Source: Treponemataceae bacterium (GTDB lineage Bacteria > Spirochaetota > Spirochaetia > Treponematales > Rectinemataceae). Taken from it: DNA of 64,000 bases. The stretch spans positions 704,001-768,000 of the forward strand of contig CAXXVZ010000005.1 in NCBI GenBank assembly GCA_963678065.2. The letters run 5' to 3'. A model generated the notes under the pieces. That model saw only the letters and a program-made list of their open reading frames with translations, had not been told where the DNA came from and did not search any database. The position numbers and the translations under genes are program-made. Within the stretch, counting starts at the first letter, position 1; the number at the start of each line of letters is the position of its first letter. Positions 1 through 64,000 of the stretch are shown here, piece by piece.

Positions 1-1373
1 AAGATGGCGTCGGCGGCGAGATCGCCCAATCCTGCGAGGGCGTTGCGGTAGTGTCGCATGGATTGGGCGCGATTGCCACGCAGCGCTTCGACATTTCCCA
101 GGGTATAGTGCGCCATGATGAAGTCCGGCTTCAGGTAGAGGACACGGCGCAGAGCGGCCGCGGCGGCGTCGAGGTCCCGCCTCTCCATGGCCAGAATGGC
201 GTGCAGATACTGGTAGTCCGGGTTGGTCCGGTCCGCTGCGAGGGCGCGGTCGCAGAGTCGCCCGGCCTCTTCCGTCCTGCCCAAGTCGGCCAGCTTCCGC
301 GCCTCGCTGTAGTCAAGGAGGCCGGGATGCCCGGGCCGATCGGGTCGCGGATCGGGGGCCGCGTCGGGTGGCGCGGGCCGGGCCGGCGATGCCACGGATT
401 TGAGCCGGGGTTTCGGAAATTCCGGAAGGGTCCGGGGGGCCTGTCCCCGGAAAGCCGATCCATCGTCGACCTCAGCGCGCAAAGCCGGACCATCGTCGAT
501 CCGGCCGTCCGGCGGCCTGCGGAAGAGCGTCGTTCCCTGGAACGAGACGGTCTCGAACTCCGATTGCATGACCGACATGGCCTCGCTCGGCCCGACAACG
601 AGCCATCCACCCGGGGCAATGCAGGCGAACAGTCTGCTCAGCACTCCCTCGATGCCGGCGCGGGAAAAATACAAAAGCACATTCCTGCAGAAGATGATGT
701 CGGGGCGGGGGATTCCGGCGGCGGAAAGGTCCCAACCGGTATCGGCGAGATTGAAGCGCATGAAGCTCACCATGGACTTCACGTCCGGAACGACGCGGAA
801 GCGGTCCTTTTCCGTTTTGGCGAACCATGTCCGCCGGATGGAATCGGGCACTCCGCGGAAAGACCACTGACCATATTCAGCTTTGCGCGCCCGCGAAAGG
901 GCGGCCGGATTCACGTCACTGGAAGCGATCGATATGTCCCAGAGCGCGATGTCCGGCAGGAAGGAGCGAAGAAGCATGGCGAGGGAGTAGGCTTCCTCGC
1001 CCGAACTTCCCGCGGCGCACCAGAGAGAGATGCGGGGACGTTTCCCCGAGGCTCGCGCCTCGTCCCGCCTCGCTTCGGCGAGGGGTGGCAGGACATGATT
1101 CTTCAGCGCCTCGAACTGCTCGGTGTGCCGGAAGAAGTATGTTTCGCCGACAGAAATCCTGCCCACGAGCTTGTCCATGATGGCCGGAGGACAGTCTTCC
1201 CTTCCGATCAGGTCGACGAAATCTTCCAGGGACCCGGCGCCCGAATCCGCGGCGGCAGCTACGAGGGAGCGTTCCAGATCGGCGTGGCGGGCGTGCGGAA
1301 AGTGGAAACCGACCCGCAAGTCGAGGACTTGGGCAATCCTGTCGAGGGTCTCTTTCGGAATCCTTCCCGCCAT
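1..1373 (-). CDS. cheR: CheR-type chemotaxis methyltransferase with C-terminal TPR region (WspC-like); runs off the left edge
   Basis: Manual minus-strand translation from ATG 1373: MAGRIPKETL...ISVGETYFFRH...WCAAGSSGEEAYSLAM (CheR motifs), then TPR-like YLHAILAMERRDLDAAAAALRRVLYLKPDFIMAHYTLG; directly downstream of cheW. Absent from the ORF track because there is no stop in the window. Confidence 0.88.
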   Translation of the reverse strand, partial: MAGRIPKETLDRIAQVLDLRVGFHFPHARHADLERSLVAAAADSGAGSLEDFVDLIGREDCPPAIMDKLVGRISVGETYFFRHTEQFEALKNHVLPPLAEARRDEARASGKRPRISLWCAAGSSGEEAYSLAMLLRSFLPDIALWDISIASSDVNPAALSRARKAEYGQWSFRGVPDSIRRTWFAKTEKDRFRVVPDVKSMVSFMRFNLADTGWDLSAAGIPRPDIIFCRNVLLYFSRAGIEGVLSRLFACIAPGGWLVVGPSEAMSVMQSEFETVSFQGTTLFRRPPDGRIDDGPALRAEVDDGSAFRGQAPRTLPEFPKPRLKSVASPARPAPPDAAPDPRPDRPGHPGLLDYSEARKLADLGRTEEAGRLCDRALAADRTNPDYQYLHAILAMERRDLDAAAAALRRVLYLKPDFIMAHYTLGNVEALRGNRAQSMRHYRNALAGLGDLAADAI

Positions 1374-1387
1374 GACCGTGCCAGACT

Positions 1388-1852
1388 TCAGACAGGCGCC
1401 GCGCGATTCAGGGCCGATATCATTTCGCACTCGGGCGCGAACATGACTTCCGGATCGTAGAGGGGAACGAGGCCTTCCGCGTGGCGGAAGATGCCCCTGA
1501 GGCCCGGAAGGGCTCCGACGACATCCTCGGGCGGAACGATGTCCGCGGCCGGGACGCCGAGAACGTCGCGGGTATCGTCGACCCTGAGAGCCAGGGTCCT
1601 TGCATGGGCATCCAGGATGACAAAGCGGTCACCGGGACTTGTCTCCCGCGGGGGAAAGGCGCATTTCGCGCGCATGTCGATCACCGGGAGGATCTCGCCG
1701 TGAAAGTCGATCATGCCAAGAATGTCGCCCGGCGCGCCAAATATGGGCGTGATGTCGGTCGCGGGCAGAACCTGGCGCAGGGCCGAAACGGGAAGGCCGA
1801 AAAGGCGCTCGTCGAGAGAAAAAACGAAAACGACGGTATCCGTGTCTGCCAT
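1388..1852 (-). CDS. cheW: Chemotaxis coupling protein CheW
   Basis: FSLDERLFGLPV...GMIDFHGEILPVIDMR...LALRVD pattern; ATG 1852 with GAGG upstream. Confidence 0.88.
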   Translation of the reverse strand: MADTDTVVFVFSLDERLFGLPVSALRQVLPATDITPIFGAPGDILGMIDFHGEILPVIDMRAKCAFPPRETSPGDRFVILDAHARTLALRVDDTRDVLGVPAADIVPPEDVVGALPGLRGIFRHAEGLVPLYDPEVMFAPECEMISALNRAAPV

Positions 1853-1983
1853 GGTGGGAATGACCTCTATATCACTTATCGGAGAGGGGGTCGCCCGGCT
1901 CAAGGTCAAAAGAAGACGGCGGGGTATCCGGGCTCATGCCGCACGCGCAGCGCGTCGTTTCGAACCGACGGATTCTTCCGGAC

Positions 1984-2457
1984 TCAGTCCGATACGCGCC
2001 TTAACAGAAGAACTACGGGTCCGCCAGGCGAAAACAGCCCGCACACGATGGGGCTCCCCCGGGCAGTCTCCAGCGCGACCGTCTTGCCGCTCGCATGATC
2101 CACCGTCCGGATCGACCACATGCCCCGCGGCAGATCGAGGATTGCCTGGCCCGTAAGATCGCGGCCGGCCCTGTCGTGAATCGCGCCCCCCGGACCGACA
2201 TCGCCGGCGCGGGGGGCGCGGGGCTCGCAACAGAGGGCGTAGCAGTAGTCGCCGGCCCCTGTCGGAAATACGGCCAGTCCCGCCCCGCCGACCCAGTCCG
2301 GCACGGCAACAATGGCATCATTCAGCTCGGACAGGACTCCGGAACGGATGGGAACGCAGACCTGATCCGGCCCGCTCACCTGCGGAAGCCGGGAGAAGAA
2401 GTCCGCGAGCCTTGTTCCGTCAAAGCCCGAAACCGGATTTCCGGACTTGGTGTTCAT
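1984..2457 (-). CDS. Hypothetical protein
   Basis: 157-aa ORF co-oriented with neighbours and filling the gap; start uncertain (38-nt overlap with upstream gene). Confidence 0.45.
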   Translation of the reverse strand: MNTKSGNPVSGFDGTRLADFFSRLPQVSGPDQVCVPIRSGVLSELNDAIVAVPDWVGGAGLAVFPTGAGDYCYALCCEPRAPRAGDVGPGGAIHDRAGRDLTGQAILDLPRGMWSIRTVDHASGKTVALETARGSPIVCGLFSPGGPVVLLLRRVSD

Positions 2458-3373
2458 CTTCGTAGGCCTCGAGCATCCAGAGGTATTGGTATTTCGCCTT
2501 GCTGAAATCGTATCGGTCGGCGATCTCCTTCATCTGCCCGATCGCCTCTTCCTTGCGGTCCATGGCGAAGAGGAGGAGTGCTGCGTTGTAGCCCGCCCGG
2601 TAGTCGCCCATTCTCCGGTAAGCATCCATGTAGATGTCGTAAGCGCGCCCGTACTGGTGATTCTTGACCAGCCCGTCGGCGACCTTGTATTGCGGGTCGT
2701 CGTCCTTCATCTCGAAAGAGAGATGCACGGTTTCCCTCCAGGGCATCAGCTCTTTCTCTATCTCGGGGATGATCCGATCCATGATCCTGCCCAGGAGGGA
2801 GTAGTCGTCGAAGGGAACGAACAGGAAATCGCTGCGCTCTGCCTGGTCGGAAGCCTTTCCCTCTTTGTAGACCCGGTCGATGACTCTGCCCGTCTGGTTG
2901 TCGATGAGGCTGTAGACAAAGCTCAGGTGCACTTCTTTCCTGGTGATCCAGTACGTGATCCTGATGCCGTTCTTGTCCGTCCGGACATCTATGGCGAGGG
3001 TGTTGGATATCGAGTAGTCCAGAATTTCCCCCGCGATGTAGGCGTCGGGCTTCGGGGACCCGGGAAAGCGCGAGGAAGACATGTCGAGGACGCTGTACCG
3101 TCCGGAGCGCGCGAGGGTCTGGCGTATGGCATCGGAGACGAAGATGCCAACATTGCGGCCATGGTCGTAGCTCTTGAAACCGGGCCGGATGCCGTCGGGC
3201 ACACGATCGATGTAGTTCGGGCTTCTGCCCAGGAAGGGTTGGACACCGATGGTCCGTATCGATCCCATGTCGATCTTGGACGGGTGGTCGACCGTGACGG
3301 GGATCGAGGTGGCGCAGGAAGCCAGAAAGCCTGCGAGGGCAATGGCAGGCACGAGTCTGAGAATATTTTTCAT
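2420..3373 (-). CDS. Lipoprotein, CsgG/HfaB-like domain plus TPR-like C-terminus
   Basis: Signal peptide with lipobox MKNILRLVPAIALAGFLAS-C; IGVQPF...PDAYIAGEI core; helical TPR-like tail. Confidence 0.65.
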   Translation of the reverse strand: MKNILRLVPAIALAGFLASCATSIPVTVDHPSKIDMGSIRTIGVQPFLGRSPNYIDRVPDGIRPGFKSYDHGRNVGIFVSDAIRQTLARSGRYSVLDMSSSRFPGSPKPDAYIAGEILDYSISNTLAIDVRTDKNGIRITYWITRKEVHLSFVYSLIDNQTGRVIDRVYKEGKASDQAERSDFLFVPFDDYSLLGRIMDRIIPEIEKELMPWRETVHLSFEMKDDDPQYKVADGLVKNHQYGRAYDIYMDAYRRMGDYRAGYNAALLLFAMDRKEEAIGQMKEIADRYDFSKAKYQYLWMLEAYEDEHQVRKSGFGL

Positions 3374-3435
3374 GGGCAATCTCCCTGGCACTACAATATC
3401 GCGAATCCGGCCGCGAGACCATGTCAGGATGGGTT

Positions 3436-4503
3436 TCATTCGTCGATCGGGATTCCCCATTTCAGGGCGAGGTTTCGCAGGTCGAGCAGGCTCAAAGCCG
3501 GAACTCCGTTTCCGGCCATGCGGGCGAGGACACCGCGGTCGGGGGAAAAATCGAAGGCGCGCGGCGCGATGAAGCCCGAGGGGATGTTCAGGACCTCCTC
3601 GCTCCGGCCGAGACTGGCGTCGGCGCCGCCCGCATTGATATAGAAGGCGAGCTTTTTGCCTTTCGCCCAGGCGTGGTAAGCCGCCATGCGCCTCTCGATG
3701 GCGGATTCGAGGGTGTATGAGGGGAGATAGGGTATACCGAGTTCCCCGGCGACAGCGGAGGCGATGGCGACGGGGGCGGGAGACTGTGCCTGTTTTGACG
3801 ATTCGGCGGGTTGCGCCACTTCGAGTCCGGCGGAGAAAAGGGCCTGCAAAACGGTCCCGTTTCCGGAATCGTAGTCCCCGCCCGGCGTCACCGCTATCGC
3901 GGCGGAGCGCAGAAGTCCTGCACGGGAGAGGCGGAGCTCGATTTCGGGCCAGGAGAAGCCGGGCTGATTCGCGCCGAAGGTGGAGGAGGTCGGAGAGACG
4001 ATCGAGCCGAGTTCGAGCCCGAGCTCCTCGCAGGCGAGCATGACGGCGAGGTTGATCCCGGGGAAGCTGCCGGAGAGTCCCGCGGCGACGAGGTCTCCCC
4101 TGCGGAGTCCCGCGCCGTACAGACGTCTGACCAGCGCGGAGGCCCAGACGGGATTCGCGGCTGTCCTCTTGGCCGAGAGACTTCCGAGCGTCGTCGTGAG
4201 TTCGGTGAGTTCCTCGCCGACGAGTCCTGTCCGCCCTGGATCGAGTTCCCTGCCCGGATCGAGGCCGGAGAGCACCTTTTCATGCCAGAGATACTCCTCG
4301 ATGGCCCGCATTCTCGCGCCGGCGCGGATGGCCGCCGCCTCGATCGCGGGCGGAACGGGGGCAGCGGAGCGGGCTATTTCCAGTTTTCCGGCGCTGAAGG
4401 CCGCGCCCAGGCAGACGACTGCGGCGACGAGGACTGTGAATGTGTTCCGGCGCGGCAGGGGAAGGAAGCCATCCGGCGGCATGAAGAGCGGTGGACGAGG
4501 CAT
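3436..4503 (-). CDS. pgsW: Poly-gamma-glutamate system protein (PgsW-like)
   Basis: TGLVGEELTELTTTLGSLSAKRT.ANP, GLSGSFPGINLA, SSTFGANQP, YINAGG motifs; ATGA overlap with pgsC stop at 4503. Confidence 0.82.
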   Translation of the reverse strand: MPRPPLFMPPDGFLPLPRRNTFTVLVAAVVCLGAAFSAGKLEIARSAAPVPPAIEAAAIRAGARMRAIEEYLWHEKVLSGLDPGRELDPGRTGLVGEELTELTTTLGSLSAKRTAANPVWASALVRRLYGAGLRRGDLVAAGLSGSFPGINLAVMLACEELGLELGSIVSPTSSTFGANQPGFSWPEIELRLSRAGLLRSAAIAVTPGGDYDSGNGTVLQALFSAGLEVAQPAESSKQAQSPAPVAIASAVAGELGIPYLPSYTLESAIERRMAAYHAWAKGKKLAFYINAGGADASLGRSEEVLNIPSGFIAPRAFDFSPDRGVLARMAGNGVPALSLLDLRNLALKWGIPIDE

Positions 4504-5048
4504 CAGCCCCACCCCGCCGTCAGGAACAAGAGGACGCGTACGATCGCCGCGCCCGCGAGGGCGAGGGCCGATACGGGCAGTACTCCGCCCGAGAGCATCT
4601 CCGCCGCGATGAGGCCGGGAATTATGTGGCCGACGACGCGAAGGTCGGGAAGGTTCGCCGCCACGGCGGTCATGCCAGCGGTCGTGCCAGCGGCCATGCC
4701 GGAGATCGGGGCGGCCTCTCCCGCGGCCAGGGCGGGGGCCGAGAGGCCTGCGGGGAGGGCCTTGGCGATGAAATCGACGGCGGCGGGAAGCGCGAGGCTG
4801 ACAAGAAAGCCGCACAGGACCGTGACCGCAAACCTCCGCCTTCCGTACAGGATGACGAGGCGCGAGAGGCCGAAGCGGACAATGGCCCATGTGATGAGTG
4901 CAGCCGCGAAGGTCGAGGCGATCCTCCAGGGTTGGTTCAGGAAGAGGGCGAGATAGCCCGGCACGACGAGTCCTCCGGAAGGGAGGCCGAAAAGCTCGGT
5001 GAAGATGAGGTTGAGTGCGAGGCCGAAACCTATGGCTCGTTCAATCAT
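4503..5048 (-). CDS. pgsC: Poly-gamma-glutamate biosynthesis membrane protein PgsC/CapC
   Basis: MIERAIGFGLALNLIFTELFGLPSGGLVVPGYLAL, ILYGRRRF, VGHIIPGLIA; ATGA overlap with pgsB. Confidence 0.92.
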   Translation of the reverse strand: MIERAIGFGLALNLIFTELFGLPSGGLVVPGYLALFLNQPWRIASTFAAALITWAIVRFGLSRLVILYGRRRFAVTVLCGFLVSLALPAAVDFIAKALPAGLSAPALAAGEAAPISGMAAGTTAGMTAVAANLPDLRVVGHIIPGLIAAEMLSGGVLPVSALALAGAAIVRVLLFLTAGWG

Positions 5049-6412
5049 CGGTTTTCCTTTCCGGAGCGGAGGCCGGCATTCACGGGAAGGGAAGCCGAGA
5101 GCGCCGCCTCTCTGAGACGGAAACCCTTCGTGTTGCCGCAGAGGATCACTGCCGGGCGCCTCTCTTCCGGAAACGCGGCGAGGAACCCGGCCACGACGGC
5201 GCCGGCCTTCCTTCCAGGAACATAGAGAGGAAGCGACCCCTCTTTCCCCTTCGCGGCGAAGCGAGGCCTTTCGCCCGTCACGAGGAACCACAGGGTCCGT
5301 CCCTGAAGGAGGGGCGGCGACTTTCCAGCGCCGGTCAAGCCGACCTCGCCGGTCAAGCCGGCGCGGAAATCGGCCAGACGCCGGGCTCTGTCCGCCCGGT
5401 GATGGTAAACGAAGAGGAGGGCCTTGTCCGCGGGGACGCAGTCGGCGACAAGGTTGAAAAGGGATTCCGGGTCATTGGCGGCGGCGGCATCGAGGGCGAA
5501 GATCGCACCGGTGCCCGGAGAACACTCGGGGAAGGCCGAATCAGCCGACTCAGAGTCTTCGCCGCGCGGACCGGCGCTCCGGCCGGTCCCGCTGCGGGTC
5601 CCTTCCGGGAGGCGCAGCCAGGCGAGGGCGCCCGGGTCGGGCATCGCCGCCCGCATGCCGCCGAGAGCGACATCATCCGGAATACCGAACTCGCGCGTCA
5701 CCGCGAGGGCGATGCCGGCGTCCTCGAGCCACCAGGCGGGCTCGGCGTCCGGGGCAGATGGATCGGCGACCCCGGATGCGGCACCGGCGGCGACAGCCTC
5801 CGACGAGTGCCGTGCGACCGATTCCCCGCCTGCGGGCTTCCCCGCCACGACGAGCCTTGTCCCGAGCTTCGCGGCCTGCTCCCGGCAGAGGTCGCCGAAG
5901 CGTCCCTCTCCCGCGACGAGAACGCCACCGCGGGGAATGGTGTTGGCGAGGGTCCGCGCGATATCGTCGACGCTTTTCCCCATGATTTCGGTGTGGTCTG
6001 GTCTGGCATTCGTGATGACCCCGACGGTGGAGCGCAGCATCTCGTGCTCACAACTCCACTGCAGCTCTGGCTTGAGTGCCATGCATTCGAGGACAACGGC
6101 CCGCGCGCCGGAGCGACGGGCCCGGCTCAGGGCGCGCAGCTGTTCGCGGATGTTCGCAGTTGCGAGGCGACGTACGGGCTTTTCGCTTCCGTCGGGGAAT
6201 ATGAAACGCGCCTGTGTCCCGGTCGTCTTGGCGAAGGCCGGCGTGCCCGATGCGGCGATTCCGGCGCGGATGAGCCTCGTCACCGTCGACTTTCCCCTCG
6301 TCCCGTTCACGAGAACGCGGACGGGAATGGCGCGGAAACACCTGTCCCTCTCCAGCCTTTCGGCGAGTCCGAGGACGAGAATGAGTGCAAGCGCGAGTAT
6401 GAGTCCCGTCAC
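5045..6412 (-). CDS. pgsB: Poly-gamma-glutamate synthase PgsB/CapB
   Basis: VNGTRGKSTVTRLI P-loop, AKTTGT, ANIREQ, ECMALKPELQ, ITNARPDH, AANDPES. Confidence 0.93.
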   Translation of the reverse strand: MTGLILALALILVLGLAERLERDRCFRAIPVRVLVNGTRGKSTVTRLIRAGIAASGTPAFAKTTGTQARFIFPDGSEKPVRRLATANIREQLRALSRARRSGARAVVLECMALKPELQWSCEHEMLRSTVGVITNARPDHTEIMGKSVDDIARTLANTIPRGGVLVAGEGRFGDLCREQAAKLGTRLVVAGKPAGGESVARHSSEAVAAGAASGVADPSAPDAEPAWWLEDAGIALAVTREFGIPDDVALGGMRAAMPDPGALAWLRLPEGTRSGTGRSAGPRGEDSESADSAFPECSPGTGAIFALDAAAANDPESLFNLVADCVPADKALLFVYHHRADRARRLADFRAGLTGEVGLTGAGKSPPLLQGRTLWFLVTGERPRFAAKGKEGSLPLYVPGRKAGAVVAGFLAAFPEERRPAVILCGNTKGFRLREAALSASLPVNAGLRSGKENR

Positions 6413-6415
6413 GGC

Positions 6416-7582
6416 TCAATAATACACGCCAAGTCCGTTCTTTTCGATATCCGCGAGAGCCGGAAGTCCTTCCACGATCGTCCGCCTGCCCGTCTCCGAA
6501 AAATCGTTGCAGGTCGAGAGTATGCCGGAGAAGACTTCGAGCTGGACGCCGATCCGCTTCCACAGGGGATAGACCGGGTGGTCGAGCTGGGCCGTGCCCG
6601 GAGCGTCGGCGATCTGGCCCGGATTCGGCGTCTCGATGAGGAAGGCGAGCGCCGGCGTCAGGTTGCCCCACTCGTAGTGCGAGAGGCCGCGGAAGCCGGG
6701 CTCCGAGGCGTCGAGCTTCAGGCTGATTCCCCTCTCGTCGAGGTCGATGAGGGCGAGGGCAGCAATGTCGAGGTTTTTCGGATTCGCGACGACGGTCCAG
6801 ACGAGATTCGAGGCCGGACCAGCCTCATGGAGGTCGAAGGCGTAGTCGACCTTCTCCTGCACAAGGAGGGTCATGATGGCGCGGGCGAGGCGTCGGGTCA
6901 GGGTTCCGTCCGCGCTGCCGGGATAGGCCCGGTCCAGGTTGCGGGCCTCGGTGCCAGCCTGCTCCGTCTGCCCCGGCGAATGTATGTAGACCTTCGGATC
7001 GGGCTCGGTCTGGTGGACGGGGCTGACGAGCCGGGCGCCGTACTTGAAATACCTGGTTTCGCCCGACGCGGTCGCAAGGGCTATCCAGTCGGGCCCCGGC
7101 TTCACGGGGTCGGCGTAGGTCACACCCGAGTTGTTGGCGTGGGGCAGGACGATGAGGCGTCCCTCGGTGACGCGGGCCTTTTCGACCAGCATGACGGCCG
7201 TCATCATGCCGGCGATCTCGTTGGCGTGGGTGCCGGCCGCCACGAACGTCGTCGCCCCGGGCCTGCCCGAATCGAGAAAGTAGACGGGGCTGTCGGCCGG
7301 CGTGCCCGAGAGAGCGGGGAGATAGTTGCTCAAGAGCCCGATGGATGTGACGCCCACGCCTGGCCTGATGTCGTGAGTTATGGTACCGGGAAGTACAACC
7401 GTAGACTTTGTGGGGCATGTCGCAGGGAGGACCGTCGATCTGCCCGAAAATCCTCCCTGCCCCCCTCCACCCTGGGCGAAAAGACAGGAAGCGGACATCG
7501 CGACCATAAAGATGGGAATGAAGACGGCACGTCGCGGTGAAGCGTACAATCGCCCTGCGGGTCTGAGGGGGAAGGCTTTCAT
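6416..7582 (-). CDS. Secreted succinylglutamate desuccinylase/aspartoacylase (M14-like Zn hydrolase), paralog 1
   Basis: Signal peptide; GTHANE (HxxE), NLDRAYPG, DLHE, FLIETPNP. Confidence 0.82.
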   Translation of the reverse strand: MKAFPLRPAGRLYASPRRAVFIPIFMVAMSASCLFAQGGGGQGGFSGRSTVLPATCPTKSTVVLPGTITHDIRPGVGVTSIGLLSNYLPALSGTPADSPVYFLDSGRPGATTFVAAGTHANEIAGMMTAVMLVEKARVTEGRLIVLPHANNSGVTYADPVKPGPDWIALATASGETRYFKYGARLVSPVHQTEPDPKVYIHSPGQTEQAGTEARNLDRAYPGSADGTLTRRLARAIMTLLVQEKVDYAFDLHEAGPASNLVWTVVANPKNLDIAALALIDLDERGISLKLDASEPGFRGLSHYEWGNLTPALAFLIETPNPGQIADAPGTAQLDHPVYPLWKRIGVQLEVFSGILSTCNDFSETGRRTIVEGLPALADIEKNGLGVYY

Positions 7583-7585
7583 ATG

Positions 7586-8149
7586 TTACTGTTTGAACAG
7601 GGTCTGGATCACGGTGCCGGCAGCCGCTATCGTCGGAGTCTGATAGAGCGGAATGCCCCGTTTAGCCGCAAGTTCCGTGAAAAAGCCATCCGTGTTGCCA
7701 TCGGCGAACACAACGGCCGCGCTCGCATCCGCCATTACAAGCTCGATCAACTGATTCGAGGACTCACCCCGCCTGCTCGATCCGCCCGTGTGCACCGCGA
7801 TGATCGCGATGCCTTTTGCCTTCGCGGCCCCGATGAGGGCTTTGGTGCGGGCCATTTCCTGCTCCATCGAGATGCCCGCCGCGCCGAGACCTTTTGCACT
7901 CGCGCCTACGACCATGAGTATGGACGCGTTGTCCGCCAAGTCCTTGGCTTCAGCCAGGATATTGTAGCCAAACCCCAGCTTGAGCTTGGTGTTGCAGAGC
8001 ACCTTGACGATCGCGGCATCCGAGTTCTGGCCGATTGCAGTGATGATGGCAGGTTTCCGGAAAGCGCCTTCGGGCACTGCGGTCGGAGTCTGAGCGAAAA
8101 GAGGTATCGCCGTCATGAGAATCAACAATACAGGAATCAGACGCTTCAT
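7586..8149 (-). CDS. Secreted DUF6305-like protein
   Basis: Signal peptide; ITAIGQNSDA, VGASAKGLGAAGI, HTGGSSRRG, DGNTDGFFT. Confidence 0.7.
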   Translation of the reverse strand: MKRLIPVLLILMTAIPLFAQTPTAVPEGAFRKPAIITAIGQNSDAAIVKVLCNTKLKLGFGYNILAEAKDLADNASILMVVGASAKGLGAAGISMEQEMARTKALIGAAKAKGIAIIAVHTGGSSRRGESSNQLIELVMADASAAVVFADGNTDGFFTELAAKRGIPLYQTPTIAAAGTVIQTLFKQ

Positions 8150-8183
8150 TTTCTTCCCCTCTGGATAAATATAGTGGAAAACA

Positions 8184-9896
8184 TCAGTAGCCTAAAACGG
8201 CACCGTCGCGGCGAGGATCGGCTCCACCGTTCATGAGTCCGGTCACGGGATCGATCACGATGGCCTGGGCGCCGCCAAAGAACAGATCGTAGTCCGTATA
8301 GGGTTTTAGAGTATACCCCATCGCTTTGAGCGCAGCCTGCGTCTCCGCGGGTATGCGCTTTTCAATCGAGAGGTCCTTCTCGTACGGCGAGGCATAATAG
8401 CGGGGAGCTTCGATTGCTTCCTGCACTCCCATTTTATAGTCGATGAGATTGGTGGTCAGAAGAACCATGGTTGTGATTATGCGTCCGGCGCCGGGGGTAC
8501 CCATCGAAGCGAATGTCGTGCCGTCTTTCGAAATGATGGTGGGAGAAATGGTTGTAAGCATGCGCTTCCCGGGGGCATACCCGTTGGCTCCCTTTGTGCC
8601 GACCCAATTCTGCATCTCATTGTTGAGGATAATGCCCGTTCCGGGCGTAGCGACCTTGGCGCCCCAGAATCCGGAGATGGTCTGCGTCAACGCGACCGTG
8701 TTCCCGCTCTTGTCAACCACGGAAAGGTGAGTCGTGCTGAAATGCTCGTTTGCTGGATCTCCGGCTGTAACCATGGTAGAAATTTTTGCAGGATCGATTT
8801 CCGCGGAGCGTTTCTTGGCATAACTTTTGGACGTAAGGCCGGCAACAGGGACATTGACAAAATCGGGATCACCTACGAATTCGTACACATCCGCAAAACC
8901 GCGCTTCATCGCCTCTGTCGTGAGATGGATAGTGACTGGATCGAGTGGTTTTCTGGAGGCAATGTCGAAATTTTCGAGAATCTGAAGAATTTCAATCACT
9001 CCGATTCCTCCGACGGGAGGAGGTGCGGAGATGATATCGTAGCCCCGATAGCTTCCGCGCACCGGGGCCCGTTCGATGGCCTTGTATGCGGCGAGATCCT
9101 CCTTGGTGATGTAGCCTCCATTTGCCTTCATGTCCGCTACGATCTTGTCCGCGATCTCTCCCTTGTAGAAAACATCGGGGCCGCCCTCGGCGATTTTGGC
9201 GAGGGATACCGCGAGGTCGTGATTTTTCAGGATATCTCCGGCTTCGAGAGGAAGACCGGCGGGAGCGACTATCGACAGGAGAGCCTCGTTTTTGCTGATG
9301 GGATCGAAGTTGTCCGAGATGACTTTCGCGAGCGTCGGGCTGATGGCAAAACCATCTTCCGCCAATTTGATTGCGGGAGCCGCAACCTGAGCGAGGCTCA
9401 TCGTCCCGTATTTCTGCAATGCCAGTGACAGCCCCGCGACTGTACCGGGAACGGCGACTGCCTTGTGCCCGAGTCCGCCGAAGGGATACTTGCCCGGGTT
9501 GAAAAACGGGGCCATCGATCGATAATCGATCGCCACTGTCGTCCTGGAATCGGCCAGGTATATGACCATCATGCCCTCGCCGCCAAGTCCGGTGGCGTTG
9601 CACTCCACGACGCCGATCGCCAGGGCAGAGGCCACCGCCGCGTCGACGGCATTTCCGCCCGCCTTCAGTATTTCAAGACCGGCTTGGGAAGCAAGCGGAT
9701 GAGCCGAGGCAACCATGCCATTCCTGGCCACGATTTGCGGAAGCTTTGTAGTGGCCGGAACAGTCGAAGTGGCGCCAGGTACTGTCTGAGCCGACAATCC
9801 CGTGAATCCTGCAACCAGAAATGCCATGCAGAATACGATTGCGCGGAGCGTGAATCGTGCGCTGCGCGATGGCTTTTTCTCTTTCCGATGCTCCAT
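8184..9896 (-). CDS. ggt: Gamma-glutamyltransferase (CapD-like), copy 1
   Basis: GMVASAHPLASQAG, GGNAVDAA, autoprocessing site STTHLS, C-terminal GGADPRRDG. Confidence 0.92.
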   Translation of the reverse strand: MEHRKEKKPSRSARFTLRAIVFCMAFLVAGFTGLSAQTVPGATSTVPATTKLPQIVARNGMVASAHPLASQAGLEILKAGGNAVDAAVASALAIGVVECNATGLGGEGMMVIYLADSRTTVAIDYRSMAPFFNPGKYPFGGLGHKAVAVPGTVAGLSLALQKYGTMSLAQVAAPAIKLAEDGFAISPTLAKVISDNFDPISKNEALLSIVAPAGLPLEAGDILKNHDLAVSLAKIAEGGPDVFYKGEIADKIVADMKANGGYITKEDLAAYKAIERAPVRGSYRGYDIISAPPPVGGIGVIEILQILENFDIASRKPLDPVTIHLTTEAMKRGFADVYEFVGDPDFVNVPVAGLTSKSYAKKRSAEIDPAKISTMVTAGDPANEHFSTTHLSVVDKSGNTVALTQTISGFWGAKVATPGTGIILNNEMQNWVGTKGANGYAPGKRMLTTISPTIISKDGTTFASMGTPGAGRIITTMVLLTTNLIDYKMGVQEAIEAPRYYASPYEKDLSIEKRIPAETQAALKAMGYTLKPYTDYDLFFGGAQAIVIDPVTGLMNGGADPRRDGAVLGY

Positions 9897-9912
9897 CCTG
9901 ATTCTCCTTGTC

Positions 9913-10986
9913 TCAATTCAGCCAGGATCCAAGTCCCGGGCTTTCAAGCTGTCTCTGGTCGGGCATACTGCCGATGGAAATGGCGGATTCCCCGCTGACA
10001 GCATCGTTGTAGGACTCGATTATGCTCATTATGGATTCGACATGGGTGGCAACGCGCAGCCAGAGAGGGCTTACCGGATCATTCACGACATCATACGGCT
10101 TCTTCATGTCAGGCATCATGCCTGGATGAGGCGTCTCGATGAGAAAGGCCATCGCCTTGGTCGAATCGCCCCACTCGCGATGCGAAAGCCCCCGGAAATT
10201 CTCCGAAGAAGGTTCGAGTTTCATCGGTAAACCCTTTTCTTCCATTCCGAGCAATGCCAGGGCCGCGACATCGAGATTCTTCGGATTCGCGACAATCATG
10301 TTTGCAAGACGCGTTCCGACAGGCGCCTCGTGCAGATCGAACGCGATATCGACATTTTCCGATTTAAGGAGAGTCGTAACGGCAAAGGCGAGTCTCTGGG
10401 TAAGCCCGCCATCCGCCAGCCCCGGATATGCGCGATCGAGGTTCCGTATTTCCATTCCGTCGAGCTTTTCGGTGGATGCGGGATGGAGATAGACCTGTGG
10501 ATCAGGTCCACCCTGATGGGCGGGATTGGTCAATCTAGTGCCGTATTTGAAGAATCTCGTGCCGCTCCGGGTAACAAGCGAAATCCAGGATGGATCGGCG
10601 AGAGTATCATTCCATGTCGACGCAGAATTGTTGGCATGGGGAATGACGATGAGTCTGCCCTTGACGACCTGTGCCCGCTCGACGAAAAGAATGGCTGTCA
10701 TGATGCCGGCTATTTCATTCGAGTGCGTTCCGCCCGCGAGGAACATCGTGCCCCCGGCCTGCTTTCCCTCCATTATATAGACAGGAGTATCGGCGGGCGT
10801 GCCCGCAAGCGAGGGGAGCCATTCAGAGAGCCACCTGACCGAGCTGACCCCCGGCCCGGGCCGTATATCGTGATTGAGCGTCGAGACTCCCTGCGATTGT
10901 GCTCCCATGACAAAAACAAGACCTGCGAGCAGAGCAAGCAAGCCGGTTTTCGATCCTGAAAAACTGCGGATCATCCATGACCTCAC
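9913..10986 (-). CDS. Secreted AstE/AspA-family hydrolase, paralog 2
   Basis: GGTHSNE, NLDRAYPG, DLHE; closely similar to 12905..14008. Confidence 0.82.
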   Translation of the reverse strand: MRSWMIRSFSGSKTGLLALLAGLVFVMGAQSQGVSTLNHDIRPGPGVSSVRWLSEWLPSLAGTPADTPVYIMEGKQAGGTMFLAGGTHSNEIAGIMTAILFVERAQVVKGRLIVIPHANNSASTWNDTLADPSWISLVTRSGTRFFKYGTRLTNPAHQGGPDPQVYLHPASTEKLDGMEIRNLDRAYPGLADGGLTQRLAFAVTTLLKSENVDIAFDLHEAPVGTRLANMIVANPKNLDVAALALLGMEEKGLPMKLEPSSENFRGLSHREWGDSTKAMAFLIETPHPGMMPDMKKPYDVVNDPVSPLWLRVATHVESIMSIIESYNDAVSGESAISIGSMPDQRQLESPGLGSWLN

Positions 10987-11138
10987 ACGATCCTCCTTAT
11001 AACGCTTTCACTTATTTCAATATTTACATCGACTATTTCATGCTATCATTATAACAATTACGAGGCAATGCAACTGAATACATTCAACAAGAATGTATTC
11101 AGTTGCTACTACAGATTCACAATTCCAGAACCAATCAA

Positions 11139-11165
11139 CATACCCCGCAGCATCTGCGGGGTATG
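11139..11165 (-). terminator. Stem-loop, probable terminator after ggt copy 2
   Basis: Perfect 12-bp stem CATACCCCGCAG-CAT-CTGCGGGGTATG just downstream of the stop at 11181. Confidence 0.6.
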
Positions 11166-11180
11166 AAACCCGCCTGCGAA

Positions 11181-12908
11181 TCAGTAGCCGAGCACGGCTC
11201 CGTCGCGCCGCGGGTCGGCACCACCATTCAGGAGTCCCGTCACGGGGTCGATCACGATGGCCTGCGCTCCGCCGAAGAAGAGGTCGTAGTCGGTGTAAGC
11301 CTTCAGCGAGTAGCCCATCGCCTTGAGTGCATTCTGAGTGGCCGCGGGCATGCGGGACTCGATCGAGAGATCTTTTTCGGAGTCGCGGGCGTAGAAGCGC
11401 GTCGCCTCGATGGCTTCCTGGACGCCCATCTTGTAGTCGATGAGATTCGACGCGAGGAGAACCATCGTCGAGATGATGCGCGCGGCTCCCGGCGTTCCCA
11501 TGGTGGCGAAAGTCTTTCCGTCCTTCGCGATGATGGTCGGGGATATCGTGGTGCGCATGCGCTTGCCGGGGGCGTAGGCGTTGACGCCCTTGGCGGACCA
11601 GTTCTGCATCTCGTTGTTGAGGATGATGCCGGTTCCCGGCGTGACAACCTTGGCTCCCCAGAAACCGGAGATGGTCTGTGTCAGGGCGACCATGTTGCCG
11701 TCCTTGTCCACGGTGGAGAGGTGGGTCGTGCTGAAGTGCTCCTTGTCGGGCTCTCCGGCCTTCACCGCGGGGGTGAGCTTCGCGGGATTGATTTCGGCCG
11801 CGCGCTTCTTCGCGTAGTCCTTGGAAAGAAGGCCGGCGACGGGAAGCTTCGCGAAGGCGGGGTCGCCGACGAAGGCCGAATTGTCCGCGAAACCGCGCTT
11901 CATGGCCTCGGCCATGATGTGGACGGTGACGGGGTCCATCGGGTCGCGCGAGGCGATGTCGAAATTCTCGAGCATCTGGAGGATCTCGATGACGGAGATG
12001 CCGCCGACTGGGGGCGGCGCGGAGATGATGTCGTAGCCGCGGTAGCTGCCGCGGACGGGCTCGCGCTCGATGGCCCTGTACGCCGCGAGGTCGGCCTTGG
12101 TTATGTAACCGCCATTCGCGGCCATGTCGGCGGCGATCTTGTCGGCGATTTCGCCCTTGTAGAAGACATCGGGGCCGCCTGAGGCGATCTTGGCGAGGGA
12201 GACGGCGAGGTCGTGATTCTTCAGGATCTGGCCGGCCGTGAGGGGAAGACCGTCCGGAGCCACGATGGCGAGGAGGGCGTCGTTCTTGCTGATCGGGTCG
12301 AAGCTGTCGGAGATGATCTGCTCGAGAGTGGGGCCTATCGCGAAGCCTTCTTCGGCGAGCTTGATGGCTGGCGCCATGACCTGGGCGAGGCTCATGGTGC
12401 CGTACTTCTGCAGCGCGAGGGAGAGCCCTGCCACGACGCCCGGAACGGCGACCGCCTTGTGGCCTTCGTTGCCGAACCTGACAGCAGAGAGGTCGGCGAG
12501 GGGGGCCATGGAGCGGTAGTCGATGGCGACCGTCGTCTTCTTGTCGGCGAGATAGATGACCATCATGCCCTCGCCCCCGAGTCCGGTGGCGTTGCACTCC
12601 GCGACGCCGATGGCGAAGGCAGAGGCCACCGCCGCGTCGACTGCGTTTCCGCCCGCTTTCAGTATTGCCAGGCCGGCCTGGGACGCAAGAGGATGCGCCG
12701 AAGCCACCATGCCGTTTTGAGCTACAACCTGGGGGATTTTCGTCGTAACGGCGGGCGCCGACTGGGCCCAGAGTCCCGTGAAGCTCGCGGCCAGGAAGGC
12801 CACGCAGAGCATGAATGCGGGAAGCGCGCGCAGACTGCGCCTCACGCTTGTGCCCGGATACATCCTTTTCCGATGGTCCATGTTCTTTCCTCCTTGGATA
12901 TCATTCAA
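11181..12908 (-). CDS. ggt: Gamma-glutamyltransferase (CapD-like), copy 2 (start may be the second Met, MDHRK)
   Basis: Same motifs as copy 1; STTHLS nucleophile Thr. Confidence 0.92.
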   Translation of the reverse strand: MNDIQGGKNMDHRKRMYPGTSVRRSLRALPAFMLCVAFLAASFTGLWAQSAPAVTTKIPQVVAQNGMVASAHPLASQAGLAILKAGGNAVDAAVASAFAIGVAECNATGLGGEGMMVIYLADKKTTVAIDYRSMAPLADLSAVRFGNEGHKAVAVPGVVAGLSLALQKYGTMSLAQVMAPAIKLAEEGFAIGPTLEQIISDSFDPISKNDALLAIVAPDGLPLTAGQILKNHDLAVSLAKIASGGPDVFYKGEIADKIAADMAANGGYITKADLAAYRAIEREPVRGSYRGYDIISAPPPVGGISVIEILQMLENFDIASRDPMDPVTVHIMAEAMKRGFADNSAFVGDPAFAKLPVAGLLSKDYAKKRAAEINPAKLTPAVKAGEPDKEHFSTTHLSTVDKDGNMVALTQTISGFWGAKVVTPGTGIILNNEMQNWSAKGVNAYAPGKRMRTTISPTIIAKDGKTFATMGTPGAARIISTMVLLASNLIDYKMGVQEAIEATRFYARDSEKDLSIESRMPAATQNALKAMGYSLKAYTDYDLFFGGAQAIVIDPVTGLLNGGADPRRDGAVLGY

Positions 12909-14008
12909 AACCAGGAACCAAGTCCTGTGCTTTCGAGCTGTTTCAGGCCGGGGAGGCCGTCGAACGCGATCGCGCCCGCCTCATCGGACAGATCGTCGTA
13001 GGCCTCGACAATACTTTTCACCGATTCGACCTGAGTTGCGACGCGCAGCCACAGGGGGTTCTTCGCGTCGTTCACCGTGTCGTAGGGAAACTTCGATCCC
13101 GTCTGTCCCGGATTCGGCGTCTCGATGAGGAAGGCCATCGCTTTCGTGGAATCGCCCCATTCGCGGTGCGAAAGGCCCCGGAAGCTCTCCGATGAGGGTT
13201 CGAGTTTCATGGGCAGACCCTTTGCCTCCATGCCGAGAAGGGCGAGCGCAGCCGCGTCCAGGTTCTTGGGATTGGCGACGATCATGTTGGCGAGGCGGGA
13301 ATCGGGCCCGGCCTCGTGGAGGTCGAAGGCGATGTCGACGTTTTCTGTCTTGAGGAGAGTCGTGATCGCCCAGGCGAGACGCTGGGTCAGGCCGCCCTCC
13401 GGAAGCCCGGGATAGGCCCGGTCGAGATTGCGGATTTCCATCCCCCCGAGTTTTTCCGTGGACTCAGGATGGAGATAGACCTCGGGATCGGCCTCGCCCT
13501 GGTGGGCGGGGTATGTGAGCCTCGATCCGTATTTGAAAAACCGGGTTCCGCCCTGGGTGGGGATCGCTATCCACGCCGGGTCGACCGAAGGATTTTCGTT
13601 CCAGGTCGAGGCGGAGTTGTTGGCGTGGGGGATGACGATGAGCCTGCCGGCCTCCACCCTCGCCTTCTCGACGACCAGGATGGCGGTCATGATACCTGCT
13701 ATCTCGTTGGAGTGGGTGCCGCCGGCCAGGAACATTGTCCCGCCGGGCTTCGCGCCTTCGAGGATGTAGACGCGCGTATCGGCGGGAGTTCCCGCGAGGG
13801 AGGGCAGCCATTCCGAAAGCCAGCGGACCGAACTCACGCCCGGGCCCGGCCTGATATCGTGCTCGATCGTCGATGCTCCCCTCGTCCTTTCCTGGGCGCC
13901 CGCCCCCGCAACGAGGGCGAGACAGGCCATGACGACGAAAAGAGCAAAGCGGCGACTTCCCGAAAGGCTGTGGGATGCCCTGGATTTCACGCGAACCTCC
14001 TGAAACAA
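12905..14008 (-). CDS. Secreted AstE/AspA-family hydrolase, paralog 3
   Basis: GGTHSNE, NLDRAYPG, DLHE; signal peptide; start uncertain. Confidence 0.82.
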   Translation of the reverse strand: MFQEVRVKSRASHSLSGSRRFALFVVMACLALVAGAGAQERTRGASTIEHDIRPGPGVSSVRWLSEWLPSLAGTPADTRVYILEGAKPGGTMFLAGGTHSNEIAGIMTAILVVEKARVEAGRLIVIPHANNSASTWNENPSVDPAWIAIPTQGGTRFFKYGSRLTYPAHQGEADPEVYLHPESTEKLGGMEIRNLDRAYPGLPEGGLTQRLAWAITTLLKTENVDIAFDLHEAGPDSRLANMIVANPKNLDAAALALLGMEAKGLPMKLEPSSESFRGLSHREWGDSTKAMAFLIETPNPGQTGSKFPYDTVNDAKNPLWLRVATQVESVKSIVEAYDDLSDEAGAIAFDGLPGLKQLESTGLGSWF

Positions 14009-14189
14009 AGACCAGACAGGGTGGCAATGTGGATTTTTTATGAAAATTTATTTCACGTACAGTGCATTATATGCCCGATGATGTTCCGGAACAAGTCGAG
14101 ATCGAAAACAGGAGGGTGGAATTTCAGGTGGATCTTCGGAGGGGACAGAGCCGCGCAAGATCGTCGGGCTCAATCCGGCCGGCAGGTTT

Positions 14190-14921
14190 TCAGCCCTCTT
14201 GCGCTTCCTTCAGCCTGTCGAGGTTGAGCGTCCGCCAGATGCGGTCATGTTCGTAAATCGCGGCAATCGCCGCGTCCTTGTCGTGCTTGCGCAGCGCATC
14301 CACGAGGGCGGTGTGGGACTCGATGCCGTGCCCTGGCATCATGGTCGGGGTGAAGAGCTCGATGACGAAGGAGTAGAGGTTCTCCACCAGCTTGTTCTTG
14401 GTGGCCTTTCCCATTCTGATGTGAAACTCGACATCGAGAGGAAGGGCAAGCTCGTGCTCATCCGGGTGCTCCGCTACACAGGAGGCGAGCTTGTCGCAGG
14501 CTTCCGCGAGGCCCTCTATCTCTTCCGGGCCGGCGTTGGCGACGAGGAGGGAGGCTATGCCTGTCTCGACGAGGATGCGCAGCTCCGCGAGTTCCTCGAT
14601 GTCGGAGGGGACGACGAGGAGGCGGAAGAGCAGGGGATCGAAAATCTTCTTGTTCGCGGTGGTGCCGACATAGGTTCCGTCGCCGCGCTTGATGTCGACG
14701 ATGCCGAAGGCGGAGAGGATTTTCATGGCCTCGCGGATCGAGCCGCGGCCGACTTTCAGCTGCTCTGCGAGTTCGCTCTCGTTCGGGATCTGGTCGCCCG
14801 GCTTGAGCCGCTTTTCCAGCAGGGCCGACCTGATCGTCTGGATGACCTGCTCGACCGTTGTCGGACGAGGTTCGGCCTGACCGAATATCTCATTGGTCGA
14901 TGTCTTCATGGTGGTGTTCAA
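14190..14921 (-). CDS. GntR/FadR-family transcriptional regulator
   Basis: LKPGDQIPNESELAEQLKVGRGSIREAMKIL wHTH plus FCD domain (DVEFH). Confidence 0.92.
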   Translation of the reverse strand: MNTTMKTSTNEIFGQAEPRPTTVEQVIQTIRSALLEKRLKPGDQIPNESELAEQLKVGRGSIREAMKILSAFGIVDIKRGDGTYVGTTANKKIFDPLLFRLLVVPSDIEELAELRILVETGIASLLVANAGPEEIEGLAEACDKLASCVAEHPDEHELALPLDVEFHIRMGKATKNKLVENLYSFVIELFTPTMMPGHGIESHTALVDALRKHDKDAAIAAIYEHDRIWRTLNLDRLKEAQEG

Positions 14922-14981
14922 GTGTACGCCGACTGGTCTTCTTCTTCAAGCGTCGCGCGCGTCGGCGCGGCAGGCGTTTTA

Positions 14982-15320
14982 TCAGACATAGTCGGCCCGC
15001 ATCGGGGTAAAGCACTCGATGATCTCCGAGTCCTCGAGTATCTCGGAGCCGTGGGCCTCGTTCGAATCAAAAATGTAGCCGTCGCCGGGGCCGACGATGA
15101 ATGATTCCCCGTTCTCCTTGAAAAACCTGATCAGGCCCGAAATCACGTAGCCGTTCTGGGCGGGCAGGTGAGTGTGGAGAGGAAGGCCCGTTCCCTTTGC
15201 CAGGTAGAAATAGCAGAGCATGTTGTCCTTGTTGTAGGACAGCGTGACCCTGTCGATGCCGGGGCGCATGGTGACGCGCCTGCCCGTGGACAAGCTCGAC
15301 AGGAAAACCTTGTCAGGCAC
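14982..15320 (-). CDS. Cupin domain protein
   Basis: GTG start with GGAGG upstream; PLHTH...GYVISG and GDGYIFDSNEAHG cupin motifs. Confidence 0.82.
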   Translation of the reverse strand: MPDKVFLSSLSTGRRVTMRPGIDRVTLSYNKDNMLCYFYLAKGTGLPLHTHLPAQNGYVISGLIRFFKENGESFIVGPGDGYIFDSNEAHGSEILEDSEIIECFTPMRADYV

Positions 15321-16374
15321 GGTGCTTCCTCCTTTCGCTGATGGCTTGTGTGAGGGCGTCCCAGCCCTGGATGAAGGAGTTGCGGAACAGGACCACGGGG
15401 CCGAAGCGCTCGAACTCCTCCACCTCGAGCGCGCCTTCTTCACGGGCCTGGCGGTATTCCGGAATGAGGCGGGAAAGCTCGTCGACGACATAGGCCGGCA
15501 CGGGCGTCTGCATCCTCCACACGACGAAGGGATTTTCCGCGAGGAGAGTCTCCGCGCCTCCCTTCCAGTTGATCGTCACGTGGACATCGCCGCCGACGAG
15601 TTCCGTGAAATGGTGGAGCCCGCGCGCCCCGCCGCCGAGCAGTATCCCCGGATAGCCGCGCTCTTTCATGATGGCGTACTGGCGGCGCGCGACCGAGAGT
15701 CCCGCCTGGAAGAGAATGTCGGCTCTCACGGGAATCCCGTGTTCGGCGACAACCTGCTTCATGTAGTCGTCGAAAATGCCCGAAATGTGTGTCACATAGT
15801 ATGCCGCGCGGCCGCGATACGCCTCGCAGGCCGCTACAGCCTGGGAAACGCTCATGACCTCCGTGGCGATGATCGGAACCTCTTCGGCCGAAAGAACGGA
15901 GATGGCAGCGAGCCCCGCCGCCGTCACGGGAATCTTGGCTATGATGTTCGGGGCGATTTTCCTGTTCTCGCGGGCGTCCGCGATGATGGCCTCGGCCCTG
16001 TCCTCCTCGTGCGGGGAAATCTGGATCGAGACCCAGCCTGATTTTCCTCCTGAGGCTTCATGGACTGGGAGGAAGATCGACGCGAGGCGGGCGACGGCCG
16101 CACGCTGGACGGCCGCGGCGGCAGCGCCGAGGCCGGCATCACTGGCGACGCCGGTGTCGGTGATGCCCGCGCGGGCGATCGCGCAGTCGATATCCTCGTC
16201 GAGCTTCGCCTTCTCGACCGGATCTTTCAGCATCTTCGAAACATACGCAGGATTGGTCGTGCACGCGAATGCCCCCGCCCCTATCGCCTTTTCGGCCTCG
16301 GCAGCCGTGGGATTGTTGATCCAGAACCGCGTCGGGCTCTGTTCATGCACTCGGTGAAAATATGAAGCGGACAT
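15313..16374 (-). CDS. Transaldolase-family protein
   Basis: TRFWINNPT, CTTNPAY, VSIQ, IIAKIPVT (Schiff-base Lys). Confidence 0.85.
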   Translation of the reverse strand: MSASYFHRVHEQSPTRFWINNPTAAEAEKAIGAGAFACTTNPAYVSKMLKDPVEKAKLDEDIDCAIARAGITDTGVASDAGLGAAAAAVQRAAVARLASIFLPVHEASGGKSGWVSIQISPHEEDRAEAIIADARENRKIAPNIIAKIPVTAAGLAAISVLSAEEVPIIATEVMSVSQAVAACEAYRGRAAYYVTHISGIFDDYMKQVVAEHGIPVRADILFQAGLSVARRQYAIMKERGYPGILLGGGARGLHHFTELVGGDVHVTINWKGGAETLLAENPFVVWRMQTPVPAYVVDELSRLIPEYRQAREEGALEVEEFERFGPVVLFRNSFIQGWDALTQAISERRKHRA

Positions 16375-16407
16375 TCCGGCACCCCTTTCGATATCGGCAT
16401 GCATCCG

Positions 16408-16431
16408 GGCCTGATTTTTGAAAATCAGGCC
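16408..16431. promoter_or_regulatory. Perfect inverted repeat upstream of the transaldolase; candidate operator or leader hairpin
   Basis: GGCCTGATTTT-TG-AAAATCAGGCC; minus-strand TATAAT at 16442-16447. Confidence 0.4.
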
Positions 16432-16585
16432 TCTCGCAAACATTATACTTTATACGTCATATGTATGATAGCATAGTTTCGGAATTCTGCAACCGAATTT
16501 CGCGTCAGAGGCGGGCGCAGATTCCACAAGCCCCGGCGCCGTATTATGATCGTGCACAGATCGCCCGACCGAAGGATGGAATTCC

Positions 16586-18187
16586 ATGAACTTTTCCGAC
16601 GTCCGAGCTACGGCCATAGAGCTGACCCGTTTCCCCAGCGTCACGAACAGCCCGGGAGAAACCGCGTTCGCCCCCTTTCTGGCCGGGAAAATCGGCGCTC
16701 TCAAGTACTTCCGTTCCCACCCCGAAGATCTGCTCGTGGAACGGACTACCTCGGATCACTGCGACCGGAGCGTGGTCTTCGCTTTCGTGCGCGGCACCGG
16801 TCCGGATTGCCTCATCCTGACCGGGCATTACGATGTCGTATCCACAGCATGCTACGGCGACCTGGAGGGTCTGGCGTTCGAGCCCGAAGAGCTGACGGCC
16901 CGCCTCGTCCGGGAACTGGCCCGTGAAGGCTCAGGCGCGGGTGCGACCCGGGCCAGGGCCGATCTGGAATCGGGCGCCTTTCTCGCCGGTAGAGGGCTTC
17001 TGGACATGAAATCCGGTCTCGCCGCGGGGCTGTCGGTCCTCGAGCGCTTCGCCGCCGATCCGGACCGGAAAGGCAACATCCTCTTCCTGGCCGTCCCCGA
17101 CGAGGAGGATTCCTCGCACGGCATGCGGCATGCGGCCAGACGGATCAATGACTTCCTCGCGGCGAGGGCTTGCTCTCCTGTCGCCGCCATCAACCTGGAC
17201 TCCGCCGTCGACCAGGATTCCGGCGAAGACGGCAGGGCGATTTTCCTCGGCTCGGTCGGCAAACTTCTGCCATTCGTGCTCTTCGTGGGCAGACCCACGC
17301 ACGCGGGAGCCCCCTTCGACGGAGTCAATCCGACCCTTCTCGCCGCCGAGTTCGTCCGCGCGGTCGAATCCGACCCGGAAGGGCTCGGCGAGGACGCCGC
17401 ATCGGATTCCGAGCCACCCCCTCCCCCGACAGTCCTCTACATGAGGGAGATGCGGCGCGCTTACGATGTCACGACCCCCTCCTCGGTGTTCTGCGCCCTC
17501 AATGTTCTCTCGCACAGGCGGAGTCCCGCCGAAGTGCTCGGACGACTCGGGCCCCTCGCGGGGCAGGCGATGGAGCGTGCCCTGACCCTCCTCGTTTCGC
17601 GCGCGAAGGAGCAATCGCGCCGCTCCGGATCTGTCTTCGCACCGCCGGACAGACCGCCAGCCGTCATCGATTTCGCCGAGCTGGCCAAGGGACTCCCCGC
17701 TGCAAGCGGCCTGTCCGACATCGAGCTGGACCCCGTCGTGGCGACAGCTGCTATCGCAGAGGCATTCGTCGTCCGCGCCGGCATCGAGGGTCCGGCTGCG
17801 ATCATCGGCTTCGCGCCGCCATACTACCCGAGAGCCGAACTCTCTCCCGGACGCGACGGCGCGTTCCGTTCAATCCTCGAACACGAGGCAGCGCGAATGG
17901 CCGCCGAGACGGGCGAGTCGATCAGGCTCCGCCCGTACTTCCCCGGAATTTCGGACATGAGCCACCTCGCACCCTCCGATGGCCCCGGACAGGCCGACTA
18001 TGTGGCCGCGCGCTCACCGGTCGCCCCTTCCGCGACGGGCGAAGGGCTCGGATGCCCTGTCGTCAACATCGGTCCCTGGGGACGCGAGTATCATCAGCGC
18101 CTCGAGCGCGTCCATGTCGACTACAGCTTCAAGGTGCTGCCTGAACTCCTGTGGCGGATATCCATCGCCCTCCTCTCCTCAGAATGA
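16586..18187 (+). CDS. M20-family peptidase, RocB-like
   Basis: LTGHYDVV, GRGLLDMKSG, PDEE, GSVGKLLP, PGISDMS, NIGPWGREYHQRLER. Confidence 0.82.
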   Translation: MNFSDVRATAIELTRFPSVTNSPGETAFAPFLAGKIGALKYFRSHPEDLLVERTTSDHCDRSVVFAFVRGTGPDCLILTGHYDVVSTACYGDLEGLAFEPEELTARLVRELAREGSGAGATRARADLESGAFLAGRGLLDMKSGLAAGLSVLERFAADPDRKGNILFLAVPDEEDSSHGMRHAARRINDFLAARACSPVAAINLDSAVDQDSGEDGRAIFLGSVGKLLPFVLFVGRPTHAGAPFDGVNPTLLAAEFVRAVESDPEGLGEDAASDSEPPPPPTVLYMREMRRAYDVTTPSSVFCALNVLSHRRSPAEVLGRLGPLAGQAMERALTLLVSRAKEQSRRSGSVFAPPDRPPAVIDFAELAKGLPAASGLSDIELDPVVATAAIAEAFVVRAGIEGPAAIIGFAPPYYPRAELSPGRDGAFRSILEHEAARMAAETGESIRLRPYFPGISDMSHLAPSDGPGQADYVAARSPVAPSATGEGLGCPVVNIGPWGREYHQRLERVHVDYSFKVLPELLWRISIALLSSE

Positions 18188-20995
18188 GGCCAGATGGGCC
18201 GCGCGCAAGTCTTCCCGGACCCGTTCGAATTCAGCCTCCATCGCCCGGACCGCCCTGGACAGGTCAAAATCCGCGTCGCCGTTCCGCAGCTTCCCTTCCA
18301 TTTCGGCGCAGAGGGAGGAAAGCCCTGAGGCCCCGAACAGCAGGGCGCTCGACTTGACAGAGTGCGCGGCCCTGACAAGTCCCGCCGCGTCGACGCCACT
18401 CTTCATGCCGGCAAGCGAGGTCTCCGTCTCGGCGATGAAATCGGCCGCCAACGCGACCAGGGCGGCGGGGTCTTCCGCCCCGACCGTCTGCCGCAGATCC
18501 TCCAGAATGGCCGCATCGAGGGAAGAGCCCGCGCCCGACGCCTTTCCCCCTTCGTGAGCGCGCTCCTTCGGAATGCTCGCCTCGGCCCGCGCCAGCGCAT
18601 CGGACAGTTCGTCGATGCGTACGGGCTTCCCGATGTAATCGTCCATGCCGGCGGAAAGACAGATCTCGCGGTCGCCCTGCATCGCGTTCGCCGTCATCGC
18701 GATGATGTAGGGCTGACCGTGGGCGCGATGGCCCGAGCGTATCCTCCGGGTGGCCTCGAGGCCATCCATCTCGGGCATCTGGACATCCATGAGGACGATG
18801 TCGTAGGGCTGCCTCTCCAGCGACTCGAGCACTTCGATTCCGTTTGCCGCGGTGTCGGCCCGCAGACCGATGCGTTTGAGGAGGAGGAGCGCGACCTGCT
18901 TGTTGACGAGATTGTCCTCGGCCAGAAGAATCCTGACCGGCCGGAGGGCAGCGGCGCTTCCCATGACTTCCGTCTCCGTCTCCGGTTCGGGTCCTGGTTC
19001 GGCTTCCGCTTCTTTTCCTGCCGCTTGACCGCCATCTGATCCGAAGACATCCAGCAAAGTGGAGAAGAGGACGGACGGCTTGATCGGCTTCGTCAGATAG
19101 GCGGCGAGTTTCAGGCCCGCCGTGTCGACATCCTTGAGTCCGGAGGAGGTGAGCATGACGAGCTCGGGTTTCTTCGGCAGGTCGAGGGCCTGGATGGCGG
19201 CGCCGAGGCTGGCCCCGTCCATCTCCGGCATCTGCATGTCCAGAAGGACCATGTCGTAGGGCCTGCCCGAGGCGACCCAGGCGAGCGCTTCCATCGGAAA
19301 TTCGGTCTCCTCGGGAATCATGCCCCAGGAATGAACCTGACGGTACAGAATGTACCGGTTCGTGGCATTGTCGTCGACGATGAGGACATGCCTGCCCGCG
19401 AGTCCGGGCTGCTGCCTGTGCAGAAAACCCGGGACCGGGCGCCGAGAGGCGAGCGCGGACACGGTAAAATGGAAGATCGAGCCTTCCCCGGGGAGACCTT
19501 CGCTCTCCGCCCACATCTCCCCGCCCATCAGCTGGGCGAGCCTGCGGCTGATGGCGAGTCCGAGACCCGTCCCGCCGAATTTCCGGGTAGTCGACGCGTC
19601 GACCTGACTGAACGACCTGAAGAGACGATCCATGCGGTCGGGAGGAATGCCTATTCCCGTGTCCCTGACGGAGAAAAGCAGGCGGACAGGCGCTTCCCCA
19701 TTCTTTCCGTCCACGCACTGCGCCGCCTCGGCGGCCAAGCCCACAGTGACTACCACCTCGCCCTTCGAGGTGAATTTCACCGAATTGGACAGGAGATTGA
19801 GGATGATCTGCCTGAGCCGCGTCGAATCGCCGACGATCGCGTCCGGCACAGCGGGTTCAAGTATGTAGGCGAGATCGAGACCCTTGGCCGTCGCCTGGCC
19901 CGCGACCAGATCGAGGGCGGATTCGACGCACTCGCGCAGGTCGAAGGGCTGCTCCTCGAGCTCCATGCGCCCCGCCTCGATCTTGGAAAAGTCGAGGATG
20001 TCGTTGATGATGGCGAGGAGGGACTCGCCGCTCGAGCGTATGGTCTCGGCGAACATCCTCTGGTCCGGACTCAGCTGAGTGTCGAGGAGGAGGGTCGTCA
20101 TGCCGATCACGGCGTTCATCGGAGTGCGGATCTCGTGGCTCATGGTCGCGAGAAAAGAGCTTTTGGCCTCGTTGGCGGCTTCCGCCTCCCGTCTGGCCTG
20201 CGCGAGCTCACTGATGTCGTGATAGATGGCCATGCCGCCCATGGCCTCGCCGTTCACGGCCAGGGGAACCGCTCTCAGTTCGACCTCGGCCTGACTCCCG
20301 TCCTTGCGCCGGCGCTGCGTGATGGCGCGCACGTAGCGCCCCTCAGCGCCAGTCGATGAAGTGAAGGCCCGGGCATCGGCCCTGTACTCGGGAGACACGA
20401 GGAGTTCGTCGATCTCGCGGCCGAGGACTTCCTCCTCCCGATAGCCGAAAAGTTTCTCGGCCTCGGGATTCCATGAGTTGATCAACCCGTTCTTGTCGAC
20501 CATGACGGCGGCCGCGGGCATGTTGTCCACCAGCGTCTCGAAATACTTGCGGTGCCGGAGCTCGGCCCGTTCCGCCTCCCTGCGCGCGGTCACGTCGTTG
20601 CCGATGGTGAGAAATTCGACGATATCACCGCCTTCGTCGAGGATCGGGGTGTTGATCCAGGATACCCAGACGATGGAGCCATCCTTGCGTATGTTGCCGT
20701 TCTCGTTGTTCTTGTAGGCCCCGGGATTGTCGAGGAGACCCTTGAGGAAGGAGTCGCAGCCCGCCGAGGCCGGGGCCTGCCCGGAATCAATGGATGGCTC
20801 ACCATCTATTGATGGTGCCATAGTCTGGAGCACGCTGCGGCCGACAAGTTCCTCCCGGGAATAGCCGAGGAAGCGCACCGTATAATCATTCACATACGTG
20901 ATCGTTCCCTGCCTGTCGAAGCGCATGATGATGCTGTCGGCGCTCTCGACGAGGCTGCGATAGAGAATGGCGTCGGAGATCGTGCTCGTTTTCAT
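18179..20995 (-). CDS. Hybrid sensor histidine kinase (PAS-PAS-HisKA-HATPase-REC-REC-Hpt)
   Basis: FLATMSHEIRTPMN, DTGIGI, GGTGLGL, two receiver domains, AHSVKSS Hpt. Confidence 0.93.
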   Translation of the reverse strand: MKTSTISDAILYRSLVESADSIIMRFDRQGTITYVNDYTVRFLGYSREELVGRSVLQTMAPSIDGEPSIDSGQAPASAGCDSFLKGLLDNPGAYKNNENGNIRKDGSIVWVSWINTPILDEGGDIVEFLTIGNDVTARREAERAELRHRKYFETLVDNMPAAAVMVDKNGLINSWNPEAEKLFGYREEEVLGREIDELLVSPEYRADARAFTSSTGAEGRYVRAITQRRRKDGSQAEVELRAVPLAVNGEAMGGMAIYHDISELAQARREAEAANEAKSSFLATMSHEIRTPMNAVIGMTTLLLDTQLSPDQRMFAETIRSSGESLLAIINDILDFSKIEAGRMELEEQPFDLRECVESALDLVAGQATAKGLDLAYILEPAVPDAIVGDSTRLRQIILNLLSNSVKFTSKGEVVVTVGLAAEAAQCVDGKNGEAPVRLLFSVRDTGIGIPPDRMDRLFRSFSQVDASTTRKFGGTGLGLAISRRLAQLMGGEMWAESEGLPGEGSIFHFTVSALASRRPVPGFLHRQQPGLAGRHVLIVDDNATNRYILYRQVHSWGMIPEETEFPMEALAWVASGRPYDMVLLDMQMPEMDGASLGAAIQALDLPKKPELVMLTSSGLKDVDTAGLKLAAYLTKPIKPSVLFSTLLDVFGSDGGQAAGKEAEAEPGPEPETETEVMGSAAALRPVRILLAEDNLVNKQVALLLLKRIGLRADTAANGIEVLESLERQPYDIVLMDVQMPEMDGLEATRRIRSGHRAHGQPYIIAMTANAMQGDREICLSAGMDDYIGKPVRIDELSDALARAEASIPKERAHEGGKASGAGSSLDAAILEDLRQTVGAEDPAALVALAADFIAETETSLAGMKSGVDAAGLVRAAHSVKSSALLFGASGLSSLCAEMEGKLRNGDADFDLSRAVRAMEAEFERVREDLRAAHLASF

Positions 20996-21091
20996 ATGCG
21001 CATCCTTGTGTATCTGTGGAGTCCCGGGCCCAGAAGCGAAAAAGTCCCGCCTCCTCGGAAAGCCGGGGTCAGGACCGGGATCAACAAGTTC

Positions 21092-22759
21092 TCAGCGGCA
21101 GCCGCTGAGAACCCGGTTCCGCCCGGCGCCTTTGGCCGCATACATGGCCGCGTCGGCCTCTTCCAGAAGGGATTCGGCGTTCCCTCCGGAATGGAGCCCC
21201 GCCACGCCACAGCTGAAGGTGACGATAAAATCCCTGTCGGCCGCGAGATGTTTGATCCGGCTGAAGCCCTCCGCCAGCTCGGTGAGCATGGTCAGGGCCG
21301 TATTCTCGTCGGTTCCCGGCATGATGACGGCGAATTCCTCGCCGCCGTAGCGCCCGATGATGTCGCCTTCCCGAAGGCGCTGTCTCAGCATGTGGGACAA
21401 GCTTTTCAGGACGCGGTCGCCCGTGGAGTGGCCGTACCTGTCGTTCACGTCCTTGAAATCGTCGAGATCGATCATGGCGAAGGAGAGGCCGGCGCCGTCA
21501 CTCCGCGCCCGCTCGACCTCGCGCGACAGGCATTCCAGGATGGCATTGTGGTTGAAAAGGCCAGTGAGTCCATCGCGGATCATGTGGGTACGGAGCTGTC
21601 GGTAGCGGGCTACTTTCGTCGTCACCGAAGAGATCAGGTGTTCCGTTTCGATGGGTTTTGTCAGGAAATCGTCGCCGCCTATGCCCAGGGCCGCGAGTTG
21701 TTTGTCCTTGTCAGTCTCTCCGGAGAGGAAGACGATGGGCAGGCTGACGAATCGCTCCATCTGGCGGATGACCATCGCGAGTTCGATCCCCGTGCAGTCG
21801 GGCATGTACATGTCCATGAGGACGAGATCGGGTTCGAAGCCGATGATCCGCTCGATCAGATCCATCGGATCAGAGAGGATCTCGGCGATCATGCCGGCCT
21901 TTTTCAACTGGAGGGACGTGTAGGTGGCCTGAACCCTGGAATCGTCGACGATGAGTATCCGCGCAGGCTTGTCGTCGCCGCGGAAGGCGAGGCGGTCCAT
22001 CACGTCGACGAGAGTGTCCACGTCGACCGGCTTGACGAAGTAGGCCCTTCCTCCCGCCCTGACGGCCTGCAGTCGGAAAGACATGCTGTCGTTCCGGGTT
22101 ATGAAAATCACGGGAGCTGCCCGAGCGTCGCTCTCTCCCAGACGGACTGCGGACTCGATGCCCGCAAGGCCCCCTTCGGGGAAGATGATGTCCATGAGGA
22201 TCACTGTCGGGCTCTGTCCGGGAAGCGCTTCCTCGAGCTCCGCGGGGGAACAGAAAATTCTGACGCCGTAGCCAAAATATCCGATCTGTGTGGAGAGCTC
22301 GCGCGCCTGGACAGAATCGTCCTCCACGAGGAAGACCATCCTCCGTTTCCGCTGTTCTTCGAGGGAGGCCGTGACAGCCCTGGCGGCGCCGAGTCTCTGA
22401 GTCAGTTCCGCGAGGTCGACCTGCCTGTCGTACATGACGGCCTTCCCGAGCTCGTCTATCCTCCGCTCAGCAAGTTCGAGGGCCTGCGGGTCGGAGGGAG
22501 CCGAGGCGGCCACCTCGAGGGCCCGCTGGGAAAGCCGGGCCTGTTCGGCGATCTTGAAGAAGCCAAGCGATCCGGAGGCTCCAGCGAGGCTGTGAGTTTT
22601 CTGGACCAGGTCGGAAAGGTCCGCAGGGTCGCTCTCATCCCTGCGGACCCGGGCCCAGGCGGTCTGAATGGCCCCCCATTGTCCGGGCAGGCCGGCGAGA
22701 AAATCGACGGTGATCTGTTTCAGGCTTTCGACAAGCTCGACACCGGTGTCCATGCTCAT
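21092..22759 (-). CDS. Diguanylate cyclase response regulator (Hpt-REC-REC-GGDEF)
   Basis: HSLAGASGSLGF (Hpt), two REC domains, RYGGEEF with upstream RxxD (REGD). Confidence 0.9.
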   Translation of the reverse strand: MSMDTGVELVESLKQITVDFLAGLPGQWGAIQTAWARVRRDESDPADLSDLVQKTHSLAGASGSLGFFKIAEQARLSQRALEVAASAPSDPQALELAERRIDELGKAVMYDRQVDLAELTQRLGAARAVTASLEEQRKRRMVFLVEDDSVQARELSTQIGYFGYGVRIFCSPAELEEALPGQSPTVILMDIIFPEGGLAGIESAVRLGESDARAAPVIFITRNDSMSFRLQAVRAGGRAYFVKPVDVDTLVDVMDRLAFRGDDKPARILIVDDSRVQATYTSLQLKKAGMIAEILSDPMDLIERIIGFEPDLVLMDMYMPDCTGIELAMVIRQMERFVSLPIVFLSGETDKDKQLAALGIGGDDFLTKPIETEHLISSVTTKVARYRQLRTHMIRDGLTGLFNHNAILECLSREVERARSDGAGLSFAMIDLDDFKDVNDRYGHSTGDRVLKSLSHMLRQRLREGDIIGRYGGEEFAVIMPGTDENTALTMLTELAEGFSRIKHLAADRDFIVTFSCGVAGLHSGGNAESLLEEADAAMYAAKGAGRNRVLSGCR

Positions 22760-22853
22760 TGCTCCCGCAGATATACGTTTTCAGACAGTTTAATCTATGG
22801 AGAATCCGAATGGTAGGGCAGTCGGGCCGGCGGTTCCTGAAAACCGCGCGCTC

Positions 22854-23678
22854 TCAGCCTCCCCACTCGCTCGGGTCCCGCCTGAAAAAAGTCCGCATCT
22901 GAGCGTAGACCGCGGGATACTCGCGCAGCAGGACCCCGGGTCTCTCGTAAAAATACTCGCAGGCGACGGCGAAGAACTCGTCGGGGCTCTCTGCCGCGTA
23001 GGGGTCGATGCGCGTCCTCGACTTCGCCTTGCCTCCCGGGCCGCGGCCTCCGCCGGGCCGCCGGCCAGTTCGCGGCGATTCGAGCTTGGACCTGAAGTCG
23101 GCGAAGGCCTCCGAAAACGCCGCCTTCCACGCGAGCGCATCCATGTCGCGGTGCAAGGGCGGGCAGCCGTCGTAGGAGCCGTCCCTGCCGTCGATCTTGT
23201 GCGCCATCTCGTGGATCACCACATTGTAACCGTCCCCCCAGCCCGACGCGTCGATGTCGGGGACAGAGAGGGCGACGGGACCTAAGTCGAAGGATTCGCC
23301 CGCAAACTCGTCCTCGTATTCGTGGATGACCCCCGCCTCGTCGGCCTCGCGCTTGGTGACATTGTAGTAGTCGGGCGTGACGATGATGGTCGACCAGCCC
23401 CTGTACCAGTCGAAGTCGAGTCCGAGAAGGGGGAGGCAGGCCTGGGCGGCCACCGAAACTTTCAGCTCCTCGTCGACCTCGGCTCCATCCACCGGATCGA
23501 AGCGTTTTGTCGCGAGAAAGAGAGTCGAGAGTTCACGCAGGAGTTTTTCGTCCCCCTCCGGCATGCCGCGGAAAATCTTGTGCCCGCGGAAGGCCCAGTC
23601 CCAGAGCTCGTCGGGGATGGGATTCCTTTCGGCAAGCCGTTTCCGGCCAGCCTCGCGCAACCGTGAAAAAATGCCCAT
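22854..23678 (-). CDS. M90/MtfA-family zinc peptidase
   Basis: AAQACLPLLGL, NVVIHEMAHKID, YAAESPDEFFAVACEYF. Confidence 0.85.
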   Translation of the reverse strand: MGIFSRLREAGRKRLAERNPIPDELWDWAFRGHKIFRGMPEGDEKLLRELSTLFLATKRFDPVDGAEVDEELKVSVAAQACLPLLGLDFDWYRGWSTIIVTPDYYNVTKREADEAGVIHEYEDEFAGESFDLGPVALSVPDIDASGWGDGYNVVIHEMAHKIDGRDGSYDGCPPLHRDMDALAWKAAFSEAFADFRSKLESPRTGRRPGGGRGPGGKAKSRTRIDPYAAESPDEFFAVACEYFYERPGVLLREYPAVYAQMRTFFRRDPSEWGG

Positions 23679-23923
23679 ACTATGGAAGGTACTCTGAATC
23701 GGGCCTCCCGTTGAAGCGGGCCGAAGCGCGCCGTGCCGCGCGACTTTGCGCGATTTCGAACGACTTCGTATGGCTTCACCCGACTTGCACGACTCGCGAC
23801 GTCGGCCGGGCGCACAAAAGCGGGAGGCGGGCAGCCTCCGCCCTGATTTCGGAAGCGCGGCGCGATAGCTTGCGGGTATGCCCCGATGCGGGGCGCCATC
23901 CATTTTGCATACCGGGGTTCAGC

Positions 23924-24949
23924 ATGAAACTCAAAGCCCTTGCTTTTGCGGTCGCCATCCTCTTCTCACTCTCTTCCGCTCAGGCCGAAGTCGAGGCCCC
24001 CGTGCAGGTGTCCTTCGTCCCCGGAGCGGGATTGCCCTTCGGCTCGGGCGACGCTGCCATTTCGCTCGGCCTCATCGGCGCGATAAACGACAGGATCGAC
24101 ATGATCCAGCTCTCCAGCGTCTTCAATGTCGCCAACGAGGCGCGCGGCATCCAGGCCGCCGGTGTCTTCAACGTCGCCTCGCAGAGGCTCGACGGAATCC
24201 AGCTCGGAGGTGTCTTCAACATCGGAAACATCGTTGTCACCCCCATCCAAGGCGCGGGCGTCTTCAACATCGCCCACAACCTCATCGGCTTCCAGGCCGC
24301 GGGCGTCTTCAACATCGCCGACAATGTCTACGGAGTCCAGACAGCGGGCGTCTTCAACCTGGCCAAGGATGTACGCGGCCTTCAGATCGGCGTCGTCAAC
24401 GTGGCGGACAAGGTCGACGGCCTCCAGATCGGCCTCCTCAACTTCTCGTCCAACGGAATCAGCGATCTCGGCCTCGTCTGGAACCGCTCCGACGGCTACG
24501 TGAACACATCATGGAAGACCGGCAGAAATGGCTTCTATTTCGTCTACGGCGCCGGCGCGCCTCAGGGCGAATGGTTCTCGAATCCCGACCATGTCACTGT
24601 CAGCGCGGGCCTGGGCGGCAGGACGGGGAGCTCGCGCGCCCCACACATCGACCTCGACATCCGCGCGGAACAATACCTCGGTCCCGACCATGTCAGGTTC
24701 GCCAAAGGCATCCTCCACGAGGACGGGCTCACTCCCCTGGACGTCCTCAGACCCTATCCCAGCATCAACCTCTGCCTCGGCATCCCCATCGGCCCCGTCA
24801 CTCTCATAGGCGGAGCCAAGGTCGACGTCAATCTCGCCGACGCTCCCTGGATGCCCGCAAGCCTGCAGAAGGGCCTGTCCTACTCCGACACCTGGTTCGG
24901 CCTCGGATTCACGGCCTGGACAAAGCTCTTCTTCGGGCTGAGCATCTAG
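23924..24949 (+). CDS. Secreted/surface protein with tandem GxQxxGVFN repeats (LA_2272-like)
   Basis: Signal peptide MKLKALAFAV...; about eight 14-15-aa repeats such as GIQAAGVFNVA. Confidence 0.72.
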   Translation: MKLKALAFAVAILFSLSSAQAEVEAPVQVSFVPGAGLPFGSGDAAISLGLIGAINDRIDMIQLSSVFNVANEARGIQAAGVFNVASQRLDGIQLGGVFNIGNIVVTPIQGAGVFNIAHNLIGFQAAGVFNIADNVYGVQTAGVFNLAKDVRGLQIGVVNVADKVDGLQIGLLNFSSNGISDLGLVWNRSDGYVNTSWKTGRNGFYFVYGAGAPQGEWFSNPDHVTVSAGLGGRTGSSRAPHIDLDIRAEQYLGPDHVRFAKGILHEDGLTPLDVLRPYPSINLCLGIPIGPVTLIGGAKVDVNLADAPWMPASLQKGLSYSDTWFGLGFTAWTKLFFGLSI

Positions 24950-25068
24950 ATCCTCATGTCACATTCCATCCTCGATGGCGGGTTGCGGCGCGGCGGCACA
25001 CCATTGTCCCGGCCTGCCGCGCCTCACCCCCTCGAACAGCCACCCTCACGCAAGCTATAGTCGTGGCC

Positions 25069-25722
25069 ATGAAATCCACGACCACGACTCCCACAGTTTC
25101 GACACTTGTATTCGATTTCGGCAGAGTCATCACCCGCGACCAGAACACGGTCTTGGCCACCGAGATGGCCTCGATGCTCGGCGCGAGCCCCGAAGCCTTC
25201 GCCCCGGCCTATTACGGCGAACGGAGCGAATACGACAGGGGCAGCTTCGGGGCGGAAGGCTACTGGACGCGCGTCGCCTCCCGGCTCGGGACCACAGTCG
25301 GCCACAACGAAATAGCCCGACTCGTCGAGCTCGACATGGAGAGCTGGTTCGTCATCGATCCGGCCATGACGGACTTCATCGCCGACATGAAAGCCCGCGT
25401 CGCCCGCCTTGTCCTTTTGTCCAACATACCCTTCGATGGAGCCGGGAAGCTCCGCCGCGGCGGGTACGGCTGGGTTTCCCTGTTCGACGGCCTCGTCCTC
25501 TCCTGCGAACACAGGGTCATCAAACCCGAACGCGCCATCTACGAAATATGCATCGCGGCGGCCGGAACAATGCCGGAGCGCTGTCTCCTCGTCGACGACG
25601 TCCCCGGCAACATCGCGGGCGCGCGCGACAGCGGGATGCAGGGCCATGTCTACGCTGGTATTCCCGCTCTCAGATCCGAGCTCGAGCGGAACTTCAGGCT
25701 GGTCTCCTCCCCGCAGGCCTGA
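25069..25722 (+). CDS. HAD-family phosphatase
   Basis: FDFGRVI, LLSN, KPERAIY, VDDVPGNIAGA. Confidence 0.82.
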   Translation: MKSTTTTPTVSTLVFDFGRVITRDQNTVLATEMASMLGASPEAFAPAYYGERSEYDRGSFGAEGYWTRVASRLGTTVGHNEIARLVELDMESWFVIDPAMTDFIADMKARVARLVLLSNIPFDGAGKLRRGGYGWVSLFDGLVLSCEHRVIKPERAIYEICIAAAGTMPERCLLVDDVPGNIAGARDSGMQGHVYAGIPALRSELERNFRLVSSPQA

Positions 25723-25797
25723 ACCCGCCGGTTCCGGCAGATTCCATCCCCTTTACCCGCGCGAAAGCTCTGGCTATCATGGGCCCGGAGGTTCCCG

Positions 25798-26532
25798 ATG
25801 ACCACTGTTCTCTCGTTGGGCGGTTCTATCGTCGCCCCGGACAGCCCCGATTCCGTCTTTCTCGCCGCCTTCCGGGCTTTTGTCGCGAGCTATCTCGCCG
25901 CCTCGCCCGAACGGCGTCTCATTCTGGTCGTCGGCGGCGGCGGTCCCGCGCGCAGTTGGCAGAAAGCCTACCGAGCCTCCCTCGCTCCGGTACCCGCCGG
26001 AGCCGCGGCATTCCCCGACACCTCCACCCCGCTCCCCTCCGACGAGGCTCAGGACTGGATCGGCATCGCCGCGACCCGCCTCAACGCCCAGCTCGTGAAG
26101 GGCATCCTCGGGGATCTCTGTCTCGACCCCGTCGTGACCGATCCGGTCGCCGACTTCGCCTTCTCGGGCCGCGTCCTCGTCGCGGCGGGCTGGAAGCCCG
26201 GATTCTCCACCGACTTCGACGCGGTCATGCTCGCGGAGCGCTTCGGCGCCAAAGTCGTGCTCAACCTCTCCAACATCGCGAAAGTCTACACGGCCGACCC
26301 GCGCGTCGATCCTTCCGCCCTCCCCATCGACAGCATCGCCTGGAAGGAATTCCGCGCCCTCGTGGGCGACACCTGGGTCCCCGGCAAGAACGTCCCCTTC
26401 GACCCGATCGCGACAAAAAAAGCCTCTGCACTCGGCCTCAAGGTCGTCTGCGCCGCGGGCGCAGATCTCGCCAACCTCGGAAATATCCTCGAGGGGCGCC
26501 CCTTTGTCGGCACCGTGATCGGCCCGGACTGA
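25798..26532 (+). CDS. pyrH: UMP kinase, archaeal type
   Basis: VLSLGGS, VVGGGGPAR, PGFSTDFDA, VYTADPR, PFDPIA. Confidence 0.88.
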   Translation: MTTVLSLGGSIVAPDSPDSVFLAAFRAFVASYLAASPERRLILVVGGGGPARSWQKAYRASLAPVPAGAAAFPDTSTPLPSDEAQDWIGIAATRLNAQLVKGILGDLCLDPVVTDPVADFAFSGRVLVAAGWKPGFSTDFDAVMLAERFGAKVVLNLSNIAKVYTADPRVDPSALPIDSIAWKEFRALVGDTWVPGKNVPFDPIATKKASALGLKVVCAAGADLANLGNILEGRPFVGTVIGPD

Positions 26533-26549
26533 AGGACGCGTTCGATCCC

Positions 26550-27488
26550 ATGAACAAACCGCAGACTCAAACCGCCGGAAAGGCCGGCCGGATTCCCTCC
26601 GGGGCGCTCAGGGCGGATGGCCTCCTCCTTCTCACCGCCATCATCTGGGGCTTCGCATTCTCCGCCCAGCGCAGCGGGATGGAGTTCATCGGCCCCTTCG
26701 CCTACACGGGAGTGCGCTTCGCCCTCGGAGCCCTCTCCATGCTCCCTCTTCTCATCTTTTCGCGCCGACGCGCCTCGCCCGCAGAAAAGGCCAAATCGAT
26801 CAAGCCGGGCAGAAAGATCCTCGGGATAGGCGCAGCCGGTCTCATCCTCTTCTCGGGTTCGACCCTCCAGCAGGTCGGCCTCGTCTCCACGACGGCCGGA
26901 AACGCCGGCTTCATCACCTGCCTCTACGTCGTCCTCGTGCCTCTCCTGGGGATACTCATCGGCAGGCACTCTTCGCCCCGGATATGGATCGGCGCCATCC
27001 TCGCTCTCGCCGGCCTCTACATCCTGTCCATCGGGGCGGGCTTCACCATGGCCAAAGGCGACCTCCTCGTCCTCATCGGGGCCTTCTTCTGGGCCTTCCA
27101 CATCCTCATCGTCGCGCGGCTCGCCAACCGCATGGACCCGCTCGAACTGGCTTTCGGACAGTACATCATGTGCTCCATCCTCAGCCTCGCCGTCGCCCTC
27201 GCGACGGAGCCGCACACATTCTCCGGCATTCTTCCCGCCGCCATCCCCATCCTCTACGGCGGGATACTCTCCATCGGCGTCGCCTTCACCCTGCAGATCA
27301 TCGCCCAGAAGACCGCCCACCCCGCGCACGCATCCATCATCCTCTCCATGGAATCCCTGTTCGCGGCTATCGGTGGCGTCATTCTCCTCGGCGAGCCCGT
27401 CACGGCGAGGCTCGTGATCGGCGGGGCATTCATGCTCTCGGGCATGCTCATCTCCCAGACCGAGTCTGCGCCCGGACCCACGGCTTAA
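26550..27488 (+). CDS. DMT/EamA-family transporter
   Basis: LLLTAIIWGFAF, about 10 TM segments, ASIILSMESLFA. Confidence 0.88.
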   Translation: MNKPQTQTAGKAGRIPSGALRADGLLLLTAIIWGFAFSAQRSGMEFIGPFAYTGVRFALGALSMLPLLIFSRRRASPAEKAKSIKPGRKILGIGAAGLILFSGSTLQQVGLVSTTAGNAGFITCLYVVLVPLLGILIGRHSSPRIWIGAILALAGLYILSIGAGFTMAKGDLLVLIGAFFWAFHILIVARLANRMDPLELAFGQYIMCSILSLAVALATEPHTFSGILPAAIPILYGGILSIGVAFTLQIIAQKTAHPAHASIILSMESLFAAIGGVILLGEPVTARLVIGGAFMLSGMLISQTESAPGPTA

Positions 27489-27737
27489 GCCGGTGGTTCC
27501 CGGAACGTGTTCATGAGATCCGCCGGCTTCCGGACGCAGGCCCGGAAGCACAGAGTGGCCGCCCGTGTCGTTTTTTCCTGCACCAAAGCGCAGACAATGG
27601 TAAAAGACCGTCGTCCGCGATAGAATTGAAGGTGGTTCTGCGGAATCCCGCTCCGGACATGATCGACGACCTCGCAGCGGGCTGCGGGGTATGAACCCAC
27701 TTCCGAATCAACCGCGGATCATCGCAAGGAGACCCGA

Positions 27738-28385
27738 ATGCCGGATTATACGGACATTGAGACCTCTCGCCAGAAGGCCCTCGACATGCTCACCAACGCC
27801 TTCGCGGGCGGCGACATATCGATTGAGGACTACGAAAAAAAGGCGGGACGGGTGCAAAACGCCACCCGTGTCGATGAAATCAGGCAGTGTGTTTCCGACT
27901 TGCCCGCCGACCCCTTGCCCGGCCAGGCATCCTCCAGGGGCTTCCCCGAGTCGCGCTCACGTCGCTCCGACCGCGACAGGGGCTATGCCGGCGATCCGGC
28001 CCTTCGCCCCCAGCCTGACTTCGCTGTCGAGGCGAGGGGCAGCGGCAACGAGGCCATCGCCTGCGTCATGGGCGAGCGGCACATGACCGGAGACTGGCTC
28101 AACACCGACAATGTTTCATCGTTCACCCTCATGGGAAGCACGACCCTCGACCTCAGGCACACCGCCCTGCCACCCGGCAGGCTCAAGATCGACGCTTTCA
28201 CCCTCATGGGCGAGATCAAGGTCATCGTACCGCGCGGTCTTCCGGTCAAACTCAGCGCATTTCCCTTCATGGGCGACGCGCGAATGGCGGAGAATGTCGA
28301 ACGGCGCGTCGTCCGCTCCGGGCCGTATGTGGAAATTTCCGGATTCGCCATGATGGGCAGCATCGTGGTACACTCGGCCGATTGA
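27738..28385 (+). CDS. DUF1707 (SHOCT-like) plus LiaF-like C-terminal domain protein
   Basis: RQKALDMLTNAFAGGDISIEDY; MGSTTLDLR...MGEIKVIVP. Confidence 0.72.
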   Translation: MPDYTDIETSRQKALDMLTNAFAGGDISIEDYEKKAGRVQNATRVDEIRQCVSDLPADPLPGQASSRGFPESRSRRSDRDRGYAGDPALRPQPDFAVEARGSGNEAIACVMGERHMTGDWLNTDNVSSFTLMGSTTLDLRHTALPPGRLKIDAFTLMGEIKVIVPRGLPVKLSAFPFMGDARMAENVERRVVRSGPYVEISGFAMMGSIVVHSAD

Positions 28386-28395
28386 GGGAGGTCTC

Positions 28396-28887
28396 ATGTA
28401 CAGAATAGTGCCCACAGACGAAAAATATGCGGAATCCTTCCTTCAGGCTGTCGATTCGGTCAAGGATGAAGGCGAGTTCCTCTTCGCGACCCTCCGGTTC
28501 AAGATCGAAGACACCGTGCACTTCATGCGGGCTGCGCGCGAAAACGATACCCCCGCCTTCATCGCTCTCGACGAAAGGGAGGAGGTCATCGGCTGGTGCG
28601 ACATCGCCCCCGGAAACATCGAGGAAACACGCCACGTCGGGACTCTCGGAATGGGCATTGTGGCGGCCGAACGCGGAAAGGGTATCGGCGAGGAACTCCT
28701 CGCCCAGGTCATCAACAAAGCCAGGCAGAAAGGCATGGAAAAGATCGAGCTGCAGGTCTTCGCTTCCAACGATGCCGCGCGTTCCCTCTACCGTAAGTTC
28801 GGTTTCTCCGAGGAAGGACTCCTCCGCCGGAAGCGCAAGTACCGGAACCATTACGACGACCTCGTCTGCATGGGGCTGTTCCTGTAA
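28396..28887 (+). CDS. GNAT N-acetyltransferase
   Basis: RGKGIG, NDAARSLYRKFGF. Confidence 0.85.
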   Translation: MYRIVPTDEKYAESFLQAVDSVKDEGEFLFATLRFKIEDTVHFMRAARENDTPAFIALDEREEVIGWCDIAPGNIEETRHVGTLGMGIVAAERGKGIGEELLAQVINKARQKGMEKIELQVFASNDAARSLYRKFGFSEEGLLRRKRKYRNHYDDLVCMGLFL

Positions 28888-28974
28888 GTCTCCGGCCCCG
28901 CTTGCGGATGCCGCCTCCGCCCACGCGCGCATCCCCCGCCCGGAGATGCGCGCCGCCGGACGGATCGCAGACCG

Positions 28975-29019
28975 AAAAAAAGGCCGCGTCCTCGGGGATT
29001 ATCCCAGGAGCGCGGCCTT
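28975..29019 (-). terminator. Rho-independent terminator between convergent genes
   Basis: A-run followed by AAGGCCGCG...CGCGGCCTT stem; U-tract lies on the minus strand. Confidence 0.65.
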
Positions 29020-29066
29020 CATCTTTTCCGTCACATCATCCCCCTCTGCGAGGGGGCAGACCTCTT

Positions 29067-30506
29067 TCAGATCTTGTCTATCAGCATCGAGCACTTGCCC
29101 GAAGGTATCGGTAGAGTCTTCTTCTTCTTTCCGAGGACATTGATCGTGAAATAGTAGAGCTTCTCGCTCTCCATGTGGATTTCCCAGCCGCGTCCCGACT
29201 TGTTGGACAGGATCGTGACGAGGTTCCGTTTCAGGGAGAGATTCTCTATGCCCATGATCTCGAGGTTGGGGATGATCCAGTCCACGGTCTTGCGCGGCAG
29301 CGAAATGTAGAGGCCGACGATGTTTTCGATCATGAGGGCGATGGTCGAAAGCCCCGCGAAAGGCAGATACTGGCGGTGCGGCCAGTCCTGATGCCCTTCC
29401 CAGGCAGCCTTACCCTCGCTCTGAGGCTGGTAGGCCTCCCACACGACGGGCTTGGAATCGTGGTTCCGCTCCTCGCCCGGCTGGTGCATGGAATCGAGGA
29501 CGAAATACAGATGACGGATGGCGCAATCGCGCGCGAGTTCGTACTGGTTGTACTTCTCGAGCCCCTTGATGACCATGTAGGTGAAGGCGGGTATCACCGA
29601 TCCCCTGTAGCCGTTCCCGGTCCTGTCGTAATCGGGATGGTCGGCGGCGAGGGTCGGGAAGGGGTGCTCCGTGCCGAATGTGGCTGGGTCTTTGAGGTGG
29701 GCGATGAGCCTCTCGGCGCGGTCCTCGTTGGGGATCTCCGCGAGAAGGGGCCAGAATCCGCCTATCGTCTTGGTCCGGATCTGGTTGCCGGCCTCGTCGA
29801 TATCGTAATAGAAGCCATCCTCCGCGTTCCACATCATCGAATTGACGCGGGTCTTCAGGGAAAAGTAAGAGCGCTTGAACTGGAAAGACGCTTCCTTGTC
29901 GTTCAGGATATCCCCGAGGGCCGAGAGGTAGAGAGCGTTCATCGCCATCGCGGCGTTGAAGTCCGAGAGGTAGACGGCGTCCCTGCGGGGGGAGTTCGGC
30001 ATCCCGGTCGCGGAGACAGGCACGGCGTAAAGGCCGTTGTCGCGGCGGAAGGTCGCTTCCATCCAGGCCCAGTGTTTCTGGAGGGTGGGCATGACATCCT
30101 TCACGCGTTTCTTGTTGGCCGTCTTGTGGTAGAGGTTGTATTCGGCCCAGGCAAAGAGGGGAAGGGAGAGGCCTTCGGGATTGTCGGGAGTCAGAATGGG
30201 AGTTCCGGACGCGAGATCATAGCAGCCCCGGATGGCTCCGCTGGGTTCCTGCAGGCTGTACAACGCATCGAGCCCATTGGATGCGCCGTATATGCGATTG
30301 GAATAGACCAGGAAAAACGACGAAAAAACCTGTTCCATGACATCGACGACGGGAACCTGGGGGTAATGGAACAGCTTAGCCTTCTCAAGGCTGCTCCCCG
30401 GATTCCCTGAAGCCCAGCAATCGGATATCCATGCCCAGGTTCTGTCGTACATCTCGACAAAATCCTGGTCATAAAAATGAACACGCGGAAAATCCTTCTT
30501 GTTCAA
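29067..30506 (-). CDS. Glycoside hydrolase, GH63/MGH1/trehalase-like
   Basis: TGMPNSPR, WNAEDGFYYD, GFWPLLA, FPTLAADHP, YRGSV, WEAYQP. Confidence 0.75.
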   Translation of the reverse strand: MNKKDFPRVHFYDQDFVEMYDRTWAWISDCWASGNPGSSLEKAKLFHYPQVPVVDVMEQVFSSFFLVYSNRIYGASNGLDALYSLQEPSGAIRGCYDLASGTPILTPDNPEGLSLPLFAWAEYNLYHKTANKKRVKDVMPTLQKHWAWMEATFRRDNGLYAVPVSATGMPNSPRRDAVYLSDFNAAMAMNALYLSALGDILNDKEASFQFKRSYFSLKTRVNSMMWNAEDGFYYDIDEAGNQIRTKTIGGFWPLLAEIPNEDRAERLIAHLKDPATFGTEHPFPTLAADHPDYDRTGNGYRGSVIPAFTYMVIKGLEKYNQYELARDCAIRHLYFVLDSMHQPGEERNHDSKPVVWEAYQPQSEGKAAWEGHQDWPHRQYLPFAGLSTIALMIENIVGLYISLPRKTVDWIIPNLEIMGIENLSLKRNLVTILSNKSGRGWEIHMESEKLYYFTINVLGKKKKTLPIPSGKCSMLIDKI

Positions 30507-30722
30507 GGACGACCTCTCAGGTGCACTCCATCCACAAACTCCGGTACATGATGCGACCGAATACAGTATATGCTTGGATATGCAAGAAAATGCTCTATTT
30601 AGTTAAACTAAAACTATAGTCGTGTTGATCGGTTTTGTCAAATTGAAACAGATTTATTATGCACTTCCTCCGGTCGAAACAGGCATCCCGGACGGTGGCC
30701 GGCCGCGCGGCCCCGCATGGAA

Positions 30723-32135
30723 TCATTCCGCCCGCTTTTCCCGATCGAGGCCCGGCGGCTGGATGGCTTCCAGGGCGATGAGTTCCCCGGCCAGTTTGCG
30801 GACGTTTTCGCGCAATTTGAAGATACAGTCCGTGATCAGCGCTTCTCCTCTGACGATGTCCTCGGCCAGAGCCTTGCAGCTCGGAGAGCCGCAGGCGCCG
30901 CAGTCGAGCCCGGGCAAACCGGAGGCTATGCGCTCCATTTCTTCGGCCATGACGAGTGCCCTCTGCATGTCGGCGTCGAGGCTGAGGGTAGGCTGCGACT
31001 CGAGGGCCCTGCTCCAGCGGTATTCTCCGGGCTTCAGGAAAGAAAGATCACCGCGGCCCCCGTCCGCACCACCCTCAGATGCCCCCGCCCTCAGCTCCGT
31101 CTCGACATCGGCCTCGCACTCGCGCAGGTACGTCTTCGATCTGGACACGAAGGGATTCCCCACAGTCATGGGCCCGCCGACGCATCCCGCCGGACAGGCG
31201 AGAGCCTCGATATAGTCGATATCCTTTATTTTTCCGTTTTCCAGCTCCTCGAGCACCTCGATGACATTCCCGATCCCGTCAACGGATATCGCCCTCCGGT
31301 CTCCCAAAGCCCTCGTCTCACCTTCCGCGCGCGCCCAGCCGATCCCGACACTGCCGGCTCTCGCCGTGCTGCCCCGCTCCAGCGCTGCGGAGGAAAGCTG
31401 CCCCACCCCGGCAACGCCCGGCAGCTCCGCCCGACGATCCCTTTCAGCCTCGCGCCTCCCCGCCTTCTCCAGATTCTTCCGGAGCTGCAAGTAGGCATCC
31501 TTGATACCGATCACGCCGTCCACGGCAGAGCGTCTGTACCCAAGAGGAGTCCTTACGGCGGAGACCTTCCCGGCGCAGGGGCTTATGAAGAACACACCGA
31601 GCCCTTCCCTGCCCGGATACAGCTTGTCGCGCACGATGCGCGCAGCGACCTCCATCGGCGGCAGGATGGTGGCGAGGTTCGGTATGAGCGAAGGGAAGCG
31701 GAGCTGGATCAGCCGGACAACGGAGGGGCAAGCCGCCGAAATGAGGGGCCTCGCCCCGCCCTGGGAGAGGAGAGCCTGAGTCTGCGCGCTGACTTCCTCG
31801 GCCGCCAGCGCCACCTCGAAGGCATCATCGAAGCCCAACCCCAGAAGCGCTTCCAGAATGTCGCTCCGGCTGAACTTTTCATCGAACTGCGCGTAGAGGG
31901 AAGGGGCCGGCAGGGCCACCGTGAAAGAAAAATCGCGGATCATGGAGAGAGGATCGGAAACAGCCTTCTTGGCGCCCTGAGGACAGGTCCGGATGCATTC
32001 GCCGCAGTCTATGCACCGCGCCTCGATGATCTTCGCCCTGCCCTTGCGCACCCGAATCGCTTCAGTAGGACATTTTTTTATGCAGTTTGTACATCCTATG
32101 CACCGATCGGAATCGAGCGTCACGGAGTGGCGCAT
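30723..32135 (-). CDS. [FeFe]-hydrogenase-like Fe-S protein (putative sensory type)
   Basis: Two N-terminal CxxCxxCxxxCP motifs; SAACP, SPCAGK, EALACPAGCVGG; C-terminal DCGACGSPSC. Confidence 0.82.
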   Translation of the reverse strand: MRHSVTLDSDRCIGCTNCIKKCPTEAIRVRKGRAKIIEARCIDCGECIRTCPQGAKKAVSDPLSMIRDFSFTVALPAPSLYAQFDEKFSRSDILEALLGLGFDDAFEVALAAEEVSAQTQALLSQGGARPLISAACPSVVRLIQLRFPSLIPNLATILPPMEVAARIVRDKLYPGREGLGVFFISPCAGKVSAVRTPLGYRRSAVDGVIGIKDAYLQLRKNLEKAGRREAERDRRAELPGVAGVGQLSSAALERGSTARAGSVGIGWARAEGETRALGDRRAISVDGIGNVIEVLEELENGKIKDIDYIEALACPAGCVGGPMTVGNPFVSRSKTYLRECEADVETELRAGASEGGADGGRGDLSFLKPGEYRWSRALESQPTLSLDADMQRALVMAEEMERIASGLPGLDCGACGSPSCKALAEDIVRGEALITDCIFKLRENVRKLAGELIALEAIQPPGLDREKRAE

Positions 32136-32170
32136 CCTCTCTCCTCCGCCTTCGAGAGTTCCGGGCATAA

Positions 32171-32596
32171 TCAGCTCCCGCTTTCCTTCAATTTCAGAGT
32201 CATGGTGACGCAGGTCCCTTCCCCGACAACGGTATCGACCACGAGGGTGTCGGCGTTCCTCTCCATGTTCGGCAGCCCCATTCCGGCGCCGAAGCCCATT
32301 TCGCGGACCTTCTCGGTCGCGGTGGAATATCCCTCGGTCATGGCGAGTCCGAGATCGGGTATCCCCGGTCCCTTGTCCCTGAGGATGATCGTGACGAGCC
32401 CGGGATCTATCTCGACCTCGGCGACTCCTCCGCCCGCGTGGATGGCCATGTTCATCTCGCCCTCGTACATGGCGACGACGGCGCGCTTGATGACGCCCGG
32501 CTCGACTCCCAGACGGCCGAGCAGGCGCTTGAGCTCGGCGGAGGCTTTCCCGGCCTGGAGATAGTCATCCCCCGGAACGGAATAGGCAATTTTCAC
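32171..32596 (-). CDS. RsbW-like serine kinase (HATPase)
   Basis: YEGEMNMAIHA, DKGPGIPD, GFGAGMGLPNM; GTG start. Confidence 0.85.
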   Translation of the reverse strand: MKIAYSVPGDDYLQAGKASAELKRLLGRLGVEPGVIKRAVVAMYEGEMNMAIHAGGGVAEVEIDPGLVTIILRDKGPGIPDLGLAMTEGYSTATEKVREMGFGAGMGLPNMERNADTLVVDTVVGEGTCVTMTLKLKESGS

Positions 32597-32607
32597 TCCG
32601 GGGCCTT

Positions 32608-32967
32608 TTACAGGATTTCCCTGACGCCGCCCGCGCGCAGGCCCGCCTCGTAAAGACGCCCGCAGGCGAGGAACATGGAGTATTTCGTGGACAGGATGAC
32701 CATGCCGTATTCGCCGGCCATTTCGACGAGATCTTCTGTAGGCGTTTTGCCCCGGACAAAGACTACGATCTTGATATCCAGAAGGTCGGCCGTGCGCAGC
32801 GCCTGCGGATTGACCAGCCCCGTCAGAAGAACGACTTTTTCCTTGACGAAGGCCATGACATCGCTCATCAGATCTGCGCCACAAGCGGAATTGACTTCCA
32901 GATCGAGATTATCCTGTCCTGCAAAGATACGGGCATCAAGAATGGAAGCTATCTGTCGTACGGTCAT
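32608..32967 (-). CDS. DRTGG domain protein
   Basis: CGADLMSDVMA, LLTGL, FVRGK, CGRLY. Confidence 0.82.
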   Translation of the reverse strand: MTVRQIASILDARIFAGQDNLDLEVNSACGADLMSDVMAFVKEKVVLLTGLVNPQALRTADLLDIKIVVFVRGKTPTEDLVEMAGEYGMVILSTKYSMFLACGRLYEAGLRAGGVREIL

Positions 32968-33009
32968 GGTTCTCCCCGCGGAAAATCGGATATGGATCTG
33001 CGCCTGCAT

Positions 33010-33597
33010 TCAGAGGCGCGTTCTTCCTCTGAATGAACGAGCGAGCGTGAGGCGGTCAGCGTATTCCAGATCTCCCCCGACGGGGATTCCCGTCGCCAGC
33101 CTCGTCACCGACAGGCCTGTCGGCTCGAGAATCTTTTTGAGATACAAGGCAGTCGTATCTCCTTCCACGGTCGGATTGGTCGCCACGACGACTTCCACGA
33201 CGCCCGAGCCGGATAGACGGCCGATGAGCGCCTGGATGCTGAGGTTCTCCGGTCCCACTCCATCCAGAGGCGAGATGAGCCCGCCCAGAACATGATAGAG
33301 CCCGCGGAATTCATGAGAAGCCTCGATCGTCATGACATCCTGCGGCTGCTCAACGACACAGATCAGGCTCGAGTCCCGCACAGGAGAGCGGCAGACATCG
33401 CAGGGATCGTTTTCCGTATACGATCCGCAGATCGAGCAGAAGCGGACGGTCTCCTTCAATGTCGCTATCCTGTCGGCGAGGGCGCGGGCATAGGCCGAAT
33501 CGGTCTTCAAGAGATGCCAGGCCACGCGCATGGCGCTCTTCTTGCCTATGCCAGGCAGGCGGGACAAAAGTCCGACAAGTTCCTCGATCGCCTTCAC
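33010..33597 (-). CDS. recR: Recombination mediator RecR
   Basis: LPGIGKKSA, C4 zinc finger, YHVLGG, NPTVEGDTT. Confidence 0.96.
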   Translation of the reverse strand: MKAIEELVGLLSRLPGIGKKSAMRVAWHLLKTDSAYARALADRIATLKETVRFCSICGSYTENDPCDVCRSPVRDSSLICVVEQPQDVMTIEASHEFRGLYHVLGGLISPLDGVGPENLSIQALIGRLSGSGVVEVVVATNPTVEGDTTALYLKKILEPTGLSVTRLATGIPVGGDLEYADRLTLARSFRGRTRL

Positions 33598-33610
33598 TGG
33601 GGACCGGCCT

Positions 33611-33949
33611 TCAGGAACCGGAACCGGGGAAACCGAAGCCCGGGGGAATGGGCATGCCTTCCATCCCCGTCGACAATTCCTTCTGGAGAGCCTCTTTGAC
33701 TTTGGCGGTCGCGTCGTTGTAGGCGGCGCGGACGAGGTCCTGCAACATGCCGACGTCTGAAGGATCGACTATCTCGGGCGCGATTTCGCAGGACAGCATA
33801 TCGAGATCGCCTGTGAGGCTTATCTTGACCATGCCGCCTCCGGAAGATCCCGTCGCCCGAACCCGCGAGGTCCTGTCCCTGAGCTCGTTCACGCGGGCCT
33901 GCATGGCCTGGGGATTGCGCAACATATCCATGATTTCGGAAAAATTCAT
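33611..33949 (-). CDS. ybaB: YbaB/EbfC nucleoid-associated protein
   Basis: GSSGGGMVKI, LQDLVRAAYNDA; lies between dnaX and recR. Confidence 0.92.
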   Translation of the reverse strand: MNFSEIMDMLRNPQAMQARVNELRDRTSRVRATGSSGGGMVKISLTGDLDMLSCEIAPEIVDPSDVGMLQDLVRAAYNDATAKVKEALQKELSTGMEGMPIPPGFGFPGSGS

Positions 33950-33956
33950 GTCAATC

Positions 33957-35834
33957 CTACCTTGTATCGGCCGGTCTGGCCGCCGGCACGACTCTCGTGC
34001 CCCTAAAAACATTCTCGACGATCTTCACCGGATCGGTCTCGTCTTCACCATCGTTGCGGACAAAGGCTCCTGCCGGAACGGCGCGCGGCATCGGCGCCAG
34101 GGCCGGGTCCGCGCCGGGCTCTCCGGCGGCGTGTCCATCAGCCCTTCCGCCTGCGGCTGCGGCATGCCCCGCGGACTCGGGCTTTACGATCCTCAGTTCG
34201 ACCTTGAGGGATCGGCCGAGACGCCTGGACACCGACTCGGCGAGGACACCGATGGAATCTTTCACCATCTTCTGCTCGATCCCCATCACGGCGAAAGGAA
34301 TGACGAGGCGTCCCTCCTCGATGCACCAGACTCCCGAGGCCGCCAGCCCGGACTTCAGGATGGGGCTCGCCTTGCCGAGGTCGTTGATGACTTCGGCGCG
34401 CAGAAGATCGGGGTCGATGCCCTCCCCGAAGGATTCGCAGGATTGGGGAGCGTAGACATTCCTCGGGGTGGCCTCGCTCTCCGTTCGGGGACCATCCGTC
34501 CCGACCACTTCCTCCCATCTTTCCGCGGCGCCGGTCTCGGCGAACGCGGTTTCCGCGGAAAAACCGGCGGAGGCAGGCATCGCGGCGACATCCCGCGCGC
34601 GCTCGTCCCCCCCAGGGCGGAAGTCCCCCGCGCCGCGCGCGTCAGCGCCCGCCCTCTGATCGACACCGCCGGTCACAGGTCTCGCAACCTCTCCGGCAAG
34701 GTATTTACGCATGGCAGCCACACTCCGCGCCAACTCCGCGGGCGACACGAAGTCGCCGAGCCTGCAGAGCCGGGAGATCGCCAACTCCAGCTCGAAGCGC
34801 GCTTCGACCGTGAACCGGAGATTCCTGTAGACTTCCATGAACAGGGCCAAGGCCCTCTCGATCCTCTCGGCGGAAAGTCCGTCGAGCACCGACCGGTCAT
34901 ATGCCGAGGCCGGCGCGCCGAGCAGACTCTCGCGGAGAATCCCGTTCTTGATGAGGAGGAGGGAACGGCAGTATTCGACAGCGTCGATCACACACTGCTC
35001 CACGGACACGCCGTGGTCCAGGATGACGTCGAGGGCGTCGAGGGCTTCCCCGGAGGAACCCCGGAGGCAGAATCCGAACAGGGCGTTGAGCCTGTCCAGC
35101 CCGACGAGCCCCAGCTTTTCGCGGATCAGATCGGCCCTGATCCCTCCTTCCGAAAAAGAGAGGACCTGGTCGAACAGAGTGTAGGCGTCGCGCAAAGAAC
35201 CGCCAGACTCCTTGGCGATCCAGAGCAGGGCCTCATCTTCGGCCGCCACCCCCAGCTCCGCGGCTATCCCGGTCAGAAGCCTCTTGACGGTTTCCACGGG
35301 AATGAGCCGGAACGCGAACTGCTGGCACCTGCTTTTTATAGTCGCCGGAACCTTGTGCAGCTCCGTCGTCGCGAAGATGAAAACGATATAAGGCGGCGGC
35401 TCCTCTATGGTCTTGAGCAGGGCGTTGAAGGCGCTGTTCGAGAGCATGTGGACTTCGTCGATGATGTAGATCTTGTAGCGGCCGCCGTTGGGCGGGAAGA
35501 GCACTTCGTCCTTGATCTGCCTGATGTTGTCCACAGACGTGTTGGAGGCGCCGTCGATCTCTATCACATCGAGGGCCGAACCCGCGGCGATGGACTTGCA
35601 TGAGTCACAGACTCCGCACGGCGAAGCCGTCGGTCCGGACTCGCAGTTGAGGGCCTTGGCGAGAATGCGGGCGGTGCTCGTCTTTCCGCAACCGCGCGGG
35701 CCGGAAAACAGGTATGCGTGCGCAATCCGCCCCGAGCTTATCGAGGCTTCCAGCGTGGCCGAGACAAAGTCCTGGCCGGCGAGCTGCTCGAAATTCTGGG
35801 GACGCTTACGCGCCGCGGTTATTTCATAGGACAT
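33957..35834 (-). CDS. dnaX: DNA polymerase III subunit gamma/tau
   Basis: GPRGCGKT, IEIDGASN, DEVHMLS, NALLKTIEEPP, SRCQ. Confidence 0.96.
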   Translation of the reverse strand: MSYEITAARKRPQNFEQLAGQDFVSATLEASISSGRIAHAYLFSGPRGCGKTSTARILAKALNCESGPTASPCGVCDSCKSIAAGSALDVIEIDGASNTSVDNIRQIKDEVLFPPNGGRYKIYIIDEVHMLSNSAFNALLKTIEEPPPYIVFIFATTELHKVPATIKSRCQQFAFRLIPVETVKRLLTGIAAELGVAAEDEALLWIAKESGGSLRDAYTLFDQVLSFSEGGIRADLIREKLGLVGLDRLNALFGFCLRGSSGEALDALDVILDHGVSVEQCVIDAVEYCRSLLLIKNGILRESLLGAPASAYDRSVLDGLSAERIERALALFMEVYRNLRFTVEARFELELAISRLCRLGDFVSPAELARSVAAMRKYLAGEVARPVTGGVDQRAGADARGAGDFRPGGDERARDVAAMPASAGFSAETAFAETGAAERWEEVVGTDGPRTESEATPRNVYAPQSCESFGEGIDPDLLRAEVINDLGKASPILKSGLAASGVWCIEEGRLVIPFAVMGIEQKMVKDSIGVLAESVSRRLGRSLKVELRIVKPESAGHAAAAGGRADGHAAGEPGADPALAPMPRAVPAGAFVRNDGEDETDPVKIVENVFRGTRVVPAARPADTR

Positions 35835-35886
35835 ACAAAATCAAACTACCATAAGCGTGAAGGGTGGTAAAGGTCTTCAAGCTTTC

Positions 35887-35984
35887 GAAGCCAGGCGGTC
35901 TGCGGCACCGCACCTACCGCGTACCGTTGCTCCCTTCCGGGCCTGGCGGGTTAAACGGCGGCCACGAGCGCAGTGCCTGGCTTC
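35887..35984 (-). ncRNA. ffs: Signal recognition particle small RNA
   Basis: Minus strand CCGCCAGGCCCGGAAGGGAGCAACGG (domain IV); closing stem GAAGCCAGGC/GCCTGGCTTC; upstream of dnaX. Confidence 0.9.
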
Positions 35985-36006
35985 AAAAGCTCGAAGAAGG
36001 AACTAG

Positions 36007-36093
36007 CGGAGAGAGAGGGATTTGAACCCTCGGTACCCTTACGAGTACACGCGACTTCCAATCGCGCACCTTCGGCCGCTCGGTCATCTCTCC
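36007..36093 (-). tRNA. tRNA-Ser(GGA)
   Basis: Cloverleaf with long variable arm; anticodon loop TTGGAAG. Confidence 0.93.
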
Positions 36094-36121
36094 GGGGCAA
36101 AAACATTTTTACTTCGTGATT

Positions 36122-36211
36122 TGGCGGAGAGAGGGGGATTCGAACCCCCGGAACACTTACGTGTTCAACGGTTTTCGAGACCGCCCGATTCAACCGCTCT
36201 CGCATCTCTCC
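36122..36211 (-). tRNA. tRNA-Ser(CGA), CCA encoded
   Basis: Anticodon loop CTCGAAA; GTTCGAATCC T-arm. Confidence 0.93.
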
Positions 36212-36221
36212 AAAAGAAAAT

Positions 36222-36295
36222 TGAGGCTAAGTGGATTCGAACCACCGACCTTCAGATCCGCAATCTGATGCTCTATCCAGCTGAGCTATAACCTC
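36222..36295 (-). tRNA. tRNA-Arg(GCG)
   Basis: Anticodon arm CAGA-TTGCGGA-TCTG. Confidence 0.9.
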
Positions 36296-36303
36296 ATGAA
36301 CGA

Positions 36304-36391
<88 letters not shown>

Positions 36392-36412
36392 AAACCCGGC
36401 CTCAAGGCCTTA

Positions 36413-36497
36413 CGGAGCAGGGGGGATTCGAACCCCCGGTACCTTGCGGTACAGCGGTTTTCAAGACCGTCTCCTTAAACCCCTCGGACACCGCTCC
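36413..36497 (-). tRNA. tRNA-Ser(TGA)
   Basis: Anticodon loop CTTGAAA. Confidence 0.93.
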
Positions 36498-36529
36498 AGT
36501 TAAAGGAGCCGTTTTACCGGCGGATTCAA

Positions 36530-36558
36530 ACCATAAGGGAAATGCGATCCATTGTCAA
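36530..36558 (-). promoter_or_regulatory. Sigma70 promoter of the tRNA/ffs cluster
   Basis: TTGACA-17 bp-TATGGT on the minus strand. Confidence 0.6.
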
Positions 36559-36699
36559 GATGTCATCTGCTGCCCGGCTTTTCAACGGAGTTGCGCTCCG
36601 GAAAAGAGACCGACCGCCAGGATCGGCGCACAGGCGAGTCGAAATTCGAGGGCGCCGCATCGTCTTGATCTGTTCGTTCCCTCGGGCTATCGTCAAGCC

Positions 36700-38097
36700 A
36701 TGCGAGCCATTCCGGGAACAGTGCGGGGCCGGCGGCGCCCACACCCGTTTTTCGACCTCATCCGCGCCCTGCTTCTCGCCGCGGCCCTCTCCCCTCTCGT
36801 CCTGTCATGCGGAGGGGAGGGGGCAAAAGCCGGCGAAGGCTCGGCCAACTCCGCTCTCTCCTCGGGTTTCGCCCCCGTCCGGCAGACAAACTCATCGGAG
36901 GGCGAATCCGGGCCCGCCAAGCTTTGGACCGACATCCCCGAACTGGTTCTGGCCGTCGAACTCTTCAACGCATCGCGGGAAGACCAGCTCATCGAGCTGG
37001 AGTACAAGGAGGACCTTGCAGGCGCCCTCTCCGACAGGAAGGCAGATCCCGCCCTCGCCATCGGACGATATCTGAAAAGCAAAAAAATCCGCGACAAATT
37101 CCAGTCCCTGGAATACCTTTTCGGCGAGCTGTACGTTAACCAGTCATCCTTCTATCCGAACCTGCTCGCGCTCGGCAACGTGAACGGAAGACAGCTCTTT
37201 CTCCCGGTATCCTTCAACATGCCCGCCATCGTCTTCGCAAAAGGGAAATACAGGCCGCCGGCCCCGCTTCTCCTCGATCTCGAGACGATGGGAAGCTCCG
37301 CACGATCCTTCAACAAAATCGAAGGCGGAAGCTATGTCAGAATGGGGTTTTCTCCGCGATGGAACCCCGATTTCCTTGTTCTGTACGCGCAGGCCGAAGG
37401 AGTCGATTTCCGCGAAGACAAAAAACTCGTCTGGAACGCCGAGGGGCTCGGCAGGACGGTCAGGAATCTGCGCGCATGGAGCCGCGAAAAGAATACATCC
37501 TACCTCGCCGAGCGCGATTTCGAATTCAAATACCTCTTTACTCCCGATTACCAGTACATAGCGGAAGGGAGGGCGCTGTTCGCGTACATGGATTCCTCGC
37601 GACTCTTCACGCTCCCCGTGGAAAAACGAGGAGCCCTGGAATTCCGATGGTTCTCGAGCAAAGGGAAGATACCCGTCGACGACGACATGGCCTTCGCGGC
37701 CATCCTCCGCTCAGGGAAAGGCAAATCCACGGCCGAAACCTTCCTGAAGTGGTTCTTCAAAGAAGAGAACCAGAGAAAAATACTCGAAAAAGCCGCGTCG
37801 ACGGGATGCATGGACATCGCGTTCGGTCTGGCAGGCGGCTTCTCCTCCGTCCGGTCGGTCAATGAACGGGCTTTCCCGACCTATTACCCCTCAATGAGTG
37901 GACAAATGCCTTCCGCAGAACAACTGTCGATGCCCTCGACCCTTCCACCGGATTGGCCGGCGATCAAAGAAAACGTCGTCGCGCCCTGGCTTCTGGAATC
38001 CATCGCCCGAAACATCGAAAGCGTTGATCCTGATGCCGAATTCTCGGCCCGGATGGAGGAATACCGGCAGAATGCGACGATCACTTCGATGAAGTGA
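36700..38097 (+). CDS. Lipoprotein, extracellular solute-binding-like
   Basis: Lipobox LVLS-C; LPVSFNMPAIVF, FLKWFFKEENQ resemble family-1 SBPs. Confidence 0.65.
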   Translation: MRAIPGTVRGRRRPHPFFDLIRALLLAAALSPLVLSCGGEGAKAGEGSANSALSSGFAPVRQTNSSEGESGPAKLWTDIPELVLAVELFNASREDQLIELEYKEDLAGALSDRKADPALAIGRYLKSKKIRDKFQSLEYLFGELYVNQSSFYPNLLALGNVNGRQLFLPVSFNMPAIVFAKGKYRPPAPLLLDLETMGSSARSFNKIEGGSYVRMGFSPRWNPDFLVLYAQAEGVDFREDKKLVWNAEGLGRTVRNLRAWSREKNTSYLAERDFEFKYLFTPDYQYIAEGRALFAYMDSSRLFTLPVEKRGALEFRWFSSKGKIPVDDDMAFAAILRSGKGKSTAETFLKWFFKEENQRKILEKAASTGCMDIAFGLAGGFSSVRSVNERAFPTYYPSMSGQMPSAEQLSMPSTLPPDWPAIKENVVAPWLLESIARNIESVDPDAEFSARMEEYRQNATITSMK

Positions 38098-38158
38098 TCA
38101 GCCTGACATCGCCCCGGCCGGCGGTTTCCGTTTTACACCATCGATCCCGACCCGATCC

Positions 38159-39202
38159 TCATTGTATTTTCCAATCATCACCGGCAGTCGAATCGGTGTC
38201 ATCATCGGCCGTCGTCCCGACGAGGGCTCCGCCGGCCCACCGATCAAACAGCTCGTCGAAATCTTTCACACAGAGCGATTGGACGGCCCTCGCCCTCAAT
38301 TCTGCCCCGCCGATCCTTCCCTTCGTGTAGGAGCAGAACTGTTTTCGGAACTCGACGCAAGCCGTGCGCTCGCCCAGGAACCGCACCGAGAGGGCGAGAT
38401 GGCGCCTCGCCACCTCGGCTCTCTGCCGGTCGTCGAAAATGGGCAGAGGCCTGCCTTCCAGCAGGGCCCGGCCTTCAGCGAAAATGAAGGGGTTGCCCAT
38501 GGCGCCGCGGGCTACCATGACTCCCACGCAGCCAGTCGACTCCATCATCCGGAGGACATCGACGGCGCGAAAGACATCGCCTGAACCGAACACAGGGACA
38601 GGCAGAGCTTTCACCAAGGCAGCGATGCAAGACCAGTCGGCGTGACCCGAATAGCCCTGCGCCCGCGTCCGGGCATGGAGGGTGACAGCCTTCGCCCCGC
38701 CCGCCACGGCGGCCTGGGCGACCTCGAGGTAGTTGATGCTCTCCGCGTCCCAGCCGAGGCGTATCTTGACCGTGACGGGTATCGGACTCGCAGCAGTCAT
38801 CGCCGCGACGATGGAGCGCAGGAGCTCGGGCTTCCGTATGAGGGCCGAACCGGCCCCCGACTTGATGATCTTCGGAACCGGACAGCCGCAATTGAGGTCG
38901 ATGACGAGAGGTTTGAGCGGAAGGATCATTTCGACGGCCCGGGCGAGAACCTCCGGTTTGGATCCGAAGAGCTGGATCGCATACTCACGCTCGCTCTCCG
39001 CCCGCTCGAGCAAAAATCCCGTCTTGACATGTCCCCGCGTGAGGGCCTCGGAACTCACCATCTCCGTATAGCAGAGATCGGCCCCCAGTTCCGCACAGAC
39101 AGAACGGAAGGCCGCATCCGAGTAGCCCGCGACAGGAGCGAGAAAAAGATTGCCGGGAAGGGTCGCGCCGTCGAGACGGACCTGACGGTCCGCCCCGGTC
39201 AT
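38159..39202 (-). CDS. dusB: tRNA-dihydrouridine synthase B
   Basis: LAPVAGYSD, IDLNCGCPVPK, VTVKIRLGW, LHARTR. Confidence 0.92.
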   Translation of the reverse strand: MTGADRQVRLDGATLPGNLFLAPVAGYSDAAFRSVCAELGADLCYTEMVSSEALTRGHVKTGFLLERAESEREYAIQLFGSKPEVLARAVEMILPLKPLVIDLNCGCPVPKIIKSGAGSALIRKPELLRSIVAAMTAASPIPVTVKIRLGWDAESINYLEVAQAAVAGGAKAVTLHARTRAQGYSGHADWSCIAALVKALPVPVFGSGDVFRAVDVLRMMESTGCVGVMVARGAMGNPFIFAEGRALLEGRPLPIFDDRQRAEVARRHLALSVRFLGERTACVEFRKQFCSYTKGRIGGAELRARAVQSLCVKDFDELFDRWAGGALVGTTADDDTDSTAGDDWKIQ

Positions 39203-39978
39203 GCGGGAAGTCGGAAGAACCTGCAGGCGTTCTGGTAGGTCGCCTCAGCGACCTCCTCCGGCCCCTTTTCGACGACCTCGGAGAGGAAATAGGCGGTCGA
39301 GGGCAGGTACTCCGGCATATTCCTCTTGCCGCGGAACTCGGCAGGCACCATGAAGGGCGCTTCGCTTTCGAGGAGTATCCTTTCGAGCGGCAGGACCGAC
39401 ACGGTCTCGTGCAGATTCCTGGCGTTCCGGTAGGTGAGGTTGCCGGCGAAAGAGAAGTACAGGTTCAGTCCCAGCTCGAGGACACGTTCGGCGTAGCGTG
39501 CGTCCTCGGAGTAACAGTGGAGGACGCCGCCGGCTGCGGGCAGGCGGTCGCTCAGAATATCGAGCACATCTTTCCCCGCCTCGCGGTTGTGGATGATTAC
39601 GGGCAGATCGAGTTTGGCCGCGATGTCGAGCTGGTCGATGAAAAGTTCGATCTGGCTCTTCCTGTCTCCGTAGCGGTGGAAGTAGTCGAGTCCGGTCTCG
39701 CCGATAGCGACGACGCGGGGAAGCTTGACAGACTCCTCGATCGTCTTCCTCCAGTCCTTGCCCGGATTCTGGACCTCGGAGGGTGAAACGCCGACGGCGT
39801 GGTAGACCTGTTCGGCCGTCCGGAGATTGTTGTAGACATGCTTGAAATCGACAAGACTGTTACAAATGCTGACAATTCTGCCGACACCAACCTGTTTGGC
39901 CTGCTGAGTAACTAAAAGCTGTTCGATCGGGTCATCATAGATGAGCCCGATGTGGGCATGAGTGTCGAAATACCGCAT
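39199..39978 (-). CDS. tatD: TatD-family hydrolase
   Basis: DTHAH, IGETGLDY, IHNREA, LHCYS. Confidence 0.92.
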   Translation of the reverse strand: MRYFDTHAHIGLIYDDPIEQLLVTQQAKQVGVGRIVSICNSLVDFKHVYNNLRTAEQVYHAVGVSPSEVQNPGKDWRKTIEESVKLPRVVAIGETGLDYFHRYGDRKSQIELFIDQLDIAAKLDLPVIIHNREAGKDVLDILSDRLPAAGGVLHCYSEDARYAERVLELGLNLYFSFAGNLTYRNARNLHETVSVLPLERILLESEAPFMVPAEFRGKRNMPEYLPSTAYFLSEVVEKGPEEVAEATYQNACRFFRLPA

Positions 39979-40144
39979 TTGTCTTCCGTTAATGATGTGA
40001 TGATGGGCAATCCCGTACGGGGTCTAACTTGAATGTAGCATGGCCAGAATGCGCCGTCAACTCGACAGTTGAAAATTGTCGACGCCGGCGGAGGGCTGAG
40101 GAAGATAACGTGCATATTGTATCGGTATCCGAGCCAGAGGTCAA

Positions 40145-40888
40145 TTACATCCGGAATTCTTCGCCGAGATAGAGACTGCGGGCGCTCTCGCTCGCGAGGA
40201 CTTCGTCGCGGCCGCCCGAAACGATGATCTTCCCCAGATGGATGATGTGGGAGCGGTTCGTGATGTCCAAAGTGTCGCGCACATTGTGATCGGTGATGAG
40301 GACGCCTATCCCTTCTCCTGAAAGCTTGCGCACGATCTTCTTGATTTCGTGGATGGCAATGGGGTCGATCCCCGTGAAAGGTTCGTCTAAGAGAAGGAAT
40401 TTGGGTTCGAGAGCGAGGGCCCTCGCGATCTCGGTGCGCCGCTTTTCGCCCCCGGAGAGGGTGTAGGCCATCTGTTTCGCGATGCCCGCGATGCCGAAAT
40501 CTTCCATAAGATGAGCCACCCTCTCCTTCCTGGCGGCGCCACTCATATCGCCCCGTGTCTCGAGCACGGCGAGGATGTTCTGTTCCACGGTCAACTTGCG
40601 GAAAATAGAGGATTCCTGGGGAAGGTAACTGATGCCGAGACGCGCCCTCCGATACATGGGAAGTGCGCCGATCTCCTTTCCATCCAGGAGGACCACGCCC
40701 GCGCTCGGCTTCAGGAAGCCCGCAATCATGTAAAAGATGGTGGTCTTTCCCGCTCCGTTCGGACCGAGCAGGCCGACAACTTCTCCTGTACGCATGGAAA
40801 ACCCCGCCCGGTCTACCGCGAGTTTTTTCCCGTAGAGTTTGGAGAGGCCGACGATTTCAAGGACAGACGATGTTTCGGCGCCGCTCAT
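40145..40888 (-). CDS. lptB: LPS export ABC ATPase LptB
   Basis: GPNGAGKTT, YLPQESSIFRKL, LSGGE, DEPFTGIDP, ITDHNVR. Confidence 0.93.
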   Translation of the reverse strand: MSGAETSSVLEIVGLSKLYGKKLAVDRAGFSMRTGEVVGLLGPNGAGKTTIFYMIAGFLKPSAGVVLLDGKEIGALPMYRRARLGISYLPQESSIFRKLTVEQNILAVLETRGDMSGAARKERVAHLMEDFGIAGIAKQMAYTLSGGEKRRTEIARALALEPKFLLLDEPFTGIDPIAIHEIKKIVRKLSGEGIGVLITDHNVRDTLDITNRSHIIHLGKIIVSGGRDEVLASESARSLYLGEEFRM

Positions 40889-41607
40889 GGACCCTTGGTT
40901 TCCGCGGGTGCGGATTCCTGCTTCGTCGTCACGATGCTTCCGGACACGCTGCCCTCGAGATCGAGTTTGTCGGCCGAGGCTTCGCCGGAAATGGTCGTGG
41001 CGGACAGAGTCGCGCCGCTCTTCGATCGGACAGTCGGGATGCCCGTCATGAGGAGGCTGTTGTCCTTCCTGTTGAACAGAGCGTATTCGGAACGCGCAGC
41101 GAAATCTTCCTTCAATATTTGGACCGAAATCTGCGCGAGGATGGTCTCGTTCTTCTGATCGAACTCAATCCACTCGGCCTTCAGGATGATGTTGTTCTGG
41201 GAATCCTCAAGCGTCGAGTCGCCTTCGGTCTTGCTGACCTGGGAAGGCCGGTCATAGTCCAGTTTTCCTGTCTTGAGCGAAAACCCTTTCTCGGGATCGC
41301 GGACCTCGACGGAGCCGAGGCAGGCGATGGAGGCGTAGTTTTCGCCTGTAATCTCAATCTTGTCAGCCTTTATCTCGAGAGTGCCGGACAGAACCTTCGC
41401 CTTGCCGGTCAGTATCGTCTTTTCCTTACCCTTTGCGAGCACGCTCTCGACCCTCGTCGCCGAGAATGTCAGGGTCTCCTTGGCCGCCTTGTCTTTCGCC
41501 GTCGCGGTCGGCGTCTTGTTCTGGGCCGAAGCCGCCAATCCACCGGCCAGTCCCATCAACAGAGATAATGCCAGCATTCTTGTCGCAATTTGTAGGCTTT
41601 TTTTCAT
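40885..41607 (-). CDS. lptA: LptA/OstA-family protein
   Basis: Signal peptide, beta-jellyroll pattern (IKADKIEI); lies between lptC and lptB. Confidence 0.78.
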   Translation of the reverse strand: MKKSLQIATRMLALSLLMGLAGGLAASAQNKTPTATAKDKAAKETLTFSATRVESVLAKGKEKTILTGKAKVLSGTLEIKADKIEITGENYASIACLGSVEVRDPEKGFSLKTGKLDYDRPSQVSKTEGDSTLEDSQNNIILKAEWIEFDQKNETILAQISVQILKEDFAARSEYALFNRKDNSLLMTGIPTVRSKSGATLSATTISGEASADKLDLEGSVSGSIVTTKQESAPAETKGP

Positions 41608-42251
41608 TTATCACTCCCGGGTTGCCCATTATCGACCATCCGACCCTCCACGCCGTCCCGAAGGGCGAATGATCGCGCCACAGTGTCGGCAAAAAAACCG
41701 GCGCCGCGTATCCACGATCCCTTGCCCACCTTCACCATCACGCTCCTGTCCAGGCGTCCTTCGAGGGTCTTCTGCGTTCCATTGTACCTCAGATAATCGG
41801 TTTCGAAAACCGCATCCTCATCGGCGGAATAGAGGCTCACGAAGCCCGACAGTTCAGCGTCACCCGAATCGGTGTGATAGACCACATGGTCCGATGCGCC
41901 CTTTGTCCGCAGGGCGCCTGTCTCCGCATCGTACTCCATGAAACGTATGTTTTCGAGGACTATTTTCTTTTCAAGGTCGAAATACGCGGCTTTTTCGGCA
42001 TAAACCTCGAAACTCCTCCGGCCATTCACGACATCGCTCCGGAAAAAGTCGACGAATACCGCCGTGGGCTGGCCCTCGGGAGGCGGTCCCTGATCGCCGT
42101 AGTCGAAGCTGCAGCCAATCAAAAACAACAGGGCCAATCCGGCCACCATGGCGGTCACGATGCCAGTCCTGCGGCCAGCTTTCGCGGCGAAATCGCGCGA
42201 AAGCGAACCGTTCGGCCGGCTCCAGTCCCCCCCATGCGCAGCCGATGCCAT
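41604..42251 (-). CDS. lptC: LptC-like protein
   Basis: N-terminal TM/lipobox, beta-rich; pyrG-lptC-lptA-lptB synteny; start uncertain. Confidence 0.72.
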   Translation of the reverse strand: MASAAHGGDWSRPNGSLSRDFAAKAGRRTGIVTAMVAGLALLFLIGCSFDYGDQGPPPEGQPTAVFVDFFRSDVVNGRRSFEVYAEKAAYFDLEKKIVLENIRFMEYDAETGALRTKGASDHVVYHTDSGDAELSGFVSLYSADEDAVFETDYLRYNGTQKTLEGRLDRSVMVKVGKGSWIRGAGFFADTVARSFALRDGVEGRMVDNGQPGSDK

Positions 42252-42257
42252 GCAGGT

Positions 42258-43865
42258 TCAGCCCTTGTGCGCCAGGCAGGCGTCGATGAAACCGGAGAAA
42301 AGCGGATGGGCCGATACGGGTCTCGACTTGAACTCAGGGTGGAACTGCACGCCGATAGCCCAAGGATGCTTTCCCCACTCCACGGACTCGACGAGGCTTC
42401 CGTCTGTGGTAGTCGCCGTAATCAGCAGGCCCGCGTTTTCCAGTTCGGACCTGAAAGCGTTCGAGAACTCATAGCGGTGTCTGTGCCGCTCGCTTATCGT
42501 CTCCGTGCCGTAGACTTCGTGGATGCGCGAGCCAGCCTTCAGGATGGAGTCGCTCGCGCCGAGGCGCATCGTCCCGCCATAGGCCTTCACGTCGATCTGG
42601 TCCTCAAGGAGGCCGACGACGGGATGTCTCGTGTCGGGATCGAACTCGGTGGAATGCGCATCCGCCCAACCCAGGACATCCCGCGCGTACTCGATCACCA
42701 TGATCTGCATGCCGAGGCAGATGCCGAAGTAGGGTACCTTGTGCTCGCGGGCCCAGCGAGCGGCCCTGACCATGCCGTTGATCCCCCGCTCACCGAATCC
42801 GCCGGGAACGAGGATACCGTCCACCGCTCCGAGTATCGTATCGACCGAGGCGTCGTCCGATTCCAGGGAGCCGGAGTCGATCTTGACGAGCTCAACCTCT
42901 GCGTCGTTCGCGATGCCGCCGTGGTAGAGGGCTTCCCACACCGACTTGTAGGCATCGTGGAGTTCCATGTATTTGCCGACGATGCCGATGCGGACCTTTT
43001 TCGCGGGATGGCGGAATTTCTCAACCATGTCGCGCCATTCGGAAAGTTCCGCGTGGCGACTTTCGATCCCCATCTTCTTCAGCATGAACGTGTCGAGGCC
43101 CTGTTCGTAGAATACGAGGGGCAGTTCGTAAATGGTCGTCGGCACATCGTGGGCGGAAATCACGCCCTCGAATTCGACATTGGTGAAGGACGAGAGCTTG
43201 CGCCTGAGGTTCGCGTCGAGAGGAGTAGCCGCCCTGCAGACGAGGACATCGGGCTGGATACCCACTTCCTGCAACTCTTTGACGGCGTGTTGGGAAGGCT
43301 TGGTTTTGAGCTCGCCGCCCGAAACCGCCGGGATGAGGGTCACATGGACGGAGAGGGCGTTCTGCTTGCCCATCTCGTGGATGAGCTGCCGCGCAGCCTC
43401 AAGGAAGGGAATGGACTCCATGTCGCCGACAGTACCGCCTACCTCGACGATGATGACGTCGACATCCGGCCCCTGCCCCACGGCGAGGATGCGGTTCTTG
43501 ATCTCATCGGTGATGTGGGGAATGACCTGGACCGTCCTGCCGAGGAATCGTCCTGCCCTCTCCTTGTCGATGACAGAGCGGTAGACCTGGCCGGTCGTGA
43601 TGGAGTTGGCTTTTGAAAGGTTACAATTGGTGAAACGGCCGTAATTGCCGAGGTCGAGGTCGGTTTCGGCACCATCGTCGGTGACGTAGACCTCGCCATG
43701 CTGGTAGGGGCTCATCGTACCCGCATCTACATTGAGATACGGATCGATCTTGACCATGCGCACGGCAAGGCCGCGCGCCTCCATGAGAACACCGATGGAC
43801 GAAGCGGCGATGCCCTTTCCCAGAGAAGAACAGACGCCGCCCGTCACTATGACGAGCTTCTTCAT
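42258..43865 (-). CDS. pyrG: CTP synthase
   Basis: VTGGVCSSLGKG, DPYLNVDAGTMSPYQHGEV, GICLGMQ, QFHPEF. Confidence 0.97.
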   Translation of the reverse strand: MKKLVIVTGGVCSSLGKGIAASSIGVLMEARGLAVRMVKIDPYLNVDAGTMSPYQHGEVYVTDDGAETDLDLGNYGRFTNCNLSKANSITTGQVYRSVIDKERAGRFLGRTVQVIPHITDEIKNRILAVGQGPDVDVIIVEVGGTVGDMESIPFLEAARQLIHEMGKQNALSVHVTLIPAVSGGELKTKPSQHAVKELQEVGIQPDVLVCRAATPLDANLRRKLSSFTNVEFEGVISAHDVPTTIYELPLVFYEQGLDTFMLKKMGIESRHAELSEWRDMVEKFRHPAKKVRIGIVGKYMELHDAYKSVWEALYHGGIANDAEVELVKIDSGSLESDDASVDTILGAVDGILVPGGFGERGINGMVRAARWAREHKVPYFGICLGMQIMVIEYARDVLGWADAHSTEFDPDTRHPVVGLLEDQIDVKAYGGTMRLGASDSILKAGSRIHEVYGTETISERHRHRYEFSNAFRSELENAGLLITATTTDGSLVESVEWGKHPWAIGVQFHPEFKSRPVSAHPLFSGFIDACLAHKG

Positions 43866-44090
43866 GGGATTTTAGTATCCGGAAAACCACAGGTCCGTGT
43901 CAATCGCATAAGGATTACATTCACCGTAAAGATAGCCCAAGATCCGGGATGGCACACTCCCCTCCGTGCCGGACTTCCTTCGCTCCGCTCACCCTGTCTC
44001 GGCCATTCTGGATTCGGAAGGAGCAAGCCTTGAACGCGGGGCCTGGCAGAGCTAGACGGCACAGGTCCGCCTCACTAGACTTACTCGACG

Positions 44091-44783
44091 ATGAAAGCGA
44101 ACACCGACCTCGTGCGTCGCGGCCTCGACGCCTTGGACATCCGTGCCGATCCACTGTGCACGCGCCTTGCACGATATATAGAAGAAATTGAATTATGGAA
44201 CCCAACCTATGGTCTCGTGAACAGCTCGGGAGACGATCTCGTCATCAAGCACATTCTGGACAGTCTCGCCCCGCTTGCGCTTCTCAGCCCCATGCTCGCG
44301 GAACTCGATGCCGGGTTGGCAGCCGGGTCACACATGAAAGCCTGCCTCGCCGATATCGGTACGGGAGCCGGCCTGCCCGGCATTCCCCTCGCCCTCGCCA
44401 TGCCTGAACGTCAGGTATTCCTTGTGGAGCGCATGGGCAAGCGAGTCAGATTTCTGGAAAACCAGAAGGCAATTCTCGGCCTCGACAATGTCACCATTCT
44501 GGAATCCGAAGCGGAGCGGGCTCGGGGCCCTTTCGATCTCGTCGTATTCCGCGCATTCAGGCCATTCACCGAAACGAAGCTCTTTCGCTCCATCGCAAGC
44601 CATGTATCGGCCGTCGGGATCATAGCTGCCTACAAAGGGAAGGAATCGACCGCCCGTGCAGAACTCGCCGCCATCGCCATGGACCCAAGACTCGGCCGGC
44701 TCGCGAACGAGGCTGAGCTTTTCCCGGTACACGTTCCCTTTCTGGAAGAGGAGCGCTGTCTCGTCGTCATGAGAAACCGATAA
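44091..44783 (+). CDS. rsmG: 16S rRNA m7G527 methyltransferase
   Basis: WNPTYGL, KHILDSL, DIGTGAGLPGIPLA, FRAF. Confidence 0.93.
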   Translation: MKANTDLVRRGLDALDIRADPLCTRLARYIEEIELWNPTYGLVNSSGDDLVIKHILDSLAPLALLSPMLAELDAGLAAGSHMKACLADIGTGAGLPGIPLALAMPERQVFLVERMGKRVRFLENQKAILGLDNVTILESEAERARGPFDLVVFRAFRPFTETKLFRSIASHVSAVGIIAAYKGKESTARAELAAIAMDPRLGRLANEAELFPVHVPFLEEERCLVVMRNR

Positions 44784-44850
44784 AGGACCTTCTCCACAGC
44801 GCCCTGGGGTAGAGAAAGAGATCGATCACTCGAGACTCGTCGTTCTGATC

Positions 44851-45132
44851 TCAGGGTTCCTTTCCGCCAGATGGCGCTTCGCCACCGGAGACAGATGAAT
44901 CGCCAGCCTCTCCGGAATCAGTCTCTCCGGACTCCTCGCCTTCTACGATATCGCCTTCTACGATATCGCCTTCTCCATCGGTTCCGGCGGTTTCTTCCTC
45001 AGTCCCGGGTTCTTCCTCTCCATTCTTTGCCCTTTCCTTGCGCTCGTTCTTCTTCTTCTGTTTCTCTTCGAGCTTTTTTTTCTTCTCAAGTTCTTTCCGG
45101 CGTTTTTCGGAATTGAATTTGTTCGGTTTCAT
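44851..45132 (-). CDS. Small protein with Lys-rich N-terminus and acidic C-terminus
   Basis: ATG 45132 with GGGGAG upstream; MKPNKFNSEKRRKELEKKKK...; 15-nt tandem duplication encoding GDIVE. Confidence 0.65.
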   Translation of the reverse strand: MKPNKFNSEKRRKELEKKKKLEEKQKKKNERKERAKNGEEEPGTEEETAGTDGEGDIVEGDIVEGEESGETDSGEAGDSSVSGGEAPSGGKEP

Positions 45133-45430
45133 GATTTCTCCCCTGAACAGGCACCCCTCGTACAAAACAGAGACAGTATGGGCAACCCTTCTTAGAGTAC
45201 TGTATCCGAAACGGCGGGAACATGCTTCCCCCAGAAACCCCAAGGACCTCCGCTCGCAGAGGTCCTCCAAAATGCTGCCAATGCCAAGACCAGATTTTCT
45301 TCGCTGCGGGCAAGAGGCTCATAATCGGTCTTGATAGGTATCTCTTCTGGCAGACAAACAAGTACGACGAGATAGGTTCGAAGAATGAACGCAAAACCTC
45401 CCCTTCAGAACAGGACAGCATTCGATGTAC

Positions 45431-46087
45431 TTATTCTATAACTTTGTATATATCTCCGATCCTCTTGCAGGCCTTTGCCTTTGGCACGTAGGAGGGCAGA
45501 CCTATCGGCACAAGGCTGATAAACTTATAATCCTGAGGGACCTGAAGAATATCATTCATCCTGTCCTTCGCAATGGCCGGCTCGTTCATCCAGCAGGCTC
45601 CGTACCCCCGTTCATGGATCGCCAGCAGCATGTTTTGCACTGCCGCCCCGATGGACAGGACGTCAGGCCAGGCAAGTCGCTCCATCATGGTTTCGTGGCT
45701 GTATCCTTTGCCTGTGAAAATGCCGGTTATCCTCTCGTCGTAATAAGTCAGTTTCGTCATGAATACGGCAATGACCACCGGCGCATGCACAAAAAACGTA
45801 GCAGCCTTCCCCTTCGCATCGAGAAACACCTCGAATCCGTCACGGTCACCGCCCTGGGGCATGACGGAGCCGAAGAAAGCGTGTGTCTCCGCGGCGACGG
45901 CTGCGGCCATCTCAAGGATCACCGCCCTGTCTTTCACGGCGACAAAATACCAGCACTGGCTGTTGCAGCCACTCGGTGCCGAGGCGGCCGTTTCGATAAA
46001 GTACTTCAGGTCCTCGTCCGGAACTCCACGATCGAGATACTTCCGGATGCTCCTCCTGGATGCCGCCAAGGAAAGAAAATCCTTCAT
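45431..46087 (-). CDS. Nitroreductase-family protein
   Basis: RRSIRKY, APSGCNSQCW, AVQNMLLA..ERGYGACW. Confidence 0.9.
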   Translation of the reverse strand: MKDFLSLAASRRSIRKYLDRGVPDEDLKYFIETAASAPSGCNSQCWYFVAVKDRAVILEMAAAVAAETHAFFGSVMPQGGDRDGFEVFLDAKGKAATFFVHAPVVIAVFMTKLTYYDERITGIFTGKGYSHETMMERLAWPDVLSIGAAVQNMLLAIHERGYGACWMNEPAIAKDRMNDILQVPQDYKFISLVPIGLPSYVPKAKACKRIGDIYKVIE

Positions 46088-47283
46088 TCTGCCACCTCCA
46101 CCCTGTTTCTTCCGTTTGCTTTGGCACTGTACAAGGCCTTGTCGGCCTCTTGATACACGAGGTCGAAACGCATCCCGGCCTGAGTATCGAGTGCGACGAC
46201 GCCAAAACTGGCTGTCACCCTGATCGTATTGCCATTGACCACCATGAAATTGTTCCCCACGACTGTCCGCAGCTTCTCGGCCGCCACGATACCGTGAATG
46301 AGTTCCGTTTCCGGCAGCAGCACGATGAATTCCTCTCCTCCCCAGCGCGCGATAATATCACTTTCCCGCAGATTCCTCCGGAGGATATCGGCAGTCTGTA
46401 CGAGGACCGCGTCGCCGGTGGAATGTCCGTAAGAGTCATTGACCGCCTTGAAAAAATCGATATCCAAAAGAATGACGACAGCTCGCCCTCCATATCGGAA
46501 TACTCTGGACATTTCCATTTTCAGGAATCGATCGAATTCCCGCCGGTTGCACAACTCGGTAAGCGGATCGTGCGAGGCAAGAAAACTGAGCCTGACATTC
46601 TTCTTCTCCAGTTCGTCCCGCTACCGCCTAATGGTCCTGTGCTGAAAAATCGATTTTACCCTTGACCACCACAAGATGTGATTGAGCCCCGCCCCCATGG
46701 CTGTAATGGCGAATCCATTTATCCGATTGGACAGGAGTATGGCGGTATCATGCTGAGTTATACCGAGGCCTAACGCGAATACGGAAAACGCAAAGAAGTA
46801 CATTCCCGCGGCGTGGACGGGAGTGATGCGGAATACCATCGCCACGATGGAGCAGGTAATCATGAAGGGCGTGATGCTTGAAGTGACCGACTGATCGACA
46901 ATAGTTATCGCAGCCCCGCCAACCTGCAGGGCCAGGAGGAAAAAGGCCTGAAAGAAGCTCTGGATCCTGACCGGCTTTGTTTCGATCCACTTTCCCTTTC
47001 CCAGAAACAGAAAAACGCACATGAGACACAGAAATGCGCTATGGCAGGCTATGATGCCAGCCCGCCACCTGATTTCCGCTTCCGAAGACAGTTTGAGAAA
47101 AAACGCGAAAATGATAATGAAAAGCAAATGGACGGGAATAGCGAGGAGCGTCAGTGTGGCGAAACGCGATGTATTCTCCCGGATAATCTCATCATGCAAC
47201 CCGGGATCGGACCCGATCCGACCGCCTTTACCAAAACCTGAAACTCCTACAGCCGACGGCAATACTCTCTCAGTGTCTTCCAT
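46084..47283 (-). pseudogene. Membrane-anchored diguanylate cyclase interrupted by one in-frame TAG at 46621-46623
   Basis: TM ORF 46621..47283 continues in frame after TAG as RDELEKKNVRLSFLASHDPLTELCNRR into the GGEEF domain. Confidence 0.8.
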
Positions 47284-47782
47284 ACCGAGCCAGTCCTGAG
47301 AGAAAGTTTCTCAGGAATTGATCCATGCATTCCCTGTAATTCTTGTGTCCTTTTTTGCGGAACAGGGCTGTAAGTTCGTTTTTGGACAGATCGACGCCTG
47401 AAATCTTCATTATCGCCATCATGTCCTCTTCCTTGAGCTCGAGGGCGATACGGATTTTTTTCAGGATCGTGTTGTTGTCCAGATCCCTACCATCCGAAGG
47501 AACCGGATCCGATCCACCCTTTGCGCCTCGTTCCGTCTGATTCCCTGCAGCTACCCCGGCCGTTTCCCTCTTACCCCGGAATTTGACAATCATCCCGTCA
47601 AGCAAAGCCGACAGAGTCGCCTCGTCACACTCCGCGTACCCCTCTTCTCCTTCCTTCAGAAAATAGGAGTCGAGGGTCAGACTGGAAACAGGCCTTCCAC
47701 CAGCTTCCAGCATCGACAGCATGGTCGCATCGTTAATTTTGACCGCAAAGCGGATACGTTTTAGAATGTCGTTGTTGGTCAT
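47270..47782 (-). CDS. DUF1456 (YehS-like) protein
   Basis: MTNNDILKRIR, NNTILKKIRIALEL, HKNYRECMDQFLRNFL. Confidence 0.85.
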   Translation of the reverse strand: MTNNDILKRIRFAVKINDATMLSMLEAGGRPVSSLTLDSYFLKEGEEGYAECDEATLSALLDGMIVKFRGKRETAGVAAGNQTERGAKGGSDPVPSDGRDLDNNTILKKIRIALELKEEDMMAIMKISGVDLSKNELTALFRKKGHKNYRECMDQFLRNFLSGLARYGRH

Positions 47783-48365
47783 ACGCTCTCCATGCAACAG
47801 TCGCGGACAGAGGCGATCCGGCTGTACGCCTCAAGTAATATCACAGGATTGAAGAAGTCAGCCAGTGCCCCGGACTATTGCGGCCCCCGTACTCAAGACA
47901 CCTTTCTCCCAGAATAGACTTGATCAGCATCGACGATGCCGCGCAGCCCCCACATAGACCGAGTCGGGCGTTCTCCGAACAAGGCTTAATGCAGTCTGAA
48001 AGAATTGCAATTCATGATGTCGTAATTGATTATCGATCTGCGCTCGTTCACCTCGGCATACTCCATGAGGTAGATCAATATAAAGTGCGCCCAATCGTCA
48101 ATACAGAAAAAAAGAAAGATAAGGTGAATCCCAATTTGTCCTTGTATTCCTGAATCTCTATGCTACCAGCCGTAGGCTGAAGCTTCGACTATACACCTCG
48201 TTTGGTGTAGCAAACTCAAGGGATTGATGAAATCGTTCCTGGTTGAAAAAATTGAAGTATTTGTCGACGGCGATCTATATCAAAGCCAATACACTCTTTT
48301 GCAGTGACCAATTCAACATTACCTAATACGCTTTTGCCTTTTACTTTTTTTAGTACATTGACTAG

Positions 48366-50007
48366 CAGCCTGTCGGGCTTTCATCCAAGGGGAATTTACT
48401 CAGCCGGAGGAAACGCGTAGTCTCATGGCATGAGCGCGCAATTCGTGAACATAGACCGCGAAACATCGATGCTGTTGCCTCCGGATCTCCGGGACTGGAT
48501 ACCGGAGGACAGCATGGTGCACCTCATCATCGAGACGGTGGAAACCCTGGATATCCAGAAGTTCTGGGTGAACGAAGGGGGCAGCGGGTGCGCGCAGTAT
48601 CCGCCGTCCATGATGTTGTCGCTCCTGATCTACTGCTACGCGACGGGACGTTTCTCGTCCCGGATGATCGAAGAAGCGAGTTGGTATGACGTCGCGGTCC
48701 GCTATATCTGCGGAGGCGACAAGCATCCGGACCACGACACGATCTGCGCGTTCCGGACAAGGAATCGGGATGCGTTCAAAGAAGCCTTTGTGAAAGTGTT
48801 GCTGATCGCCCAGGAACTCGGGTACCTGAAGAAGGTAGGCAGTGTGGCCGTGGATGGGACGAAAATCATAGCCAACGCCAGCAAGCACGCGGCGGTCAGC
48901 TACAAACGAGCGGAGGAGATGATTCGGCAGCTGGAGCTGGAAATCGAACAGCTCACGCGCAAGGCAGAGGAAGCTGACAGCACGCCCCTTGATACGGGAT
49001 TGAGCCTGCCGGAGGAGATCAAACGCCGGGAAGATCGGAAGACGGCGCTCACGGAGGCGCGGAAAGTCATTGAAGAACGGTACGAGGACGTGCGGAAGCA
49101 GAAGCAGCAGGAATACGAGGAAAAGATGGAAGCGCGGGAGGAGGAGCGGAAGAACGGGAAGGGGCCACGGGGCAGGACGCCGGTACCACCTTCGGACAAG
49201 CCTCCCGATACGGCGCAGTTCAATTTCACCGACGGGGAAAGCAGGATCATGAAAGCTGGCTCAGGCGAACATATGGAGCAGGCATACAATGCCCAGGCCG
49301 TGATCGACACGGAAGGCAGCATGCTGCTTCTGGGCGGCTACGTGACAAACCATGCCAACGACAAGCGGGAACTGGAACCGGCGGTGGCATGTGTAAATCC
49401 CGAAGTCCGGCACGTCAGTGTCGTGTGTGCCGATACCGGATATTTCAGCGAAGCGACCGTGAGCAGTATCGAGGCTGCCGGCACAGGGCCGATTGTGTAT
49501 TGCGCCATCGAACGGCAGGGCCATCATCGGACGGTAGAGGACTTGGAGCGAAAGCCGGCACTGGAAACGCCGCCTGCGACGGCTTCCGTCATGGAGACCA
49601 TGGCATTCAGGCTCAAGACGAAAGAGGGGCACCGCAACTACAAGAAGCGGAAGGAGACCATTGAACCGGCTTTCGGCATCATCAAGTCCGTATTGGGTTT
49701 CCGTCAATTTCTGATGCGCGGATTGGAAAAGGTGGGCATCGAGTGGGATCTCGTGACGCTTGCGTACAACTTCAAGCGCCTGCACAGGCTGGGGCAGAAT
49801 CGCAAAATTTCCGCGACGACGATCGAATTGGCAGGAAGTTGACCTGGGGACTTTCCGCAAGGCGAGAAAACCGCTTGAGAGAATGACGTCGCATCGGGAA
49901 ACACCGGTTGAGGGAAATCAAATCCTCGTTTTCAAGAAACAACATTACTTTCCACCCCCGAAAGCCTGGGCTATTGCGTTTTTCTTTGCTTTCAATCCGA
50001 CAGGCTG
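48366..50007 (+). mobile_element. IS1182-family insertion sequence
   Basis: Terminal IR CAGCCTGTCGG...CCGACAGGCTG flanked by CTAG on both sides (48362-65, 50008-11). Confidence 0.85.
48430..49842 (+). CDS. IS1182-family transposase
   Basis: YPPSMMLSLLIYCY, PDHDTI, DGTKIIANAS, YNAQ, ADTGY, EPAFGIIK. Confidence 0.92.
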   Translation: MSAQFVNIDRETSMLLPPDLRDWIPEDSMVHLIIETVETLDIQKFWVNEGGSGCAQYPPSMMLSLLIYCYATGRFSSRMIEEASWYDVAVRYICGGDKHPDHDTICAFRTRNRDAFKEAFVKVLLIAQELGYLKKVGSVAVDGTKIIANASKHAAVSYKRAEEMIRQLELEIEQLTRKAEEADSTPLDTGLSLPEEIKRREDRKTALTEARKVIEERYEDVRKQKQQEYEEKMEAREEERKNGKGPRGRTPVPPSDKPPDTAQFNFTDGESRIMKAGSGEHMEQAYNAQAVIDTEGSMLLLGGYVTNHANDKRELEPAVACVNPEVRHVSVVCADTGYFSEATVSSIEAAGTGPIVYCAIERQGHHRTVEDLERKPALETPPATASVMETMAFRLKTKEGHRNYKKRKETIEPAFGIIKSVLGFRQFLMRGLEKVGIEWDLVTLAYNFKRLHRLGQNRKISATTIELAGS

Positions 50008-50011
50008 CTAG

Positions 50012-50521
50012 CAGTATTTTGTATTTGTATAGATCATGTTTTCCTGTTTCATTTTCAAAAGCACTAGATTCTATACATATTCGTTTCATACCAGCTTTTT
50101 CAAGAACTTTCCAACTCCCAATATTTTCAATTACAGCTTCAGCAATTATTGTTTTGGCATTTTTTTCCTGGAAACCACATCTTATTAAAGCTTTTGCAAT
50201 TTCAGTTCCATATCCTTTTCCCCATTTGTCTTCTCGTAAATGATAGAATATTCCATATTCTGTAGCATCATTTCCTGAATTATTACCACCACAGTATCCA
50301 ATTATTTTATTTTTTTCTTTTACTACAAATGGACCAATGGAATTATTTTTAATCCACGCAAGTTGTCTATTTATTCTTTTGATACAATCATCAACAGATT
50401 GAATATTCCTGATAAAAGTATATTTTGTGACTGCGTAATTTACCCATATTGGGAATAAATCTATTGCATCATCAACATTAACTACAAAGAATGATAACCG
50501 ATTAGTGTTTAAACAACTCAT
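50012..50521 (-). CDS. RimJ/RimL-type GNAT (cassette gene); 3' end hit by the IS1182
   Basis: ATG 50521 with GGAG upstream; WGKGYGTE, NIGSWKVLEKAGM; frame runs into the IS at CTAG. Confidence 0.8.
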
Positions 50522-50678
50522 TATAAATAAACTCCGTAGAAGGAATATTAGTAAAATATCTATTTTTTCTGCCGCCCACAGGGCCCTTATAACATCTTTT
50601 TATGCCCCCATAGTAAATATATGCGAATAATGATTCAAACATATAGTTAACATCAGAGATCCGCCCCAAAAACATTGC

Positions 50679-50813
50679 ATCTAACGTTTTGTGCCTCTGA
50701 CGTTTCGGACCGCATCGGCGGGCCGAAATGTGCCTGAGTGAAGTGAGCGCATGCGAGCGGAACGATGGCCGAGGAGCCATGAAATGGCGACGAGCAGGGG
50801 CACGGTGTTAGGC
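50679..50813 (-). repeat. attC-like site 1 (divergent copy)
   Basis: + strand ATCTAAC...GTTAGGC, 135 bp. Confidence 0.82.
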
Positions 50814-50833
50814 GATGTGTGTGCGCGACTGTC

Positions 50834-51232
50834 TTACCAAATTACTTTTAGTCCATCTTCTTCATATTTTTTAAAATTTTCATCTTTACTTATTATTCCC
50901 ATCTTTCTATGAAGTGCTTGCCATATCAACATTCGATCAAATGGATCTTTATGATCCTCATAATAACTCAATTCATTATATGTACTGGATTCATCTTCAT
51001 CCAAAGTAATTATTGAACCCAATTGTTTCGCATATTTTGGTAAATCCTTGATCTCTATTCCTTCCAAGGTATATCGGTGCATTCGAACTTTTATCGCTAT
51101 TTCCCAAAATGAAATAGTGCTGATATAGATTCCAGTATCTTTATTTTTAAGTATATCAGATACTCTTTTACTTAACTTATCAGAATCCAATATAGACCAA
51201 ATAAATGTATGTGTATCAAGTAAATACATCAT
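50834..51232 (-). CDS. PIN-domain toxin (VapC-like)
   Basis: YLLDTHTFIW, STISFWEIAIK, HKDPFDRMLIWQA. Confidence 0.92.
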   Translation of the reverse strand: MMYLLDTHTFIWSILDSDKLSKRVSDILKNKDTGIYISTISFWEIAIKVRMHRYTLEGIEIKDLPKYAKQLGSIITLDEDESSTYNELSYYEDHKDPFDRMLIWQALHRKMGIISKDENFKKYEEDGLKVIW

Positions 51233-51235
51233 ATT

Positions 51236-51463
51236 TTATCCCAAAAACTCTTCAACAGTAATTTTCCCATCTCCCATGATGGAAAATGATGCTTTCCCAT
51301 TGAGCATACCTATTTTTCGTTGTTTTTTTTCTTCATTCGGTACAAGCATTGCGATAGGTTTTTTTGCTTTCCCATACAGTATCCTAACTTTTTCTCCATG
51401 CTTTACGAGTTCAAGGAGTTCAGAAAAGTGGCTCTTGAATTCTCCAACCGTCATCTCTTTCAT
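51236..51463 (-). CDS. Phd/YefM-type antitoxin
   Basis: MKEMTVGEFKSHFSELLELVKHGEKVRI; true start 51463 (the ORF-track extension lies inside attC 2). Confidence 0.87.
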   Translation of the reverse strand: MKEMTVGEFKSHFSELLELVKHGEKVRILYGKAKKPIAMLVPNEEKKQRKIGMLNGKASFSIMGDGKITVEEFLG

Positions 51464-51469
51464 ATCCCA

Positions 51470-51498
51470 AGTATACGTTATTCTTTTCAAGTTGTCAA
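51470..51498 (-). promoter_or_regulatory. Cassette-internal sigma70 promoter, probably leaderless transcript
   Basis: TTGACA-17-TATACT, then 6 nt to the ATG. Confidence 0.72.
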
Positions 51499-51520
51499 CT
51501 ATATCTCGCGCACACATTTC

Positions 51521-51660
51521 GCCTAACGTTTCCGGCCTGCGACGTTTTGGCCCGCATCGGCGGGACAAAATGTGCCTGAATGAAACGAGCGCATGCGAGT
51601 GCAATGAAGGCCGAAGAAGGAGCCGAAGGCGACTGATGAGCGTGGGCAGTGCTGTTATGT
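51521..51660 (-). repeat. attC-like site 2
   Basis: GCCTAAC...GTTATGT, 140 bp. Confidence 0.88.
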
Positions 51661-51683
51661 GAAGTTTCCCCCGATCTTCAACC

Positions 51684-52136
51684 CTATTCCTTTATCTTTT
51701 CCTGTTTTTTATCTTTTATCTCATGCTTCATGATTTCCAAATATTCTTCTGCATTTACTATACTCATCTCCTTTCCAACATAATCATCCCCATTTCTTGT
51801 TATCAAAACACTGATGCCATGTTCAAGTGCTGCATAATATTGTATTGTATCTTCTAGATCTTTGAACTTCGATGCCAATACCAAATCTATTATTTTTTCA
51901 TCAACATTCACTAGTTTGGTTAATAATCTTAATTTCCGAAGATGCAGCAAGGCTAGTTCTTGCCCTAACCCTTTTTTCACTATGTAATACAAATTTGAAA
52001 ATATCACAGGACTGATATACGCTTCAATTTTTCCCTTTTCTGCCAGTGAGAATAGTGTTGCTGCCGCTGGATAAAATGGCTGACGTTTCAGAAACATATC
52101 CAGGATGATATCCGTATCGATAAATACCTTATTCAT
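51684..52136 (-). CDS. PIN-domain toxin
   Basis: VFIDTDIILD, KDLEDTIQYYAA, LITRNGDDY. Confidence 0.9.
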   Translation of the reverse strand: MNKVFIDTDIILDMFLKRQPFYPAAATLFSLAEKGKIEAYISPVIFSNLYYIVKKGLGQELALLHLRKLRLLTKLVNVDEKIIDLVLASKFKDLEDTIQYYAALEHGISVLITRNGDDYVGKEMSIVNAEEYLEIMKHEIKDKKQEKIKE

Positions 52137-52378
52137 TTGTATTTATCCGTGAGATAGTCCACATATCCATCATCCATTGCCGAAATATCCACAGCATCAA
52201 GAATTCCAGATAATTCCATAACCAGAGGCGAATAGTGGGGTTCAGTTTTATCTTCAAGCGCAAGGATTTTGAAGTAGTCTTCAACTAATCGGGAAAGACT
52301 TCGTTTCCGTTTTTGAGCATATACTTTGGCGGTTTCTATGACCGTTTGATCCAACTTGAGAGTCAGTTTTGTTTCCAT
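52133..52378 (-). CDS. DUF6364-like RHH antitoxin
   Basis: METKLTLKLDQTVIETAKVYAQKRKRSLSRLVEDYF; ATGA overlap with the PIN gene. Confidence 0.85.
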   Translation of the reverse strand: METKLTLKLDQTVIETAKVYAQKRKRSLSRLVEDYFKILALEDKTEPHYSPLVMELSGILDAVDISAMDDGYVDYLTDKYK

Positions 52379-52389
52379 ACATTACCTCG

Positions 52390-52427
52390 ATACGTATAAT
52401 ACTAATAAACAAAATACGTATTGTCAA
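52390..52427 (-). promoter_or_regulatory. Promoter with two palindromic operator candidates
   Basis: TTGACA-17-TAGTAT; palindrome ATACGTAT at 52390-97 and 52414-21. Confidence 0.68.
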
Positions 52428-52461
52428 TATCTTTCTCGTACTCTCTCTCGGGGGAAATTTC

Positions 52462-52602
52462 ACATAACGTTTGCCTGCTACGACGTTGTGGCGAGCATCG
52501 GCGAGCCACAATGTGCCTGAGCGAAACGAGCGCAAGCGAGTGTAGCGAATGGCCGAAGAAGGAGCCGCAGGCGACTGATGAGCGTGGGCAGCGCTGTTAG
52601 GT
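52462..52602 (-). repeat. attC-like site 3
   Basis: ACATAAC...GTTAGGT, 141 bp. Confidence 0.88.
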
Positions 52603-52646
52603 GCTGTGCTCCGGCTAATTTTAAATTATGTAATTTGATATTATAT

Positions 52647-53585
52647 CTATAAATAAGGACCCAAGAACTTATCTCCATTGAAATGAATCATGTGAGTTGG
52701 ATTATCAGAAACCCAAACTTCTGTTTCCCAAGCGATTTCTGATACATATTTTGCCATTACTTGTTTATTAGGGAAAGCAGTAACATATACCTTACTCATT
52801 TTTGAAGCTTTGAATAAACGATTCAATTCTATATGTCGCTTGCTATCAACAGGACCATGACTTGTTACAGATTCCACTAAAACCAACCATTTCTTTTGAG
52901 GAAGATAAAATATTACATCTGGCATTTTCCCATGCTGATCAACATCTATACCGATATTTTTAGCATTCGTTTTATCGAAATAGCCCCATTTATCTCCCGT
53001 ATCACCAATATAAATCAGTATTGCGTCATGCAAAAAACGTGGTGCGAATTGTTCAATAATATCCTTTATGAGATTGTTATGATCTCCAGGACTTAACCTA
53101 ATATTTGATATATTATCAAATATTACTGGAATCATTAACATTTTTCTTTCATTCGAATACCTTTCTGCCAAAAAACCAATATCTTTATGAAATTCATCTA
53201 AAGTAATAATATATTCGTATGATTTATAATTTTTTACAACACTAAGAGCAGCAGGGGATATTTGATATACTGCCTTAGGACTATTAACAGGTCGCTCTGG
53301 ATTGTCAGGGTTGTATAAAGCTATTCCTGCCTCTACAAGTTGATGCATGCTAAATCTACGAAATGTCTCTCTGGAATTGGGAGCATATTCCTTTTGGTAG
53401 TATTCTCTTGCATATTCCATCATCGGAGTTATTCCAATAAGTGGATCTTCAGCTTCTTCCCATTTTGAATTTTCTTTAATATTTAATAATGCTAACAAAC
53501 AAAGGGCTGTTCGCTCATTCTGTTGACCTTTAGGTACTTTCAGATCAGAGAGAATTTTCAATGCTTCCTTAATCTTTTCATTCAT
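52647..53585 (-). CDS. BsuBI/PstI-family type II restriction endonuclease
   Basis: YAPNSRETFRR, VNSPK, HGKMPDV, ESVTSHGPV, IAWETEVW. Confidence 0.9.
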   Translation of the reverse strand: MNEKIKEALKILSDLKVPKGQQNERTALCLLALLNIKENSKWEEAEDPLIGITPMMEYAREYYQKEYAPNSRETFRRFSMHQLVEAGIALYNPDNPERPVNSPKAVYQISPAALSVVKNYKSYEYIITLDEFHKDIGFLAERYSNERKMLMIPVIFDNISNIRLSPGDHNNLIKDIIEQFAPRFLHDAILIYIGDTGDKWGYFDKTNAKNIGIDVDQHGKMPDVIFYLPQKKWLVLVESVTSHGPVDSKRHIELNRLFKASKMSKVYVTAFPNKQVMAKYVSEIAWETEVWVSDNPTHMIHFNGDKFLGPYL

Positions 53586-55062
53586 ATTCTTTCATCACCT
53601 TCATAAATATATCATCCAAATCCGTTTCGGCATTTTTGAAATATTCTATTCCCATATTTTCTATCTGCTCTTTCGTAGGATATTTTATATTTTTCAGATC
53701 AGTGGCATTGACTTGAGTATGTCCACTAAACTCTCTAAATTTTTTATCAAAATATTCAGTATTAAGGTATACATATAAACCACCAGCTAAATATTTATCA
53801 ATACCATGTTTATTCTTGTGAATAATATTAAGATGATTCTCTGCTGTAAAGTATTCGCCTTTTATATCATTATCTAGTAATAAAAAAGCCTTAATTCTTT
53901 TTTTTTCTTCTTTTGAGGAAAATCTTTTAACTAAAACATAACAACCATTTGTATATGCTATTTTTGATTTTTCATCATCAGTCAAAATGATAGAATTGGG
54001 CTTTTTAGAAACAACTGGCCATATTAACCCATTACCTTTAAAATGAATGGGATAAAGCAAGGGTATTGAATTACTAGAAAGACCACTAACCAATTTTTCT
54101 TTCATTCGAAAATCCACAATTGGACCAGTAGATATTTCTATTCCAAGTTCCATAAATTTGGTAAATATATTATTTTCTTTTTTTATTTTATCCGATACCA
54201 ATGCTGGTATGCGTATATATTTATCTTCATCATGACTATTTACAATCTTACTAAATTCAAAAAATGATTCTGAATAATCGTTTAATGATTTATCCTCAGA
54301 TGAGCTAATGCAAACATTGGGTGGTTGATCATTACCTTTCCGAAGAACAACTATAACATTTTCTTGTAATACTGATTCCTCTTTAAAAGCATCTCTTCGA
54401 GAATTAAAGGTATGTATTTGGATTATTTCTGTTTGTTTTAAAATAAATTTTCTGAATGGGAAAAAATACAACCCATTGCAAAAGCTTCTAGGAAGAATAG
54501 CAACAACAACTCCATTTTTTTGAAGTTGCAAAATGGAAACTGCCAAAAACGCCGAATAAAGATTTGCTGTCTCAACGCCAATATCTCTTAGTGATAAACG
54601 ATATTCAGAATTGCTATTGATTTTTTTATATGGAGGATTCATAATTATATGTGAATATTTTTTATTTAATCCCCAGCCGATATCATAAGCAGAATTTTTT
54701 ATAAAATCCGATTGGATAAGTTTTATTGAAATATTCGAATATTTTTTATACCTGTTTATAACACTATTCAAGTTTTGAATTATTGTTTTATCAAATTCAT
54801 ATGCATCAATATTGATACATCCGGAAAATGATGATTCAATTTTTTTTTCAAGAAAAGCAGAAAACAAAATTCCCAAACCAGCGCCAGGATCAAGTAATTC
54901 GATATTCCCTTCACTATGGCCGTATTTTATCAATAGTGCTGCCATAAAGTTTGCAATTTCTATTGGTGTTAAATATTGACCATATATAGCTTTGTGAGTT
55001 TTTTTTGTTGTAGAAATGCGCTGAGATCGTAAACTATCTAAATGCATCAGGGTATTCATCAC
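53578..55062 (-). CDS. N6-adenine DNA methyltransferase (BsuBI/PstI/Eco57I-like, gamma class)
   Basis: GQYLTP, LLDPGAGLG (motif I), IMNPPY (motif IV), STGPIVDFR, SGHTQVNATDL. Confidence 0.9.
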   Translation of the reverse strand: MMNTLMHLDSLRSQRISTTKKTHKAIYGQYLTPIEIANFMAALLIKYGHSEGNIELLDPGAGLGILFSAFLEKKIESSFSGCINIDAYEFDKTIIQNLNSVINRYKKYSNISIKLIQSDFIKNSAYDIGWGLNKKYSHIIMNPPYKKINSNSEYRLSLRDIGVETANLYSAFLAVSILQLQKNGVVVAILPRSFCNGLYFFPFRKFILKQTEIIQIHTFNSRRDAFKEESVLQENVIVVLRKGNDQPPNVCISSSEDKSLNDYSESFFEFSKIVNSHDEDKYIRIPALVSDKIKKENNIFTKFMELGIEISTGPIVDFRMKEKLVSGLSSNSIPLLYPIHFKGNGLIWPVVSKKPNSIILTDDEKSKIAYTNGCYVLVKRFSSKEEKKRIKAFLLLDNDIKGEYFTAENHLNIIHKNKHGIDKYLAGGLYVYLNTEYFDKKFREFSGHTQVNATDLKNIKYPTKEQIENMGIEYFKNAETDLDDIFMKVMKEYE

Positions 55063-55119
55063 TTAGTAGTTTATTCTGAAATCTACTATAGTTCAACTGT
55101 AGCTGACATTATATAGCTA

Positions 55120-56871
55120 CCTGAAATCCCGGGAATAATTTAACCTACAAGACATTTTACGCATAGAACAGAAATAATTCCCACTATTATCACGACATAC
55201 ATAGTGACAGGTCCTTCAGGTGTAGGCATAATGTGTTTAACCTACACAAAGAGGGACTGCCATGTCATGCATAGTCCACCAGAAAGTCGGTCAGCACACC
55301 TACCTGTATGAGTCAGTCTCCTACCGTGATGAACGGGGTAAGCCACGGGCGCATCGGGTTCCCATCGGAAAAGTAGACCCGGAAACGGGACAGGAAATCT
55401 ACAAGCAGGAATACGTGTCGCGTATGGCAGCAGCGGGAACTCCGATCGCTGTCTATTCGCCACCACCGACTTTCACAGAACAGGATGTGCAAAAATCCTC
55501 AGTCCTGCATACCGGCATGGCCCTTTTGCTGAAGCAGTGTGCACAACAAACCGGACTTTCCGAAGTTTTGCGCGATGCATTCCCCCAGACACACGAACTT
55601 TTATTTGCACGTGCCTGCCACATCGTCTGCCGCGGGGAACCGTCCGCATATTGCGAGCAGTGGCTGGAAGACACCGACCTCACGGTTCCCGCCCGGCTCA
55701 GCTCGCAACGGATTTCGGATCTTGTGTCTTCACTGCCAGCATCCCAGGTTCTGCGGTTTTATCAGGCATGGGTCGCCACGCGCAGTGAACAGGAATATCT
55801 GGCGCTGGATATCACCAGCATCTCGTCGTATTCACAGCTCATCGACGATGTGGACTGGGGATACAATCGCGATCAGGAAAAACTGCCACAGGTGAATATC
55901 TGTCTGCTCACCGGGGAAGAGTCACACCTTCCCGTGCGCATGGTTGTCTATGACGGAAGCATCAAGGACGTGAACACTCTGAGAACGACGATGGCCGGTC
56001 TCACCGACGGTATCGGATCAAAGGTTCGCATCGTCACCGACAAGGGCTTCACCAGCAAACGGAATATCGAAGCCATGCTCGCGTTCGGGAATGTGGAGTT
56101 CATCATGGCCCTCCCGTTCACGCTCACCTTTGCGGAAAACCAGGTGCGCAGCGAGAAAAAGGATATCGCGGATATCCGGAATACCATGATGAGCGGCAGC
56201 GATGTCTTCTATGGCGTGACCAAGCGGCGTACATGGGGCACAACGGAGCTGTATACCCACATCTGCTATAACGAGGTGAAAGCGACTCGTGAACGGAACC
56301 ATCTGTATGGCTATGTCGCGAACCTGCGATCGCAGGCGCTGTGCGACCCGTGGAACGAGAAACTGAAAGCCGAGTTTGCAGAATATCTCATCATCAGAAA
56401 ATCGGAGAAGCGAGAGGATGGAGTCACGGTCAGTATCCGCCAGGATGTGGTGGACGAGCATCTGGCTCATGCCGGGTGGATGGTGTGCGTGAGCAATTCC
56501 GTGGATACCGTGCAGGAAGCGATCAGGATCTACCGGGCAAAGGATGTGGTGGAAAAAAGCTTTCTGCGCACCAAGAACAGCCTGGGTATCAACCGGCTAC
56601 GGGTACACTCCCAGCAAGCGATGGATGGAATGATGCTGGTAGCCTTCATCGCATTGATTCTCAACAGTCATATCCATCGGATCATGCTGGAGAAAAACCT
56701 GTACCGGAACATGAGCATGACGGATCTGGTGAAGACGATGGAGAAACTCAAGGTCATGGTCATCGGTGATACGCGAATCGATTTCCCTGCTACCAAGAAA
56801 CAAAAAGAGATTGCAGAGGCTTTCGGTCTCACGAGCCTTTCGGTAGGTTAAATAATAGGCGGGATTTCAGG
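55120..56871 (+). mobile_element. IS1634-family insertion sequence
   Basis: 28-bp imperfect IR starting CCTGAAATCCCG (24/28 match); 6-bp target duplication TAGCTA (55114-19, 56872-77). Confidence 0.88.
55262..56851 (+). CDS. IS1634-family transposase
   Basis: YLYESVSYRD, LDITSISSYS, WGYNRD, DKGF, YRAKDVVEKSF. Confidence 0.88.
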   Translation: MSCIVHQKVGQHTYLYESVSYRDERGKPRAHRVPIGKVDPETGQEIYKQEYVSRMAAAGTPIAVYSPPPTFTEQDVQKSSVLHTGMALLLKQCAQQTGLSEVLRDAFPQTHELLFARACHIVCRGEPSAYCEQWLEDTDLTVPARLSSQRISDLVSSLPASQVLRFYQAWVATRSEQEYLALDITSISSYSQLIDDVDWGYNRDQEKLPQVNICLLTGEESHLPVRMVVYDGSIKDVNTLRTTMAGLTDGIGSKVRIVTDKGFTSKRNIEAMLAFGNVEFIMALPFTLTFAENQVRSEKKDIADIRNTMMSGSDVFYGVTKRRTWGTTELYTHICYNEVKATRERNHLYGYVANLRSQALCDPWNEKLKAEFAEYLIIRKSEKREDGVTVSIRQDVVDEHLAHAGWMVCVSNSVDTVQEAIRIYRAKDVVEKSFLRTKNSLGINRLRVHSQQAMDGMMLVAFIALILNSHIHRIMLEKNLYRNMSMTDLVKTMEKLKVMVIGDTRIDFPATKKQKEIAEAFGLTSLSVG

Positions 56872-56903
56872 TAGCTATTATATTTTTGTTGCCGGAGCAT
56901 TGC

Positions 56904-57044
56904 ACCTAACGTTTGCCTGCCTACGACGTTGTGGCGAGCATCGGCGAGCCACAATGTGCCTGAATGGAACGAGCGCATGCGAGTGAAATGAAGGCCGAAG
57001 AAGGAGCCGCAGGCGACTGATGAGCGTGGGCAGTGCTGTTATGT
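56904..57044 (-). repeat. attC-like site 4
   Basis: ACCTAAC...GTTATGT, 141 bp. Confidence 0.88.
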
Positions 57045-57754
57045 GCTGTGTTTTTGGGGCACACCCAGTTTCTTCTCTTCATTTCGATAATTCTTATTCC
57101 TTTACTCTTAACCCTTTGTCTTTGCTTTTCAATACTTTATTCTGATACATAAGTATTTTATTTCTCTATACCATAGCTATTTATATACTTTGACCTGGCC
57201 TCTTTTATTGTATCCTATTACCTATATATTTTATCCCTAACTTTATATTTATGGTTCGACTATTATAGTTCAGTACACGTTTTTCGATGTTTCCAATTCA
57301 AAAATCTATCATTGTTACTCATAAACCATATAGTACATAATACCACCCAATATTTTTCTCTACTTCAAAATCACTTTTTTTGGATTCACCTATTTCATGG
57401 GACATATCTCATGAGAAAAATAGCAGCACCTTAGAAAAGCGTTTTGAACTCTATGATTATCCCATATTCAAGAATCGTATCTTTTTTCTATACCATTTTT
57501 TGTACTGCACATACCAACAACACTGAATATAGCACTGATCCACAATTACTACAGGATTGTTTATTACTAACTCTTTCGTTTTTAGTACAACATGACTTAT
57601 GAATTTACCTTGTAGTCAATGGGGAATATCGCAATTCACTTTGTCCTACTAATGAAAGATTTAGTAACTCAATATCAGGAGATCCTATTTTTGAATACTC
57701 TGACGTCATTCAGGATCATACAGTTCAGTAAGAGATCCGCCCCAAAAACATTGC
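57045..57754. other. ORF-less AT-rich cassette (~710 bp)
   Basis: Bounded by matching cassette ends; the ORF track shows no ORF of 60 aa or more wholly inside it. Confidence 0.7.
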
Positions 57755-57853
57755 ACATAACGTTCGCCTGCCTACGATGTTGTGGCGAGCATCGGCGAGC
57801 CACAATGTGCCTGAGTGAAGCGAGCGCATGCGAGTGAAACGAAGGCCGAAGAA
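57755..57853 (-). repeat. attC-like site 5, left part (interrupted by IS21)
   Basis: ACATAAC...GGCCGAAGAA, then the IS21 end. Confidence 0.82.
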
Positions 57854-57950
57854 GTGGAAATGGTAAACTGAATTCCCCAGCAGTTGGCAAATAGGATTCC
57901 CCACCCACAGGGGCCTTGGCCGCTATGCTTGCGAGCATGCGGCACAAGAA

Positions 57951-59498
57951 ATGATTACCATGAAGGACTACAACATCGTACGAACAGGGCACAGGCAAGG
58001 ACTCACAGTCAGCGCACTAGCGGTAAAACTTGGCAAGGACCGCAAGACCGTGAGAAAGTACCTGCGCATGGACAATGACCAATTCTTACGGTATCTCGAG
58101 CGAATGGCAGAACGCGGTAAGGCTTTTTCGGTCTACAAGGACGAAATCCTCGAGATTTTTAAAAAGAACCACGAAGGCAGAATGGTCTACTCATCGTCCG
58201 TCCACGACTACTTAAGCGAGAAATACGGAGAGCTTCCAGGCTCGGACCGTACGTTGCGGAACTACCTGACGTATCTCAAGGCATCCGGTGCGATTAAGGT
58301 GGGCCTGTGTCGGGAATATCGTCCTGTGGAGCCTCTGGCCTACGGCAAGCAGGCTCAGATTGATTTCGGCGTAGAGACGACGAACATCGGAAAGGCTTGG
58401 TTTGTTGTCGTAGTACTCTCACGAAGCCGTTACCGCTACGTAGCGGCCCAATCCAGGCCCTTTACCAGCGAGGATGTGATCGGCCATCTCCTGGACGCCT
58501 TCGAGTTTTTTGGCGGTATCACCGAAGAACTCGTCATGGATCAGGACCGGACAATGATTGTGACGGAAAACCTTGGCGACCTCACGACGACAAAAGCCTT
58601 TGCTGAGTTCGTCGCAGAACAGGGACTGCGGCTTCGTGTCTGCCGTGCGGCCGATCCGGAATCGAAAGGAAAGGTCGAGAATGCGGTCAAATACGTCAAA
58701 ACGAGCTATTTCTCGAGCCGCAGCTTCGCGACCTTCGACGAACTCCAGGCAGGCATGCGCAAATGGCTCTTACGAGTGAACGCAAAACTGAGCCAAGCCA
58801 CGCGTCTCATGCCGCTCGCGGACTTCGAAGCGCACGAGAAACCCATCTTGCGGGCGCTCCGAGCGTCTATTTTCCGCGCGGACACCGCATCGGGCTGCCG
58901 AGAGAGCCGTAACGTGGATCAGAAAAGCCTTATATCGATCGCCGCGACCAGGTACTCGGTGCCGAACTCGTACCGGCTCAACGAGGTCACTATCGAGCGC
59001 AAGGACGGACTCATCCTGGTATTCGATACGAAGACGGGTATCCAGATCGCGGCGCATCGCGAAGCGGCAACACCCGGCGGAACGGTGCTGGACAAGGCTC
59101 ACTATCGCGATCGCGAAGGATCCCAGGAAACGCTCCGCGCGGATCTTGTCGCCGCAGTAGATGATCTTCCCGAGTGGGGGAGCTTCGTCGATGGTATCTA
59201 TACCGAGTATCGACGCTACTTCCGGGAGCACGCTGGCCGACTTCGGAAGCTTCTCAAGCGCAACATCGACAGAGAGAAACTCGTGCTTGCATTGAAGTTC
59301 TGCCTGGATAGAGGACTTGCAAGCGCCCAGGATCTCATCGACGCGGTCAACAGCACGACGCCAGTGCCCGCAGTGGCGCCTTCGCCGTACCGCGGCCTTC
59401 ATCAAACCAGAGACCTTCCACTAGTTGCCACACGCTCGGTCAGCGAGTATCAGCGATTCCTCGACGCGCTCGTCGATACGCAGAGGCACGAAGAATGA
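57951..59498 (+). CDS. istA: IS21 transposase IstA
   Basis: HTH DRKTVRKYL, AQIDFG, SRSRYRY, PESKGKVENAVKYVK. Confidence 0.92.
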   Translation: MITMKDYNIVRTGHRQGLTVSALAVKLGKDRKTVRKYLRMDNDQFLRYLERMAERGKAFSVYKDEILEIFKKNHEGRMVYSSSVHDYLSEKYGELPGSDRTLRNYLTYLKASGAIKVGLCREYRPVEPLAYGKQAQIDFGVETTNIGKAWFVVVVLSRSRYRYVAAQSRPFTSEDVIGHLLDAFEFFGGITEELVMDQDRTMIVTENLGDLTTTKAFAEFVAEQGLRLRVCRAADPESKGKVENAVKYVKTSYFSSRSFATFDELQAGMRKWLLRVNAKLSQATRLMPLADFEAHEKPILRALRASIFRADTASGCRESRNVDQKSLISIAATRYSVPNSYRLNEVTIERKDGLILVFDTKTGIQIAAHREAATPGGTVLDKAHYRDREGSQETLRADLVAAVDDLPEWGSFVDGIYTEYRRYFREHAGRLRKLLKRNIDREKLVLALKFCLDRGLASAQDLIDAVNSTTPVPAVAPSPYRGLHQTRDLPLVATRSVSEYQRFLDALVDTQRHEE

Positions 59499-60235
59499 GC
59501 GCCCTCGCAGAATCCGCTCGTAAACTGGAGTCCCTGCGGCTTCGTGGCGCGTCGTCACGGCTTCCTGAGCTTCTTAAACAAGCTGAAAGCGGGGGACTGA
59601 CATGCCTTGCCTTCCTCGAGACCCTCGTGGACGTCGAACTACAGGATCGCGGCGACAGGCGCCTCAAACGAGGCCTCGCCATGGCCCATTTTCCCGTCGT
59701 AAAGCGCCTCGAGGATTTCAAACTCGGCCGAGTAGCAGGAATTGGAAAACGAGACCTCTCTGAGCTCACCGAGTGCTCTTGGATAGACCGTCACGAGAAC
59801 CTTCTGCTCTTCGGGCCTCCTGGACTCGGAAAGACCCATCTCGCAATCGCTCTTGGCCATGTGGCCGTACGCAAAGGCTATTCGGTTTGTTACGAGCGCA
59901 TGACCTCACTGGTGAAGCTCCTCGTGCGCTCTGACGCCGCACGCAGCGCTCAGTTCAGGCTAAGCCGGCTCGCGAAGGCCAACCTCATGATCATTGATGA
60001 GATTGGCTACACTCCTATCGAGCGCAAGGAAGCCAATCTCTTTTTCACCTTCGTCTCGGATCTCTATGAACGTGCCTCTATCGTCGTGACGAGCAACAAG
60101 GACCTGAACTCTTGGTCAGAACTCATGGGCGACGAGGTTATGACCGCAGCCCTGTTGGATCGTCTCATGCATCACGCAAAGATTTTCTCCCTGTCAGGGG
60201 AGTCATATCGCATCTCTGCAAAGAAGGAGGAATAA
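59495..60235 (+). CDS. istB: IS21 ATPase IstB
   Basis: GPPGLGKTHLA, IIDEIGY, VTSN, LLDRLMHH. Confidence 0.94.
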   Translation: MSALAESARKLESLRLRGASSRLPELLKQAESGGLTCLAFLETLVDVELQDRGDRRLKRGLAMAHFPVVKRLEDFKLGRVAGIGKRDLSELTECSWIDRHENLLLFGPPGLGKTHLAIALGHVAVRKGYSVCYERMTSLVKLLVRSDAARSAQFRLSRLAKANLMIIDEIGYTPIERKEANLFFTFVSDLYERASIVVTSNKDLNSWSELMGDEVMTAALLDRLMHHAKIFSLSGESYRISAKKEE

Positions 60236-60298
60236 CCCTCTACCGGGTGGGGATTCCTAGTTGCCATATGGTGGGGAAAACTACTTGCCATTTCCACA

Positions 60299-60363
60299 AA
60301 GCGAGTGTAGCGATGGCCGAAGAGGGAGCTTGCGACCGATGAGCGTGAACAGCGCTGTTAGTT
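60299..60363 (-). repeat. attC-like site 5, right part
   Basis: AAGCGAGTGTAGCGATGGCCGAAG...GTTAGTT. Confidence 0.8.
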
Positions 60364-60481
60364 GCAGTCGTGACCTTCGAGCGCGCTTGGATGGGGAGAC
60401 TTGTCTCCTCATCCAATACTCTATCTTGCGCGCGTTCTTCTCTTCCTCTTCTCTTACCCTTATTTTTTCTTTCACGATTGC
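60364..60481. other. Mini-cassette with 118 bp of cargo and an internal hairpin
   Basis: Matching cassette ends; hairpin at 60387-60416. Confidence 0.7.
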
Positions 60482-60621
60482 AACTAACGTTTCCGGCCTG
60501 CGACGTTTTGGCCCGCATCGGCGGGACAAAATGTGCCTGAATGGAACGAGCGTATGCGAGTGGAATGAAGGCCGAAGAAGGAGCCGAAGGCGACTGATGA
60601 GTGTGGGCCGCGGTGTTATCT
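60482..60621 (-). repeat. attC-like site 6
   Basis: AACTAAC...GTTATCT, 140 bp. Confidence 0.88.
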
Positions 60622-60774
60622 GCTTTTCGCCCCCTCTTCAAACCTTTTTACCTTCTCTTCATCTTCCTCTTTTCTTCACCCTTTTACGTTTGTTTTTATC
60701 GTTATTCCCTATATGATTTTAGAGCCATTCCATAGTTTTCAAAATTCTATTCACACTATTTTTGTTATACTCTA

Positions 60775-62169
60775 GAGGCTTTTTCAAAACTTCGTAATCC
60801 GCTTTGTAAAAAAGCGAGTTATTGTAACTGAAGCTTCGTTTTTGCACAGTAAAAATTACATGTGCAGTAAAAAGGGCTCTCTTTTCAGTGCAAAAGATGG
60901 ACTACCCCTACAAAATCCGGTTCTGCCGGATTGCCCGGTTACGATTTCTGCAGTTCGGGAAGGATGAAGTACTGCAAAGCCTTGACGGCCGCCAGAACCA
61001 CTACCCCGCACATGAGCAGGAATGATACTTTCTCAAATCCCCGTACAAATATCTGACCCGGTATGAGCCAATCCTTCAAATGCGAGTTTGCACGTTCAAC
61101 CGTTGTCCTGATTGTGTACCGCTCCTTCTGTGACGGCGAAAATGGTTCCCGTTCCGTCCCACGACGCGTATTCCGATCAATCAGCGGAACACGCCCACGT
61201 CCCTGGATATAGGTCGCGATGGGATCCGCATCGTATGCAGCGTCCATGACTGAATACAGATGTCGGACCTTTTTCTCTGTTATCTTTTCCAGAGGAATCG
61301 CTACTTGCGAATCATGAACATTGGCGCCGGTTACGACTGCTGAAATAGGGAATCCTGTGTCGCTGACATCAAGGTGCAACTTGTATCCTTTCCATGTTTC
61401 CCTATTCCCCTGGCTGTTCTTCTTGCATCCCCATGCACAGTCTTTGGATAGTTCTGACAAGGATTTCCTGACGCTTTGGCCGACTTGCTTTTCTATCTGT
61501 GTCGGCTCCTTCACAGGCCGAACTTCTCCTTTTCGGGGACGACCTCGTTTCCGTTGCGGTGTCACGGAAGAAACAGCTTCACGTTTGGCAGGTACAGGTT
61601 TTTCTCGTGCTCGTATCTCCGTCGCATCCCGATTTATGTGTCCGACGATATGGCCGTCATGACAATCCTTCACCATGGTATTCAAAGTCTGAATCAGCGG
61701 AGTCTTTTTTGAAAACTCCGCGTAGCGACGCGAAAAGGTCGCAGAGCTTGGAACGGAGGTGAAGCCGCATATCCTCCGCAGATTCGGATCGTTGATCAGC
61801 CTGTTCCTAAGGTCCGTGACTGTCGCTATGTGGAATACCGTTCGGGCGAAAAACGCCCGCATGATCGGTTCGTTCCGATGTGGAGGACGGCCAGTCCGTG
61901 CACATGGTGATGTAATCCGTGGCTGAGCATCTTCAATGACTCTGAGCAGGGCGATAAAAAAGCGATGCTCGTCGGTGAGATATTCTTCGAAACATCGCTG
62001 GATATCGTAGGAAATCGGCAAAAGTATTTGCGCTCCGCCCAGTATTTCTGGTATGGTTTTCATCAGCGGGGGCTCCTCCTGGTGACGTTTGTGTTGCAAC
62101 ATCATCATACAGGTTCTGTCCCCGCTTTTCATTAAAATTCGTTCATCTCATGACTTTTGAAAGAGCCTC
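60775..62169 (-). mobile_element. IS5/IS1182-like insertion sequence
   Basis: IR GAGGCTTTTTCAAAA / TTTTGAAAGAGCCTC; 4-bp target duplication TCTA (60771-74, 62170-73). Confidence 0.82.
60939..62132 (-). CDS. DDE transposase (DUF772-like N-terminus plus DDE domain); start may be the downstream MKTIPE
   Basis: VPSSATFSR, DATEI, GYKLH, ANVHDS, MDAAYD, RTTVERANSHLK. Confidence 0.85.
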   Translation of the reverse strand: MKSGDRTCMMMLQHKRHQEEPPLMKTIPEILGGAQILLPISYDIQRCFEEYLTDEHRFFIALLRVIEDAQPRITSPCARTGRPPHRNEPIMRAFFARTVFHIATVTDLRNRLINDPNLRRICGFTSVPSSATFSRRYAEFSKKTPLIQTLNTMVKDCHDGHIVGHINRDATEIRAREKPVPAKREAVSSVTPQRKRGRPRKGEVRPVKEPTQIEKQVGQSVRKSLSELSKDCAWGCKKNSQGNRETWKGYKLHLDVSDTGFPISAVVTGANVHDSQVAIPLEKITEKKVRHLYSVMDAAYDADPIATYIQGRGRVPLIDRNTRRGTEREPFSPSQKERYTIRTTVERANSHLKDWLIPGQIFVRGFEKVSFLLMCGVVVLAAVKALQYFILPELQKS

Positions 62170-62288
62170 TCTATACTTTTCTTATTCCATTTTTAACAAC
62201 TCTTTTCACGTTTTCTTACTTTTATAAATTTCGTATCATTATACTTTATCTCTTTTTAATATCAATAATTATTATCTATAATACCTAT

Positions 62289-62322
62289 TTGACAAACATG
62301 CCCATTATATTTATAATATAAT
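62289..62322 (+). promoter_or_regulatory. Consensus sigma70 promoter with overlapping operator palindrome; probably leaderless brnT mRNA
   Basis: TTGACA-17-TATAAT, 6 nt before ATG 62324; inverted repeat ATTATATT-TAT-AATATAAT over the -10. Confidence 0.78.
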
Positions 62323-62323
62323 T

Positions 62324-62614
62324 ATGATACCAATACGGTTTTCATGGGATGAAGCTAAAAATACGATCAACATCGCAAAACACAACATTTCATTTGATGA
62401 AGCTCAAACCGTATTCCATGATCCGTATGCCAGAATCATCTCTGATCCAGAACATTCAGATCAAGAAGATCGTTTCATACTGTTAGGTTTGAGTCAGAAG
62501 CTCAGACTTTTGATTGTCTGCCATTGTTATCGTTCCGATGACGACATCATCAGGATCATTTCTGCCAGAAAAGCATCAAAAACTGAATCAGTATATTATG
62601 GAGGACCGCTATGA
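62324..62614 (+). CDS. brnT: BrnT-family toxin
   Basis: FSWDEAKNTINIAKHNISFDEA, EDRFILLG, IRIISARKA. Confidence 0.92.
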   Translation: MIPIRFSWDEAKNTINIAKHNISFDEAQTVFHDPYARIISDPEHSDQEDRFILLGLSQKLRLLIVCHCYRSDDDIIRIISARKASKTESVYYGGPL

Positions 62615-62820
62615 AAACTGAATACGATTTTTCCCAATCAAAATCCAATCCCTATATAAAGAAACTCAGAAAACAGATCACCATCAGAATTGATATAGAG
62701 ACGATTGAGTATTTCAAGAAGCAGGCTGAAACCACAGGGATTCCCTATCAAAACCTGATAAATCTCTATCTGTATGATTGTGCTTCGAAATCTAAAAAAC
62801 TTGATCTTGCCTGGAAGTGA
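62611..62820 (+). CDS. brnA: BrnA-family antitoxin
   Basis: MKTEYDFS...KQITIRID..TIEYFK...IPYQNLINLYL; ATGA overlap with brnT. Confidence 0.88.
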   Translation: MKTEYDFSQSKSNPYIKKLRKQITIRIDIETIEYFKKQAETTGIPYQNLINLYLYDCASKSKKLDLAWK

Positions 62821-62846
62821 TTTTCTTCCTCTCGGGGGCGAATTGC

Positions 62847-62987
62847 AGATAACGTTCGCCTGCCTACGACGTTGTGGCGAGCATCGGCGAGCCACAATGT
62901 GCCTGAGCGGAATGAGCGACAGCGAGTGTAGCGATGGCCGAAGAAGGAGCAGCAGGCGACTGATGAGCGTGGGCAGCGCTGTTATAC
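62847..62987 (-). repeat. attC-like site 7
   Basis: AGATAAC...GTTATAC, 141 bp. Confidence 0.88.
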
Positions 62988-63833
62988 GCTTTTTGGCGCT
63001 GCTCTTTCTTCTATTCTCTTCAAGTATTCTAATACCTTTCTTCCATTCTCTTTTCTTTTCGTATATCCCAATTCTTTTGATACAACAGATTCAATTTCCA
63101 TAACTATTTGACCTGACACATATAATGATTCCCAAAACTTTTGATCTTCATAATCGTTATACGTTTTTTCTATCTTTTCCCATAATTCTTCTGATACATT
63201 TTTTTTGATAAATCTTCCATACTTCCCAACATTGATTTTCCAACTATGTTCGTGTCCAATATGCCAAGATACTATTTTCAGAAAACACTCTCTGACAATA
63301 CTCTCATACATATACTTTGCATAACATAATTCTTTTCGTGCTATTCCTTTTCCAACATTGATAATACACCACCAAAACTCATTTACCGTTTCATAATACT
63401 CATGTTCTGTTGGTTGTTTTGTAACATATGAAAAATCCGATGGTTCATCCAATTTTTTTATTCTATGATCCTTATCAAGTACTACTTTGGTTAGGCTATC
63501 ATGTAACTTATTTTGAATTGTAGCTACTGGATAGAATGAAGCATCTATCCGTAATCCATCACTAAATTGCATCAAGAATATTGGGAATTCTATAGAATCC
63601 TCAGTACAACAATTGTGCTGAAGAATAAGAAGATCTCCAAAGAAGGCCATCCAGGATTGATCATCAATGAACTGTTTATATGAATTGACACCAAAGATAA
63701 CGTCATAATCTGAATAGTCATCGGATTGAATACTCGGATTGACACGAGATCCATTCAGCAAAACAAGACGAATAGACTCATGTTGATCACCAAAGGAAAT
63801 AATCTGATTCAACACTTGTTCAGTAGTCTTCAT
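62982..63833 (-). CDS. Aminoglycoside 6-adenylyltransferase-like protein (AadK/AadE family)
   Basis: IRLVLLNGSRVNP, DDYSDYDV, FLMQFSDGLRID, NEFWW, VGKGIARKEL, VGKYGRF; ATG 63833 with GGAG upstream; stop TAA inside the attC R'' box. Confidence 0.87.
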   Translation of the reverse strand: MKTTEQVLNQIISFGDQHESIRLVLLNGSRVNPSIQSDDYSDYDVIFGVNSYKQFIDDQSWMAFFGDLLILQHNCCTEDSIEFPIFLMQFSDGLRIDASFYPVATIQNKLHDSLTKVVLDKDHRIKKLDEPSDFSYVTKQPTEHEYYETVNEFWWCIINVGKGIARKELCYAKYMYESIVRECFLKIVSWHIGHEHSWKINVGKYGRFIKKNVSEELWEKIEKTYNDYEDQKFWESLYVSGQIVMEIESVVSKELGYTKRKENGRKVLEYLKRIEERAAPKSV

Positions 63834-63854
63834 TTTTCTCCAGCGCCAAATTGC

Positions 63855-63995
63855 GTATAACGTTTGCCTGCCTACGACGTTGTGGCGAGCATCGGCGAGC
63901 CACAACGTGCCTGAGCGGAATGAGCAAAGCGAGTGCAGCGATGGCCGAAGAAGGAGCCGATAGGCGACTGATGAGCGTGGGCAGTGCTGTTAGTC
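63855..63995 (-). repeat. attC-like site 8
   Basis: GTATAAC...GTTAGTC, 141 bp. Confidence 0.88.
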
Positions 63996-64000
63996 GCTGT

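Follow-up and report, generated by a model that had tools for sequence, protein, structure and literature searches.

A long cassette array beside a tyrosine recombinase gene

The window, i.e., the whole stretch of 64,000 nucleotides that was analysed, contains the far end of a long cassette array on contig C5, in which an array-wide search detected 177 attC matches. Beyond the window, the array continues for ~164 kb up to a putative attI (near C5:931570), whose first core, a G|TT core assigned by position and sequence only, lies 323 bp past the stop codon of a recombinase gene. The features are listed below, with the number of complementary positions for the two arms of each cassette.

48430-49842, DDE transposase near the last cassette of the array
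50663..50685, minus strand, start arm of the last, incomplete cassette (GNAT gene 49772-50521 beyond the arm)
50682..50810, minus strand, attC-like site, the last of the array
50807..50828, minus strand, end arm of a PIN/Phd toxin-antitoxin cassette (50807-51527)
51506..51527, minus strand, start arm of the PIN/Phd cassette, complementary at 20/22
51524..51657, minus strand, attC-like site
51654..51674, minus strand, end arm of a PIN_3/DUF6364 cassette (51654-52468)
52448..52468, minus strand, start arm of the PIN_3/DUF6364 cassette, 20/21
52465..52599, minus strand, attC-like site
52596..52615, minus strand, end arm of a BsuBI/PstI-type restriction-modification cassette (52596-56910)
55262-56851, DDE transposase inside the restriction-modification cassette
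56891..56910, minus strand, start arm of the restriction-modification cassette, 18/20
56907..57041, minus strand, attC-like site
57038..57060, minus strand, end arm of a cassette without long ORF (57038-57761; array family of 7)
57739..57761, minus strand, start arm of the same cassette, 21/23
57758..60360, minus strand, attC-like site split by an IS21-family element
about 57855-60296, IS21-family element in this attC (IstA 57951-59498, IstB 59495-60235)
60357..60488, minus strand, 132-bp ORF-less cassette (arms 60357-73 and 60472-88, 16/17)
60485..60618, minus strand, attC-like site
60615..60634, minus strand, end arm of a BrnT/antitoxin cassette (60615-62853; genes on the plus strand)
60939-62132, DDE transposase inside the BrnT/antitoxin cassette
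62834..62853, minus strand, start arm of the BrnT/antitoxin cassette, 18/20
62850..62984, minus strand, attC-like site
62981..63001, minus strand, end arm of a streptomycin-adenylyltransferase-family cassette (62981-63861)
63841..63861, minus strand, start arm of the streptomycin-adenylyltransferase-family cassette, 19/21
63858..63992, minus strand, attC-like site
C5:931895-933076, minus strand, recombinase gene (393 aa), oriented into the array

No partner end for the start arm at 50663-50685 was found within the window. The 132-bp ORF-less cassette belongs to a type present in 50 copies among the 170 cassettes with both ends definable, which form the end-pairing set (6 junctions with a broken attC were left out). 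Public contigs cover both ends of the cassette 62981-63861 with 0 differences, so an assembly artefact is ruled out at least for this end pair; neither circles nor rearrangements could be distinguished in these contigs, their joints being explained by other copies in the array.

The 393-aa protein is a tyrosine recombinase (PF00589, E 5.7e-39), and the catalytic residues R, K, H, R, H and Y are invariant in 83 homologues. A canonical IntI is encoded elsewhere in the genome. Aligned to it, the recombinase beside the array shows a 41-residue gap corresponding to the absence of the IntI-specific additional domain, the I2 helix of about 35 residues (Cury 2016); in all 19 relatives that were extracted, the motifs are spaced by 60-61 residues, versus 102. 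The recombinase aligns to XerA as one stretch with small gaps and to VchIntIA in two pieces. With the model TIGR02249 it scores 197 bits for a cut-off of 265, versus 450 for the canonical IntI of the genome. Its best family model is recomb_XerA_Arch (213.8 bits, slightly below the cut-off of 220) and its top fold match is XerA, while its scores stay below the curated cut-offs for XerC (172 versus 335) and XerD (164 versus 330). A phylogenetic tree, from which 14 labelled loci were left out, did not set its placement relative to canonical IntI. Such an I2-less enzyme adjoins similar arrays in many genomes. The label "Treponema-type IntI" was dropped, the IntI domain being absent; family f3, which belongs to this order, yielded 0 of 74 matches at 1e-55.

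The N-terminal region forms a HARP-like domain that weakly matches UvsW, XPB and the SMARCAL1 HARP domain (best Z 6.0; Pfam HARP score 24.8 versus 25). By eye, the N-terminal stretch of canonical IntI looks similar. Given these weak matches and this resemblance, we assign no role to the domain.

Complementary cassette ends and the mismatch at position 11

The first-pass annotation of the window had reported that the two ends of each of the seven complete cassettes are inverted repeats; its coordinates and counts are exact, and its pattern holds far beyond the window. Counting inward from the core, the ends are complementary over ~17-23 bases in nearly every cassette of the array. Over the first 17 positions, 153 of 170 cassettes and 79 of 92 distinct pairs have 15 or more matches, a level reached by 10 of 8318 foreign pairings. 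Over the 8 positions from 13 to 20, the 81 end types average 7.40 matches between own ends (foreign ends, 2.15), and 72 of these types match at 7 or 8 of them. The mutual information between ends is diagonal, with 1.26-1.78 bits at positions 13-20, whereas no cell exceeded 0.35 in 200 shuffles, in agreement with the proposed covariation. Cassettes carrying large inserted elements retain perfect ends.

The first-pass annotation gave each cassette its own repeat, but ends are not unique to one cassette, and several end pairs frame unrelated cargo. Within the array, one class of shared ends carries 4 unrelated cargos and another carries 3; one end pair shared across two relatives carries 4 cargos, and one occurs both in the genome and in a relative, around different genes. 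The end pair with four unrelated cargos contains what alignment and profile suggest to be an internal canonical-type attI.

The matched-end pattern recurs in relatives across the phylum, as recovered by unconstrained scans. Among metagenome loci, most of them on short contigs, a complete matched pair was present in just 8 of 80, and a search of a phage collection gave 2 weak matches. In the canonical integron of the same genome, end pairing stops after position 8 (~8 bases, 11 junctions). The baseline of about 7 bp assumed by the first-pass annotation has to be replaced by the 9-11 nt reported for integrons (Bouvier 2009, PMC2727003). Our literature search, which did not extend to two likely older papers, found no prior description of this end pairing.

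Position 11 is unpaired in every cassette (0 of 170 paired). On the better-folding strand the opposed bases are T:G in 156 and T:T in 14 of the 170; the coding (top) strand has A:C, or A:A in the T:T cases. A fixed AA bubble at positions 10-11 had been proposed, and the seven pairs of the window indeed mismatch there only, but the array-wide invariant is position 11 alone; since position 10 often pairs (in 42% of end types), "AA bubble" is the wrong name. Beyond positions 10-11, the 77 well-paired types have 10 further mismatches, of which 7 fall at position 13. Mismatches outside 10-11 display no clear bottom-strand wobble bias (5 versus 2 of 15). For the relatives, the evidence for the mismatch comes from the unconstrained scans, the scan of shared ends having forced it.

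Conservation, recombination sites and predicted folds

In cassette families defined by interior sequence only, 16 of 288 sites are variable at positions 13-20, versus 81 of 720 at positions 26-45 (p = 0.0045, two spurious families included); subtracting the latter by hand gives 4/272 versus 45/680. An initial test (1/236 versus 53/600) was discarded as circular, its families and windows having been picked on the ends. Paired changes at both ends were seen in two families. Cassette interiors diverge by up to 20% while the outer segment (positions 13 to ~22, hereafter the clamp) stays conserved. The clamp varies less than the adjoining DNA, which weakens the suggestion that the repeats are purely a scar of cassette creation. 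No direct-repeat scar was seen by eye just inside the stem, where a purine bias alone was noted.

The attI was found at 19 of 45 loci, the other 26 being impossible to score. In 17 of these 19 loci, the best inverted copy of the profile of positions 2-12 lies 6 or 7 nt upstream (6 nt in 9 loci, 7 nt in 8). Judging from these sequences, attI looks like two inverted 11-bp arms around a 6-7-nt spacer, each arm matching cassette positions 2-12, although the left arm of the genome's own attI scores poorly (-0.4 bits). Since the same motif seems to form the second arm of attI, the fixed bases do look like a protein-recognition determinant, as had been suggested. The inner arm of attC likewise reads GACG at positions 8-11 and exhibits compensatory C:G/T:A changes among 165 matched attC sites (chosen by pattern from the 177). 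The attC inner stem has 7 positions paired without a bulge, followed by a GAG bulge on the R'' arm, and the attC spacers are unequal (7-10 nt opposite 6-7 nt).

Folding was modelled for DNA alone, free of protein and supercoiling, with 25-30-nt flanks. The plus strand, which is the bottom strand for this array, is predicted to be the more stable in 167 of 167 cases. Circularisation adds stability over the array form in 147 of 167 models (mean -11.8 kcal/mol), and predicted R-box pairing exceeds 0.5 in 164/167 circles versus 69/167 array sites. The excised circle would thus gain the long outer stem anticipated by the first-pass annotation, and the modelled difference fits its idea that integration is favoured over excision. 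In circles, both strands fold equally well (164/167 each), so that strand choice would be left wholly to the putative asymmetry of position 11 and of the bulge.

Possible roles of the cassette ends

We consider it probable that the neighbouring I2-less tyrosine recombinase acts on a folded single-strand recombination site whose outer arm is formed by the matching ends, one half from each. Positions 2-12 (TTANNNGMAAT) would be an 11-bp binding arm. The cassette start keeps A11, and we propose that it has to, since insertion would turn this end into the double-stranded right arm of attI. At the opposite end A never occurs at this position, so the cleaved bottom strand would present T11 opposite G or T, and the hairpin of the top strand A:C or A:A, which could help the enzyme to choose the strand and, through it, the orientation. 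The clamp would be paired only when own ends meet, e.g., in the excised circle, which would then mimic a double-stranded Xer-type site. Sites within the array would fold poorly, favouring insertion over excision and allowing the 177-site array to stay stable. The role of I2 in blocking the second strand exchange may be taken over by the unequal, mismatched spacer.

It could alternatively be argued that the clamp is a scar left by the building of cassettes, or a chassis for it, new cargo entering a ready-made frame with mutually copied ends whose pairing has no role in recombination. The framing of unrelated cargo by one end pair, in the array and in relatives, speaks for this reading, and it could hold together with the preferred one. 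We regard it as unlikely on its own, given the conservation of the clamp beside diverging interiors, the internal canonical-type attI that may otherwise explain cargo exchange in its best class, and the mismatch fixed across the phylum, which a scar leaves unexplained. The ends might also act within the array, pairing as single-stranded DNA across the genes and either sequestering the arms of both flanking sites, so that excision is silenced, or pre-aligning the cassette for excision. The poor folding of array-form sites and the greater stability of the own-end duplex as a partner would suit such a role, as would neighbouring ends that match slightly above chance at positions 5, 6, 7 and 9 (2.26 versus 2.07, p = 0.008). 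This effect drops to p = 0.06 without short cassettes, however, the pairing would have to span 0.7-4 kb, and cassettes with large inserts keep perfect ends; we find this role quite unlikely.

It appears very unlikely that the canonical IntI acts in trans on the array, which would then be an ordinary sedentary integron whose ends extend the known 9-11 nt pairing: such an enzyme is present in the genome, and GTT/AAC cores, bottom-strand folding and R''-arm bulges are common to integrons, but the canonical array has different attC sites with 8-nt pairing, and it is the I2-less enzyme that is found beside such arrays in many genomes. Even less credence can be given to pairing in RNA, as a transcript-closing stem for stability, processing or reverse-transcribed cassette creation. 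The ends do flank whole transcription units and a group II intron is present in one cassette; against this, the coding strand, with its A:C at position 11, folds worse in 167/167, the conserved bases are found again at attI, which is a DNA site, and Rfam gave 0 matches between positions 50000 and 64000.

The reading that we prefer, an I2-less enzyme acting on folded own ends, can be set against known systems. The array resembles sedentary chromosomal integrons in its tyrosine recombinase beside attI and a long array, its GTT/AAC cores, its homogeneous 125-136-bp repeats with better folding of the bottom strand and its toxin-antitoxin, restriction and resistance-type cargo; as in sedentary integrons of spirochaetes, the recombinase gene points into the array. 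It differs from them by the lack of the IntI-specific domain, the fixed T:G at position 11, the 11-bp arms, end pairing over 17-25 nt (versus 9-11 in Bouvier 2009 and 8 in the genome's canonical integron) and a bulge that seems to follow the inner stem, whereas the canonical attC geometry has an extrahelical G inside the L'' box. The dif site of Xer recombinases has an 11-6-11 layout. The same geometry, the best family model and the top fold match bring our system close to Xer/dif and archaeal XerA, from which it departs by the extra N-terminal HARP-like domain and by a gene heading a cassette array. In superintegrons of Pseudomonas and Vibrio, imperfect repeats that extend past the core site at the ends of cassettes may have been reported; we know of no fixed wobble at position 11 there, and unlike the array here, these systems have a canonical IntI. 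The CTX phage hairpin, read by the I2-less XerCD, mimics double-stranded DNA (Escudero 2016, PMC4792948), and our array would work by a similar mechanism, but with a dedicated enzyme encoded beside it and a shuffled cassette library as substrate.

Escudero 2020 (PMC7790495) describes the I2 domain as required for capturing cassettes and as the innovation from which integrons arose. If our reading is true, a 177-site array beside an I2-less enzyme represents another solution to cassette capture. More tentatively, and with slightly less than even confidence, we suggest a second class of integrons, widespread in spirochaetes and beyond, which would use folded single-stranded cassettes without I2, a self-closed stem mimicking double-stranded DNA and a T:G wobble setting orientation. 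Some of its cassettes would carry a landing site for the canonical integron, linking both systems, and the class would represent a surviving parallel to the Xer-to-IntI transition, or its forerunner. The shared frames and the putative attI inside a cassette bear on the origin of cassettes, whose making is called unknown in Cury 2016. Since tools that demand the IntI domain would call such arrays integrase-less, an enzyme may have been missed in some of the "CALIN" arrays (Cury 2016) that lack an explanation.

Matching ends across the array

The window (positions 704001-768000 of contig CAXXVZ010000005.1, hereafter C5, in the 5.27-Mb genome G000) contains, from position 50682, the far end of an array of 177 repeated sites of 125-136 bp each, whose other limit lies at C5:931442. 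Past this limit we found an attI-like core and the gene of a 393-aa tyrosine recombinase on the minus strand, facing the array, so the minus strand is the top strand. Consistent with this orientation, the plus strand of the attC-like site is the more stable fold in 167 of 167 models.

The first-pass annotation had assigned terminal inverted repeats of 17-23 bp to seven cassettes, and all seven end pairs proved exact on rechecking. Counting inward from the core site (GTT) at each cassette end, own ends match at at least 15 of the first 17 positions in 153 of the 170 cassettes with both ends definable (six junctions were skipped). Among 8318 foreign end pairings, 10 reach this level. The claimed covariation of the two ends, run array-wide, gave a strictly diagonal signal.

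A canonical integron on another contig of the same genome, C3 (450 bits on TIGR02249), served as control:

C3:96956-125000 (L010, L098) and C3:2358208-2370575: canonical integron, cassettes opening with a small GC hairpin directly after the core

At 11 junctions of this integron, pairing of the ends reaches position 8 (82-100% at positions 1-8, 9% at 9, 0% at 12), whereas in the C5 array the repeat extends to positions 17-25 in 77 of 81 end types, the commonest limit being 22. For most cassettes, Bouvier 2009 (PMC2727003) reports 9-11 nt. The array extension thus goes well beyond both baselines, and long end pairing is specific to this array type.

Matching ends are a real, array-wide and phylum-wide feature. 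In unconstrained scans of relatives, drawn from several families across the order and the phylum, paired ends of this kind, again mismatched at position 11, adjoin this recombinase family, and the repeat often stops at 17-20. A motif-based count, in which many misses cover an undetected site, gave four or five matches at positions 13-17 in 64 of 93 distinct cassettes from 12 genomes. Metagenomes yielded 11 end pairs in 8 of 80 loci, 10 of them mismatched at position 11; at some metagenome loci the array lies upstream, on the other strand. In a relative's genome (G245, L076-L077), a stretch of the array lies in reverse orientation, flanked by two insertion-sequence copies that face opposite ways.

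The fixed mismatch and the putative attI arms

Position 11 is paired in none of the 170 cassettes. The cassette start carries A there in all 81 end types and the other end G in 71 or T in 10, which corresponds to T:G (156) or T:T (14) on the bottom strand and to A:C or A:A on the top strand. The fixed 'AA bubble' proposed for positions 10-11 therefore holds for position 11 only, since position 10 pairs in 42% of end types.

For a profile of cassette positions 2-12 (TTANNNGMAAT), 17 of 19 scorable loci have the best inverted match upstream of the first core at a distance of 6 nt (9 loci) or 7 nt (8 loci). Of the 45 loci, 26 were unscorable, and the left attI arm of G000 itself is a weak match. 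The attI site thus looks like two 11-bp arms with a short spacer, positions 2-12 resembling one of these putative arms. Within the repeated site, a second arm shows GACG at equivalent positions and pairs with compensatory changes, a GAG bulge follows this inner arm on the R'' side, and the spacer is of unequal length on the two strands (7-10 and 6-7 nt). A11 would be fixed because the cassette start doubles as one of the attI arms in double-stranded form, and the lack of A11 at the opposite end would make the two strand hairpins differ.

A recombinase without the IntI-specific domain

Judged from its alignments, the array's recombinase is without the IntI-specific additional domain (I2): it shows a 41-residue gap there against the canonical IntI, and the spacing across this region amounts to 60-61 residues in all 19 relatives extracted, versus 102 in the canonical enzyme. 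It scores 197 bits on TIGR02249 (cut-off 265) and aligns to XerA as one continuous match and to VchIntIA in two pieces; the predicted structure (pLDDT 83) best matches XerA, then VchIntIA. The site appears to work like that of an integron, yet its recombinase is negative for the IntI domain. Among 61 nearby genomes, 19 have relatives of the recombinase (at 1e-40), as do 44 of 401 genomes across the phylum (at 1e-55), and homologues were also named from WOR-3 and Nitrospirota. Its N-terminal domain (L009:6859-7077) is weakly HARP/UvsW-like.

The papers reached by literature searches include none on such cassette ends or on an I2-less cassette recombinase. Repeats at cassette ends are reportedly mentioned by Vaisvila in 2001 and Rowe-Magnus in 2003. 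For its integron-like subgroup, PMC8138268 calls the insertion 'not fully conserved'; I2-less enzymes may therefore already have been observed, unconnected with such cassette sites.

The longer outer stem proposed for the excised circle is borne out by prediction: after in silico circularisation, joining a cassette's own ends gives a stabler fold in 147 of 167 cases (mean gain 11.8 kcal/mol). Of 167 circles, 164 have an R-box pair probability above 0.5 whichever strand is folded, versus 69 (bottom) and 37 (top) of 167 in array form, so predicted folding favours circles; since both strands pair equally there, it cannot choose the strand. Among homologous cassettes, sites are variable in 16 of 288 cases at positions 13-20 versus 81 of 720 at 26-45 (p = 0.0045), and two cassette families carry an identical change at both ends. 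According to Escudero 2016 (PMC4792948), XerCD, without I2, integrate CTX via a hairpin mimicking double-stranded DNA. A long closed stem such as that predicted here would be a requirement of an I2-less enzyme. We regard this overall mechanism for the matching ends as moderately probable.

Shared end pairs and other cassette features

One end pair of 23-24 nt flanks four cargos with no relation to one another: PNP_UDP_1, DUF1706 and a further two that lack a Pfam match. Its cassettes have a common leader, with a GTT core at the leader's end in three of the four; by eye, the leader can be aligned with the canonical attI, and its profile matches a C3 site heading canonical cassettes (E 8.7e-5). 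Three of the four cargos have a canonical-type cassette start or a canonical attC at the end, one attC harbouring a group II intron. In a second class, similar ends and two inner hairpins surround three unrelated genes.

C5:773261-776315, 776443, 839222, 854810 and 877698 (L095-L097): attI-like-leader cassettes, canonical-type cassettes after the leader
C5:773394-775424 and C3:118109-120136: two group II introns sharing 93% identity, both located within a canonical attC
C5:799406, 861113 and 930247: second shared-end class, GC-rich hairpin just inside each end

The 23-24-nt class is probably a single cassette that includes a canonical attI; this would account for the differences in cargo within the class. 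The leader is possibly a landing site of one integron system within a cassette of the other.

The few poorly matching cassettes inspected comprise long ones whose ends do not match (probable fusions), a case of a one-base shift, and a chimera. At C5:813652, start positions 5-6 resemble the 132-bp family and the remainder its own family, likely a recombination chimera. This ORF-less 132-bp cassette (window 60357-60488 and 49 further copies; 50 of 170 cassettes) has a hairpin in its interior together with a purine tract, often occurs in runs and occupies the first place at attI. Another family without a long ORF (500-720 bp; window 57038-57761 plus related cassettes elsewhere in the array) has interiors 70-95% alike and almost constant ends. 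A streptomycin adenylyltransferase family gene (PF04439, E 8e-84) lies at window 62982-63833. Four IS21-family insertions (window 57855-60296; C5:788042, 822896 and 835431) break the central part of the repeated site. Array-wide, the top strand is purine-rich at both ends where pairing stops, the end side preferring AAGA.
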